Shown here piece after piece: positions 1 through 64,000 of a stretch of DNA of 64,000 nt. The DNA is taken from the NCBI GenBank assembly GCA_038496445.1, contig JALMLS010000166.1, positions 1 to 64,000 of the forward strand, in the 5' to 3' direction. Position 1 is the first letter of the stretch; each line of letters opens with the position of its first letter. The notes beneath the pieces are model-generated. The model was not told where the DNA came from. It saw only the letters and a list, made by a program, of their open reading frames with translations, and did no database searches. The translations under genes and the position numbers were made by a program. The DNA is from Trichosphaerium sp. ATCC 40318 (Eukaryota > Protista > Tubulinea).

Positions 1-1118
1 AGTGGTGGAATCGGACAAAATACGCGTGCCTAAAACGTGCCATTTGCATGGAAAATAAACATGCCCAAAACGTGTCCAAAACGTGCCATTCGCGTGTTGT
101 ATATTTGCAATAAACGTGCTCAAAATGTGCCATTTGCGTGTTTTAACCATGACCTGTCCTTAATAGAAATTTGGAGAAAAATTCAAAATAAAAAATTGAC
201 AAACTCAAAACTCAACCATCTCACCCCAAAGCCGATCGCCTCCGATCGTCAACAATAAAACATGTATTTTCACCCAAGTAAGCAGTAGTTAGGTTTGTAT
301 TGGCATGGCTCTAAAAGTAGGCGAAAAAATCTAAAAATACCCAAAAACCAACAATTTCTTGATTTTCCTATTTTTTGTGAATAACTCAGGTCTACTAGTA
401 TGAATCCTTTAAAAACGAAGTATGGCCCAATTAGGTACGAAGCATGGTTTCGTGGTGGTTTGGGGTTCGGTGCCCCTTTTTAAGGCAAAAACGATAGAAA
501 ATAGATATTTAGGGTAGTTTAAGGATATTATGGCTCAATAACTCCATTAAACCCCTTTTAAAGACGATTATTGGATTTGAGATTTTTTGCCTAATTAGGT
601 AAGTTCTTGCTTAAGTATTTACAATAAGGCAGGATTGGCGAAAAAAGCAGGTAAAATGGCAAAAACATGAAGTTGGTTGATATAAACTGGGTATCGTTTA
701 TGTGGGGATAGTTTTATGTAAAGTTTGTAATAATTGTACCAAACCTCTTTGTAATCGTTATGTGTTATGTATCGTAATAAACTGTTATTTTCTTTTCCTC
801 TATAAAGTGGTGTTTTATGCGTGCCCAAAACGTGTGATATGCGTGGCAAATATGCGTGCCCAAAACGTGCCCAAAATGTGGAAAATAAACGTGCCTAAAA
901 CGTGCCCAAAACGTAGGTAATAAACGTGCCCAAAACGTGTCCAAAACGTGCAATTTGCGTGGCCAGCATGTGGAAGAGAAACGTGCCTTTTGCGTGAAAA
1001 AAAAACGTGCCCAAAACGTGTCCAAAACGTGTCTTTTGCGTGGAAAATAAACGTGCCCAAAACGTGCCCAAAACGTGCCCAAAACGTGCGATTCGCGTTC
1101 TGTCCGATTCCACCACTG
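1..1118. mobile_element. Non-autonomous TIR element (MITE-like, possibly hAT-type), left end at the window edge
   Basis: Bases 1-17 (AGTGGTGGAATCGGACA) are the exact reverse complement of 1101-1117. Both subterminal regions are packed with AAAACGTG(C/T)CC repeats. No credible ORF. Confidence 0.8.
815..1095. repeat. Subterminal array of ~11-bp CAAAACGTGCC motifs
   Basis: Many direct copies of AAAACGTG(C/T)CC; the same motif recurs at 22-135 and 1793-1806. Confidence 0.9.
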
Positions 1119-1349
1119 ATTCTGTTGAATGGAAAAAAGCCCATGACCCATCACAGAAGGCAACAATACTGGAATCAGTATTTTCACCCATATTACAATA
1201 CAAAACCTGTACTTTTGTCCTGCATCTAATCTGTACAGGTTCTGTACTTTCAACTCATACAAATTAAATGGCAGCTTGTAATTGTAAGGTATAAAACATT
1301 TTATTGCATAGCTTTGGTCTCACTGTACAAACTGCTCAAAAAATGTAAC

Positions 1350-1835
1350 ATTGGGTATATTTAGGTAAGGTGCATGGTTTGGGGACCAACTCACCATTTT
1401 TAGGCAAAAACAACACAAAATATGTATTTGGAGTAGTTTAAGGATATTATGGCCTAATAGCTCTAATAAACCTCTTTTTAAAGGCAATTATGGGTTTCAA
1501 GCATTTTTCTGAAATAGTCATTAAGTTGTGGTAATGAAGTTGTAATGTATTGTAGTGTATATGTAGTTGTAATTACCAATAAATCCAATTCATTCTTTTT
1601 AGTATCTATTTGTCCAAAATGAGGCAAAATTCCAACGGTACTTAACCTGTGAGTGGCATATACTTTTGACACATTTCTAATCCATATGTCTTCCACCAAA
1701 TATTTAGGTGTCACTTTATCTTTCCAAAACACTGATAATGGAATCAAAAGTATGCACATATAGGTTTTGTACATGTCAAAAATACATGACACTGCCCAAA
1801 ACGTGCAATTCACGTGTCATCCGATTCCACCACTG
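1350..1835. mobile_element. Second, diverged partial copy of the same element family
   Basis: About 1360-1510 resembles about 430-590 (GTAGTTTAAGGATATTATGGC is shared). A second right TIR, TCCGATTCCACCACTG, lies at 1820-1835 after a GCCCAAAACGTG motif. Confidence 0.7.
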
Positions 1836-2334
1836 TTGTTGTTTTCTTAATTATTACAAATACATTTACATTACAACACATTACAATACATTACATTACA
1901 TTACAACCACTAAACAACCATGTTTTTGACCTGTTTGGGGAGATATTTTAATCATCATGCTGTATTGTCCTAAAACCCATGATATCTCCTGGAATAAAAC
2001 CTTGAAAAAAAGTTGCCAAAAGGTCTTTGATGATGCAAGAGGTAGTACAAGCCTGTAAAGTGTTTGGTGGAGAGTTGCTGTTGGGTTGCAAAATGTGAGT
2101 GGATGTTTGTAAGGTATAAGTGACAATTGAAACAAAAGTGCCCACTTACAGGGCCAGGTTTTGTGCTGTGTGCTGTCACTAGTTAAATCAGGAGTATGGG
2201 TAATTATACAGGTAGAGTATGGGTCAAAATCAAAAGTAATTTTCTTTCAAGTGGTTGTAGGAGTCTGAAATACTGTGTCTGTGGACATTAATTGGTATTC
2301 CACAAAATTATTTATTTATTTGGCATTTACAAAC

Positions 2335-3556
2335 TTATGTGAATTGATGAAGGAGTTTTTTAATGCGGGTCACACCATCAGAAGCTTGTTTGGCACTAGG
2401 ATCAAGTTCACGGGCCTTTTGCATGTCTAAATAAGTGTGTTAAAGCAATGTTAGGATAGTAGGTATTGATATATATACCTTCAAGTGCTTTCTTCCATTT
2501 CTCAATGTACTCGTAAGCAAGACCACGTCTCATGAGTGCTTTCACATTTTCAGGTTGAATGTTCAAGACATTAGTGGTGTCATTGATGACATGACGGTGA
2601 GCGTGGATTTGAAGGTTGCAAGCAGCTCTGTTGTTCCAGAATGGAAGCTTTTCAGTATCCGGTTTGCCTGTCACTTCCAAGATTTGCAATGCTCTGCTGT
2701 AGTGCTCAACAGCTTTTTCGTACATGCCACGTTTGAACTCTGCATTACCTGTCTCTTTAATGCTAGCAACCAAGTTCTAATAAACCCGTCAATAAACAAA
2801 CCAGTAGGGTCGAAGTAAGATTAAAACGGAATGGCAATTTGTCAACAAAATGAGGAAATGGGTTTTTTTAATTGTTTTGCACTACCACGCCATCATAGGT
2901 GAAATCGAACGTTGTAACCGCAAAAAAATAAAAGAGTGCGTGTTGTAAATGAACAATGACGTACATCGTTGGTTGGGCTAGAGCGCATAGCCTTTTGGCA
3001 TTCGGTAAGCTTACGTTTCAAGTCACCGTTCTAAGGTGGGTGTAAGAGACACAAAGAGCTATTTAAACAATTTTTAGAATCGTACACCAGGGACAGCCTT
3101 TAGACCGCGTTTGCAGACTTCGGCGGCTTTCTCGTGCAAACCCAATAGACTGAGAGCCATAGCTTGACGATAGTAACCCTATATAGCAGATCAGACCGTA
3201 CAGCTCCACTAACGCTAAAAAAATACGCCAGCGCATCTCGTTGGGCTTAAAACATATTTTTTTTGTTTCTCTCACCTTCATCCAGTCTGGTTTAACCTCA
3301 ATGCTCTTAGAAGTATCCTTGAAGGCAAGGTCGTAACGTTTCATGCCAATGTAAGCGGCAGCTCTGTTGCTGTACAAGACATGGTTCTTTGGGTCCATGT
3401 CGACTCCTTTACCGTACCATTCTACTGCCTGGTCGTACTCTTTGGCAACATAGAATTTATTTCCCTTGTCTTTGCACTCGCCGGGTGTGCTCTAAGCCAT
3501 AATAGCGTCAGTACACAGAATAACGCTAAATGTCCTGTTTTTTGAATACGCACCAT
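2335..3556 (-). CDS. TPR-repeat protein with two TPR clusters (STI1/TOM34-like co-chaperone), multi-exon
   Basis: Spliced M|STPGECKDKGNKFYVAKEYDQAVEWY..LYSNRAAAY.. and ..IKETGNAEFKRGMYEKAVEHYSRAL..NNRAAC..KALMRRGLAYE. Stop TAA at 2335-2337. Confidence 0.85.
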
Positions 3557-3849
3557 GATGAGTTGCTGTTAGGAATGCGCAAATTCGAAACAACGAAAGC
3601 TAGTCAGTTTTCTCTCAAATCTCACTTAAATCTAACCCATAAGTTGGCCCTTATTGTTGAAAAAAAGGTAAAGCAACACGTGTTTTTTTGATTATACTCA
3701 CGAGATACTGATTGATTGCATTCAACAAAGGACAAGTTGCTATTTGTACAAGTATATTTGGGGTATTTACAAAGGGGTTGTCAACAAGGACGTTAAAATT
3801 TTTTTAGTGTACACAACAAAAGAGCTGTTTCGGTGATTACTTGTGCCGC

Positions 3850-5278
3850 TCAGTTCATGGAGTCCATGCTGCTTTCAGAAGTAACACTGTCAGTCTCACT
3901 GAGGGCTGCTTCAAGCGATCTCTCGAGGTAGCCTTCAATGGTTGCGAGGGATTTGGCTTCACCGGACACACAACGGCGGTGGGCGTGTCGTCGTTTCTTC
4001 TTGCCAACACGTCGGACTTTCTTCTTTTTAGGTTGCTTGTCGACTAGCACAGATGATCCACTCTCGCCAAGAGCAATGCTATTGACAGGTAGAGGGAGTG
4101 ACTCTGATCGTTTGCGCTTGACAACGAGCTCTGTCTTTTCTTTCTTGGCGGACTTGTTGAACTTGCGAACGGCATGACGCTTGCTTGACAGTTCGTTGCC
4201 TGCACGTCTTCGTCTAGGAGGTGCTTCTTCTTCGTCATCGCCAGATGTGTCGGAATCGGAGAAGGTGTAACCACTGCTCGAGGACTCAATGGAAACATCA
4301 CGACTAGGGTTTCTACGCGCCCGGCGTGAAGTACCACCGACGTCCAATCGTTCGAACTGCCTTGAAAGCCCAGCTGCTGCTGTTTTGGAGCTCGAAGCGT
4401 ACTTGATGAACATCTGAAGTATGCTGGCGTTCACATAGAGGGATACACGCCCTGTCTCGGTGTTGTGGGTCAACCAATCCACTTTGACAGAGTCCTTGAT
4501 CATTTGGTGTGCTACAACAGCAACAATCTGTTCGGCCACAGCCAAGAACGGTACAGTGCAAGGTAGCCACGACACCCATCGCCCAGTGTTGAATCGAACG
4601 TAGGCGGCAAATGACTTTAGTGAAGGTTCGTCGAGGGTAGGTGGTTTGTACTGCAACAAGAGTTAGAAACAGGGCCAACAAAAAAAAAAAAGTTGTTTGA
4701 AGAACAAACTGAAAAACTACAAAAAACTTTTTGAATAAGATTATTGGGAAACGTACGAGTGATCTACCCATCTTCTTCTGTAATACACGGACAATGTCGA
4801 GGTTGCGGAACCTGACTGCCAATTCAAAAGGTGTTTCCCCGTTACAATCGGGTACATCAATACTAGCGCCACGAGCTACCAGGAGGCGGACGAGTGCAGT
4901 TCTACCAGAGTAGATGGCCAAATGGATAGGACAAATGTTATCCTGGTCTTTTTGATTTGGGTCTGCGCCGCGTCTGAGGCAGTATGCTGCTGCTCTTTCG
5001 TAACCAAGTGCACATAGCCAATTCATGACGAGACCGCTCGTCACGTCAACATCTCTGTTGCGATAAAAGTTCAGGAGACTATCCTCAGAGGGCTGTTGAG
5101 AGGCAGTTGATGTGTTCTACGGAGTGATTTAGGAGGAGAGCAGTCGAATGGAAGTTTTGTTGTAGTAATTTCAGATAATTGTGTAAACCTTATCGTTTGG
5201 AGCTATAAAGTGGCGTACCATGAGGTCTGGAGTGAGTGTATTGCCTAGCTGAGAAGGATTGATTGTAACGTTGCTCAT
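3850..5278 (-). CDS. Ankyrin-repeat protein with Ser/Lys/Arg-rich C-terminus, 3 exons
   Basis: GADPNQKDQDNICPIHLAIYSGRTALVRLLVARGASIDVPDCNGETPFELA ankyrin repeats. GT-AG introns join the ORFs in frame. Confidence 0.8.
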
Positions 5279-5994
5279 AAGTGCGCGACGCATACACAAT
5301 TCTAAAAGGCCGTTAAAACAAGTCCAAAGGTATCGAATAAATATAAAAGTGTATTTGCCTTGTAATTGAGGGCGGTGTAGTTGCGTTTCCTCAAAGTCAA
5401 CGAAAATATGTTTTTTGCGCAGTTTTCACAAAACTACAAAAAGAGGCAAAAAAATGTATAAGGCAAGAAAATGTCACGAACACAAAAACCCCGGTAACGC
5501 ACCAATCTTGTAACAGAACTGCTGACGTGCTTGCGCCCATGTCTTATCATCTTCTTGTATAAATACGTTGACGTTTACATCCTTTCATACTTTTTTAGTT
5601 TAATGCAAACAAAACGGAAGTATTTTTGTAATAAAAACAGATCCCCCCTAGCAAACGCTATTAACACGCACCTGGGTCGGGTACTTGAAACCCAGTTCAT
5701 CGAGTGATGGGATGCGACATTGCGGCATACCCTCCCGACCTGGTAACACCTGTGTTGGAAACCATTGTTCAAACCGAATCGCAGGGTTCTGCGGTATGTT
5801 TTCGCCAATCACCCAAGCGTATTGGTTCTACAAAAAATTGTTAAACAGGAGTGTTTTATAAATATAAAATGATTCGCGGTTTTTCTCTAAAATAAACTAA
5901 AGCTTATCCGAGGTGCGTTAGTGCAGTATTCCCCACACCGCATGCAACACCGGTAAGAAGGGGTAGTTCCAGTGGTTGGGAAGTGTAGGAAAAA

Positions 5995-7799
5995 CTACAA
6001 AAGATACGAGCGCGGGGTTACTGCGGGGATTCGTGCACCGCGTCCTAGGAGATACGCGGCATGATGAAATACAGCAAAGAAAAAAGATCGGAACTTATTG
6101 TCTGACTATTATGACGACAAAATTTAAAGCGGAGTAAAAAAAAGACCATAGGGTTTGTCTTTTGTTTTGGTTGCGTTGCTTCTTACCTTGTCAAATATTT
6201 CCAACGTGTAGTTTGGAGATAGTTCTTGAAACATTACTTGACCGGCAGTACTGCTTGCTGGCTCCGCTGCCTTCCTTTTGCGGGTTGTCATTGAGGCGGA
6301 AGTACGTGCTCTCTAACACAATTGTCAGATGTTTCACTGTGGGAGTATAAGTGGCTACCTTGTTGTCGCGATATTCATTGTTGGCACGTTGTGAGTTATT
6401 AGAATCGAATCTGAAAAGCTTGGAGCCTTGACAGAAGGTTGTTGAACCTATTGGTCACAAAATCGTCAAATGTTGTCATGAAGCAGAAGTAACAATTACA
6501 GAAGCGCAAGCACCTTGTTTAGGAAACAATAAAAGGAGTTTGATTCATTTTGCTGTTGTTGAGCACGTTATTGCCTTTTGTGGAAATGCGTACCATTTGC
6601 ATCTTTGAAAAGCGTCTTGACGATACAGCGCATATCGCACTGATTCTTCCAGCCTTCAAAGATCTTACGTGGGCGCTTCAAAAACTTAAATCTGGCCGCT
6701 ATGACGAGTTCGTCTTCTCCGTGTTGCAAGGAGCATGTCACCTCTGAGAAGATCTCGTTTTGCTGCAAGCTTGTTCTAAATCCATCAGGAGAGTCCACAA
6801 CCAAAGACAAGTAAACAGTGTTCGGTGCAACTACAGTAGGCATTTGCCAACAATATGACACCTGCAATCAATAGTCAGTGTAAAGAACATGATAACTGGA
6901 CAGATAGAGGGGAAAGGTAGACCAAAATCATCATGTAAAAGAGGGATACTCAACAAAGAGCCATTTTTCTATTCGTACGTGGGATATAAAGTTTAGTGGC
7001 GGTAACGATACTTGTATGCGCGTATACGTATTTCTGCGTACGAGTCCGTTTTTGTTTAATCGAATGCTAGTTGTGTGTTGTTAGATAAAGGAATAGGCGT
7101 ATGTAGCATGGATAAACACAACAAAACAAATTCCGACAACGTACTTTTCAGAAGGTAGCGTAACTGGTGGTATCTGTTGGCTACTTAAGCGTCTACCATT
7201 GAAATCTGAAGAGGAGTAGACCTTTGCTAAATTATAGTTTTAGCAACAGTAAAAACGACGTCTTTGTGCTTCTAAAACATGAAATGGCATGTACCTGGCG
7301 GTGTGAAAGGGTTGATGTTGAGGTTGGCAGGGTTTACAGGTTTAAACGTCGGCATGAACATGCCATGTTCTGGCTTTGCAACAAGAGGTGCAGGCATCGG
7401 TTGCAGTGGTTGGATTGGTGTCGGATTTACTGGCACTGGAACTAAATTTCGAGAATTACGGTTTTTAAATAGCGTGACAGTATTAACTAATAGACGGTTG
7501 TATTTGGTATGTTGTCTTAGCCAAAAAAAGCAGTGTCTAAATAAAATACTACAAGTAATGGCCAAAAAGGTCTGCAGAGACACAAAACGAATAAAAACAA
7601 CGATTGTAAGTATTTGTACCTTCTATGAAGGGAGTAGACCTTGTCTTGTTTGATGTGTCGACATCAGTCAGTATGTTGCGGAAGTACTCTAGTTAGGGCT
7701 AGTTAGCTTGGTGGACCACCAAGTACTTTTTGTACCTTCTGGCTGGTTGCATGCGAACGTATCGTCAATGGCCCAATTATTAAAGCCGTTTAATTCCAT
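5995..7799 (-). CDS. Hypothetical multi-exon protein (Pro-rich N-terminus, beta-rich central domain, RKRK basic motif); 3' end approximate
   Basis: ORFs 7272-7583 and 6568-6867 are bounded by splice sites. ATG at 7799 (MELNGFNNWAIDD). Confidence 0.55.
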
Positions 7800-8647
7800 T
7801 ACGCAAGTTTATAACAGCTGTTTTTCTTAAAGTTGATGATTTACAGTATAAACGCTATGGTTTATAAGAGAGAATATAACGTAAGCAGTCACGCACCAAG
7901 CTAGCTGTAATTAGTGTAACTAGCCGTTTTAAGTCACAAGTCTTAAAGAGAATTGGGAATAAAACAAACGTTTTGTGCTAAAAATGTTGTCCCAAGAATA
8001 TCCTGTTGCTGCCACTCTTAATGTAACACAGTAGTTTTTGTTTACTGAAAACAGTTGCGCAATGTGGCATCACATAAGGTTTTTCACTGCATCTTCGAGC
8101 AACACACGCTCTTTTGAAATTAATTAATGACACCATAGCGAGCGAACAATAGAGCACTTGTACAACTTTGTGCCAGTAATCGTGGACACTATGTTGGCGG
8201 CGTGCATATTGAAGGCAAGCAACACGCTTTTTTCACGTCGCACGTGTCAACATAGTAAAGGTTCGGTTTGGCGAGCAGCATGGCATAAACACATTGTGAG
8301 CGTAACTTGGGCAGCAGTTGAAAACGCCAAACGGAAATTTGGATGTGCAAACGGTCTTTAACAAACTTTTTAAGTCTTGACTTCTGCAATTACTCTCCAA
8401 CCTTCTGTATTGAAAAGTGGTGATTCTAACGAATGAAAGGGCACGTGTTAGGCTCAAGACAAGTAGCGTTGGGCATTTTAAGTTACTCGCCTTTGTTAAG
8501 TGTCATGCGCTACATTGCTGTTTCTGTCCGTGGCACCTAGTTCGTTGGTAAGGTGTATACGTATTTTGTTTTGTATAGGCTTTGATGTTTGTATAAACTG
8601 GAATTATCTCAACCATTGGCCTATTCATCACCCCTAGGGAACGTATA

Positions 8648-9318
8648 ATGTCGAAAAGACCGTCTCCCCCGAGTTCTGGGCCAGAGGCAAAGAAACCACG
8701 CACAAACGTTACGGTACGTGTAGGATCGTGTTGGTAGTACCGCACGGCAATTATTTTCTCTTTTTAATCGTTTTGCGTGTTTGGTACTACAAGTTAGCTT
8801 TTCCTTTCGTAAACAGTCTACAAATAAGTGTTACTACGTTGTGACTGATATTGTTATGTAGGCTCCACAATTATCCAACGTCAAGTTTCGCGCGGAATCT
8901 GAGGACGACGAGTACGTTATTTCAAGTTGTTTAAAGGGATTGTTGTTTTGATTACCAGAGCGGTGTCACATCAACACAATTTATTGGAACAATGCTGTTG
9001 TCACTTGCCTCAACTAGTACCTTATCTCTTACTGTGAGTAGTAAGACGATGATCCTCGGTGTAATAGATGGACCACACGTGGAGCCTGTAGATAAGCCCA
9101 ATAAAGATCAAGAAGAAGAAGAAAGTAATGACGATGAGCAACCTGACAGCGTAAACACATACGTCGTGTCTCTCACAATAGGTGGCAACGTATTCAACGG
9201 CGTGGTCAAATTAAACACCGAAGCTGACTTCTCGAAACTACACACTAAGATGGTGCGTTGCATACTTGTAGGTTATCGAGCACTAACGTTTTATTGGAAA
9301 GACAAAGACAAAGCGTAA
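8648..9318 (+). CDS. Small hypothetical protein with basic N-terminus and acidic tract
   Basis: MSKRPSPPSSGPEAKKPR| ... EEEESNDDEQ ... with GTACGT/GTGCGT donors. Confidence 0.55.
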
Positions 9319-9562
9319 ATACAAAAAAAACAAAAATAATAATATCCCAAAATCAGATGTCCCTCGTACGTACCGCTACCTTTCTTTGTACTTGACACCG
9401 TGCACTAAATAATACCCAACCATTTGCGTCGAATTTTATGACGCTATTTGTCCAGTGTTGAACAAAAGGTTGAGAAAATACACGTGATATCACACAAGTT
9501 CCCCTTTTTTATGTTTTGACAAAAAGATCAGATTTGTTTCTTCTCATACTTACACAGTTAGA

Positions 9563-10323
9563 AATGGACCTTACTGGTGATGATCCACAACCTCTACCAT
9601 CAATGTCAGCCGCAACACAGGAGGAATTCATGAATTATCAGCGATGCCTTCAACTGTACGGTAACTACAACCTCCCAAACGTCATGGAACAGTTCAAACG
9701 CTACTTTTTGGTAAATCAAGCCGCACAAGGCAATGCAGACGGTCAAAAAGCGGGTGAAGGAGATGTACGTTAAAAGAACAACATAGATTTCCTCTCTTTA
9801 CTAATGAGCTTGCAGGAAAACAAAATCCCTGCCGGTATGCTGCCAATGGTGCGTTGTAATCTTTTTTTTTTGAAGGATTCATCCCCCTCACTTATTTGCG
9901 CTAACTTTGCTCTAAAGGACGTAGCCCAATTCCGCAACATGTATCATAACATGTACCCTGGCATGTTGAATGCGTTTCAACAGCAATTTCCAGGTGCGCA
10001 GGCTTATTTCAACGGCGCAGGTACCCAACAATCAAAGTCACCAACAAAGTCATCGCCCACAAAACCAAATGTGGCGTCCCCACCAATCTCCATGTCTGGT
10101 AAAGGGCTACCTCTTAAACAAATAGTCAACTACAAACAGCACTTAAAAGGCAGAGGTCTAGTTGCTGTCAACGAGGTGCTTAAGGTGAGTCATTCATTGC
10201 ACACGCAGCACAGCATCAATCACTGCTGTTTAGACATTATAAAAAACCATTTTGGTTCTAACTTCGTTTTAGAGAGAAGCTAGACAACCACCCAACGAAC
10301 CAAGTGCAATGATAGTGGACTAG
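9563..10323 (+). CDS. Hypothetical multi-exon protein
   Basis: MDLTGDDPQPLP..., exons in ORFs 9516-9773 and 9804-10283, terminal exon REARQPPNEPSAMIVD*. Confidence 0.55.
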
Positions 10324-10545
10324 TGTACTAACGTGTTGTACTTTTAAGTGTACTTATTAATGTAATGTAACCAATGCTGTCTTGTTGTCGTTGTTGTTGA
10401 GCCGTGCTTATGTGCTCCTGTTAGAGAATCTTTTACGGTTCTCATTTCAATACGCTTGGAAAAACGACGCTCAACGAATGAATGGTATCGAGAAAGTTCA
10501 AAGAAATGTTGTACAATTTATAATTTACAAGATGACACTATACGC

Positions 10546-11660
10546 TCAAAAAGGAGGTGGTCTCTTGCCAAACTTTGGAGGTCTATTAGATGCGCTGACA
10601 CTATTGCGCACGTTAATCTTTCTAGCGCCTGGAATACTTGGCGGCCTAACCTTAGGTGGTCCACCAGACGTCTTGAAAAGGTAGTTAGCATCTAGTAGGA
10701 ATCACTCGCGTATTAGTAGCGTACCTTTGGTGCTGCAGACCTACGATTCAACTCGTTAGGAGGTAAAGACCAACGCCAGTTCTTTTTTGCAGCTGCTTGT
10801 CGCGGTTGAAGCACGGTAGGGCCAGTGTTAACTTTTCTTAGTTTCACTGTGCGTGAAGGTCAGTAAAAAACAAACTGGACTTGAAATTTAAAGATTAAAT
10901 GAGACATACCAGATCCGGGTTGGAACGCTAGCATCACCTTCTTGCCGCTTGCTTTGGCCATACCCATATTAGCGCGAGAGAGTTTTGGATTTGTTCGTTT
11001 CGGTTTGCTAATTTGTCCATGGTACGTTTGTGGTTGCGCATCGCCGATGGAGTGGTACGTTTTTGGCACAGCCGGAGGTCCGCGCTTAGGAGGCGCGCTT
11101 GGCCTCACTCCTGGAACACCTGGCCTAAATATTGCAGTTTTTGGCCTCATTCCTTGTGCGCCTGGCCGTGACACCGTAGACTTTGGTCTTGTCGCCGACT
11201 TTGGTCGCGGGTTTGTAATTGGTCTCATTCCTGGTGCTCGAGCTACTGGAGCTACTGGCGCTTTTGGTGTCGCTACCGGGGAACTAGGTCTATCCACAGG
11301 CACCGTTGGTCTCGTATCTGCGCGTTTTGGTACAGCTGATACTGTACGCCTTGGAGAGGCCACTTTAAACGACTGATCTTGGGAAGGTGTGCGTGTACCA
11401 AAGGAAGGCGCAATATGCCGTTGAGGTCTATTGGCTGACGTGACGCCCACGCTTGCACTGCGTGAAGGTTCGGTCACCTCTGGCGGTGAGCGTGATGGTA
11501 CGTGTGTTTGCAAAGAGCGCAGTTCCGATTCTCCACCTACGGCTGGAGGCGGTCGCACTGGAGGTCCACCACCCATTGATTGAGAACCATCTATACACGT
11601 GATTGTAAGTACTCATTGCCACAAACATACTGGCACGTGGCTGCGGTTGATACTTTTTGT
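10546..11660 (-). CDS. Pro/Arg-rich low-complexity coding region; separate gene or alternative 3' part of the RalGAP gene
   Basis: ORF 10860-11576 plus downstream exons ending ...RPPKFGKRPPPF* (TGA 10546-10548). 5' end unresolved. Confidence 0.55.
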
Positions 11661-11930
11661 GTGGACACTTTTGCAAAATGTAGGGCATAAATATAATGGA
11701 GTGATACATAGAGAAGCTATAATGATATATATGTACATAATACTACGCTATTGCTGATGGTACAGTGTAAAGCACACTGTACCATTTAGAGTGGTTGTGC
11801 GCATTCGATAGACAAACGTAAAAAAAAAACCTCAATAAGGGAGGTAGGTATATGGGGGCTACTGTAGAATGATATGGGGGATGGAGAGACGCTAGTTATA
11901 TATACAGATCCGCAAAAAATTATGGTGGTA

Positions 11931-14900
11931 CTAATGCTTGCCTCTTGTCTTGCTAAGTAAATTCCTATTAATTTCTATCAACACAAGTGTGTAAGAAAAA
12001 AAAGAAAATAGTACATACCCTTCTGCACGAGGGCGTTGGTAACCAATAAAACCACTACCCAGTCCTTTTGGGTTACTTTTTGGAGACCCTTGGAAATTAG
12101 GAGGACCTCTGTGGCTATCATGAGCGATATTACTGTTAACGTATAACATACCTTGCATTAGGTGAGCCTGCTCCTCTTGGCGTCTTTCTGCGTGATGTAT
12201 AACCTAAAACGGATTAGGGGGCTTGATTCTTAGTAATTATATGGATATGGGCGGTACTTGTCGTTTCAGTCTTCCGTTCTGGATCAGGACTATTTGTGGA
12301 CGCTGCTGTGCTCGGGGAATTTGTGCTTTTGCCTTGTTTCAGCAGTGTCACAGCAACATCGCGGTCATCAGGAAAGAAGTACGATAGCATATCCTACGCC
12401 CAAGACGTTAAACAAAAATGAGAATCTCTGTGCATTCATTTACCTCTGGTGCTTTCTCTTCCCTGTATCTCTGTGAGACAGTCTCTTCAATATACTTTGC
12501 CCTGGTGTGGTATGGCCTACGATAACCTTCCTGTTGGAATCGTACGTGTCTGTAAGCATGTATTGACGTCCATCGGACAAGAGGTGCCAGCGTTGGCAGT
12601 GACAGAACCATGCCTGACACAAGGGGTCCAAACGCAGCCACTTTATCCTTCTTGTAAGTCTCAATGCGGTACAGACCATTGCTCAGAGGATACACCACAA
12701 TATGTGCGTCATTAAACTGAGATGATATCGTCTTTGGGTTGTAGTCGCGTTTATGATCAGACCATACAACCTAACACTAATTGTCAGCAACTCTTTTGAC
12801 GTTTCATCACCAGGAGTGTAGTTTATTACCTGCACGATATCATTGCCCACATGTCGCTTCTTCCCGACGTGTTTCTTGTCTTGAGGGTCCGTTGGCATGT
12901 ATGTGATACAATGAAACAACATTTCGTATTTTTCACTTGCCCAGTAAGGCGTTGCTTTTCCATCTTTTCCAGATCTAACGAGACCACCCATAAAGCCTTG
13001 ATGCTTCGCAAGCGGCACTTGCCATCCCAAACCATCTACAAATCTACAAAAGACGGTTAGGTCACCTGTCATGACAGAGAGTCGAAAAAAAAATAACGCT
13101 TACGATTGATATTGGAAAGAACCAGCAGCATTGCCCAGTATCAAGTTTTGATCCTCTTGGCTGTCACCGACGTAAACGATGCCAACCTTTAGCGTTTCAC
13201 GGCCTTTAATCCTGTCGAGTTCCTTGAGTGATCGTCTCATTCTCGAACTGTCAACCAACATGTGGAACGTTCTGCGACTCTTCTCGCTCAGGAATCCCAA
13301 GTTACGAAGCAAAAGTCGAGGTATTGCCAGTTTGGATTGAGCAGTTACAGCTCCATCCATGACAACAGTAACAGGTGATCGAGTCTCGCTAAAAACAGAG
13401 GAATTAGTCAGGTTATTGGGGGAAAACAAGGTGAGGTGGTGGGAGGAGAAGGAGGTTACTGCGCACGTTCTCTTTGTAAAGTGTGCCGCTTCTTGTTCTG
13501 TGAACTTGCCAATGTACGCTTCACACTGCTGAACTTGCGTGGAATACGATTCAGCTGGGTTTAGTGGGGTTGTAAACTTTGAAAACTTTGGAGACTTTGG
13601 TAAGATATTTTGATATTTGGCATCATAGTGCTCTAGTAAAGCGCCTAGCGGATCATGCTCGCTTAATTTTACTGCTTTATCCTATACAGTAGAAATGAAT
13701 AATAAAGTCCAGTACAAAAGAGAAAGGACTAATATAGAACCGCTTTTTCTGCGGCAATACAAAAAACTATTGAGTTTTACACGTACAGTTACGGGCTGTA
13801 GTAACGAAGGTAGCGGTTTCCAGAACTCCTGTTTGAAACTTGCATTCTTGTTGTCATTGACTAGAGAAGCAGAGTAGACGTGTTTACCCATACCATCTCG
13901 GAGTATGACCCTGGCTGTAGGAGGGTTTTTGCTTGCACTTGTCGATTTGGGCTGTATCACACCACCTGCTTCACCTGCTGCATCTGCTCCTGCCTCTATT
14001 TCTTCTTCGTCGCCCATTTGATTGACGGACACAACGAGCCTGTCGTTGTCAACGAAAAACAATGTAGGCTTCTTTGCATCAATGTCTGTTAGGAACTGAG
14101 ATACTACAGTCTCTGAGCCTACAGGTGTAGGATAGTTGTTATAATACGAAGCCACGACATGCAAAACAGTCTCGGCAGCCTCTCTAATGATGCTGCTACC
14201 GTGTGCCGGTTCTCGAAGATGTTTATCGAACAGTTTCTCCGTGTGCATCCGCTGTGTGGTGGTAGGCACTTGCGTGACTGGCGGTGTGGTAGGTGCCTTA
14301 TCTTTCTTCTTTTTCTTCTTGGTGGAGTCTGTTTCAGACATTACAATTGCAGGAGGCTCTGGTGTTGATACCATGGATGATACCACAGTATCCAAGTCAG
14401 TGGTTTTGCCAAGAATACCAATCCTTTAGTAAGAAAAAAATTAGGAGAGTTTGAAAAAGAAGCAAGGACGTTGCGTATAAAAAAATTAGTAATCGTTAAA
14501 GCAAAAAAAAAAACAGGTAAGCTGTCGTACTCTACAGCAGCCCATATCTTGTTGGCAATATCCTTGTTGCTTAACACAAGATTGGGTCTGCACACTAACC
14601 AATCAGCTAGCAAGTAAAAGTTGGCTGCTACGATCCTAGAGAGAGAATTAGAAGGTCTTAATTAATAACAATCAATTTTCCAACACATAAAAAAAAAGCG
14701 AGGAGGAATGCCGTACTTTTCCCTTGTACGCATCCTTGGGAAGAGGGTTGCGAGGTTGTCGCAGAGAAGTGATAGAATGTGAGGAATGATTTTGGGGTTG
14801 AGTCGCTCAATCTGCGAATACAACTGTGTAAGCGTCTGTAACATTTCGCATGCGGACAACGCCAATGCATCGTCTGCGTCATGCGTGTGATTAATCAAAG

Positions 14901-17900
14901 CCAACAAACATTCAGCAGTCAGCTTAGGCCTCTTATTCTTCCTGGCGAGGAGCTCTTCAAACAATAGAACTGTGATACCGCACAACACTTGATATTTAGT
15001 TGAAGGGTCAATTGTCTGAAGCGCCAGTTCTTTAAGAAGACCAGTAACAGAACTGCTAAGTTCTGCACTCGAGACCTCCCTTATGGATACACGTCAGCAC
15101 ACTGTGTGGTGAAATAGAACTAAAACGAAAGGAATAAATGCGTACCTCTGTTCGAGGATGCTAGGGACGCTAACGCCTTCAAAGTGGTTTGGTACACATA
15201 TAAGAGAGTTCAATATGGTCATAGCAGCCCTTTGCAAATCTGGTGGAGGCGATGTGCGTTGCTTGAATATGTTGGAGACTTCTTTCAAAAAGTCCGGTAT
15301 GAGCACATAACAACCTGGTAGCGAGTACGAAAATAGCATTTTAGCAGAGCATACAATAGCATCTCTGATAAGTTGGCTATCGTGACACAATCCTGATTGT
15401 ATTGCACGATAAAAGTGAGATAACAGGTCAAACGATAACGGCTTTTCGTGTTGTCCAATAAAAAGCTAAAATAATTAATATTGACCCAATCAGCAAGCAT
15501 TAAAACAAACATTCTACGGACAAAAAGAAAACTAAAAACAAAAGGAATTTATGGTGTACCTTGCACAAGGCCTTGTATGCTATTACACATCCAGGAATCT
15601 TTTTATCTGGTGCATTTGTTGCTTCTAGGAGCCAAGGTAAGAAAATATCTAACAGAGGCATTCGTCTAGGGCCTTCTGATAGTGTGAGTCTCGCTTCTCC
15701 TTCGAGCAATATGTCTATAGCTTCCGAAATGCAAGTCATGGCGAGTTGATAGTTGCTCGCATCTACGCAAGTATAGTCAGTATTGACAATGTTGTTAACC
15801 TCAATAACGAGGTTGCTACCTCATGTCGAGAACGTACCTTCTATGTCGTTGAGATTGCCGAGGATATTGAGTACAGTGAACCACATATCACGAATGTTTT
15901 GTTCGTTCCAAGTTACACCCAAAAGCTTCTTTTCTGGGCGATCTAATCCAGCAGCTTTGTCAGCTGCGCTCACATATATCAAATCTGTCAATAGACGTGT
16001 TAACTGAAGAACCTTGGCTTTCCACTGTCGAACAGTGTGCGGCCAATCGGACAGTTTACAGAAACGCTCTAACAACAAGTTATTATTATGTTATTCGAAT
16101 AAAATGTTTGCAATGAATGAACGCAGGCAAATAGTGTACCATGGAAGTTACGCCAGTTATCTTCACTAGTCCATGGCGATCGGATCCACACGAGGAGCAA
16201 GTGACCAATGATATTATCTGCAATGCTAGCAAACTCCGAATTCTTTTGTGGGTTCTTATTGAGGAAGCGAACGCATCCGTTTAATATCGTGTACTGAAGG
16301 ACTTCCCATGTTTCCCTGTCCATTTGATCGCCGTAACTCAAGGAGAACATATTGTACAAGCTCAAAATGTCCAAAAGAACATCCTTGTGCTCTCCTCTGC
16401 GTTCAATATCGGCATCAAGCAAGAATACGTTTGAGATATTCTGAATAAATGACTACGATCTATAAGTTAGATATATGCGCCTTAAATAAATTCACATGTG
16501 CTTAGACATACCTGCCAGTGTTGTTGTAAGCGCTCAGGCCTAATCACATCTGAACGTCGACTTGTCTGATGAGGAGATGATTAGATAAGATGATTCCAAT
16601 TGAATAAAAAAAATGCCAAAATGAATAAATTTTAGAAACACTTACGACAAGCCAGTATTTGTAGAGATCAAGGGACTTCCGCATTGTGCTCGCGTATTTG
16701 ACAGGAAGGAAGCAACATTGACGCGATACTTCCAATACAAATGGTGAGTTTGTGTCATCCCAGAGCAGCTGTGGATGGGAGAATTAGTGCCATTTGTGTA
16801 TGTTACACAACACAAGCTTTGAACGTTACCTGAGTGATGGACACTTTGTTTTTCCATTTATCAGCAAACATATCGATGATTGCTCTTTGTACTTCTAACG
16901 GACAGAACGCTTGGAATCCTTTACTATCATTTGGTGGTTCGAGTACCCCAAGTTGCTTGAATATACCAGGGTAAAACGCTGAAAAATAGGTTTTCTTCAA
17001 CTAAATCAAGAAAAAAACTCAGTTAGGTATGGAATCTCCTACAACTCGTAACCGTATTTTCGTACCAAGTTAAACCAGAATTTAAACGTGTTTGGGTCTT
17101 TACGTGTGAGATAGTCCAACATGAACTTCAACATGCTGATAGACTCTTCTACAGTGCTGCCGTCTGCAGACATGTGTTCGCTCGGTACAATAACCAGTGT
17201 AGGCTCAACTAACATGGCCATTAATAATTAAACCCTAGATCACAAATACTATTTGGTTCCCAACCAATTGACGTCACGCAAGGTTGAAAAGAATGAAAAC
17301 AAAAAGTATGGAAAGCGTGCAAAACACTTTTTTTTGGTCGCATAGAATTCCACGTGCCTTTGTGGGGTCTACTTGGTAATACAACTGTCAACCCAGTGAT
17401 AGCACGGACCTAAGCACTTGGTGTTAAAATTGGGTTTACAAACAAAATTGTGCGACAACTTGGTCAAGCGACCACCTACCTCTGGTACAAAAGCGTATAA
17501 ATCTATACTTGAAGCAAACAACTTACACATTTCATCCAAACCCTAATCAAACGCTTAGCCAGCCAATAATAGCATTAACAAATATGTTTTCAAAAAAATT
17601 TGTGTCATATTTGTTGTAAAGAAAAAAAAACACAAAAAATGATTTTTGAGCAAGCTGAGGTACCTCTTTTGAATCTGTGGATTGTAAAAGCGCTTCTATA
17701 AAGAGAAACAAGCATTCTAGTACAACAACACGCAAACTGGCCTACCACGTAGTGTGAGAAAATAAATTAACATGCTAAAAGCTGCTAGTATTACCTTGTT
17801 CTGTATCGCCATGACTTTTTGTACAAATGTACCTAAATAGAATGCGTTAATAACCATCATTAGAAACCAAAAACAAAGCCGAAAATGTCGGTGACTGAAT

Positions 17901-18483
17901 GCGCTGAATTTGACAGTGAAACGTTGCAGTTTGCTGTTAGAAAGCGATTTCGCTGGTAATAATATCTGCGTACTGATCTCTTTGAATTTCCACCTGTTTT
18001 TAATTTTGTCTTTCAAATGTTGTAACGTTTGCTTCAAAACTTCTAGACAAGCCAATACCTCTTGTTCATGACTCTTTTTAGTTTTATCTAAAAAACTATC
18101 GTTAACAACCAATGACCATAAGTTGCACAATACACGCCAATGGGTAAAGAATCACGCGAAAATGAGCCTAAAAAAAGGGATTGCCGTACCTTTTGATATT
18201 TCAAGCAAGTAATAAAAGGACATGAGCGTTGAATGCACAGCCTCTGCATGTTGCTGAAAGAACTCATGGATTTGATCCTCCTCCTCTTTGTCTACCTCTT
18301 CGTTAGATGTGCACGCGGGGCGTTAAATACCACTAATCTGGAAGTAAATGTACCTATAACCCTAAAGAGCGCCTTCCATCTCTTCGTTAAGTTCTTCTCG
18401 TCCAAGAACTTGCGAACGCGTTTTTTTTGTCTGTCCTTATCTTTCGAATGGACGGTAGTAAGCGCCTTCAATCGCTTACTCAT
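11931..18483 (-). CDS. RALGAPA: Ral GTPase-activating protein alpha subunit-like (Rap/Ran-GAP domain), many exons
   Basis: N-terminal RVRKFLDEKNLTKRWKALFR resembles the RalGAP-alpha start. RSLKELDRIKGRETLKVGIVYV, GFMGGL and KKRHVGNDIVQV (Asn thumb) mark the GAP domain. Confidence 0.85.
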
Positions 18484-18613
18484 TGTACATTGTCAGTTTG
18501 TTTTTTGGCAGTTATTCGACCAAGCTTTGACCAATTTACTTGCAAGTACAAAACGCTTTTTTTTTTCTTTTTGGACAAGCCATCTACCCGAAAACAGTGA
18601 AACCGAGAATCAG

Positions 18614-20094
18614 ATGGCGTATCGCATCCGTGGTGTGAAATTTTTGCCTTGCGTACGTAATCAAGCTCGTTTTACCTCTAACATGTACAGTTGGGTATAT
18701 TGGCAGCTATCAACTTAATTTATGGCATGTGGGTGTATTACTTTACACCAATTGTCATAAACGCTTGGCCTTGGCAAGTATACTATTCTCAGGCAGCGTT
18801 GCTGACCGCGTTCTGGTTTGGCGTGAATTGGGCGTACTATGCAACGTATGTCTTTTTTTTTATTTACCCAAACTAACAGCCACGTGCAGATATATGACCG
18901 ATCCTGGTCGCGTACCGGCATCACTGGTACGATACATACGTTGCAGACGTAAATTGCCTTTTTTGCCGTTTTGTTATTCTTTGTACTCACTTTACGTACG
19001 AATAGATTGAATCTGGGCGAATGACGTACTAAACATAGAGTTTAAAGACATTGTGCATTAATTTTTTTTTTGTGGCGCTGATGGGAAGACAAACATTTGC
19101 ACCAAATGCACAACACCCAAACCACCGCGTAGTCATCACTGTCGAAGGTGTGGCAGGTACAAAATATTTCACTATTTAGTCACGCTCGCATCAGGCCGCT
19201 AACAATATCGTCATTTAGATGTGTACTACGCATGGACCATCATTGTACGTTACAACGCAGCACAATCTTATTTTTTGCCAATATTAGCTAATAAGTCAGT
19301 TTTTTTCACTCTTTTTTTTGCAGGTCCTTTCACAAACTGTTGTATTGGATTCTACAACTACAAGTATTACCTCCTCATATTACTGCATGGCACAACTGCC
19401 ATTGTGGTTTATGGTGCATCGACAATGCTCCATAGTTGGGGTTGGATTCTATGGTCAGAGGTACCCATTCAGTGACCTCTTTAAAACAAAACTAAATTCG
19501 ATCTTTATAGTATCCACGAGATTATGTGTTGATGGCATTGTGGATACTTAACTTTGTTCTTGTACGCTGATGTATATATTATTTATGTGGTGTCTCATGT
19601 GCTCTATAGGGGTGCAATACATCCGGGTTGGGGCTGTTTCATATGATGATGATACTCCAAAATACGACAACAATAGAGTGGCAACAACTCGTTAGAGGCG
19701 AAGGCCCACCTCAAAAGGGGCGCTATATCTACGATCTGGGACCGATAGAGAATTGGAGACAGATAGTAGGACCGAATCCTCTGTATGTAAATTCGACAAT
19801 TTGCGATTGAAAATATTTTCATTCAAAAAAACAATTTTTCTACAATGTTTTATTTACAAGTTAACACTCACTGTAGGCTCTGGATTTTCCCAATAGGTAC
19901 GCCCTGAGGACCTAGTAATTTTAACAACGTTTAATTTTTACCCAATTTCAATTTTTTTGTTTTTAAAGCTGTCATTGTTCAGTCCGGACATCACCCTCAC
20001 CCACCACATTAAAACCGACCTAGGTAAACCGCTAGGTGATGGTCTTTCATTTCCCACATACCAAGCTCCTCAAGAAGACGAAAAAGATACATGA
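18614..20094 (+). CDS. DHHC palmitoyl-acyltransferase
   Basis: TDPG, CTKCNTPKPPRSHHCRRC, CVLRMDHHC, CIGFYNYKYY, NTTTIEW and YDLG..NWRQ motifs plus TM segments. Confidence 0.9.
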
Positions 20095-20109
20095 GTGTTG
20101 CGCATGAGT

Positions 20110-21458
20110 CTATTTTTTGGCTTGGTCTTTATGCGCCATTTTTTCCATAAGGACGCCTTGGCCATTCTCCAAATCTGGTTTTAAATTCTTTAACGCCTTA
20201 CCAAAGTCCAATGGTTTTCCTTGCAATTTGTAAATAAATAAAAAGTAGGCTTGCATAGAAAATCAAAAAAAAAGGGACTAAAATCACGTGTGTTTGTAGA
20301 ATTCTTGGTTTAAAGTATTACCTGTCTTTAGTGAAAACAGATAGTATCTATCTCCTGCTGTGTTGGGGCTTGTAAGTAAGCCTTTATCGCATATATCATC
20401 TATAATCTTCCCAACAACCCAGTCTTGATGAAAGAACATGTGTTTTGGCTTCACCTTGCTATCCATCGGATACAACACCTCCAAATAAAATCTAGCATTC
20501 TGTGGTACAGATGATTTGCCCTTAAAGTGGTACCACGATCAGCGAGGAACAAACTCATCAAAACAGCAAAGAAAACCGGAAAAAAACAAACAAAGTTGAA
20601 ATGGAATCGGTACCTTAGCCCTTTGTTTGAGTTGCATAATGCTTACACGTGTAGCGTGTTGAGACTTATATTTTTTTGAAAACAAACTAAAGTTAAATCT
20701 TGCTCGGGGCTTTGCAGCAGCTGTGCGCTGCTGCTTCGGTTTTGGTTTGTTTGGATCAGCCACAGTACACATATGAGATTCTGGAAAGCGGTGACTCAGA
20801 GGAAAGTTAGAGGTAGACGATGTGTTACATTAGAAAGTGCTTACCTCACACAAAAATTTTTGTGACACCTCTCGCATGCGATAGGTTGGACGGATGTTTT
20901 TTTACATCGTCTGAAAGTGCACGCATACACTTTGTTTGTTGATACTACCTATACCACGTACGTTAATGTTGTAACTAGTAGAACGCTGTGCGCCGTACTT
21001 TTGGGCATCCTTGATCAATGTGACGTGACATCTGCGGGATTAGTGTTAGTGTTCTTGCTTTTGGCTCTTGTAGCGCGTACTATAGCGTTTATATCTTCTC
21101 CGGGTTTTACCGACACAATTTGGTTGCACAAAGGACATGACGGAGAGATACTCTATGTTGGCGTTACTTTGGTAAAGTTTAAACTGACAATAATAACGTA
21201 CGCCCGTATTAGCTGCGCAACCATGTGCCTCTGGTCTGTAGTGTTCTTTGCAGTATTGTTTATTACATTTAGAGCAAGTAAACGGCAAAAAATCTTATGG
21301 CGTTAATATGTTATCCACACGCTAAGCGAGTACCTAATTGCCTGCACGAGGATACAGCGCATTGTTTGCCGACATCTGGGAGCTATAAACTGTATCTTAG
21401 AAGATTTGGCTTATGAAGGGTATAATTTGGTTCATTTTGAGTATTGCCGCACCTCCAT
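20110..21458 (-). CDS. ZFAND1: AN1-type zinc finger protein with C-terminal ubiquitin-like domain (ZFAND1/Cuz1-like)
   Basis: ME|LPDVGKQCAVSSCRQLD|FLPFTCSKCNKQYCKEHYRPEAHGC, second AN1 finger, then ARFYLEVLYP..MFFHQDWVVGKIIDDI. Confidence 0.8.
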
Positions 21459-22460
21459 CACCAATTGTATACAACAGAAATTTGATTGACAGCTTAACTA
21501 CGATAAAACCTTGAATAATCACAGCAATTGTTATGTGCGGTGGTAGCGTAAATACAAGTATTAGGTCCTGTATGATAGTTGTCGATTCAAAAAAGCGAAA
21601 TTCCAGAACTCGCAATGTACTCGAAAATAGAACGAAAGGCTTCCTACAACGAGCTACCCAAGTACTCGAACAGGTGTTGATGAATACGCGGCACTGGCTT
21701 CATCATGACTTGTTTGTGATTGGCGTATCATGAAAATGCACGTTTGTTACAATAGAGTCGCCACGTATGGTGTCGTATTGAGCGGAAGTAAAACCATCGA
21801 CTATTTTGCTCATTTTTTTCCGTCAATATAGCAACTACCAACATAACATGTTTTCCAGGTAAGGTGACTTCATTTTTATGGTCACCGCGTACGAAATTGC
21901 AGGAGGAAATTCACCTGCTGAATAATTATCCTTTTTAGGCCCATCACTGACAATAAACGCCACAACAGCATAGCTATAGATAGATAATGAGTGTGGCTAG
22001 TTGTAGCCTTTTCGATTTTGAGTTGTTAAACTCATCAATTTTGTCGGCTTTAAAACAAGTACAGAGAAGGGCAAGTGCCAAAACAACTCAAAACATAAGC
22101 ATTAATTCACTACTAGCAGTACTGTATAAATTTCTGATGAAAATCAAAATCAAAAATCATTTCCGCGATTAGCGCACTGTGTCTGAGTTAATTTGCGTTG
22201 TATTGAGCAATGGCTGGTGTCGCGAATGAATTCTCGCGAGTGTAATGGTACACAAACAATAAGTGACTATGCGCTAGTTGCAAATCCTCATTTTCATCGG
22301 TGTACACTGTAGTTGTAATCAATTGCAACAAGGCAATTAGACGGATAATTGTGTAAGGACCAAAGTCGCATTTGGTTGGTGGAAATTGAGTTAAAGTTAA
22401 TAAAAAGTAGTCCAAATAAGGATAAGCAAACGCAAGTAGAAGCAAAACCAGAGGTACACT

Positions 22461-25400
22461 ATGAAATACCTCGCTTTGGCTGCACTCTTCGTTGTATGTG
22501 CACTTGCTGTATCTCCAGACAGTTTCCAAGCCATTGTTTCAATTGCAAACGATCCCGACCAATCAGTACGCACTCACACCTTTACTATACATACATATCA
22601 TCACTGCTGGGTCCACAGTTCGGTGTTTCGTAGTTTTGAAGATTTATGGGGCAAAGTGGGTTGATGTTCGCCGTTGAATTCCTTCCGCCACGCCCATTTT
22701 CGTTTGTTTTGTTTTTTTTTTTACCCAAGTAACTGTTTTTCCGACCTATACCATCATCTTCCTGATTGAAATCTTACTTCCCTCTAAGGGCGTTTACGAA
22801 GCACACTACGTATTCGACGGACCAAACGAGCAAACAGCTCTACAATACATTAACCCAACTGCATCACTCCCATACCTTAGAGAAACACATATTTACTCAC
22901 AGGTGCGCAGTTTTAGTACACATTCTAGCGAAAAAGGAGAAACAAAAGAAACGAAAAACTGAAAAAATATTTTAGAAGCGCCTTTACCGTCAGTGTCCAG
23001 AAACTTGTGAAACTTTCGATGAACGCGAAGAACCACTCCCACTCATCACAACAGTTGGTGCAACTCCAAGCGATGGCGTTGAAACTTTCAGATACATTTT
23101 CGAGGATGGTGGCGAGAGATCGTATAGTTGCAAGAAATACACCCACGAATCAACACTTTCAGGCCAGAAACAAGTAAAATTCTTGTGGGTCACTAATGAT
23201 GGACTTGACGATCCTTGCAGGTACTGTTTTGTAAATGCTTCTCTTTTTACGCTATTTGTGATCCATGCTTAATTATGTAGGGTTGAATGGGGTAATGGAG
23301 CCGTATGGACCTTTAAAAACCCTCTCGCACAAGTCGGTGGAACTTTTGCTACTCTCCCTGCTGGAAACGGTGGTGGTGATGACGAAGTATTTGCTGCTAC
23401 CAATTTCCCAGAAGAGTGTTTCAAAGGATGTTCTGGTGCTCTAGAACTCATTTTCGGTACGTCAAAAACTCATACCAAGGTGGTTTTTTTTTCAATTTTT
23501 ACCTTATTCTATTGTAGTTCTTGATTCATCGAGTTCAATCAACCCAGAAGGTTGGAATCTTATTGTTACATGGGTCCGTAACGCTATTGCCCAGTTTACA
23601 ATTTCACCAACAGAAACGCGTATTGGCATCGTCTCGTACAATACGCTACCAACAGACCATACCAGCGGGAGATTGTTAAGCACACCAACGTCTGTTCAAG
23701 CCGCACTATCTGTTTTGGAGGATGTAGAAGTAACAGGTAAGAACTCGACGAGACAAAATAAGAAATGTTCATGATTTTTTTGTAGGTTTCACTTGTATTG
23801 GATGTGGTCTCAATGTTGCTGGTGGTATGATTTTCGACTCTGCACAACGTGAAATTGACTGCGGAAAAAACGCCAACATGAGCCCAACTGAACTTGCTCT
23901 ACCGTGTACAGCTCCAATTAGTGGCGTCATCAAAGCTCGCGAAGACGTACCTATTGTTGTTGTAACATTGACTGACGGCGCTGTAAATCGTCCTGATATA
24001 ACACAAGGAGAACTGGTAAATGGTGAACCTCTCTTTAATAATGCTACATACTACAACATGAATCCTACAACTTACATGAAGTACCAAATGAGTACGGGTC
24101 ACCTGTTTTTTGTCAACACATGTTTTTTTATATTTAGTCTGCCAATTTCTCACCGTCTTTTTAGGTCACTTGACTGCAGCTGGGGCTATTGGTATCTCCG
24201 TGGGTGTCACTGGAACTGATCCGGACGGAAACCCTAGATCAAACCCAGACGATTTGTTGGTCCTCGCTCAAGGTGACAGTTCTCGCAGTATCTCCATTGA
24301 AGAACTTGATCGTTTGGAGGGTATCACACAAAAACTTATTAGCCTCGCTTGCTCTACAACCAAAAAGTGCAACGGAGCGTGCACTTCGTTCTGTGGATGT
24401 GAGAACAAGTGTGAATGCCCTGTTGACTGTGGCGATCAAAATCCTTGCACGGAAGACATATGCCCTAACGCTAATGTTGGCTGTGTAAACAATAACCCAC
24501 ATAAAAAAGGCCCGAACGGTTTGGAACAATGTGATGATTCAAACAAGTGTACCGCCGACGAGTGTGTAAAAGATATAGACAATCCGAGAAATGATCCAAT
24601 CAAGGATGCTGATGGCAATTTCAATCCTTTTGCCCCTGAATGCAAGCGCACACCTTCACAGGAAGCCATAGATTGCGAAGACAATGATCAATGTACAGCG
24701 AATCGGTGCGACCCTTTGGTAGGTTGCCAAGTTGTCAATCAAACCAATTTATGCACTGCTCCAAATACGTGCAGTAGCCCTGGTTGTCAAGCATCAGGCA
24801 ACGATACAGCAACCAACAACGGTGTTCCTGGATGTTTCTACAAAATCATACCTGGTGCTGATTGTACCGCTTGTCAGATACTTGTGGCAGGAGAAGAACC
24901 AATACCAGTCAATTGCGATCTGAATAGCACTGTAAACATTTGTCTTGGTCGTGATCAAGTTGGTGTTGCCAATGATACCGATGGTAACCGTGGTGCCTGT
25001 GAAGACAAGTGCAACACTTACACTTGTCAACCTGTTCTCGATACCGTTGGTGATGCCACTTGTGTCCCTACTGCTAGAAGGGACTGTGACGACTCCAATA
25101 TGTGCACTTTAGCTGAGTGCGTTTCTGCCACCGGTACGTTGATTTGTTGTATTCCTCCTCAAATTGCTCATTCTTATTTCTTTGTTTAGGCGAGTGTGCT
25201 TATGAAGATATAAGCAAGAATGTCAGCCAAACTTGCGGCAACGTCACAAACATGTGCCAAGACCGATGGTGCGACAGTGAACTTGGTTGTCAATTTGAAG
25301 AGATCAACGCTACTGCTGTTTGTGATGATGGTGATCCATGTACCATTGACACATGTTTCCCAAGTGCTGCTTCTGTCGATGAACGTTGTGTTTACATCAA

Positions 25401-25884
25401 TGTCACCGAGGCTGTCTGTGCGCCGGCCCTTAATGGATCTTTCTGCAAAATTCCAGTTTGCAAGGGAGGAGAGTGTGACTTTACTGAGCGCGAATGTCCT
25501 GCTATACCAGGTAGGTGCGGTGTTGAAATCTGTAATGAAACAACTGCGCAGTGCGACGTCATTGATTTTGCCTGTAACCTCTTTAATGCCCCAAGTGCTG
25601 TAACTGAACAGGGTGTACTTACTGCTGGTGTACGTATTTTTTTTTTGTGACTGCCAAGATTGTTGGTATTTTTTTTTTCTCAGCATGTAGTTCTAAATAT
25701 TGTCCTGTAGGCCGTTGCTGCGCTCATTATCGCCCTCATTGTCGTCGCTGCTGCTGTTACTGTTGGAGGCGCATACGGTGTATCCGTTTATGCCAATGAT
25801 GGTACTGCTATTGCCGCTGGTAACACAAGTCCAGTTTACACCCCTGATGGCAATTCTGGTTCCAACGTCCTATACAATGGTTAA
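22461..25884 (+). CDS. Type I membrane protein: signal peptide, vWA domain, Cys-rich (Dictyostelium-type CxDxNxCTxDxC) repeats, TM, short tail
   Basis: MKYLALAALFVVCALA; IFVLDSSSSI (MIDAS DxSxS); VVVTLTDG; CDDSNKCTADEC and CDDGDPCTIDTC repeats; TM AVAALIIALIVVAAAVTVGG; tail SPVY..NVLY. Confidence 0.8.
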
Positions 25885-26073
25885 AAGGGATCCCGAATTC
25901 ATTCTACACGTTTTAGTTATTAAAAAAAAACAATCTTTACACTGTAAATTAAACACAGTTCTTGTTCTTCTCGTCTTGTTGTTTTTTTTTTGGTTGCTTA
26001 AATCAAAATTGTTTAAGCTCGTCCTACTCACTTTGACTTGTAACAATCAAGAAGCCCCTTGAAGTTGTAGGCT

Positions 26074-27051
26074 ATGGTGCGTTCTGAATATACATTTAAC
26101 AACGAATACAAGTGCAATACCTGCATCTTTGTAGCAGTGCTGTAACAACTGTTTTAAAATCATTCGTAGAGTCTGAACTTGACGTCACTCCCTGTAGAAG
26201 TACTTTGTTCGATTTATTCAGTTCTAGACGATGTAAGTAGATACAAGATTGCTCAGACATCCTGGTTTAGCGCTAATATTATACGACTTGAATTGGGACT
26301 CTGCGATATAGTTGTACAATCTGACGAACACGCAATGCAGCTTTCGAAGTATCGCGCCTTTATAAAGAAATCTTGTCTAAGAATAGACGCTGATAATGTC
26401 TCTAACCAAGGTATTAAAGCACTAGCTGGCGCTCATATTGTTGATTTGTTGGATTGCTATGATATCACTGATGAAGGAGTCAAAGCATTAGCAGGCATAC
26501 ACTCAATAAACCTTTGTGGGTGCGATAATGTGTCATCAGATGCGATTGCAACGCTTTCTGGTGTTCACACTGTTTCTCTTTGTAACTTGACTACAGTCAA
26601 TGATAACGCTGTAAAAGCACTAGCTGGAGCACATATAATGATCCTAGACGGGTGTGTTAACATTACAGATGAAGGTGTCAAACACCTGAAAGGCGTTCAT
26701 ACTATTGGTTTGTGCGATATCTACAACGTAACAGACGTTGGTGCAACAGCTCTTGCTGGAGCTCATACTATAGATCTTACTAGGACGTCAGTTTCAGACG
26801 TAGGCGTTTGTGCATTGGCTGGAGCACATACACTTATTTTGGAAGGTTTAAAGCACGTGACGGATGTAGGCATAAAAGCGGTTGCTGGAGTGCATACACT
26901 TAATGTGAAAGGATGCCCACGTGTTACTGATGCGAGTATGAATAGTATAGTTGGTGTGCGTGTCATTAATGTAACAGGAAGTGGTGTTACAGAAGAAGGA
27001 TTGAAAGTATTACAAGGACATGGCTATGAAGTAGATATTGAACAAGACTAA
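26074..27051 (+). CDS. F-box/LRR protein
   Basis: ATG|intron|SLNLTSLPVEVLCSIYSVL (F-box-like), then ~24-aa LRRs (VHTxxLxxxxxVTDxGVKAL). Confidence 0.8.
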
Positions 27052-27217
27052 GGATTAGAGTTTTATTTTTTCTTTTTGAGTTCATAATGTACCGGTATTA
27101 TGCAATGGTATAAATGTTTGTTTATTTTATTTACAAGTGTAGAGGTTGTGTAAGGAGAAAAGTGAGCGTGTTTGAAAAAAGACTTTTGTCACGTGGAGAT
27201 TTAACATATAATATAAA

Positions 27218-29607
27218 TTACATTTCTTCCAATAGTGGTTTTGCTCCTTCCTCGACTTTGATACCAGTTCCTGGCCTTGAAAGATTAGTTAGTACGTGCG
27301 AGTTAATATTTTTAAAGTATGGGTACTTGAAGTGCTCTATAGATGCGCCTATACTGGCCTTGTCTCCCTTCCACCAATACGGTATTCGGACCACTGTGAA
27401 CTCATTTTCTTCCAACTTTTCTATCTTTGCTTTGTCTCTAGACTTTTGTGACTGTGTTGGTCCAAACGCCCTAACTTCTGTATAGTGATGCTGACCTAAA
27501 ACATTACAAGTTATTAATAAAAAATCAAACAGTTCATGGAGCTGAAAACGTAAAATTTCTGTCAAAGAAATTCCCTTTATTTTCTTACCTTGGAATTCGA
27601 GTATCAACTTGAAATCTGGTACATAGACGTCTACAATCATAGCTGTCATCATACCCACCTGTTGCTGAAGATTATACTCTTCATATACTTTCCTTTTGGG
27701 ATAGTATTCGGCCGTGAAGATGTACATCATACTACATAAGAGGTAAGCATTTGTTTTTTATAATTTCCAAGAAATAAAGAAAACCAAAAAGTTTTCATCG
27801 TACCGCTGCACAGACCGCTTGTTCCCACTATGCAACTGTGCTGTAGACCAACTAAAGTTAGGGTATAGTATTTGTAGACTACCATCAAAATACTTGGGTG
27901 TACTAAGTTGTAAACCACCAAGATCTCCAATTTGCCTGAAATTACAAAAAATGAGTGGTTTTCGTACTTCCTTTTTAACCAACTATGGTTTTGTCGAATA
28001 TATAAATGTACCCGTGAGATATACGATACCATTCTTCTGGTCTATACACTCGATACTTAATCTCACAAACTAGAAAATACGTCAGCCAGACAAAGAACCA
28101 AAAACAACAAATCCAAAATTCTGTACTTCGTAAAAATTTTACAATTGCCGACTTTGAGTTCCAAGTCCCCTTTGGTGACTTCCTTCAAGATGTGTAAGCA
28201 ATAGACTCAAGTTATTTTTATGTTATCAATAAGAAAAAGTGTACATACTTGAATTTCCAGTCAATCCAGTCAAAGTGCGGGTACAAAGCTTTTAAAGCTT
28301 TTGATAAAAACTGGTCATATCTGAAAGAAGAATAACTACTTAACATACAATCCATTTTTTCTTATATGAGCAATGCCTTACCTGTTCATAAAGGATCTTC
28401 CTCCTTGTAATTCATGAATTTTTGTTTGTGGAATATAGTACCAGTCCTCTAGGATCTTTGCTCCGACTATTGGAGCAACATAAAAGTCCAGGTAATTCAA
28501 CCTATTTTTTTTGTCATGCCAATATCCTTGTGGTGCTTGTCTATCAATAATTAAGTTGATAGTATATATTTTGGAAGCATTAGAGTATATACTATAGCAT
28601 AGATGCTATTTGGGTACAATAAAACATAAGGACAATCCAAAAAAAGTGTTGCTTGGTTTTTTCATTGAAAAAGGAAAAAATAGGCTTTAGTGTACACAAA
28701 TTTCCATCCAAACCACTCAAAGTCACTGAATGTATATCTAAGTCCTGCTAGAAGAGAAGTATTGAACTGACTATAACGTTGTAAGTAAAAAATATGAAGA
28801 AAAAAAAGAAAAGAATGAGAAATGATTAATTTCGTTTTGATGTATTGGCAACGACCCGTACAACTTGAGTATAGCGTGCTGCCCAGTCTCAACCATTTTT
28901 TGTTGTGTGACTTCATACCAATCATCCAATGTCTTGACGTTCAATAATTCACCCACGTTCTGAAAGTATCTAGAAGTTAAAAGTGAAAAACCATTCAATT
29001 TTTTTCAGTTCTTTTTTTTGCAGGAAAATCTTTTTTTGGAATTGACTGTACTCACTTATGGATATTATGCTTACTGCGCCAGTAATTCCTGGGTGCTTGT
29101 CTAAAATATATAGTTAAATGATAAAGAACACAAGGTCATCATTTATCAAAACAGAACCAAGTTTTCGGGCAGTCAATAAAAAAAAATCCAAATGACAAAA
29201 AAGATCTTACACAAATATGTAATTATCCCAGTTATGCTCAGGGTACAATGAAATCATCATATCATGCATTGAATTGTTATATGCACTATAAATTACAGCG
29301 TTAGGATTGTTTTTGCCGTTTTAGGCGGTTTTCAACCAAGTTTGGTTTGACATTGGTAATAATACGTCATAATATGTTTATACGCACACAACCACTTGTG
29401 ACGCGCCAGCGTTAGCTAATTGAGCAAAAGTTAACACATGCCAATCCTGTACCAGCTTAACGTTGAGCCTTGGTGCGACTACGTTGTCCATAAGATTCCG
29501 TTGTTTGCTTCTACTGTACGGGTATGATCCTACACGGTTAAGTGTTTTGTAAATCACGTATTTAAACCTGACAATAGCCGCATAGCGCGGGAGCTCATGT
29601 TTGACAT
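27218..29607 (-). CDS. Tandem-repeat protein with C-terminal RAP/Vsr-like PD-(D/E)xK domain; possible mitochondrial presequence
   Basis: Recurrent DW..YP..W..WKF.QAP.GYW units; C-terminal IVDVYVPDFKLILEFQG|QHHY..RDKAK..VVRIPYWW; N-terminus MSNMSSRAMRLLSG. Confidence 0.7.
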
Positions 29608-29763
29608 GTTTTAACGGGAATAAGTATAAGTGGTTTTAAATGAGTCCTTTTGTTGTATTATTACTATTCGTAGCGTGTCGCTACGTAATTGTTGCCATTG
29701 TTGTGACTTGTGCTAATTCTAGACAGTCAACTTCATTCATTTTTCTTTGACACCTTTCACACC

Positions 29764-31918
29764 ATGCGCCAACGTCGCGGTAAGGATGCTACGCAGGCAA
29801 GTGACACGAAAAAAGAAAAGGAAGACAAAAAGCCTAAGCAAGGCTCTGTAACACTGTACGTATCACTTAAAAACGTTTTTGAACGATTTAAAGCTATTCA
29901 GCATCAATTTATTTCACACTTCAAGCTCATGAAATGACTTTTTTAACGTTGGCATACGCATAGACATATTGATCAGGCATTAAATGTCAAGTTTTATTAC
30001 AAATTATTTTGTACTAATGCTACTCAAGCACTGCCATCATTATTGTCGGTTTTCTTTCCGTTTTGTCATTCCTTGCAGCTGCCATAGTCATTTTATACCC
30101 TTACTTCAACGAACCTCCACCTCCACCTACACCAAACGAGCATGGCGTAGATACGACTACTATTTTCAAAAAATCATGGGAATTTGCTTCGGAGGTACGC
30201 ATAGAAACATAAAAAATGACCTTGAACCTATCCGTAATTTTTCGGTTTTTTTTCTTCTTGTAGACTGTTGTAGACTTCCTTTTGTTTAGTTCGCTGAAGC
30301 TGGCAAGCCAGTCTATGTTATTGACTCTATTGTTACTGAATGGAAAGCACTGAAATGGACAAAAGAATATCTAGTCAAGAAGGTAAGAAGACATAGTAGT
30401 ACATGGACATAACTTGCCGTATAGGCACCGAAGATAAAAAACGTGAGCAAAAGTTCCAATCCAACTTTTTTCTATTTTCGTAAAGAAGAACCCTTTGCAG
30501 CACTTGAAGATGTCAAAACTGCATCAGCAAGCGTACCTGAACGTATAGGTAAGCATAATAAGCAAATATACAAATACTCCTCTTACACGTGTTTGACTGA
30601 TTGAGCTCAATTTTTTTTTATCGCAGATATGGACATGGCGGATCTTATTTCAAAGATTGAGAATCCCAAAGACAAGAAAACGTTTTATTATTATTCTGAA
30701 TCTCTAGAAACAGTATCTAAGGATCTATTAAAAGATATAACACCAATAGAGCACTTACTAGTGCGAGATGAGAACGTACGTTCTTCGAAAAAAAAAATCA
30801 ATTAAAATCTTCCAGCTGAAAAAAAAGTTTTAGCGTCGACTTCCAAATAGTGTTAAGCTACAACTATGGATGGGTTCAAAAGGTACTTGTTGACTTGAGA
30901 TGTAGTTATATTTAATGAATTCATGTCAGGGACTATAACGCACATGCACTATGATTGGTCACATAATTTCAAGGTTGTTCTAAAGGGTAAGAAGCGGTTT
31001 GTTATGTATCCGCCAAAGGAATGGAAGAATCTTTATTTGTATCCGTTTTTACATCCAAACAAAACAAAAAGTCAAGTTGAAGTCACAAACCCGGACATGG
31101 CTAGGTTTCCTAATTTCAAAAAGTCTTTTCACTATGAGGTACGTACTAACAATGTAAATGGGTTAAAAGCTTATTGTACTTCAAACCTAGGCTGTGGTGT
31201 CTGCAGGTGAAATTCTCGTACGTTCTTATTTTTTTCTTAAACAAACAAAGAAGTCAAGCTCACGACTTTACACTAGTATATTCCACCTTTATGGTTCCAT
31301 CAAGTTACTGCACTGTAAGTATTAATAATGGTACAAAGATAAAGTAAACTTACGTAAGATAGGGAACCATCAATAAGCGTATCAGTGTGGACAGGTGCGC
31401 TTAACCTAAATACAGCGCATTACTTAACTGCTTTTTTCCTCAGAGAGTCAGCATCATACTAACTGGGATGCCCTTGGTACTTTTAATAAAATACATAGTT
31501 AGTACTAAATTAAATAATAGTGAAGCTTGGACTTCCTTTTAATAGCGATTGGGATGGTAAAACGAAGATAACTGCTAGTGTTGTTTTTTTGCAAATGATT
31601 TTGGACAAAATTGTTCCTGACACCTCCTCCTTTATTCGTGAGTTATACAATATTCGATACCTCAATTTTATAAAGAAGGTACCAAGTGTTATGGATAAAA
31701 CATGGAAGCTTTGTCCGTCCCTAAGCGAGGTACAAGGATTTGAGTCAAGGTCTATTTTTGATGCTGAAATCGATGAACATTTTGTCGCTTTGATAGAAGG
31801 TATACCAATGCCAAATCGTCAAATTTGGCTAGGAAATTATGTAGAGTTAGTAGCAAACTTGGTTGTTGATATAACACAAGTAGCTGCATACATGAACTGT
31901 CTCAAGAGAGTATTGTAA
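29764..31918 (+). CDS. JmjC (cupin-8) 2-oxoglutarate/Fe(II) hydroxylase with N-terminal membrane anchor
   Basis: LWMGSK|GTITHMHYDWSHNFKVVLKGKKRF (HxD), LYIPPLWFHQV (distal His), hydrophobic segment IIIVGFLSVLSFLAAAIVILY. Confidence 0.85.
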
Positions 31919-32422
31919 AAAAAAGAAAAAAAAAAAAGCAAATTCAAATAAACACGTGTCGTTTTTTAAAACAACAAGATACCTATTTGCTATTTATTTA
32001 GCCTCTTACATTAACCCAGTTGATATTGCAAGTTTGTCCGTTACTACTCCGTACATTGCAAAAGTAGGTCTGGCACGTGCAACATGGATTAGTTCTTGAA
32101 CCCAGTCCAAAATATTTGTTGTGCTGGAAAAAACAGCAAACGCATTTGCATTCACATTCAGAGTGAGGTGAACCTCACGCAACAGTTGTAAACTGACATC
32201 CCTGTAGTAGCCACTGACTGAAATATTCTTTCAAAAATCGTTTTGTAAATTGGAAGAGTCTACAACATCCCCCTGATTGTACGTATAAGCTCTTTGCTAC
32301 CATTACCACCTAACCAAAGCATTTTTCAATAACAATACCTTGTCTACCTATAGGGAATACTAAACAAATACATAAACAAGTGCAATGTAAATTTTATTGC
32401 ACTGTCCGCAGTAGCATTTATT

Positions 32423-32639
32423 TTATGCTGAAATGTGCAACCACATGTTTGGTATTTTGTCCTTTTCAATATTTATGACTGTTACACCTGCCAATTGTTT
32501 TATCCCATCATTCGTTAATGTACAACTACCCAAGTCAATATGATGCACACCTGCCAAACATGATAGAGCATTATCTCTTAGTTGTGTACAACCATACATC
32601 TCTATACAGGGTATACCAGCCAGAAGTTTCATCACGTGC
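32423..32639 (-). pseudogene. LRR fragment or orphan exon related to the F-box/LRR family
   Basis: LAGIPCIEMYGCTQLRDNALSCLAGVHHIDLGSCTLTNDGIKQLAGV; only 2-3 repeats, preceded by a CTAAC branch site and AG. Confidence 0.55.
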
Positions 32640-32727
32640 CTTGAAGATTATTTTTGCAATTGTTTCGTTGTGTTAGAAAATACTCAACTCCTTCATCTTG
32701 AATTTGTTAATTGCTGAACGATTGATT

Positions 32728-34071
32728 TTATTGTAAGTTACACCTCTTTCCTTTTACTTTTTTCACTTCTGCGTTTATTGCAAGACGAATAGCTTCATCA
32801 AAAGCTTTTTTGAAACCTTTACAAGTGAGCGCTGACATTTCAAGATATTTTGCAACTTCCGACTTTTGGGCTAAACCAAGACCTTCATCGTACTGTACTG
32901 ATGAAGGATCTAAAGAAAAAAAAAATTAATGTCAAATCCAAACAATCAAGTTTTCTTCGTTTTGTATGTCATACCATCCTTTCTTAAATCAACTTTAGTA
33001 CCAACAAGTAGTATGGGTACGTTTGGTAAGTTTCTTCTGACTTCAGGTATCCAGTTATTGATAGCGTTATGTAACGATTGTCTATTAACAAGGGAGAAAC
33101 AAACCATGATAATATCCTGGTGTTTATACGCTATTTGTCGAAGTCTATCATAATCTGATCCTCCTGGCATATCTACTATAGCAAGCTGTATTATCTGACA
33201 ATCCCACATGATATTAGCTGGGTAACATTCCATGACACCTGGTATCTGAAAGAAAAAAAAATCAAAAAGAGGATTATTTAATAGGGTATGGAATTCCCAT
33301 TCGGATTTAAAATGTGACAGTATAAATCGTACGGTGACTAAATTAACGTCATAAGAGTACGTACATATTCTCCAGGGAAAGCATTGGTTGTATAACTTAT
33401 AATAGCGCAAGTCTTTCCTAAACTGAATAAAAAAGTTGTTCACCACCAACAGTTTTCTTGACTTTCTCCGTTTTTCTTGACGAAAAAGAGGGTATAAAAA
33501 AAAATAAATCACGTGCCTACACCAACATCTCCCACAAGTGCTAGGTTTATTTTACCAGCATGCTAGTTTCGGTTTCCATAGAGAGTACACAACAATATTT
33601 TTTTAGCACACGTGACGCACCTGTATGCCTTCTTGCTCCACAATGCCTTTTTCACCAGACCATTTCACCAACGAAACTTTAAACAACCCTTTTTTAAGAC
33701 GATCAGACGACAATCAAAATGTCAATGGTTTGATACCTTTGTAGTGTTTTTGGTTCTTCATATCCTTGAATCCGATTAGAAACTGTTTTAATACCATCAC
33801 AGACTCTTACCTCAGGTGATGGAGGCTCCCAGGACCTAGCACCAGGGAATTCAAGTATATGGCGTTCCCATACCGTATTTTTTGTTGTAAGGTTCTCCCA
33901 ATGCCAAGAGACAAGGCATAGTGAACATAAATCGTACCTAGAATGTTTTTAAAAACGAAAACGGTTTTTTTTTGTTGATTCGCCTAACAGTCATTGATCG
34001 TACCACTCTACATTGGAGAAAACCTCAAGCCAGATTATATCAGGAAGTGTTTCCCACGTTAAACCAGACAT
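32728..34071 (-). CDS. F-box domain fused to an atypical Rho/Rac-family GTPase with C-terminal CAAX
   Basis: Spliced [23 protein letters not shown]|[38 protein letters not shown]|[17 protein letters not shown]|[48 protein letters not shown]. Confidence 0.8.
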
Positions 34072-34475
34072 TGCGTTTTGGAGGTTTTGACAAGTCTTTT
34101 CTGTTCAAGACCTCTATACGGTCTCTTTGATTACAGCTCCTTCACGCGCTTTTTCTATCGACATATTATTGTATTAAACAACATCCAGATGAGCTGTATT
34201 GGTTCTTTTCACGCGATGTCCACTTGTAGTTTCCTGTACACGTGACAATTATGTAAGTCGTATTCCACATAAAAATCCATACAGTGATTATTGATTGTAG
34301 AACTTTAGTTAACTGAAAATCTAATGAATACTCACTATTCTCACAAAAGACTGTTGCTGTATATCGACAATGAGGGACAAAGCATAAAATTTGTTTAATT
34401 TTTTTGTTTTTTTTGTACAATTGCAGGCGAGCTTTGGTGTTGCAACAATAACGCCTTTTTTTTTTCTTGTTTTTC

Positions 34476-37400
34476 TTACTTGTTGGCGTTCTTTTGACAC
34501 ATCTGAATAAATTCTGGGTATCTAAGCAACAACATGAGTGAATAACAACCCACCACGTGAAAAAAAATAAAAAAGAAAAAAAGAAGAAAGCAAAAAACGT
34601 ACGAGAAAGTCTTTTGTTGTCGATCTTCAACAAAATGACTGAAAAAATATTGATCTGAAGGTTGTCCTTGTGAGAAGATAAGGAGCTGTTGAAAGTAAGG
34701 TCTATTCCTTCTAATATCACCAATAATACATCTAACACGCTCTGAAAGTGATGTAGTATCCTTAGAAGGCACAAGAGACAGCTAAAAAGACAAACAAGTC
34801 AACAACCTTGAAAACAAAAAAAAAACAAAAAAAAACAAGATTTGTTCTTTAACGCCACTTGGTGACGTCAAAAATGAGAGCCAGTATCTTTGATAGTAGC
34901 AATAGATTCACTAAAAGATGAAAAAGTATTGTAGGTGTTTGTTTAAGTACCTTTGAGAGATCGACATTCTGTAGAGAAGAGACACCAAAGAGTGAATTGA
35001 CAACATCACCCATTGCTTGTCCACCAATCCATACGATGATATTGATACCATTATCTAATAGATAGATACCTGTACGATCTATTCTAGCTGAAGAAAGACC
35101 TAATATTGCAGGCATGGTAGTTCGACCAGTGTTAGGATCAACCTGACCCATTTCTGGTGCAAGATTGTGTATTGAGTAAAGACGTGGATACATCATCGCT
35201 GTAGCAAGTTCTAAATAGATAATATAAGCAAAATAGCATATTCAACATATAATAGCAGTTTTAGAGGAAGTATTTGGGATGAGGTCCACAAGTGGAACAA
35301 AAAGGGGATCATATAAAAAAAGTTTCACTGAAAAAATCCCTTGTTTTTCACGTGCCTATTGAACTGCTCTTGAAGAGGCAGCACACTGCAGCTCTGAAAT
35401 CTGGTGTAACTCCCATTGACCCAGATCGGAATACAGGTGACTTAATAAGTCCAAGAACGTAAAGAGGAAGAAGTGAAAGAGCTGGAGGTAGCATTTGTGC
35501 GCCAACACCGGAATTTCCAAGAAGTGTTTTATATTGCTTCATAATGGCCACACACTTGTTTACAATAGCCTCTCTTGCAACTCTAAGATTACTTTCAAGT
35601 GCTTTATCAATAGCTAAAGTAAAAATAAGCGAACAGAAGTCAAAGACAGATCAAGGAAAGCGAAAGTTCATCAACATTTTCGTACCCATTTTACCCATAA
35701 GGCTTACTATTGGTATCAAGTTTCCTGACTCAAGAATCTGTCTTGGGCTCTTTGAAGATGGCATACAAACAGTCAATGAACGTATTCTTCTATCACCTTG
35801 AGTAGATGTATAAAGTAATGCTGTTTGAATCAAAACATAAGGTTTATCGAAATCTTTAGTAGGAGCCAATTGAACACCGAATCCCTAATAGAAAAATAAA
35901 TATAACCACGTGGTACTTATAAAAAATAGTTCTTCTAATATCTATAAAAATAAACATACCTTATCTGCATCTGTAACAGGCAATGACAACAAGTCCTTAT
36001 GCCTTAAAAAGAAATTTCCGAAATATCTGTTAATTTTCACATTCTTTGAAGCACGAACACGCATAACAGCTTCCCAAGCAGTCTGACGTGTTAATGTATG
36101 TCTTAACTCTTTACAAAGCTTCTCTAAGTGTCTAGCAGGTAGATACTCTGGGTAATAAGCAATCTGACCGCCAGTAATCGTGCAAAGAGTTCCAATCGTC
36201 GGAACATCAAGAGGTTTAGATGAAAAGAAACAACCATCAAATCCTACTTGACATCCAATGCATTCCTCAGCTAGAGCTGTATAAAAATCTCCTTGAGGCT
36301 TCATCATATTGATTTCTTTATCTTGACCAAGTAACTTTGGATCATAACGCTTCTTGAGCGCACCAAGGCCACTTATTGGCGTTGAAGATGAAAAAAATGT
36401 TATTTTTCCGCCCATGTGTTTAACTACTTGAACAGCAGTTTTAAGCGCAGAGCCTACAACACAACTTGTCAGAATTATTGAAAAAAAAAAGAAAAACAAA
36501 CTGAAAAAAAAAAAAAGAAAAAGTCAAATTCTCAGTTTGTTCTTACCTAAGCAGGCGTGTACGCCTTGTGTTTGTGCAAACATCTTTGGTAATCGCTCTA
36601 ATAAAGCCCGTACTTGTGGCATAGATGTTCTGAGATCAGTCAATAGTGTTTCCATTGTACCAGGAACAAACGCTTCTTTTGGGTTTTCAGCAACAACAAA
36701 CATTTCAGGCAAGCTCGCTCCTTCTTTGAAGCTGTAAAGGTGTACAGCTGCATCGAATGTGATGAACCCAATCTTTGTTCTATCTCCACCTGGTAGATCA
36801 TCTAATAGACCCTCTATAGCCTTGGCTATACCTTTAAGGAGACCTGCAGCGACTACTGGATAGGAGACATCGATAACAAAGAAATAAACAGATGGCATTG
36901 GTGGTCTAACCATGTAGTCTTGAGGGGCTAGGAACTCAACAGCACAGTGTGTTAGTTCAGGACGTGTTGTGACATCTGTTCTGTAACCATTGGCATCAAG
37001 ACCACAGACATAGGCGTCCTTCACTATCGCGAACATTAATTTTTATCAAAATTTTTCTTTACCTCAAAAAATGGTGTAGAAAAACCGTTTTACGGCGAAA
37101 ACTGTTTTGAATGGAAGGAATTTCTGTCTCAACAGTGTTTTTGTGAGTTTTTTTTGACATACCTTCGTTTAGGAAAGAGCAAAATGAGCATGTCCAGCGT
37201 CTGCCCATCTCTACAAAGCGAACGTATGGATTGATATAGGCCCTACACCTTCTGCAGCGAATGACGCCAATTGCTCCAAAATCTACCATTGGAAGGTTCT
37301 AAACGATACGTGTGAATATTGTGAAGAGTATTGAAGCGTTACCTGAGCAGTTCGGGCAAGTGGAGTGACGATACAACCCATAGGCAATGAACACCCTCGC

Positions 37401-37735
37401 TCCGCTTCTAGAGTAGCTGGAAACATCTTTGCGGTAGTCTGGCAAAGTTCTGGTGGGCAAGGGACAATATGTGACGGGTGCTGACGTTGAGGTTGTGTTT
37501 GAAACTGTCCTCCGCCTACCGTAGGTGTATACGCTTGAGGTGCCATTTGGGCATTTGTAGGTGGTACAGCACCAACACCAACAGCAGGAAATGTAGGCGC
37601 TGTGGCGGCAATACCTGGCGCAGGGGTAATAGGTTGTGTTGGAGCGCCATAATTTGGTGTAAACGTTGTTGGATTGACTGGGGCTGCCCCAGTGTTTGCT
37701 GGGGTTGACATGGATGGATAGACGCGTCTAGACAT
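34476..37735 (-). CDS. SEC24: COPII coat subunit Sec24 (A/B type)
   Basis: Zn finger IRCRRCRAYINPY..WTCSFC, RPELTHCAVEFLAPQDYMVRPP, FFVIDVS trunk domain, WEAVMRVRAS, QTALLYTSTQGDRRIR, YPRLY, gelsolin-like end. Confidence 0.95.
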
Positions 37736-38192
37736 TTTTTGCGACACGTAGAATGCTACGTTGACAAGCTGAAAGAACTTAACGTAAACTTAAAGCAATT
37801 AGCAATTAAGTTAATGTGCCCAAAAAAAACCTTGTTGTTGCAGGTACAACTCTTCAAAACCGGCAACCGGTAACGCCCCAATAAACAAGGAGCACCCTAA
37901 ATGGACATATAAAAAAATAGGCTTAACAACTGTGGTTGTGCACGTGTTTTTATCCAGAAAAATGATGTCTGTTTGAAATTGTTCTTTTTTTTTTATTTCA
38001 TTCTAGGACACGACGCCAAGCGCTACGATCTACTTTTTAGTGATTGTATTACGTGCGCTTGGCATCAGGTACTATAGTACAAGATTTACCACAGGTATTA
38101 AAGACCTGTGGAAGGCGTCTCGAGACGGTATATTTTTTTTTTTTTGAAAGGTAAAAATGTTCTGTATCGCTTTGTTCAAAAAAAAATCATTC

Positions 38193-39750
38193 CTACTTGG
38201 ATTGTGATGAATCAGAATCATAACGACGCCTCTTTCTTGCTCTTCCATCGCTACTAGACGAAGAAGAAGAGCGAGAAGAAGAACGACTCCTAGAACGAGA
38301 AGAAGACGAAGAAGAACCAGACCTAGATGACGAAGGTGATCTTGATCGTCGTCTTCTTGGAGGACTTCTTCGTCGACCTCTTCGAGGACTATATGCTGGC
38401 CTACAAAAAACGATAAGTACAACTGAAAACAAGCACAAAAAAAAAGCTGTCTAAATTGCGTCACGCACCTTCTTCTGTCGTCTCTACGACGTATAGGCGA
38501 CCGTCTACCTCTAGGCGGGGATCTAGAGCGATCACCACGAGTATCACGCTTATCTACAGCACTCTTTTCATTCGTTTTTTCAACTTCCTTACGCTCAGGA
38601 GAAGCCTCCTTCTTCACCTCCTCCTTTTTCACCTCATCCTTACGATCTCTATTACTCCTGCTTGAACTTCTTGCACGCTTGCTCTCTGAAGGCCTTTCTC
38701 TGCTCTTTTCATCACGTCCACGACGATCTCTATTATCACGACCTCTATCTCTATCATCACGCCTTCTATCAGCTGGACGTCTATCTCTGTCGCCGAATCT
38801 ATCACGGTTATTCCGCTCAGGACTTGGTCTGGATCTCTTAATGCCTCGTCTGTCTGGAGAGCGATCTCTCCTATCCCTATCGCCATTGTATCGTCGCACA
38901 GGTGAACGTCTGTCTTCAGAGCGGTTGCGAGCATCTCGTGCCGGTTTATCGTCCGATTCACGCGTAAATCGGTCTCCAGTGTTACCAACAAGGCGTCCTT
39001 CTCTCTCAGCCCTTCTACGGTGTTTACGCTCTGATTTTTCGCGTTTCAAACGCTTGGCATCTGCTTCTAGACGTGCTTGCATCCTGGCTTTTTTGGCCTC
39101 CTCTTGGCGTTCTCGGTCAAATGCATAGCCTTGTTCGTAGTTTGTGTCGATTCCAAGGGCGTTAGCCATAGATGTCATTTGTTTTTCTTTTCTTGCTGCT
39201 AACGTGTGAGAATCGGTCCTAGTAACGTGTGAGAACTACCTTAGGCGAATAGGGTGATTTTCATAGTGAAAGGTCTCAACTTACTTTTTTCTGTTTCGTT
39301 GGCGTTCCTTTTGGTCCAATGCTGCCTCTTCTTGCTCAAACTTCTTTCTTTGCTTATCCATTTCAGCATCAATGGCTTCTTGTGGTAATCTGTGATTAAA
39401 AAAGGTCAGATGGTACACAAACGCTACAAGTAGGCATATACGACGACGTAGATCGTTCGAAATTGTGAATAACAGCTCAATTTAAAATTAACTGCTCAAA
39501 CGCACCCTGAGTCTAATAAATCTTGTTCCTCGGCCCATTCGAGTAGTTTAATTTCTATTTGCCTCTTTTTATCGTGTGCTAATATTGCTTTGTCTGGTTT
39601 ACGTTGACGTGGTTTAGCTGCGTCGTCCAGGTTATCAGTTCTGAAGTGACTAATATTCTTTTTCCATGACGGCAAGCTAGCCCAATTGCGCTGCACATAA
39701 CCACTTGTACCAGAACCCCTAGGGGTACGCAATCCAATACCGTTGTACAT
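38193..39750 (-). CDS. CWC21: Pre-mRNA splicing factor CWC21/SRRM2-like
   Basis: [63 protein letters not shown]-rich tail. Confidence 0.92.
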
Positions 39751-40138
39751 TCGCTCAAATGCAAAGCTGTTTCGCCAGAAACTGACTTAAACCAGAGATA
39801 AGTCTAGTTAGCTGTCGTTACTCACATTTCAATGTTCTTGCAGTTCTGTATTGTAGAGATTATAAGCGCTTGGCATTTATTCAAAGTGCAATCAAAACGA
39901 ACGTTTGGGTTTGCTAGAGATGGAGAAAGCAACAACGAGACATCTCAATGTCATGCCGAAGAAAAGTCCATCAAGCAACTACTCGTACACATAACCATCA
40001 CGTGTTACGTTACCGTTACAACAACCTCCCCTATTAATACTTCAATCATATTGTAGGTACACAACTCATTCATGAGCGTAGGATTGACTTACGCCTTGTT
40101 TTTCATGAAAAAACAAAAAGTTACATTTATCCAAGAGC

Positions 40139-40369
40139 ATGTGTCACAAAACAAAATGTAAACAGTGTAAAAAATGGACCTGGACAGGATGAGGGTTACA
40201 TATTGAGTTTGCGCTTCGTGGTGTTGCACCTGAGAAGCGTTGTACTTGCCCTCCACCAGAGAAAGGATATAAGGGTTTTCTAGGTGGTGTAGTGCGCCGT
40301 ATACTTACTGGCGGCAAAGAACCGAGCACTGGAACATCCGCAGAAACTAATTCAACCGAACCTACATGA
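40139..40369 (+). CDS. Candidate 76-aa selenoprotein (in-frame TGA at 40190-40192 read as Sec)
   Basis: MCHKTKCKQCKKWTWTG(U)GLHIEFALRGVAPEKRCTCPPP..EPT*. TGA sits within a WxG-x-GxH motif and a SECIS follows the stop. Confidence 0.8.
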
Positions 40370-40407
40370 AAACGTACCTTACGTACAAAAATAACTAATA
40401 TATGCGA

Positions 40408-40489
40408 TTGGTGGCTATAATCCATGATGTTACAGGTAACAAACCGAAATGGCTTACTTGTACTGAAGAAACCATTTTATGGCTACCAA
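40408..40489 (+). promoter_or_regulatory. Eukaryotic type II SECIS element
   Basis: Helix I TTGGTGGCTATAA/TTATGGCTACCAA; core ATGAT (40424) / TGAA (40464); helix II GTTACAGGTAA/TTACTTGTAC; unpaired AAA at 40441-40443; apical mini-stem CCG-AAA-TGG. Confidence 0.85.
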
Positions 40490-40737
40490 CACGCTGTTTA
40501 ATGTATAAAAAACCAATATAAACAACTACTACGAACAAAAAAAATCGACGGGTTATCCCTGACCTTGTGTACCTCAGTACGCTTTCACACTTGTACATAC
40601 GTCTCGATCATATGGTCAACTTGTTGAAAGCAAAATCTGGTGACGTTTTATTTGGCATTTTTTAAACAAGTCGTTCACAGATTGCGTGTTACACATTCTC
40701 CCTGTATCGTGTCGCTTGGGTGTAACCATTTGATGAT

Positions 40738-41078
40738 TTACGGGCTCTCAGCGTACTTTATGTACTCTTCCAAGGAAATAGCGCCCTAATCGGATTAAAA
40801 CCAGTTAAACGAATATTAATCATCTAGTTACGTCTTTGTTAGCGTCTACAGTATCAAAAGCCATCTTTGTCATTGGTTTAATATCAGCTTCACCCACACC
40901 ACATTTTTTGAGCATCTAAGCACGTCAACTAACGTACTGATACCAGTACTTTGTATTAATAAGTGTGACATACAACTTCAAGCTCATCAGGCGTTATCTG
41001 ACCATCATTGTTGAGATCAGCCTCGCGGAAGCCAGCTTTTATTACTTCTAGTTGAGCTGCTGTCAAAGGTGTTGCCAT
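40738..41078 (-). CDS. Small two-EF-hand calcium-binding protein, 3 exons, absent from the ORF track
   Basis: MATPLTAAQLEVIKAGFREADLNNDGQITPDELEV|MLKKCG..AFDTVDANKD|GAISLEEYIKYAESP*. Confidence 0.85.
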
Positions 41079-41198
41079 AATTGTACTTTTTGAAATTATT
41101 TTATGAATGAGATTTGGCTTCAATTACGTATTTCAACGTCAAAATCCGGTTTTGTGTTTCAAGAGTCAAAATATTTATTAACGGGTTATTACACGGTG

Positions 41199-42162
41199 TT
41201 AATGTCTCTCAACTCTGATGTCAGCGCACATGTAGAATACAGGTGGAGCATTTGGATTCTTTGTTACATAGCGGACACCAAGAACAGCATGTTGGGTAGG
41301 GACACTAATGAAGCAAGTCAAAACAAAACTCAGACAAGAAAAGATAATTTTTTTGAAAACAAAAAAAGTCACGTGACAATTTAAGAAAAACGGTTGATCG
41401 GCGTACTCTGGCATTCTTACTTCTTCAGTGTAAATAGTGAGAGAAGGCGTTCCAGTATCAGGTACAGTCTAGGCAATACAGTCATAAAAAAAATCTTACT
41501 AGTTTGTCTCGTACCTTTAAAATTTTTCCAGTTGGCTCTCCAGCGACCTGTTACAAATTTGTGTTAGCTGAACTTCTATTCACTTATGCTACGTACAGTG
41601 TAGGTGATTACGAACATACCAGGCGTTGCAGCGACCCAATGATCTTGGTTCTAAACGACTATAAGACACAACGGTTTTTTTATCTCATCAAAAGTTTTTG
41701 GTGTTTGTTTTCGTACCTTTTGGAAGATAATGCTTGCGTTCTTTCCTGCTTCGTAAGAAATCATTGGGTTATCAGCTGGTACACCACCACAAGGTCCAGT
41801 GAGAAGAATACAATCACCAGACGCTAAAATTCATGAGAAAAAAGCTAATTAGTAAAAGACTTGGGGAAAAGACGCGATACATCCGTTTTTCGGCATTCTA
41901 GCGCCGAAACGCTAGGAGATTACCCTTTTTGATAATCTACGCCTGGATGGAGGTGAAGTTGACACTTCTTACGAACTTTACAGCTGCCAAAAGGGGTTCT
42001 GTTGCCAACGCTTTCTCAGGAAAATACAGCGAGATTTGTTGGTTTTAGCGACCACGTACCGGCTTTGTTAACGTTGGAAAGAGACCCACGTTGGTGAGGA
42101 GAAAGGATGCATACGTGAGCAGACGCGAGACACAAGAAGACGGACAAGAGGAAGAGCTTCAT
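41199..42162 (-). CDS. Small secreted protein with His at mature position 1 (histidine-brace/LPMO-like candidate)
   Basis: Signal MKLFLLSVFLCLASA then HVCILSPHQRG..GPCGG..FQK|NQDHW..PGMFVITY..YVTKNP..FYMCADI. Confidence 0.7.
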
Positions 42163-43115
42163 AGCTGAGGTGAGGTATGAATTCGTTAAAGACATCATTT
42201 GACCTTCCTTTTCGCGAGTTTTTATCACGTGACTGTGTTATGCCACTTTTGGACTTTAGAACTCTCGAATAGGAGACCACAAAATAGGCCTCTCTAAACA
42301 GCTGGTTCTAACATCCTTTGCAGGACGTTTCGAGCTGATTTAGTAAAACGTGTCACAAAGTGAACGTAACGATTGCATAGGTGATTTTAGGTTTACAGCG
42401 CTCAAAACTACTTGGGAATTTTAAACAGGTATGTAGGCTATTATGGCGCTTTGTCCAGTTTTTATGCCTTTTCGGTTTGAAAAACGTGATCCAAACGTTA
42501 AGGCGGGAATTCTCCTTGAGCCGTTAGACCAAACTTATTGCTCCTATATTAATCAATTTTAGGCACGTTCTACACGTTCACACACCTTAAACAGGGTTGT
42601 AGGCTCGTTAAAGCCAACTTGCACAAACCCATTTCTTATCAATGTTTGCCTACTAAGTTCCACGTTTTTGTCCGTACATGGTGTTAGTCACGGCGATGTG
42701 TAAGTTCATTCATTCATTTAATTACTCAGCTCTACGGGAAACCAATTCGAACCCTAGTTGAATGGCACCAAACACCATCACTAACTAACACGACAATCTC
42801 ATCTCACTTAAATTACAACTAGTTTTCAGTCATGTTAAAAGGTTGATACTTTACAACGAAACGTTCACATAAGCAACTCAAATATCATACGAAACGCGTT
42901 GAAACACGCCTCTATCAATCATTTACATCGATCTAAGATACTTTGGGGTTCATTTGAGAATCCCACAATATATTTTTTGGATAGAATCACAGCTATAAAA
43001 CTATTTTTGGACAATTCTACAAGTGGAAGCAGCAAGGGGCAAACACAACTTAAAACCCTTGGTTCACCTGCTTCCATTGTAGCGATTTGATAATCTCTCA
43101 GTACACATATATACT

Positions 43116-43350
43116 CATGTTAAGACTTACGAAACTGGAAAGCGCTGGTGCAGTTTCTAAGTAACGAAAGACTAATAAACCACGGTGTTCTAGTGCTCAC
43201 CGTTAGTCACCACAGAGATCCTTCAGAATTTTCTCTCATTTACAAATACAATTTCCTGACATGTCGACAACCCTGGAGCTGGAAAGCGCTGGTGCAGCTC
43301 CTAAAATAGTCGAGGACTTATAACCGGTATTCTGGTGCATACCGTAGTCC
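43116..43350. repeat. Two ~90-nt diverged direct copies (period 144) of a two-hairpin unit
   Basis: CTGGAAAGCGCTGGTGCAG is identical in both copies; stems differ by compensatory substitutions. Confidence 0.7.
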
Positions 43351-43994
43351 TAAATGGAGTATGTGTTGTGGATCATCGTTTCGTTATTTTTTGTTTCTCA
43401 AACTTACAAAATCTTGTTTTCAGGATGGTCACTGCTTTTGACTCTTTTCAACAAGCCTATCAAGTATATATGAACAAAAGAATAGCCAAGACAATCAATG
43501 AAGATAATTAAGTAAACTACAGGTGTACTGTGAAGTGTGGCCAGTTGTTTTTGAAGGAATTCCCATATTCGTACTTCAATCCGTTTGACATGCATAGCTT
43601 ATAGTTGTTTCTCAAGCCTTTGTTCAATAGAATACGGAAGCAATCGTAGGCTATTCCATTGTAGAAGGATAGGCTTTCTTGACTGCACGTGCGAAACTGT
43701 TCTCTGAACTCTGTCATGGATTGTACCCTTACTCTGTTTTTCACGTACCACTAAACGGGATATTGGTGCGTAACGGTCGCAACTGGTCGAGTCTGTCTCA
43801 AAAAAGTTCAACAAATACCAAAAAACTGAGTCAATGGGTTTCTGTGCTGAGCGAATATTCTTTGCGCACATCAAAAGAAGTTGTAAAGAAAACACACAGA
43901 ATGACATCTAGCACAGAAAGCGGCTTGAATGACAGGTATAAAAGTTAATTAACATCTTAATCGTTCTAAAAACTATGATTTAAGCACTAAAACA

Positions 43995-45563
43995 ATGTTA
44001 TTGGGCATGCCTATCGAGATTTTATCGACTATTATGAGCTATACAACAACTGGTCGATTTGCAGTTTGTCAAACATGCCATCTCCTTTCATCTATCATTC
44101 ACGATATCATCGGTTACGATAGTGTCAGAATAACGACATCTGAACAAGCTCTTCAAGTTTTAACACACCAAGGCATAATGAAACACACAGCAATTACGTT
44201 AGTTGGTAATGAAGAAACCGGGTTCCCTTCCAACAATCTCGTCGAACAATTCGCAGGAGTTCATACCATAAAACTCGATTCTTGCAGACACATCACATAT
44301 AAAAGCATAAAAGCTCTTTCAGGTGTTCACACCATCGACTTTTGTCGTACTTCAGTTACAGATGAGTGTGTTAAAGCACTCAAAGGTGTTCATACTATCA
44401 ATCTCGCTTATTTGAGGAGTATAACAGATGCAAGTGTTGCAACACTTGCAGGAGTTCATACCATAAACCTGGATATAACACGTGTAACAGATAAAAGTAT
44501 TAAAGCACTCAAAGGTGTCCATACTATTCATCTTGATGATACTAGTGTTACAGATGAAGGCATTGGGTTTCTTAAGGGAGTTCATACTATTTACTTAAAT
44601 GGCACTGATGTAACAGATAAAGGATTGAAAGTTCTTGGCAGTGCTGGAGTACATGCCATTCAACTTAATGCAACCAAAGTGACAGATGAGGGTATAAGTG
44701 CACTCAAAGGTGTTCATACTGTCTCTCTCGGCCATACATCAGTTACCGATGAAGGCATTAAAGCACTCAAAGGTGTTCATACTATCGACCTCAGTAGTAC
44801 ATCAGTTACAGATGAAGGCATTAAAGCGCTCAAAGGTGTTCATACTATTGACCTCAGTAGTACATCAGTTACAGATGAAGGCATTAAAGCGCTCAAAGGT
44901 GTTCATACTATCGACCTCAGTAGTACATCAATTACAGATGAAGGCATTAAAGCGCTCAAAGGTGTTCATACTATCTGGCTCACCCATACATCAGTTACAG
45001 ATGAAGGCATTAAAGCGCTCAAAGGTGTTCATACTATCGACCTTGGGTACACTATGGTATCAGATGAAGCAATCAAAAGTCTTAATGGTGTGCACACAAT
45101 AGACATTGCTGCTTGTGATAACATAACTATTGAAGGAATAAAAGCGCTGAAAGGAGCACATACGATTACCATAAGTGGTTCTAGTGATAAGGGAATATAT
45201 GACAGAGAAAAAAATAAATGGTTTCCAGAGTTCAATGGGGAAGGTATGAAAGACGAATGGCTTCAACACCTTTCTGATACAAACACACTGTTTATTATTA
45301 ATGGTCAAAATGCGTTTACTGATGATGGAATCAAAGCATTGACAAATGTCAAAGTACTTGTTCTGTATGAGTGCAATGCAATAACAGGTGATGGGTTTTC
45401 AACATTAGTCAACCTTGAACAAATCACTTTGACTCGTTGTTCTGAAATAACAGATTCGGGCTTGAAACGCTTGCACTCTGTGAAGCGTATTAATGTGAGG
45501 AATTGTAGACATATTACAAAAGAGGGTGTTAAGGCAATGGGAGGTAGATGTACCTACAGGTAA
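43995..45563 (+). CDS. Intronless F-box/LRR protein, 522 aa
   Basis: MLLGMPIEILSTIMSY (F-box-like), then many 22-aa LRRs VHTIxLxxTSVTDEGIKALKG. Confidence 0.88.
   Translation: MLLGMPIEILSTIMSYTTTGRFAVCQTCHLLSSIIHDIIGYDSVRITTSEQALQVLTHQGIMKHTAITLVGNEETGFPSNNLVEQFAGVHTIKLDSCRHITYKSIKALSGVHTIDFCRTSVTDECVKALKGVHTINLAYLRSITDASVATLAGVHTINLDITRVTDKSIKALKGVHTIHLDDTSVTDEGIGFLKGVHTIYLNGTDVTDKGLKVLGSAGVHAIQLNATKVTDEGISALKGVHTVSLGHTSVTDEGIKALKGVHTIDLSSTSVTDEGIKALKGVHTIDLSSTSVTDEGIKALKGVHTIDLSSTSITDEGIKALKGVHTIWLTHTSVTDEGIKALKGVHTIDLGYTMVSDEAIKSLNGVHTIDIAACDNITIEGIKALKGAHTITISGSSDKGIYDREKNKWFPEFNGEGMKDEWLQHLSDTNTLFIINGQNAFTDDGIKALTNVKVLVLYECNAITGDGFSTLVNLEQITLTRCSEITDSGLKRLHSVKRINVRNCRHITKEGVKAMGGRCTYR
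44700..45045 (+). repeat. Near-identical 66-bp tandem repeats encoding LRR units
   Basis: About five copies of GC(A/G)CTCAAAGGTGTTCATACT..ACATCAGTTACAGATGAAGGCATTAAA. Confidence 0.9.
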
Positions 45564-46118
45564 TTCTAGAAAAGTTGAGAAAATAATCCATGGGATAATA
45601 CTGTTGAAGTCTTTTTTTTTTTTTGATATGTAAAAGAGACATTTAAATAAAGTCAAACATCTCTTTTTATTCGATTTTGACAACAACACTGACACGTTGA
45701 TTTGTACCCCAAATTAGTCATTATGGAGTGGATTTAGGATAAGCGGCCACATGACTGTGTCAATGATTTGCAACAATTCACACTTCATCTAATAAGATTG
45801 ACAACTATAGAAGGTTAGGTGTTTTAGCTGGTTACTACATTTTGATGAGAAGTATTTTTTTCTTGGATAATTAATGAGAACTTTGAAATCAATGGTCCAA
45901 CAATGCAAGGAACCCAAGACATATTTTTCTTTTATCTCCTTCACGTGTTGATTTAAGGTACTCCTTACTTTTTACCATTGACAAAAACTAAGCACAACAT
46001 GTACAACAAAAAAAACACAAGGTAATGTACTATTTGATACAAGATTCTATAGTGGCTCTTCATGTGGGATAAATGATGTTTCCAAGTCTACCTTTTTGTT
46101 ACATTTTCCAAATTTCCT

Positions 46119-47090
46119 TTATAGCTCTACACATTCTAAACGAAAGCTATGTTGAGCTAATACACCATCTAGGTTCCAACTTTTATATTCGCCTTTTGAT
46201 ATACCTTTAACATAGAAACAATGGATTCTTAACTGCCCATTACGATACCAAACTTTATACTCTCCATGCTTTAATCTGTCTTTAAAATAGCAGTGTTCTT
46301 CAAGTTGACCAGTTTCAAACCAACGCTTATACTCGCCATGAATAACACTAGTAGTCTTATTATAGTATGGTTTACGATGATTTTTTGCACGTGGTATATA
46401 ACCAGGTGTATCAACAAAACACTTGTAGGAATACTTGGCTTTCATTAAGCCATATCGGTATAACATATAGTCTCCTTCAAGCTCACCCTTGTTAAACCAA
46501 CAGTGCTTTCTTAGATTACCTGAATCATCATATTTCTTATACTCTCCATGGTATAGTTGAAATCTATGGACATTTTCATGGCAACAACCTGTGTTCATTG
46601 CAAAACAATGGACAACAAGTTGATTGGTTTTTTTTTTAATTTTCTTGCACTCTCCACAAATCCTTCCTTCCTTCATTTGATAACTATCAATGAACTCTTG
46701 GCTATAAACGGTCAATAACCCGTCTTTTTGACCTTGTTTGTAAAAGCAAGACTCTAGAATCTGTCCATCACGCACTGAGTAAGTCAAAAATTCACCATTC
46801 TTTCTACCTTTCTTTGTTGTAAACTCCTGTTGTTCTCAATGATCCATTTGCTTGAAAAACCAAGAATCTGCCATGTTTTACGCCCTGTTTGTAGAACCCT
46901 TCCTTGTATTTAGCTCCAGATGGGTACCATTTACGGTAGTGATAGAGATAGCCTTTGTTTCTTCTTTTACCATGTCTGTTGTACCGTTCGACCGCTAATT
47001 GGCCATTTGGGTGCCATTTACGCTCCCAACCAGCTGTGGTACCATTTTTGAACTTGGTTTCAACATGTTTCGCTCCATCGGAACAGTGTA
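46119..47090 (-). pseudogene. MORN-variant/YwqK-like repeat gene with a frameshift near 46810-46840
   Basis: HGEYKRWFETGQLEEHCYFKD repeats in ORF 46119-46787. The upstream frame (GWERKWHPNGQL..KWYPSGAKYKEGFYKQGVKHG) is offset by one base and ends in TAG. Confidence 0.7.
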
Positions 47091-47167
47091 TTCTCAGAAA
47101 ATTCCGACTGAAAAATTCCGAAAAAATAGAAATGTTCCGAATTTGTTCGACAAAAAAAAATAAGCGT

Positions 47168-47491
47168 TTATTTGTTACAGTTGTGGTTCATCGATTTTTT
47201 GTTGTCATCCACAGTTTTAATAGCTTCTGTTACTTGTGGCAAGTCAATTAAACCATCATTTTCTTGTCCATTTTGTGCCGCTTGTTTGAAAATAGCTCCC
47301 ATTCTTGCTATAAAACCTGCGCGTAGTGTTGGGTGCTCGTTTGGTATAATACCTAGCTCACTACAATAGCCTTCGAACAATTCATTCAATGCGTCTGTTG
47401 GTAGTACATTAGGCTCCTATGCGTTTATATTAGTTTATAACTACAATAAGCGCAAATACATACATTATCGCTGTTTTGGTGGTCGGACATG
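47168..47491 (-). CDS. Small hypothetical protein, 2 exons
   Basis: MSDHQNSDN|EPNVLPTDALNELFEGYCSELG.. with a GTATGT..TAG intron. Confidence 0.5.
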
Positions 47492-47599
47492 TATGCTGCG
47501 TTGTGTGGTAGTGTTTGTAAAGTAATGTCTTTTTGGCGGCAAACGCTTTTATTTACTTAACTTAAACACATAAGTAATGCCAAATAAATTATTTTGAAC

Positions 47600-50500
47600 T
47601 TTATTGTTACACGCGCTTGTAAATTTACAACTTGAACAACATTTTGAGCGAATGGAGGTACAACCTCTCACCTACCATTTCTACAGTGACTTTGTGAAGG
47701 ACAACTGCCTTCAGTGTTACCGCAAACGTCAGGTCCCATTCTTTGGTTCCACATTATTGATCACAAGGAACACATTGAGCGCTCTTACATTCATTAAGTC
47801 TTGTACAGAATCCATATACTCTTACAAGACAGTTACTACAAAGTTGGATTTTGTAAGGTGTACCTGTAATAGGCTTTGAAAAATCGCGTTTATCCTCGAT
47901 GGTGGACTCTTTGGTATCAAAAATAATGGACACTCAGAATGTAACCAGCGTGTGGTGGCTCACCTACGGACCTTGTAAATCGAGCGCTCATGAAATAAAT
48001 AAATGAAGCGGAAGAAAAAAAATTCTGAAACGCACCTGTAGCTATTTGGTACGCGTACAGTCTATATTGTGTATGAGATAAGCCGTTTAAGAATTAAAAG
48101 CGTACTGTATCCCAACTTGTTACCAAAAGAATGTCATTGTTGCCAGTAGCGAAGCATACCTCTGAGATGCTATCTACCTACCAATGGCATTTAGGTCAAA
48201 TCATCATTACAACAATTAAAATATTTCCGTACCTCTGCGGGCGCAACAGCAAGTTCAAATTCTTGACTCATTTCTCAAGATGCCATACACAATTTTTCGA
48301 AATAAACTACAAAAACACAGTGTACACAACACCTACCTTCATAAACGTGATACGCATACACATGTTACCCTTCAATTCACATGAACCACCAGAATTGAAA
48401 GTAGCGGTCCATACTGAGCGCTAATGATTGTTCCTACTAGAAAAATTAGACAATTGGAACAAAACAGATGTTGTACAACCAGAATGGAGCAGGTTTTTGT
48501 TTTGTTTTTTTTCAATTCAAAACTTTGCTTGCGTACATTCTGGAATGCTGAACATGTACTGGTACAACATAACCCTTGAGAAGTGTCATCACAACCATGT
48601 TCATTTTCAATCGTACCATTACCACAAATAGCTAGAGGAAGGTTAGTATGTTATGGAAAAAGTTTTGAGTTGTTTTCCCATTAAAAACAGATATCATATT
48701 TCTTCAACGTACAGGTACAAACTCCATCGAAACATGCGGCAGATTGTCCAACATTATTCATGTCAATACAAGAAGTATTATCTGGTAGATTAACCATCTG
48801 ACAGATGCCATCTAAGCCCAACGGTAAATGAAAGGTGTATATCGAATTTTCGTTCTGAAAACGTGCTTCTGTTGTGACTTACTTATACATGCTTCAATGC
48901 ACGGATCGACATCACTGTCTTCTATACAACTACAGTCTAACCTGAATCCGGAATTGCATACTTCATTCTAAGAGGAACAAGGTCAAAAAAAGAAAAAGGT
49001 GATAAATCAACGCACTTGTGTCTAGCTCGGTGCACTTGTCACCATCGTCACAGCTCATTCTGTTTGAAACAGATACCCGCATACATGCCACCATTATTAG
49101 GATCACTGAATTACTGTTTAACTGTAACAACACATCATTAGGATTAATTACACAGGTATTTCAGCTTGCCTCTTTTCTAAACGCGTTTAGAAGTGTATAC
49201 TCGTACATAACAGACAAGCATTGTTTTAGAAAACAAACAAAAAGATAAGGTGAAATTTCAAATGATGTGAACGGTGTATAAGTAAAGTGTTGTTCATAAG
49301 TTTTGATTAAATAGGATTACATGCCTGGAATTGATGCTTCAGTAGCGGCACTGAGCCGATGTCTTCAAGGCTGGGACAGTAACAGTCAATAAGTATGTGA
49401 AGTTTTTCTTCAAAGAACTAAGTTAAAGACGTACTTTGTGTCAACTCCGTCTCAGAGTTTACGATTTGTATTCGCTAGTTACCAGCATCTACAATGACTG
49501 TATAGTTACTGACAGGGTTGTCAGCTAAACCCAAGGGACCACTGAATTCCTACAACTGTTTGTCAATCGCTGAAAAAACGTTGTGACGTTTCAAAAAAGT
49601 AATTTAATGACTGATCACACATGAATAATACAGATAATTCTTTTACGAAAAACCACGTACAGCTTTTCCTGAGCCTGCCTTTCTTCGGTATTGTGCGTAA
49701 AAATCACCTTTGGGAAGTAAGAAAATATGTGTTGTTGTAACGAAAAAACATACCAAATCTATCGAAAACCTTGACGGCACTGGCACCAAAATCTGTCACC
49801 CAAAAGTAATTGTTTCTTGAAGATGTTGTAACATATGTAGAGTCATCAAACTCTTCACTTACAACAGACTGAAACGTAGCTAAAGAAATATAAGTGACAC
49901 TACGTGAAGAAAGAATAACAATCTTTTTTATACCTGCAGTACTGTTTACTTTCCATATCTTGACTAGCTTGTTTCCCCTATCTACAACTATCAATTGCCT
50001 AATAGAATAAGTCTAAATACAGAATGAGGTTACACACTCAAAGTTTTCCATATAAGCAACACCAGTAGGGTCTCTTAGTTGGTCTTTAATTACATTAAAA
50101 AAAACTGCAAAGCCACTCAGTAGTACATACTCTTATCGATTCCAAATGATCCAAATGTGTAACATACATCGAATGAAGTAGCGTTTAATGCTGATGGTTA
50201 CCACTATCTGATACAAACAGAATACCATATTTTTTACTCACAGCAACACCCTACGCAAGAACAAAAAAATTAACAAAACATGATCTTTTTTTCAAAAAAA
50301 GCACATGTACTTTTGGAGATATGAACTGCCCAAGTGATGCACCCAATGAACCAACATGTGCTGTTAAATTCTCTAAGTGTACGTAAGAATACAATAAAGC
50401 ACATTTTGAGTAATTGTCGGTTTTTTCGCATGCCTCTTGCGTAAGCAATTTGAATTCTGTGGTTTTTAGTGTCAGAAACAAAAATGATGTAGGTGACGTT

Positions 50501-50885
50501 ATCATATAGAGCAGCTATGCTTTGAGAAAACGCAAGGGAGCCTGTCTCATTGCCTAGTGTACCAAATTCGTGTATGTATGCGCCTGGGAGTAATTGTTAA
50601 GCGTTTTAAAGCTTTCTGAAAAACACACGCTAAATTACGTTTACAACGCACTGTATAAATCTAGTACTTGTACTCTGTCGCTCAAAGTATCAGCTACAGC
50701 GATTCTAGAGCGTAAGACGTTACGAAAGTTTTGTGCTACACATGAAATACGTACCGGTTTGTAGTTATGTTCGTTGTACTGGCAAATACACTAAAATACG
50801 TGACATCATGCGGGAGGTTAAACTGTTCTTTTCTGTCCCCTCTGTTGCCAAAATGCCTGTCAGAATTATATGTCTGAGCGCCTTG
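47600..50885 (-). pseudogene. Degenerate multi-exon gene with NHL repeats and Cys-rich segments
   Basis: NHL-like exons (FGNRGDRKEQFNLPHDV, IAVADTLSDRVQV, IVVDRGNKLVKIW, WVTDFGASAVKVFD); stops and frame changes in several exons. Confidence 0.55.
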
Positions 50886-50889
50886 AGTG

Positions 50890-51945
50890 TATTAGCGCTG
50901 TAGCTTGAGTTTGCTCTTTGATAACCTTGTTGAAAGCTTCAGCACTTTCAGTAAATTGAACACACAATGTGTCGTTGATTTGTTGGCGCTCAAGTTCACT
51001 TTGTATCTTCTGTTTATGTTCATCAGCATTTGCAAGACAAGCTTTCCATCTAACAGAAAGAGGTTATTAACAATGTAAACAAGAAAAAAAGTTGAAAAAA
51101 CGCACCTTTGTGAGAGCTTCAATGTCAGATTATTTGGCGACATCAGCGAGCTGAGCAGCAAGACCTTGAAGAGCTTCCAAGTTACCCTTTTGCTCAGGTA
51201 TTGAGTTTGAGAAAGTCCCAAAGTCAGCCTAAGAAAGAAGATATGTTACTACAAAGTATAGGGCTTATCAAGGTAAAAAAAAATAAGATGTGCCTTCAAC
51301 TTTCTGGCATCATCGACTGTGTCGACGTTAATACCTTCTGTCAAGACGTCTTCAGTATTTTCAAGCCTACACTGAACTTTTGACCCTAGGAATACCATTT
51401 ACACAAGAACGTTGGTACTGAAATACCATGTAACGAAAAAAATAATGGTTTTTTTGACGTTTTGTTGAAAAAAAAAACTTACCTTTGCAAGTACTCAATG
51501 TTCAATTACTCGTTCTTGGCATTGTGTTCCTTTCAGCCTTATGTTGTGCAGCACGCTCAATCATTGCTTATCATCAAAAGCACTGAGCAAGTTCTTTACT
51601 GAACTAGAACCATTTACTCGTCTTCTGCCAAATTTTGCATTAGCGTCTGCGCCGCCTTTAATTCACGTAGTATCGTAAGTGTCAAATGGCAAAGGTATTT
51701 TGACTTGATTGAGTTAAGTGATAGCGTAGAGTGCTTATTAGAGAAGATGCCCATTGACTCCATCTCAGATGTCAAGGCAGCAAGTTCATCAACCTCGGTT
51801 TGGATCTCAGCGCCATCTTTGTATACCTCCTGAAGCGAATATTAGAGAGGTACGATGCCAACAAACAAGAAACAAAAGGGGTTTTTTCGAAACAAGGACA
51901 TACGTTGCCAGCAGCAATACGCTCACCAGGTTCACCATCACACTA
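50890..51945 (-). pseudogene. Degenerate spectrin-repeat/alpha-actinin-like fragment
   Basis: KIQSELERQQINDTLCVQFTESAEAF and EQKGNLEALQGLAAQL helical segments, with in-frame stops. Confidence 0.4.
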
Positions 51946-52719
51946 CACAGGATTAAATATTTTGGTAAATATTTAAAATAAATAGCCATGCAAGAATTTT
52001 TATGCGAGGCAAATAGTAACTACTAAAAAATAAATAAAAAAGCACGTGTGTTTACTTTTTGTGGATACATCTCTAGTGTTTTAAATAATCACGTGATTTA
52101 AATCCAAATAACTCCAAAACAAAAATCAAAAAAATACTTTTTTACTAACAGTGGAAACAAGTACCTTGCACGCTATTGTAATGATAGCGCTCATAGTCTT
52201 TGGCCATTTCACACTATCAAAATATAGTATTCTACATTTTTAGCTTCTGGATAAGCGGCTGCAATCAATTTAGGAGCATCTACCCTCCGTAAGCGTTACA
52301 TTTTTGAAATAGAAAAAAAATCTGAAGCTTGCTGCAAAATATACAAACACTTCCTACTGTACCAATGATCTTTAATGTAACGTCAAGGCCGCTTAGTTTT
52401 TCAATAACATTTCTTTCAACCTTTACTAACCGAATATCACACTGTATGATATTATCAGCCATAAGCTTAGCGTCCAAAGACTCGATAGTGTTACCAGCAG
52501 TCTTAACAGGCGCTGATTTCTCCCAAAAAAAAATAATATTTGCTTGTTCGCAAGCTTTGTTTCAAACCTGTTGGTTCTTTTGCCAGGAGCTAGTTGATGT
52601 ATTTTGGCCTACATATGTTGCACCAGGATCACGGCTAAAGTTATTATGACGTCAACTTTATATATTGCTAAAAAATCACAAAAATATATTTCAGAAAAAA
52701 AAAAAAGTTCGTTATCGGT

Positions 52720-54487
52720 ACCTGACAATCAATAGCATAACCTTGTGTTCCGTTTTGAGGTGTAAAAGTACCACCAAAAGTGACATGGGCTCCTTGGAAC
52801 ACATACTTCATGCCCTCTGTACGAAGACGTTAAAACAAACATTGAACAACGTTTGTACTTGAACCAACTTAGTAAACCGGCTTGCATGTTTTTAACATCA
52901 GTCAATCCTTTGAGTAAGAACAGAGTCTCCACCACCAACATAGTAAGTCTCAAGTGTGTACTTGAGAGCAAAAAGAGCAGCATAAGCAGAAAAGTTGTTT
53001 CGTTTGATACGTTAGTTGCCTCATCAGGATCAGTTGGGAACATTTGTGTTCCTATGGGTAGGTAGTTAGTTTAAGATGATATGGATAGTTAATGTGTACC
53101 AAGTGGACAATGATATAGAGAACTAAGTTTTGTTGCAAGAGCCTTCATGGCTGGTAAGATACTCAAAGCGAGTTGGACTTCAGCTGGAGCTTTATCAAAT
53201 GTCTCAAACTTGGTAATATTCAAGCATTCTCTCAAATACATCACTTGAAGAGGTCCCAAAATAGCACTCCATACGTTTTCTCCAGTAATAGGTTTACTAA
53301 GAGAACATTAAAAAAAGAAAAATTCGTTTTGTTGTCGTAACAACTTAAATCCAATAAAGACGCAACCAGTCATTCCAATGAACCATACCGAAGATTCCAA
53401 GGTGTAGTGGTATCATTATTAGGTCCTGGTGGAGGAACTTTCCACATCCAACCTTTCTGCAGTGAGAAAAAGAAAAGTACAAAAAAATCACGTGTTTTTT
53501 AATACTTACCGTAGTCACCGCTTACTGGGTCGTGCATCGCCTATTTTGGACCTATCATACGATAAAAGTAACCACCGCCAACTTTTCTTTCTGCGACTTG
53601 GTCACAACATTCACCACAACACGTTGGATCTTGTAGTTTTACCTGTAATGAAAAAAAAAGGGTAAGGTGACAATTAGTGTTAACTTTACTATCAAAAAAA
53701 AAAGACTTGTGTAAAAACAAAAACTTACGTGTGACATGTTCCCTGGTAGTTTTACTGATGCCAAGGCGCCCCCAGATATTTTACTTGCACCATACTTATA
53801 CCTATAAAAGAGAAAAAAGGGTAAGTCTTTGCCACCCTTTTTTCTTCAAAAACGGACAAAATGCTACCTGAGGCAATGGCTCTAATTTGAATTAATCCAC
53901 CAGCTTGTGCGTTAGCACCTGTAGTAGATTGATAAAGGCTGGAGCGAAGGTAAAGCTCAACCTATTTTTGTCAACCAACTTTTTTGGGCAATTGTTAAAA
54001 ATACGAACCAATCCTGCGTATCCTTCAAGAGCAAGGGCTACACTCCATACACCACCATCATATAAATTCAAACCGACGTTAGTCAATGTACGTTCTTGTT
54101 GAGCAATAGCAGAATCGAATGGTAGCATGTTACCGAAAGGATCAAAGGCACTATACGAAGTTAACTTCTGAAAATAATTGGACATTTCTTTAAACTATTG
54201 CAAAATGAAGTACTTCACTTTGTTTTTATTTTTATCTAGTAAAAATATATGCGCACCGGAAGCAAGGTATGTTGGAGAATACCAGAATGATCTACCAGTG
54301 CATGGTATCACGTCATTGTAACTCTTTGGCATGCCATCCTTAATAAAGGCAATGAGACATTGTATTATAATATCACATGAGCAATCATTAAATGCTTTGA
54401 CACTAGGCTCCATAATGTCCCTATTACGAAAGTTAGCGCCAATATTAAAGCGAGTAAACAACTAGGTACCAAGCATATTCCCACCAT
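52720..54487 (-). pseudogene. Disrupted multi-exon gene for a probable secreted enzyme-like protein
   Basis: Exons GLNLYDGGVWSVALAL, GYFYRMIGPK*AMHDP, KPITGENVWSAILGPLQ, VSNE/NNFSAYAAL, YAIDCQ. In-frame TAG at 53541-53543 and two apparent frameshifts. Confidence 0.5.
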
Positions 54488-55299
54488 GTTAAGCGTGTGA
54501 AAATTAGAAATTGACCACAAAGAACACCGAGACCACCCCACGCCTACAAGGGCGATCAATAAATCTCTACTTCTAAAAGTGCTGATATGTACCAAATAGC
54601 AGCAAATCGGGATGCCGTAGCACGCAATCTTTGATACTCTTCGTGCGTAGGTTTCAATTCCTCCTCAAGTTGCTTGTATCGTATTTTTTTGTCTGAGAGA
54701 AAAGTATACCTTGTGGATTTACAGTCATGTTGACCTATAACAAGCACGTGAGCATAGAGGAATATCAAAAGGAAAAAGCAAGAGAGGAGATGTTTTTATG
54801 AAAAGAACGTACGTATTTATCATTTGTCTCAAGCTCATAGTCGCAGGCCTGATACGTGTACAGGCATTGTGTACCTAGGATACGAATACTGTTAGTTTTA
54901 CAAATTTTAACTTGCTCATGCCAGTCATAGCGTTAAGAATTTTTTCTTGTTGTTTTAGGTACAACTGTACCGCGTATTGAGCTTTCTTCCGCTTAGCCAT
55001 TACCCTAAGATTGTTTAACGCGCATCTAAAATTTTTTTACACCAAATAGACAATTGTAAAACGCACTGTCTTTTTTGCGTAGTATTAAGGCGTTTGCGCA
55101 TAGCCATGCAACGAAGGGCCGCTTTTACTTTATTTGCTGGCAAAGATAAAATGCTGTTGATTTGGAGGAATACCGCTGTTGATCTGGAGAAATACCAAGC
55201 TCTCAGCTACTTCTAAAGCCAACTTGGGTTTTTCTAATAAGTTTTAACACAAACTACAACGACTGCATAGTCTCCAACCCAATAACAAACAGACATGCT

Positions 55300-58165
55300 T
55301 CAGCTTTAACAGGCAATATAGATTTGTCTCCTACCAAAGTTGGAGGTAAAATCAACTCGCCTTACAAGCCACCTACTAGAATGTCTCCTCCACCTTCTCC
55401 TATGAGGTATGATAGAGACTATAGAAAGGCTCTAAAGCATCCAATTGTTCGTACTGTTGCTGATAAGGTACGCATCAACAAAGGTTTTCTGCACTAAATA
55501 ATTATTTAGTTATCTGAAGCCATGGAAATTAGAGGTATGTTATTGAAAGACTTTGGAGATGCATATTTTGACTATGTTGTGGAAAACCACGAAATTATGG
55601 ACAATGTAGATTACGAGTTGTTGGTGAAAACCTTGTTCTCTCCGTGGGAAATACAGTACGTTCAATTTTTTTATTTATTTTTTTTTCTAATATTTTACTT
55701 AGTATGCTCAAATTTCTTTTGAGTTATCATCAATTGTATCCCCACCTGGATCAGCTAGGTCCTAAAACAGCTTCGTATATCAGATTTCTGATTCAAACGC
55801 ATCTTGGTGATTTACCATTCCGTTGGGTTACTCCACACAGTCCTGAATAATTATGTTGTAGGCAATCCTTTAACATGTAGTTCTGAAACGTACGAGCAAC
55901 TATATAATAAAATATTTGTCGTTCAATTGATATTGCTTTCTTAGCTCTTACAACTGATCACAACCTCATTTTGATTATCTTAATGTGTTAGTGAGCCTAC
56001 TTTGGATACCAAAGGAAGCATTAATGTTGTTTGAGCTTGCAAGTAATGGCTTTGGTTGTACTTTTTCTAATTTTATTTTTGACTATTGTACCACTTTTGT
56101 ATTACAACTTCTTCCTTAACCAGCTCTTACAACTGATCACAACCTCATTTTGATTATCTTAATGTGTTAGTGAGCTTACTTTGGATACCAAAGGAAGCAT
56201 TAACGTTGTTTGAGCTTGTAAGTAATGGTTTTGGTTGTATTTTTTCTACTTTTATTTTTGATTGTTCGTGTTTTTGTATTACAGCTTACTTTGCTCATTT
56301 TCTACTGATCACAACTGCATTTTGATTATCTTAATGTGTTAGTGAGCTTACTTTGGATACCAAAGAAAGCATTAACATCGATTTTGAGCTTAGTAGTTGT
56401 TTGTAATTTATTTTTTTACCTTACATAATTATTTCTATCTCTGTCTTGGTTTCTTATTGAATTGTAGTTCAAATCCATCGTCTAAAAAGAAGATAGATTA
56501 TAGAAAGTATGAACTGTTACATATTTTTGACGATAAAACAGATGAAGAGGTTGACACTTTTTTTGACTCTTTATCTGATGCTAATAAACGTCTGGTTCTT
56601 AGAAACTTGGTATCTACTTTGTTTTATATAATTAATAGCACCTTAATTATTATCTTGTAGAACAACCAATTACTTTGGAGAAAGCATCCGGTGGCTTGTC
56701 ATTTTTTTACAAAAAAACAAATAACGTATTTGGAGCGAAAATATAAATGGTTATATTGGTACCTAGTTTTGTCTTAATGGGTTGTTTTTCCTTGCCATAA
56801 TAGTAATATTTAGCAACTTATATGCCAATGATGCTGATTATAAGACAAGGAAAACTAAAAGTGCTAAAACTGGAAAACGTGACTTTTTGCGTTGGGTACA
56901 CGGATTTTAATGTTATTTCTACATTCCAATTATATTTTTTAGGCACATTTGCAGATGGCCGTTTATTTACGTCGTAACATGTCATTGACATATCCTCCTG
57001 AAACTTCTTTGATTGACCAAAACCCCAGAGGCGATAAAATAGCTGATGCTGTAATGTTCGACAAACATTATCCCATTTGTACATATGGATATGGCGATTA
57101 CAAGGCATATAAGTACTAACAAGTTAAAATGTGTCAAAATGTGTCAAACTAATTTGAGTTTAGAAATTCTACGTTGCAAATAATTTCAGTTGGATACAAT
57201 GGGTCTTTTAGAGACAATATCTTATGTAGTGATGATGATTTATTTATGGACGGCGTTGTATCTGTTGAGGAGTCAAAACACATGATTAATTTGGCACATA
57301 ATTATTTTAAACCAGTACGCACTATTATCGTACGTTGCGTTATCATTCACTATTATTTAGATGTTGAGCTTGGTAGCCGAACATCCAGAAAAAACCTTTA
57401 AAAAACTTTGGCACGATTTGTTTGGCCATTATTACTATAGCAAGGTTAGTTTAGTGTTAGATAGTCTAAATTGCAGCTATTACGGAAAAGTCGGAATGAA
57501 ACATACGTGTTTACATGTAGATCTACTTTGTTCTTATGCAACTGCACCACATTGGGGTGGAGGAGGATTTGGTAGCAAGAATACTCCAGCTGCAAAGGCT
57601 GCCAAAAAAATGTTTACTCCAGAAATATTAGCATTAAAGAAAAAATGGAAAAGTACGTCCAAAAATGAGGTTTGTACATTTTAATAAGGTTAGTTACATC
57701 CAAAAAATACACTGCTGAACGATTTTCTTTGTTGGGCCGTCATAGAATAATTGAATTGGAGCCTCATGTTATGATTTGTAACTTGGATAGCGCATATTTT
57801 GTACACTTGCCAGGCCAACACGAAGATTATCCGTGGACAATATTCAAAAGAGTACTTAGTTTCCGTATTGTTATTGTTAAACGTTCTACTCACTATTTGT
57901 AGATTCAAAAACAAAAAGCGGCTATAGACATACATTGGTGCGTAATCCATTGGCCTAAATTGTGTAATGGACAAACTCACTACTGTATTGTGTTTGCTAC
58001 ACCTCCTGTTCAAAATCCTTTTGGTCTTTTACAAGAAATTGAAATTGTAGCATTGGGCGTAGAACTTAGGAAAAAAGTGGATGAAGTCATGGCACAGTTG
58101 TATCCCAATGTGCGTTCACATATTTAATATGGCTTAAATTAATATTTTTAGACTAAATATTAATC
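55300..58165 (+). CDS. Hypothetical multi-exon protein upstream of the transposase; ends approximate
   Basis: Chain of open exons bounded by GT/AG (ORFs 55522, 56397, 57174, 57361, 57672). No family recognised. Confidence 0.45.
55943..56395. repeat. ~180-bp tandem repeat, about 2.5 copies
   Basis: ACTGATCACAAC..TTTTGATTATCTTAATGTGTTAGTGAGC.TACTTTGGATACCAAAG occurs three times. Confidence 0.9.
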
Positions 58166-58256
58166 TTGGTAAAAAAAGCTCACAAAGACTGTTAACGACT
58201 TAAATAATAAATTCTTGTTGTATCTAAATTACATTACACGTTATGTATTAATTCTT

Positions 58257-61200
58257 ATGGCAAAAAAAGGTTATGTAACCAATGGACCCAACTCACACAG
58301 TGATACAGACACTACAACATTGTTTTGGCGTGATTTGTTTGATCGTCCCATAACTTTTGCTCACGGCACACAATACGGTTGTCAATGGACAGTGAACAAA
58401 AGGAAACATATCAACAAAAAGTACGTACCAAATCCACCTACATTTTGTAGCATTGTAGCTTGTAGCGTTGTAGCGCACTGTTAGTAATTAGTGCAAATAG
58501 AAATACCAAAGGTGGCCAGACAAAAATTGATGCCAACAACAAAAATGTCAACAACAATGACGTCAATGACATCAACAACAATGATATAGCAACTAGAGTG
58601 TATTGTAAATGTACGATAGTTTCTAACTGCTCCGGTACGTTTGTTTTGTTGTATAATACGATAACTGTTGTTGATATTCATTACAGCTAAAGTGAACTTT
58701 GCGATTGATGCACGTGGAACAATAGTTTCAATTCGCAACACAGAAAAACACGCTCCAAATTGTTTACCTCAAAACAGCATTGATTTTAGACTTAGCGAGT
58801 CCACAAAACGCAAAGTACAAGATTACCTTTTAAGTGGTAAAACTCCTGAATTAGTGGTGCGTTCAAATGTGGTTGGTCATGCTACAATAAATTAAAATCT
58901 ATTTGTATAACTAAACTTTTTGTTTGTTAGGCGTTAAACATGGTTAAAAATAGTGACAAAACGCTTTTAACTTTGGCAAATAGTTCTATTACACCTAGAG
59001 TAGACCAAATTCGAGCTGTGGCGCGCAAACTTAAAAAAGAGTCCCCATACAGCGACTTGGGAGTGCTTAGTACAATCAGAGCAAAATATCCCGAAATCAA
59101 CATTTGTTTGAAGCCGTTTGTGATTTCTAAATTTAATGAAGAGGTTTTGACAAATAAAAACAAAAAATACTTGCTACGTAAAACATTATTTCTTGACGGA
59201 GTACACAACATGGCAGACTTTAAAGAACACGTACGTAACAATATTTCTAAACCCAATTTAGTACGTTGTTTAACTTTTTATTAAGTTGTTGTTCTTTTGG
59301 AGTATATGTGACAAAGACACTGTTAAAGTGGGCTATGCATTGATGTTAGGGAAAACATTGGAGGAGTACAGATATGCATGCGTTGCGTTGGTCAACAAAA
59401 ATTTCAAAAAATTCAACAGAATTGTTGTGGATTGTGAATTGAATTTAAGGTACCATTGGATATTAAATCTGTTGACACATACTAATTTGTATTTACTTTA
59501 CAGATATGCCCTATTAGAGCTATTTTCAGATATACAAGTCACTTTATGCAAGTTTCACGTTGCTAAAGCACACAAAGAAAAACGAAAGAAATTAAAATTG
59601 TCAACATCTGATATGCTTTGGTGTCGTAATTTTAGCATGTTGCTTTTAGACGCTCAAAGCAGAGAGTTATTTGTTGAAATATGGAACCTTGCAAAACAAG
59701 AGGTACACAGATGTACTCAAATTAGTGCTGACATTTTTTAGGTATCCGAATTGAAAAAAAAAAAAAAAAATTGGCAAAAAAAGGCCACTTATATGGCATA
59801 CTTGTATAAAACTTGGGTTTCAAAAAAGGCTACACACCCTCCTGAACTTTGGTCTGCTTACAGTGTAATTGATGACGAAGAATACATGGAAAACAGAACT
59901 AATAATAGATCTGAAGGCAACAATAAAAGATTTAAAGATAGTTGTGCTGGAGTACGTGCTATGCATTTAATATTTTCTAACCAGCTTTTTTAAAGACAGG
60001 AATACAGTGTAGAACGGATAAGCTGGTCGAATTATTAGAAGAGTTTCAATTTTACAACGTTTTTAAAGCTATACAATGTACGTGCTGAATATTTGTGTTC
60101 ATTTCTAATAATATTTCTAGCTAATAGAAGCACAACACACCACGATTACCACAACCAATCGCGACTACTTGTTAGAGTAGGTAAAGAACAAGACGCTCAA
60201 AAACTGCTAGATCACTGGCGTCAAAATTATGAAAACAAATGCAAAACTTCAAATGTTCCTGTGTATAAAAACCGTCCAGTGTTGGCAACGGAAAACAATG
60301 ACTTACACAATGTTGCTGTTAATTACAATGATGAAAAAGAAGGTGAGAATAAAACCAACGATAGAGATGCTTTACAAGTTTCAGATAATGGAGCAGACTC
60401 AAACGAATGTGATACGTATGTACCTTTCTTTTTTTTTCCCCCCCAATTCTTTGTTAGCTCTGCAGATTCCATTGACGTAAGTGACGGTATGCCTTTACCT
60501 ACAACAAAGTATTTGATGAATGTGGTCCAAAACATAGAATTAAAAAAAAGGCTTGCAAACGATGGCAATTTTGGTGATACGTAAGTACAAACATTTTCTA
60601 TATTGTAAATCTTACAATAATAATAGTGCTTTTGAACGATTGAAGTCTCCTACTCCTATAAAACAATCCAAAAGCCTACAAGTGTTTACATCACCTACTC
60701 GTTCTCTTGAAAATAATAGCTCTATCAATACTTCTGAGAATACTTGTGAGAATACTTCTGAAGGTTTTATATATCCTGAAGAGTTGAGTATGCCAAAATT
60801 GGATTTCTGGGACCAATATGTGTTTGATCTTTGTCGGTAAATATTTAATTATAGTTCTTTGTGATTTATTAAGTTTAGAAATCAAACGGCAAAGGTATGG
60901 CATGGGTTTTTAGTGTCTACATATCCTTGGTATAAAAACTTGCTACAAAAAAGAAAAGAATTTAGAGAAAGAGGAACATATACGATGGACAAACCACAAA
61001 CCAATTTGAATGAATTGTTCAACGACAATAATGTTGCCAACAAAGCAATAGATGACAATACTACTAATGTAATAGATGATGCTAAAATTTACAGTGTTAA
61101 CAACGTTGACGATACGAGGTACTGTATTTTTATTTTTTTTGTGACAATGTAATTGATTCTAACAAAGTTGCTTTAAGTTGTGATACAAAGTTTGATGACG

Positions 61201-63034
61201 ATCATGTTGCCAAAATTGCCAGAGACTTAGCTGAGGTGGATAATTTGATGGACGTTGATAATGAAGTTTCTATCGATGCAACGCCTTTCATGCATTCAAC
61301 TCCTGCTTCTTTTCAAAGACGCCACCAAGATATTAATAAGTCCAACACAAAGCCAAAAACAACACGAAAGCCAATATTAATAGATCTCACCTCAGATAGT
61401 TCACCAAACAACTTTCCAATACAACGAACACCACATGTTTTAAGGCAAAACATGCCAGGACAAGGTAACATTCCCAAGGCATTAGCTGAGGTGCGTTAAC
61501 AATCAACTACTATGATTTTGTTAAGACGAATTTAGGATAAAAAAAGAATAAGAAGAGAAGCAAAACTACAACGTGCTGGCAAAAAACTACAACCAAAGAA
61601 ACGTGCCAGCAAAAAACTACAACCAAAGAAACGTGTAAAAGTAATCAAGCCAAAAAAACAAAAATCAACCATTCAAAGGTACTAACAATATCCACTGATT
61701 GTTTAATGACTTTGTTAGTCCAATTTCTTCTCGATTAAAGCCACGTAAAGCTACTAAAATGAACACTAAAAAGATTGCGAAGCAAGCAGTAGAGTTTGAC
61801 AGTGATGCCGTTGTAGCAGTTGGTGCTACAGGGCTGAAACTAAACAAGGCTTTGCCTTAAATATGAAGGCATTTTTTTAAAATCAGGCATTGATGGCAAA
61901 AATCAGGCATACAAAAATGGCAATGCCTGATTTTGCAAAGGCAATGGCAACAAAGGCAAAAATCAGGCATTGAAATAAGGCTTTGTTGGGCAATGCCTTA
62001 ATTGTTGCAATGCCTTGTTTTTTTTAGGCAATGCCTGCCCTAGTTTTTTTATGCATTGCCAGCCTTAAATTTACAGGCACCAATTAGGCAATGGTTGTGT
62101 ACACATTGTACATTAAGGATACATTGGTTTAAGGTAAGTCTCCACCACACCAACACTTTCTAAACATTTTTTTTTATTTACTACTGACGTTTTATATAGA
62201 CGATGTCACCACGCGCTTAGTATTTTATGGATTCTAACGAAACCACCGCCATTCGAACCGCAGCACCCAAATCCACCTACAACAGTAGTACAGGTACGTT
62301 AAACCATTTTTCCAGTCCGCGAAAATTATACCAATAATTTGTTAATTTTTTTTTTAAGCTAAAGGTTTTTTTTCACATGGAGGACATTGCAGTTTTTTGT
62401 GTTTTGTGTACTGTACTTTAATAAATGAATCACTATTGTATGCCTATATAAAGCCTTGTTTTATGAGTATATGGTGCCTGGGTTATGCCCAAAAATTGAG
62501 GGCAAAAATGCCTTATTGTTGCACAAAAAATGAGGCATTATTGGACCAACAATGCAGGCTATTTTAAGGCTAATTAGTGAACCAGTTGCTTGCTATTTGG
62601 CCCAAATATGAGGCTCCAAAGCCCAAAATTACAAGGCAATGCCTCATATTTGCTCATTTTTTTTGGCAAAAACAAGGCAATTTGGTGAAAAATAAGGCTG
62701 TATTTGGTGGCAAAAAAATGGCTTTTGTAAAAAAAGCCTTATTTAGTTTCAGCCCTGTAGCACAGGAAATCCGTTAGTCAAAATCGGAGATACTGTATCT
62801 GTTTTTTGGACTGAAGCAGAAGACTGGTATCCAGGAACTGTTCTCAAGTATTCTAAAAGAAAGGATGAATATGAAATCGAGTACAATGACTCTAAAGACC
62901 ACCCTGAAGGAGGAGTTATTGAAAAGTTTGATGCTGACATATGGCATTTACTCGAACATAAAGACATTTGCAAATGTTATGGTTGCCAACTCGAAACAAT
63001 CAAACGTAGAAACAATAACAACCCCTTGGTATAA
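58257..63034 (+). mobile_element. Intron-containing Mutator (MULE) transposase gene with N-terminal Zn finger and probable C-terminal Tudor domain, interrupted by a MITE
   Basis: YCKCTIVSNCSAK..KHAPNC finger; LFLDGVH, IVVDCE, LCKFHV and RTNNRSEGNNKRFK (DDE plus CxxH). No element termini found. Confidence 0.8.
61829..62757. mobile_element. 929-bp MITE with 25-bp TIRs and TA target-site duplication
   Basis: TA|CAGGGCTGAAACTAAACAAGGCTTT ... AAAGCCTTATTTAGTTTCAGCCCTG|TA (one mismatch). Subterminal AGGCA/TGCCT motif arrays. Confidence 0.9.
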
Positions 63035-63050
63035 TTGTAATTCTGTATCA

Positions 63051-63383
63051 TTAAATAAGATATTTATAGCCTGGACTACAAATTCGTAAAAGTCGAAAAA
63101 AATCGGAAAATTCTGAAACTTGGACAAGAATATAATCGTAAAATTCTGAGATTACTATGCCTCCCGCTCCATCAGCCATGAATTTTCTAAACGTTCCGTG
63201 TTTGTCCATATTTGCGTTAAATCTGCTCGTTTCTGCCGCTTGAAAACAAAGAAGAGGCCAATTGATAAAAGCGTGATAATCTGTGTTTAAAATCATATGT
63301 TGGATCTCTAGTGGTAAACAAAGCAATGTTGAGTCTTGTTTGCGTTCGTTTAAGGAAGATTCACTTGTATTACTATCGCTCAT
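63051..63383 (-). CDS. Short protein with F-box-like N-terminal motif
   Basis: LLCLPLEIQHMIL motif in a 110-aa ORF. Confidence 0.45.
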   Translation of the reverse strand: MSDSNTSESSLNERKQDSTLLCLPLEIQHMILNTDYHAFINWPLLCFQAAETSRFNANMDKHGTFRKFMADGAGGIVISEFYDYILVQVSEFSDFFRLLRICSPGYKYLI

Positions 63384-64000
63384 ATTGCGTACAACGTTTT
63401 TTAAAACAATAAATCTTAAAGGTCAACAAGTTTCCTGTTTGATTCTCCACGTGACTTGTAGTTAGTGTAGTACTAATATCAATAACCGGGATTGCTTCTG
63501 ATACAAGCAAGACATTCAAGACAAAGCCATCAGACAACTAAGAATTCGATCTTGTGAGTTCTTGACTATACTTCCAAATATCACAATCTGTTATTCTTAT
63601 CAAAGCTCTACTCACTTTCTGCCATGTTTTAGTTACAATATCTTGCACCTCGCCTGAATACACACTAATGCCCTTCCGTTACTCATGAATACTACGTATA
63701 TTCAAATACAGCCAGTGTTCATGAGTTAAAAAATTCATTCATTACTATTCATACTATTTGCCTGACAGTAAACGGTCAAGAAGTTTGCGCGTTGACGGAT
63801 TGACTTACGCCCACAAATACCACACATACAACTTTGATAGCGTTCGTGGGTTGTTATTAAAAAACCATCATTGGTACTTTGCTAAGGTAGACAATCTGGC
63901 AATACTACACACATAAAGTGCTGCCAGTAGGTTTATATTGTGTTTTACACATGTGACAAATATCGCTTTTTTTGGCCGCCAAAGTAAACTGTCAAGATTT

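Follow-up and report, generated by a model that had tools for sequence, protein, structure and literature searches.

An expressed gene for an F-box–Rac-like fusion protein with a CaaX box in Trichosphaerium sp. ATCC 40318

Trichosphaerium sp. ATCC 40318 carries an expressed eight-exon gene for a 280-aa, lineage-specific protein in which an F-box is fused to a Rac-like G domain. The gene lies on the minus strand at 34071..32728 of the window, by which we mean the whole stretch of DNA analyzed here (64,000 nt of contig JALMLS010000166.1). Reading of the reverse complement and joining of the exons gave 843 nt of coding sequence, from a start ATG at 34071 to a TAA stop at 32730-32728. Proteins of this design have already been catalogued in Naegleria, and the kind is functionally uncharacterized. 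With the Trichosphaerium locus, F-box–Rac fusions are recorded in a second organism and gain a gene model backed by RNA. The three paralogs here also form a natural series, in which a stepwise decay of the switch machinery contrasts with an F-box, a P-loop and a CxLQ tail that are kept.

Gene structure and transcripts

Spliced RNA supports every intron of the gene. The RNA evidence consists of contigs from public runs, aligned to 32500-34400, and the transcriptome contig L016; the former cover introns 1, 3, 4, 5, 6 and 7, and the latter covers introns 1, 2, 3, 5, 6 and 7. L016 (930 nt) spans from the third base of the start codon into the 3' UTR. It comes from a JGI transcriptome sample and is the source contig of P0002, a spliced G domain of 174 aa that was found by profile search with exon-7 pieces. 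For comparison of coding sequences, L016 was given the two absent start-codon bases and its retained intron 4 was removed. The two sequences then differed at 6 of 843 positions (99.3% identity), so we take L016 to be a transcript of the window gene from a very close strain. A sequence-only reading of this DNA had counted seven exons where the RNA contigs show eight, and every motif that it had quoted was found where it had placed it, on the minus strand.

Exons 1 to 4 encode the F-box and the linker. Exon 1 (34004..34071, minus strand, 68 nt, aa 1-23) holds the start ATG and the first half of the F-box and is supported by sequence and RNA. Intron 1 (34003-33938, minus strand) interrupts the F-box domain and is removed in RNA contigs X2 record 9 and L016. 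Exon 2 (33811..33937, minus strand, 127 nt, aa 23-65) completes the F-box and adds a short tail ending in SWEPPSPE. A translation check placed the F-box domain proper at 33856..34056 of the minus strand (aa 6-50), the Pfam match being residues 5-49 of L016:2-292. Intron 2 (33810-33765, minus strand, 46 nt, GT-AG) is defined by L016, in which exon 2 abuts GATATGAA. Two linker exons follow on the same strand: exon 3 (33737..33764, 28 nt, aa 66-75), set by the L016 junction, and exon 4 (33621..33688, 68 nt, aa 75-97), whose acceptor at 33689|33688 is given by X2 record 6 and L016. Between the F-box and the G domain the linker measures 47 aa.

Two other splice placements were rejected in this region. 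A 28-nt intron 2 with a 46-nt exon 3 was discarded because L016 gives a 46-nt intron 2; with the 28-nt intron, a second copy of the gene in the assembly (G000:C187, described below) would carry an in-frame TGA, which is intronic under the L016-based model. An intron 3 acceptor at 33677|33676 was likewise discarded, because the junction in the RNA contigs is at 33689|33688, for a gain of four residues.

The G domain and tail are encoded by exons 5 to 8, all on the minus strand. Exon 5 (33517..33562, 46 nt, aa 98-113) covers strand beta-1 and the first part of the P-loop (GDVGV), and exon 6 (33365..33417, 53 nt, aa 113-130) contains the P-loop GKT and helix alpha-1. Intron 5 (33418..33516, minus strand, 99 nt), which falls inside the P-loop codon of Gly113, is GC-AG; the other six of the seven introns, which range from 46 to 119 nt, are GT-AG. 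The intron 5 joint (33416/33516) has a positional ambiguity of 4 nt in X1 record 3, for which GC-AG is the sole near-canonical placement. L016 and P0002 give the exact junction, and the GC donor is also found in the G000:C187 copy. Exon 7 (32975..33245, 271 nt, aa 131-221) encodes switch I, Val154, DMPGGS and TKVD. Exon 8 (32728..32909, 182 nt, aa 221-280 and the stop) includes the site of a Rho-insert deletion, the SAL motif and the tail. The upstream neighbor on the same strand, which carries a gelsolin repeat of the Sec23/24 kind, is separate from the F-box–Rac gene.

The F-box and the G domain share one reading frame, and their exons lie on one transcript. L016 carries both the F-box and the GTPase exons in the RNA junction check, so the fusion that the sequence-only reading had assembled does not fall apart into separate transcripts. 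The remaining elements of that assembly (a linker, a Rac-like G domain and a polybasic CaaX tail in one frame) were borne out by sequence, Pfam and the Rac1/Rac3 alignments.

Splicing is variable at intron 4 (33563..33620, minus strand, 58 nt, GT-AG), where the adaptor half meets the G domain. L016 keeps this intron, and an in-frame TAA after five codons ends its protein after the F-box and linker. Because of this TAA, the gene caller split L016 into ORFs of 101 aa and 174 aa. The 174-aa ORF was called from a GTG within the P-loop, there being no in-frame ATG at the start of the G domain. X2 record 6 uses an alternative donor and acceptor at intron 4 and also meets an in-frame TAA. In X1 record 3, intron 4 is removed and exon 4 is joined to exon 5 in frame. 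Three RNA contigs thus span intron 4 and one of them is productively spliced, so the full-length protein may make up only a minor part of the output.

The aligned RNA derives from more than one gene copy. Assignment of all aligned contigs to the window copy was rejected, since 15 of the 18 listed differences from the window are the G000:C187 base. Both copies are therefore transcribed, and the junction evidence is common to two identically structured genes.

An F-box joined to a divergent Rac domain

The F-box is complete on spliced RNA, as the sequence-only reading had proposed. We scored it against the Pfam families PF00646 / PF12937 with their curated gathering cut-offs. Spliced L016:2-292 matched F-box-like with 29.0 bits (cut-off 24.3) and F-box with 28.1 bits (cut-off 20.5), over profile positions 1-45, and exon 2 alone matched F-box-like at E 4e-4 over profile positions 20-45. 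The genome also contains a Skp1 gene (at G000:C137, 99 bits), which is interrupted by introns, and several cullin genes. A docking prediction that paired F-box aa 2-61 (60 aa, L016) with a 58-aa C-terminal Skp1 exon fragment returned an ipSAE of 0.29 (mark 0.34), a score that favors neither outcome. Pfam scans of the exons, L016 and P0002 gave no match to a BTB domain.

Database matches place the G domain with Rac. The 280-aa model was translated and compared locally, and searches were run on single exons, L016 or P0002. P0002 matched Pfam Ras at 1.4e-34; exon 7 alone did so at E 1.6e-16, and exon 8 alone at E 0.0026 (17.8 bits, below the 21.6-bit cut-off). The best matches to P0002 among solved structures were Rac1/2/3 (E about 1e-50), with Cdc42 behind (about 1e-43), and the nearest database proteins were ordinary Rac1, at 48-53% identity. 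By sequence likeness, this domain derives from Rac.

The domain retains its nucleotide-binding motifs, and much of the switch machinery is altered. Rac1 numbering was fixed by two alignments, one of exon 7 with human Rac1 33-122, which is free of gaps, and one of P0002 with Rac3 9-191. All of the nucleotide-binding sequence motifs are present: G1 as GDVGVGKT, G3 as DMPG, G4 as TKVD and G5 as SAL. The P-loop GDVGVGKT (aa 108-115) has Val110 at Rac1 position 12 and Gly at position 13. Switch I reads YIPGVM, with Gly133 (33239-33237, minus strand, exon 7) at the place of Rac1 Thr35, and the exon 7 alignment shows Rac1 Phe37/Asp38/Asn39 replaced by Met/Glu/Cys. DTAGQE has become DMPGGS (aa 155-160; 33173-33156, minus strand, exon 7), with Gly159 at Rac1 position 61, and Rac1 TKLD has become TKVD (aa 213-216; 32999-32988, minus strand, exon 7). 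The SAL motif lies at aa 246-248.

Alignment to Rac1 and Rac3 upheld the Val at position 12, the Gly at 35 and the DMPGGS variant that the sequence-only reading had reported, and it revealed two features that the reading had lacked. Rac1 Trp56 is replaced by Val154, and the Rho insert (Rac1 about 123-135) is deleted, leaving a 10-residue gap relative to Rac3. Judged by its motifs, the domain appears to have kept what is needed for nucleotide holding intact, but not what is needed for GTP hydrolysis, for Mg2+ coordination by switch I or for effector and GEF contact.

The protein ends 15 residues beyond the G domain in a predicted prenylation site. A polybasic region, KKVKGKR (aa 270-276; 32763-32743, minus strand, exon 8), leads into the C-terminal CaaX box, CNLQ (aa 277-280; 32742-32731, minus strand, exon 8), which is followed directly by the TAA. 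A Gln at the X position of a CaaX box predicts farnesylation.

Two paralogs and a decaying switch

The fusion has two further copies in the genome. A six-frame search of the 70-Mb assembly found them at G000:C187 and G000:C5. The duplicated unit that the window shares with the C187 copy is 32705..34245 on the minus strand and takes in ~170 nt ahead of the ATG and ~20 nt beyond the stop. In pairwise alignment of the two, the exons are 89-100% identical without indels, all indels are intronic and the flanks are unalignable. The C187 reading frame is intact, and its product differs from the window protein at 28 residues. C187 keeps a Ser and an Ala at Rac1 positions 35 and 13, respectively, and its tail is CNIQ; by these residues, it appears less degenerate than the window copy.

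The dN/dS ratio between these two copies differs along the protein. For the window copy and C187, dN/dS is 0.34 over the F-box part and about 1.2 over the G domain, where 23.5 non-synonymous changes stand against 5.5 synonymous ones. The latter ratio is indistinguishable from neutral drift, so the G domain of at least one copy may be little constrained.

The C5 paralog is old and has the same plan. It comprises 6 exons encoding 286 aa, with introns of 40-51 nt that are all GT-AG, including the homologue of window intron 5, and its fusion frame is uninterrupted. In C5, the first residues match those of the window gene, as do the positions of the introns that follow "EW" and interrupt the P-loop codon. 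Identity between the two proteins is 58% in the F-box, 34% in the G domain and 19% in the linker. C5 has an F-box, GDHGVGKT, DMPSES (in which Gly60 is lost), MKLD, a poly-Gln spacer and a CVLQ end. Its switch I is enlarged and unrelated, and the Rho insert is absent. The last exon of C5 returned no match at E <= 0.001 in a search for homologous proteins.

The fusion design is therefore present in three paralogs of very different age, and these can be read as a series of decay. Ser35 gives way to Gly35, and then switch I is replaced; Gly60 gives way to Ser, and TKxD to MKLD. The fusion itself, the P-loop Lys/Thr, the "DMP" variant of G3, the absent insert and the CxLQ tail are thus old features that have been retained; switch function has not. 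Compared in this way, the paralogs argue for a nucleotide-holding, non-switching Rac fold that would be used as a ligase-attached binding module.

Relation to known systems

The design has been recorded before, in Naegleria. Herman et al. 2021 (BMC Biol, PMC8296547, Additional file 4, Table S8) list many F-box "Rac" entries, whose sequences have an F-box at the start and CFLQ, CMLQ or CILQ at the end. This listing makes the architecture less new than the sequence-only reading had assumed. Like the window family, the Naegleria proteins are multi-copy; in both, an F-box at the N-terminus is followed by a linker, a divergent Rac-like G domain and a CaaX box that ends in Gln. The tails differ in detail, being CNLQ, CNIQ or CVLQ in the window family. 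DTAGQE is preserved in several of the Naegleria sequences listed; the window family instead has DMPGG or DMPSE, with position 12 occupied by Val or His and the Rho insert missing. The window family also belongs to a different organism and has intron-rich genes, and the likeness rests on domain order and tail. The Naegleria proteins have been catalogued from sequence only.

Searches for further relatives returned few. The profile search with exon-7 pieces gave P0002 as the only specific relative among the best matches listed. An F-box was found in none of the 18 N-terminally extended proteins scanned among the best 150 matches, and a precomputed F-box in none of the best 120 relatives of P0002; both results are weak evidence of absence. 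Our literature searches found no paper that treats an F-box–Rho protein functionally.

That a GTPase fold can be part of a ubiquitin ligase is already known from RhoBTB, FBXO4 and TRIM23, and the present locus supplies constructs for testing the recruitment of small-GTPase folds into such ligases. The domain in FBXO4 has lost nucleotide binding and is not known to carry a recognizable Rho sequence. The window G domain, unlike that of FBXO4, shares 48-53% identity with Rac1 and has its P-loop intact, and a predicted lipid-anchor tail follows it. The likeness between the two lies in their order of parts, since FBXO4 consists of an F-box, a linker and then an atypical small-GTPase-fold domain that holds the substrate TRF1 (PMC7086354). 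RhoBTB resembles the window protein in placing an atypical Rho-family G domain within a substrate adaptor of a cullin-RING ligase (PMC4931677). RhoBTB has a C-terminal tandem BTB for Cullin-3, whereas the window protein has an N-terminal F-box, pointing to Skp1/Cullin-1, and most RhoBTB members are without a CaaX box, in contrast to the polybasic CaaX tail found here.

Rho proteins that do not cycle also exist in nature. Rnd and RhoH are constitutively GTP-bound, with natural substitutions at the equivalents of Ras 12 and 61, and Rnd proteins carry a farnesyl-type CaaX box. Unlike the window protein, Rnd and RhoH are free-standing GTPases in which the switch I Thr and the Rho insert are preserved, and they are not known to carry a ligase-docking domain.

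Other GTPase families have also been joined to ligase-type domains. TbFRP, a FYVE–F-box–Ras-like GTPase of Euglenozoa (PMC3593210), resembles the window protein in uniting a small GTPase and an F-box in one polypeptide; its GTPase is of a different family, and it binds membrane through FYVE, not by prenylation. Members of the ARF family have been found fused to an F-box or BTB (Vargova et al. 2021, doi 10.1101/2020.10.31.363457). TbFRP and the ARF-family fusions are, like the window family, lineage-specific inventions, built on other GTPase families. Prenylated F-box proteins are known as well, in FBXO10 and in FBXL2 and Rcy1 (PMC2175155, PMC9988375).

Proposed function and alternatives

We propose that the F-box, the CNLQ tail and a non-cycling Rac fold together make a fixed binding module that would bring partners to an SCF ligase at the membrane, a model to which we give about even chances. 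The SCF-adaptor part of the model is plausible from the domains present. The N-terminal F-box would dock on Skp1 and thereby on a Cullin-1 ligase, and the C-terminal polybasic-CNLQ tail would be farnesylated and anchor the protein at the membrane. With the P-loop Lys/Thr, Asp57/Gly60, TKxD and SAL unaltered, the Rac-derived domain would still bind nucleotide. Its Val at position 12, its Gly residues at positions 35 and 61 and its lack of a Rho insert would leave it unable to hydrolyze GTP or to switch in the normal way. A domain of this kind, with hydrolysis and normal switching lost, would thus act as a fixed protein-binding module. The nucleotide-locked Rac fold would be the substrate-binding part, recruiting partners to the ligase at the membrane. 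Such a role would parallel those played by RhoBTB for Cullin-3 and by the GTPase-fold domain of FBXO4. In addition, an F-box-plus-linker product lacking the G domain could arise through variable splicing of intron 4.

What the module would bind is probably not what the sequence-only reading had suggested. Its proposal of a bait for Rac regulators or effectors is doubtful, given that Thr35, Phe37, Asp38, Asn39, Trp56 and the Rho insert are changed or deleted. The bait reading is weakened because the classical contact residues are lost and are variable among the three paralogs.

The F-box might instead be a self-destruct tag, coupling an atypical GTPase to SCF for its own fast turnover, so that the protein would give a short-lived, constitutively 'on' signal at the membrane. 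A role in rapid turnover has been suggested for the F-box of TbFRP, the FYVE–F-box–GTPase of trypanosomes (PMC3593210), and the G domain here resembles that of a signaling GTPase in retaining its nucleotide-binding motifs together with a membrane tail. The effector residues of switch I vary among the paralogs, however, with Gly or Ser at position 35 and the whole switch replaced in C5. A conserved effector output is hard to reconcile with such variation, and we consider the self-destruct tag unlikely, if deserving of some weight.

Drift would be another account, in which the window and C187 genes are young copies in birth-and-death turnover, with little or no function, a decaying G domain and largely non-productive RNA. 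The G-domain dN/dS of about 1.2 between them agrees with this, as do the loss from the window copy of Ser35 and Ala13, which C187 still has, and the retention or mis-splicing of intron 4 with in-frame stops in two of three contigs. Yet all three copies keep their ORFs, splice sites, P-loop Lys/Thr, F-box (dN/dS 0.34) and CaaX box, both the window copy and C187 are transcribed, and the old C5 paralog shows the design kept across a long divergence (34% identity in the G domain). With these features preserved, a functionless duplicate seems quite improbable.

A third alternative, to which we attach only a slight chance, keeps the Skp1 partnership and moves it outside SCF. The protein would bind Skp1 free of cullin and act in membrane traffic, like yeast Rcy1, with the Rac-like domain as its membrane- or partner-binding part. 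It bears no sequence relation to Rcy1, and SCF and non-SCF use look alike on the present evidence. An F-box and a CaaX box on one protein do follow the Rcy1/FBXL2 pattern (PMC2175155, PMC9988375), and a CxLQ tail is reported for all three paralogs (listed as CNIQ for C187).

It is very unlikely that the locus makes two products, chiefly a 101-aa F-box-only competitor for Skp1 through intron-4 retention, with the GTPase part untranslated or internally started: the only near-full-length RNA contig, L016, does retain intron 4 and has ORFs of 101 aa and 174 aa, but X1 record 3 links exon 4 to exon 5 in frame, the G-domain start is without an in-frame ATG, the 174-aa ORF begins at a GTG inside the P-loop, and the fusion frame of the C5 paralog is unbroken.

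Returning to the fixed binding module, its partners might conceivably be foreign. The Rac-like domain could be a membrane-tethered, ligase-wired decoy that captures bacterial or viral effectors and toxins in search of host Rho GTPases and marks them for destruction, which we regard as a long shot. By analogy, such a protein would be an amoebal counterpart of the integrated decoys in plant immune receptors. An arms race would fit the G-domain dN/dS of about 1.2 against 0.34 for the F-box, the duplication of the gene and the many F-box–GTPase fusions of Naegleria.

Spliced RNA confirms an intron within the P-loop of the F-box–Rac-like gene. Intron 5 (33418-33516) is a GC-AG intron that interrupts the P-loop glycine codon. 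The recent intact duplicate of the gene on contig C187 retains this GC-AG intron, and the homologous P-loop intron of the old paralog on contig C5 is GT-AG.

The RNA contig matching this gene resembles one or the other recent paralog at different sites. L016, a 930-nt transcriptome contig (positions 1-930) from JGI sample 3300016894, is window-like at 37 of the 41 sites that distinguish the window copy from its C187 duplicate. It is C187-like at the first two and the last of the paralog-distinguishing sites, as well as in the 3' UTR. This mosaic is either an assembly chimera of transcripts from both paralogs or the product of gene conversion in that strain.

The palindrome CACGTG is overrepresented across the whole window (1-64000), with 39 copies against 13 expected, a count reached in 0 of 100 shuffles. 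CACGTG may be a common regulatory motif across this genome. Four copies lie inside or adjoining the F-box–Rac-like gene: upstream at 34239, within intron 4 at 33609, at the intron 5 donor at 33510 and downstream at 32633. The intronic copies are also kept in the C187 duplicate.

The gene is flanked by two minus-strand ORFs. The ORF of its same-strand upstream neighbor (34849-35196) contains a gelsolin repeat (Pfam E 1.9e-8), and by sequence it resembles the C-terminal portion of a coat protein of the Sec23/Sec24 type. Just downstream, a 70-aa ORF (32423-32635) reads like FBXL-type cysteine-containing leucine-rich repeats, and it has no Pfam match at E 0.01. The window also contains larger ORFs with LRR_6 repeats, at 43995-45563 and 26179-27051.

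Elsewhere in the genome assembly, the main Skp1 gene (at C137:79701-79844, L017) comprises at least three coding exons, and additional Skp1-like loci occur on contigs C57, C88 and C430. The C88 and C430 loci have identical scores and are therefore probably duplicated contigs or haplotigs. The assembly also encodes four intronless HSP70 genes (C8:25652-27466, C8:66110-67924, C56:189563-191377 and C56:211415-213229), each matching the full Pfam profile. For C8:25652-27466, the one searched, the database yielded no protein from the same species and a top identity of just 63-69%, a divergence that is unusual for a cytosolic HSP70.

Follow-up and report, generated by a model that had tools for sequence, protein, structure and literature searches.

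The candidate gene lies in a eukaryotic setting, as its neighbours in the window (the whole stretch of DNA analysed, 64 kb) are intron-bearing, with introns of 46-116 nt that have GT-AG ends. The upstream neighbour is a spliced minus-strand gene encoding an RS-rich, cwf21-domain protein (38000-39750, start codon inferred at ATG 39750); the long Arg/Asp/Ser-rich tail of this protein is SRRM2/CWC21-like. The downstream neighbour is a spliced EF-hand gene, also on the minus strand. At 41150-41824 (minus strand) a strongly expressed gene with internal exons of approximately 30-61 nt and introns of 46-102 nt is present in three RNA runs. No tRNA gene was found in the 64-kb window. The coding part of the candidate locus comprises the following features:

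39751-40138, no strand assigned: divergent intergenic and promoter region of approximately 390 bp (388 bp from ATG to ATG), between the cwf21-domain gene and the candidate gene
40139-40369, plus strand: coding sequence of the candidate selenoprotein, a single exon of 76 codons including that for selenocysteine (Sec), followed by a TGA stop
40190-40192, plus strand: in-frame TGA, the proposed Sec codon for residue 18, in the motif TW-T-G-U-G-L-H, aligned with Cys in 151 of 151 homologues
40313-40336, plus strand: tail residues 59-66, part of GGVVRRILTGG, which match the bacterial C-terminal motif hydrophobic-x-x-R-L/I-x-G in a MAFFT alignment

The divergent layout, with the two start codons 388 bp apart, suggests that the cwf21-domain gene and the candidate gene share a bidirectional promoter. 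The sequence-only reading had proposed a hidden selenoprotein gene at this position, and the frame that it described is borne out: 17 codons from ATG 40139 (MCHKTKCKQCKKWTWTG) are followed by TGA (40190-40192), 58 open codons and a TGA stop (40367-40369). The limits of the coding sequence are based on the gap-free homology of residues 1-42 to a bacterial protein family and on RNA contigs that cross it without a joint. Ordinary gene callers cannot see a gene of this kind. The terminator of the candidate gene is thus itself a UGA, placed 57 nt ahead of the core of the hairpin described below; its readthrough would append 16 residues, the next stop being TAA 40418-40420, within helix I of that hairpin.

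The GC content of the ORF is 45.5%, with a host-like GC3 of 28.6%, while that of the bacterial family genes is 69-75%. This low GC content and the intron-bearing eukaryotic setting therefore identify the candidate as a resident, codon-ameliorated gene and not as bacterial contamination.

The 3' hairpin and transcripts of the locus

The minimum-free-energy fold of 40405-40495 (plus strand) is the hairpin that had been described from the letters alone, and all of the SECIS hallmarks claimed for it are present. Its elements, all on the plus strand, are:

40408-40489: type-II SECIS-like hairpin of 82 nt in the 3' region, defined by the ViennaRNA minimum-free-energy fold and a descriptor
40408-40420 / 40477-40489: helix I, 13 bp
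40424-40427 (AUGA, 5' side) and 40465-40466 (GA, 3' side): SECIS core, an asymmetric internal loop
G40429-C40463 plus 40431-40439 / 40454-40462: helix II, 10 bp, with one bulged U
40440-40443: unpaired CAAA (AAA at 40441-40443)
40444-40445 / 40451-40452: apical mini-stem of 2 bp (type II)

The hairpin starts 38 nt past the terminal stop, has a folding energy of -22.1 kcal/mol (z = -3.05) and remains the optimal structure when the complete 191-nt 3' region is folded. The opposite strand folds worse (z = -1.32), as is expected of a complementary strand where G-U pairs matter. The AAA begins 13 nt after the AUGA core (criterion: 10-13 nt) and the distance from the UGA to the SECIS is 234 nt, both of which are inside known working ranges.

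When our own SECIS descriptor was run over both strands of the 64-kb window (128 kb), this hairpin was the sole match, and the expectation was 0.033 matches per first-order-Markov random window (128 kb, both strands). The thresholds of the descriptor were set after the element had been seen and are somewhat post hoc, so that this figure is indicative only. The Rfam SECIS covariance models gave no match to the hairpin at the gathering score or at E<=10; because the Rfam E-values are multiplied by 4227 families, this result is only weak negative evidence.

Three sequencing runs (X2, X4 and X7) were judged to be RNA because their contigs skip the GT-AG introns of the neighbouring genes and leave intergenic DNA uncovered. 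Contigs of two of them define the transcribed stretch:

40126-40427, strand unreadable from the contigs: transcribed stretch (X2 contig 40126-40422, X4 contig 40181-40427)

Both contigs run unspliced through an intact TGA, with no sign of splicing-out and no TGT or TGC at this position, which answers the question of an unspliced UGA raised with the original proposal. The X2 and X4 runs give no coverage of 39876-40009 or 40428-40635, and no RNA contig of any run covers the latter. The contigs end 5 nt apart, at 40422 and 40427, and reach only the first ~20 nt of the hairpin, so that the SECIS body is uncovered; a short, weakly expressed transcript whose coverage fades toward its 3' end would account for this gap. 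No contig for the candidate gene was present in X7, the largest RNA run.

A further contig, from run X1 (169 nt, with a different organism label and ~94% identity), spans 40193-40360. The eight listed differences in the X1 and X2 contigs, which are differences between strains or species, are all located 3' of the TGA, and seven of them are synonymous while one changes Thr to Ala; across tail residues 59-66 nearly all of the X1 differences are synonymous. The 7:1 pattern argues that the stretch downstream of the TGA is translated and under purifying selection. Since an antisense ORF (40144-40425) shares its third-codon positions with the sense frame, the strand is fixed by homology only.

A Cys-rich microprotein family

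Metagenome contigs were scanned with a back-translated 50-residue query that joins both halves of the frame through an X in place of the TGA. Four loci were identified, encoding proteins of 52-53 residues that share 53-61% identity with residues 1-49 (tblastn E = 1e-14 to 9e-18 over this segment, the E-values being scaled to the candidate stretches only). A Cys occupies the TGA column in all four metagenome loci and in 151 of 151 homologues, as the proposed Cys/UGA alignment required; the count for column 18 rests on an alignment of 150 cores and on two irregular sequences. Each of the 150 cores aligns to 40139-40258, through the stop. This homology, known from sequence comparison, is the result on which the reading would stand or fall.

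Sixty further proteins of 47-84 residues, each named "hypothetical protein" at source, come from Thermoanaerobaculia, other Acidobacteriota, Microbacterium and Nocardioides. Family loci were confirmed in at least 592 species-representative bacterial genomes, and the family is very widespread in Acidobacteriota and Actinomycetota. The eukaryote-associated relatives found are (i) a 67-residue Cys form (P0034, locus L005) on an AT-rich contig that carries RasGEF genes and is therefore eukaryotic, and (ii) a Cys form of 39 residues that is encoded, in identical form, on a contig with the giant-virus marker domains DUF5871, P11_C, EsV_1_7_cys and DUF5760 and on an IMG/VR contig of 481 kb (L093:4001-4120 and L094:3001-3117). 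The two have in common the variant C-K-K-F-T-W, which hints at virus-host exchange. A family of this pattern (MC..CxxCxKxTWxGCGxH..CTC), with Cys at the TGA column, had been proposed for bacteria and fungi; the bacterial part of this proposal is confirmed, while no fungal members were seen.

Residues 1-42 of the window protein align with the family without gaps, and the nearest members are identical to it at 25-28 of 39 positions (64-72%). In an alignment of 26 sequences the invariant residues are M1, C2, C7, C10, K12, T14, G17, C18, G19, H21, L26, G28, V29, P30, R34 and C35, all of which the window protein keeps in register except C18 (UGA) and P30 (Ala). The family pattern can be written M-C-x4-C-x2-C-x7-C-G-x-H-x13-C-x-C/(x-G-H), and the C-terminal motif is also conserved, being R-I-L-T-G in the window and R-L-F-G in bacteria. 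The alignment thus makes the window protein a clear member of the family, with the UGA at an invariant Cys; the incorporation of Sec is itself inferred.

Neither the window protein nor the family has a Pfam or NCBIfam match, in agreement with the earlier statement that no known selenoprotein family could be recognised, and a PDB profile search with the family gave nothing significant (best E 1.8). When the two halves were searched separately, the 27-residue N-terminal piece had no Pfam match, and the 58-residue C-terminal piece had no Pfam match, no Atlas match and no word-sharing candidate. Three phmmer matches to the C-terminal piece among 1.8 billion proteins (P0001-P0003) are spurious tandem-repeat proteins. 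Their E-values are inflated by 5-8 repeated weak matches, which calls for caution in searches with short queries. A weak tblastn cluster at 32609-32665, obtained with the family against the window, is at chance level.

In the literature, no account of the microprotein family as a selenoprotein was found; with incomplete coverage, this amounts to no more than absence of evidence. The family was previously unnamed and is very probably new to the eukaryotic selenoproteome, the decoding mechanism being a known one.

Bacterial gene neighbourhoods, predicted structure and the role of residue 18

In Microbacterium three genes run in the same direction: that for a 561-residue fusion protein comes first, that for a 95-residue CsoR-family regulator second and that for the microprotein third. 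The fusion protein (Pyr_redox_2/Pyr_redox_dim/Rhodanese) is of the CoA-disulfide or CoA-persulfide reductase type (CoADR-rhodanese). Of 50 actinobacterial loci, 19 have a same-strand CoADR-rhodanese gene whose end lies 9-100 nt upstream of the microprotein gene, and 27 have a CsoR-family gene within ~3.5 kb (mostly within 2.5 kb); in 32 there is at least one of these two genes or the gene of a related 484-residue flavoprotein. The CsoR-family neighbour has two Cys in x-C-x-C, and its metal-ligand position is not occupied by His. The x-C-x-C signature has been assigned to persulfide-sensing CstR proteins (bioRxiv 10.1101/2021.07.25.453692). A metagenomic locus (L097:1788-7504) has the gene order Pyr_redox_2 (SQR-like), DsrC-like, DsrE-like, microprotein, CoADR-rhodanese and a second flavoprotein.

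The CoADR-rhodanese/CstR context is rare at acidobacterial loci (3 of 29), and acidobacterial neighbourhoods contain no conserved partner gene. Most of the acidobacterial ORF clusters considered as partners consisted of spurious ORFs of high GC content that overlap the microprotein gene itself. In Thermoanaerobaculia (L007/L008/L009:1-5165) the microprotein gene follows that of a 600-residue protein without Pfam domains, and a Cas9 gene lies ~4 kb away; no functional link between the microprotein and Cas9 is evident there. The 64-kb window contains no CoADR-rhodanese or CstR-like gene, as expected for a eukaryote.

The description of the protein as a metal-binding or redox-switch microprotein, offered in the sequence-only reading, remains plausible, and the bacterial neighbourhoods sharpen it toward persulfide or sulfane-sulfur chemistry. 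Because the Cys forms are co-encoded with a CoADR-rhodanese fusion and a CstR-type sensor, we propose a persulfide/sulfane-sulfur or redox-reactive function for the microprotein, a proposal to which we give not quite even weight, as it is inferred from neighbourhoods only, mainly those of Actinomycetota. This functional inference rests on actinobacterial operons, whereas the window protein most resembles the acidobacterial members of the family. Both CoADR and rhodanese have known bacterial Sec forms (PMC13188914), and therefore the use of selenium in this chemistry has a precedent.

In an AlphaFold model of moderate confidence (pLDDT 71.6), C7-x2-C10 sits on a beta-hairpin and C18 at the start of a helix. 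Neither Foldseek against the PDB (E above 2) nor a wide VIA-align structure search (Z below 2) gave a significant match. The secondary structure is compatible with a zinc ribbon or treble clef, with weak Foldseek and Pfam rows only (UBZ, C5HC2 and zinc ribbon). Across the family (150 aligned cores) the last ligand swaps between C37 and H38, a Cys/His alternation that is typical of structural zinc sites. Judged from the alignment, this suggests that the C35/C37 knuckle may be the metal site, with C2, C18 and H21 left free; we favour a Zn-stabilised scaffold with a putative reactive centre composed of C2, C18 (U18) and H21.

The same data can be read in another way, with residue 18 as a metal ligand of a metal-binding or metal-sensing microprotein (for Zn, Cu or a soft metal), in which Sec would tune the affinity and the product would still be a selenoprotein. 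This reading draws on the seven invariant Cys/His residues, on the modelled CxxC beta-hairpin and the helix from C18-x2-H21, which resemble a treble clef or zinc finger and have the weak UBZ, C5HC2 and zinc-ribbon rows noted above, on the placement of the neighbouring regulator in the CsoR metal-sensor superfamily and on the fact that many bacterial selenoproteins are tied to metal handling (PMC13188914). However, the His found in Cu/Ni sensors is missing from the regulator, which carries the x-C-x-C motif of persulfide sensors, the conserved partner is a CoADR-rhodanese and not a metal pump, and the C37-to-H38 swap points to the C35/C37 knuckle as the metal site, so that C2, C18 and H21 would remain free. 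It is established, moreover, that Sec nearly always stands in for a catalytic redox Cys. We consider a ligand role for residue 18 unlikely; it cannot be excluded, as a model of this confidence does not resolve which of the predicted Cys and His residues bind metal.

Decoding of the UGA, origin of the gene and known systems

In eukaryotes the standard route to Sec insertion is directed by a UGA together with a SECIS in the 3' UTR. On the evidence given above, the locus very probably contains a genuine, resident gene, expressed and made up of a single exon, whose product is a selenoprotein of 76 residues and for which the Sec machinery, the presence of the SECIS on the mRNA and the incorporation of selenium are inferred.

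It is very improbable that the locus is instead a pseudogene or nonsense allele, in which an acquired Cys gene would have undergone a TGY-to-TGA mutation and would yield only a 17-residue peptide, the hairpin being coincidental. A single substitution is sufficient to convert TGT or TGC into TGA, and with the SECIS body not covered by RNA contigs its inclusion in the mRNA is unproven. Against this, a hairpin meeting all criteria is expected by chance only ~0.03 times per 128 kb, or ~1e-4 times in the few hundred same-strand bases just downstream of this ORF; the TGA is retained in two different run sets; and the 58 codons past the TGA are open, show seven synonymous changes to one and end in a conserved tail motif. 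Selenium-free readthrough of the UGA, by near-cognate insertion of Cys, Trp or Arg or through a lineage-specific quirk of the code, with some other role for the hairpin, is very improbable. The conservation data demand no more than full-length translation, and the terminator of the ORF is also UGA, but the hairpin is specifically SECIS-shaped, with a correctly spaced AUGA/GA core and AAA, and the UGA falls exactly at the invariant Cys. Some long ORFs of the window end in TGA, which speaks only weakly against this reading, as many end at introns. That the antisense ORF (40144-40425, minus strand, 93 residues) is the real gene and the sense frame an artefact can practically be dismissed, as this open frame with its own ATG, although the variable sites fall on its third-codon positions and the contigs cannot reveal the strand, has no Pfam match, no gene-collection record and no homologue, whereas the sense frame has >600 homologues with up to 72% identity. 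Open antisense frames are known to arise as by-products over real genes. The one observed here probably results from the coding constraints of the sense frame, and it could mislead gene callers.

For the selenoprotein gene we propose the following mechanism. The SECIS kink-turn (40408-40489) in the 3' UTR would recruit SBP2, eEFSec and Sec-tRNA, and the UGA at 40190-40192 would be decoded as Sec, which replaces the family-invariant Cys18. The product would be a small, probably Zn-stabilised scaffold in which Cys18 (Sec18) with Cys2 and His21 forms a reactive centre that may attack persulfides or other sulfane sulfur, or may shuttle redox equivalents with a reductase-rhodanese.

The history envisaged begins with a bacterial gene that would have reached the amoeba by horizontal transfer, followed by codon amelioration and then by the Cys-to-Sec change, accompanied by the origin of a SECIS in the new 3' UTR. 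Given the broad bacterial spread of the family and its very few eukaryote-associated members, horizontal acquisition followed by Cys-to-Sec conversion is the parsimonious order; the direction of this conversion is inferred and not demonstrated, because the sampling of homologues was blind to bacterial UGA forms. A tree built from 40 columns places the window protein among acidobacterial-type sequences, apart from the other eukaryotic and giant-virus pair, without strong support, and we therefore make no firm claim on the donor or on the number of transfers. The more specific scenario, in which a Cys microprotein of a persulfide regulon (CstR/CoA-persulfide reductase) was captured by an amoeboid eukaryote and only afterwards underwent Sec conversion and SECIS birth, is put forward as a possibility that we rate below its alternatives taken together.

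The gain of Sec is considered difficult and extremely rare (PMC2375036). If capture preceded conversion, the gene would represent a clean, datable Sec gain; if the bacterium-to-eukaryote Cys-to-Sec history holds, it would be a natural experiment in the de novo origin of a SECIS; and the protein would be, if the proposed chemistry is true, the first eukaryotic selenoprotein dedicated to sulfane sulfur and persulfides. New eukaryotic selenoprotein families are rare, and each marks a Cys with chemistry demanding enough for selenium. Here, the residue that Sec singles out as reactive is Cys18, in a bacterial family that occurs in at least 592 species and is absent from Pfam and NCBIfam. The annotation is mutual: the Sec of the amoeba marks the bacterial Cys18, and the bacterial operons suggest a persulfide/sulfane-sulfur role for the amoeba protein, which gives directly testable hypotheses.

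Among known systems, zinc knuckles, treble clefs and UBZ fingers resemble the window protein in the predicted CxxC beta-hairpin and helix, without a significant match. The sulfur-relay proteins and their relatives (TusA/DsrE/DsrC, rhodaneses, CoA persulfide reductase and CstR-regulated cst-like operons) are the genomic company of the bacterial Cys forms and have no homology to the microprotein; the expectation common to both is a conserved reactive Cys that carries sulfane sulfur or attacks it, and the likeness of the microprotein to them is based on neighbourhood only.

The eukaryotic selenoproteins SelenoW/H/T ("Rdx"), SelenoK/S and MsrB1 are, like the window protein, small, with one UGA at a Cys-aligned position and a SECIS within a few hundred nt, and their decoding is presumed to be the same; the window protein shares no sequence, Pfam or structural similarity with them. 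In contrast to the thioredoxin-like CxxU motif, its Sec is located in G-U-G-x-H. The small Cys-motif selenoproteins of bacteria (NF041197, "dual CXXC motif small protein", and CYCXC, PF13798; PMC13188914) are likewise tiny and Cys-rich with one Sec, and neither was matched in the NCBIfam and Pfam scans of the microprotein family.

For the algal selenoproteins AhpC_b and SymSEP an origin from prokaryotic Cys proteins has been proposed (PMC7539508), which is the same history as that proposed here: a prokaryote-type family with a Sec form only in a narrow eukaryotic lineage. Their folds are AhpC/thioredoxin-like, whereas the window protein is a Cys-rich microprotein without a recognised domain. 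The closest comparison is with the bacterial family itself (Thermoanaerobaculia, Vicinamibacteria, Holophagales, Microbacterium and Nocardioides; e.g., P0012, P0014 and P0053), whose members are of similar length and share with the window protein the C-terminal motif R-L/I-x-G and the residues M1, C2, C7, C10, K12, T14, W15, G17, G19, H21, R34, C35 and C37. The window gene differs from them in the replacement of Cys18 by Sec, in a Ser/Thr-rich tail longer by ~20 residues, in AT-rich codons and in a monocistronic eukaryotic setting with a eukaryotic SECIS.
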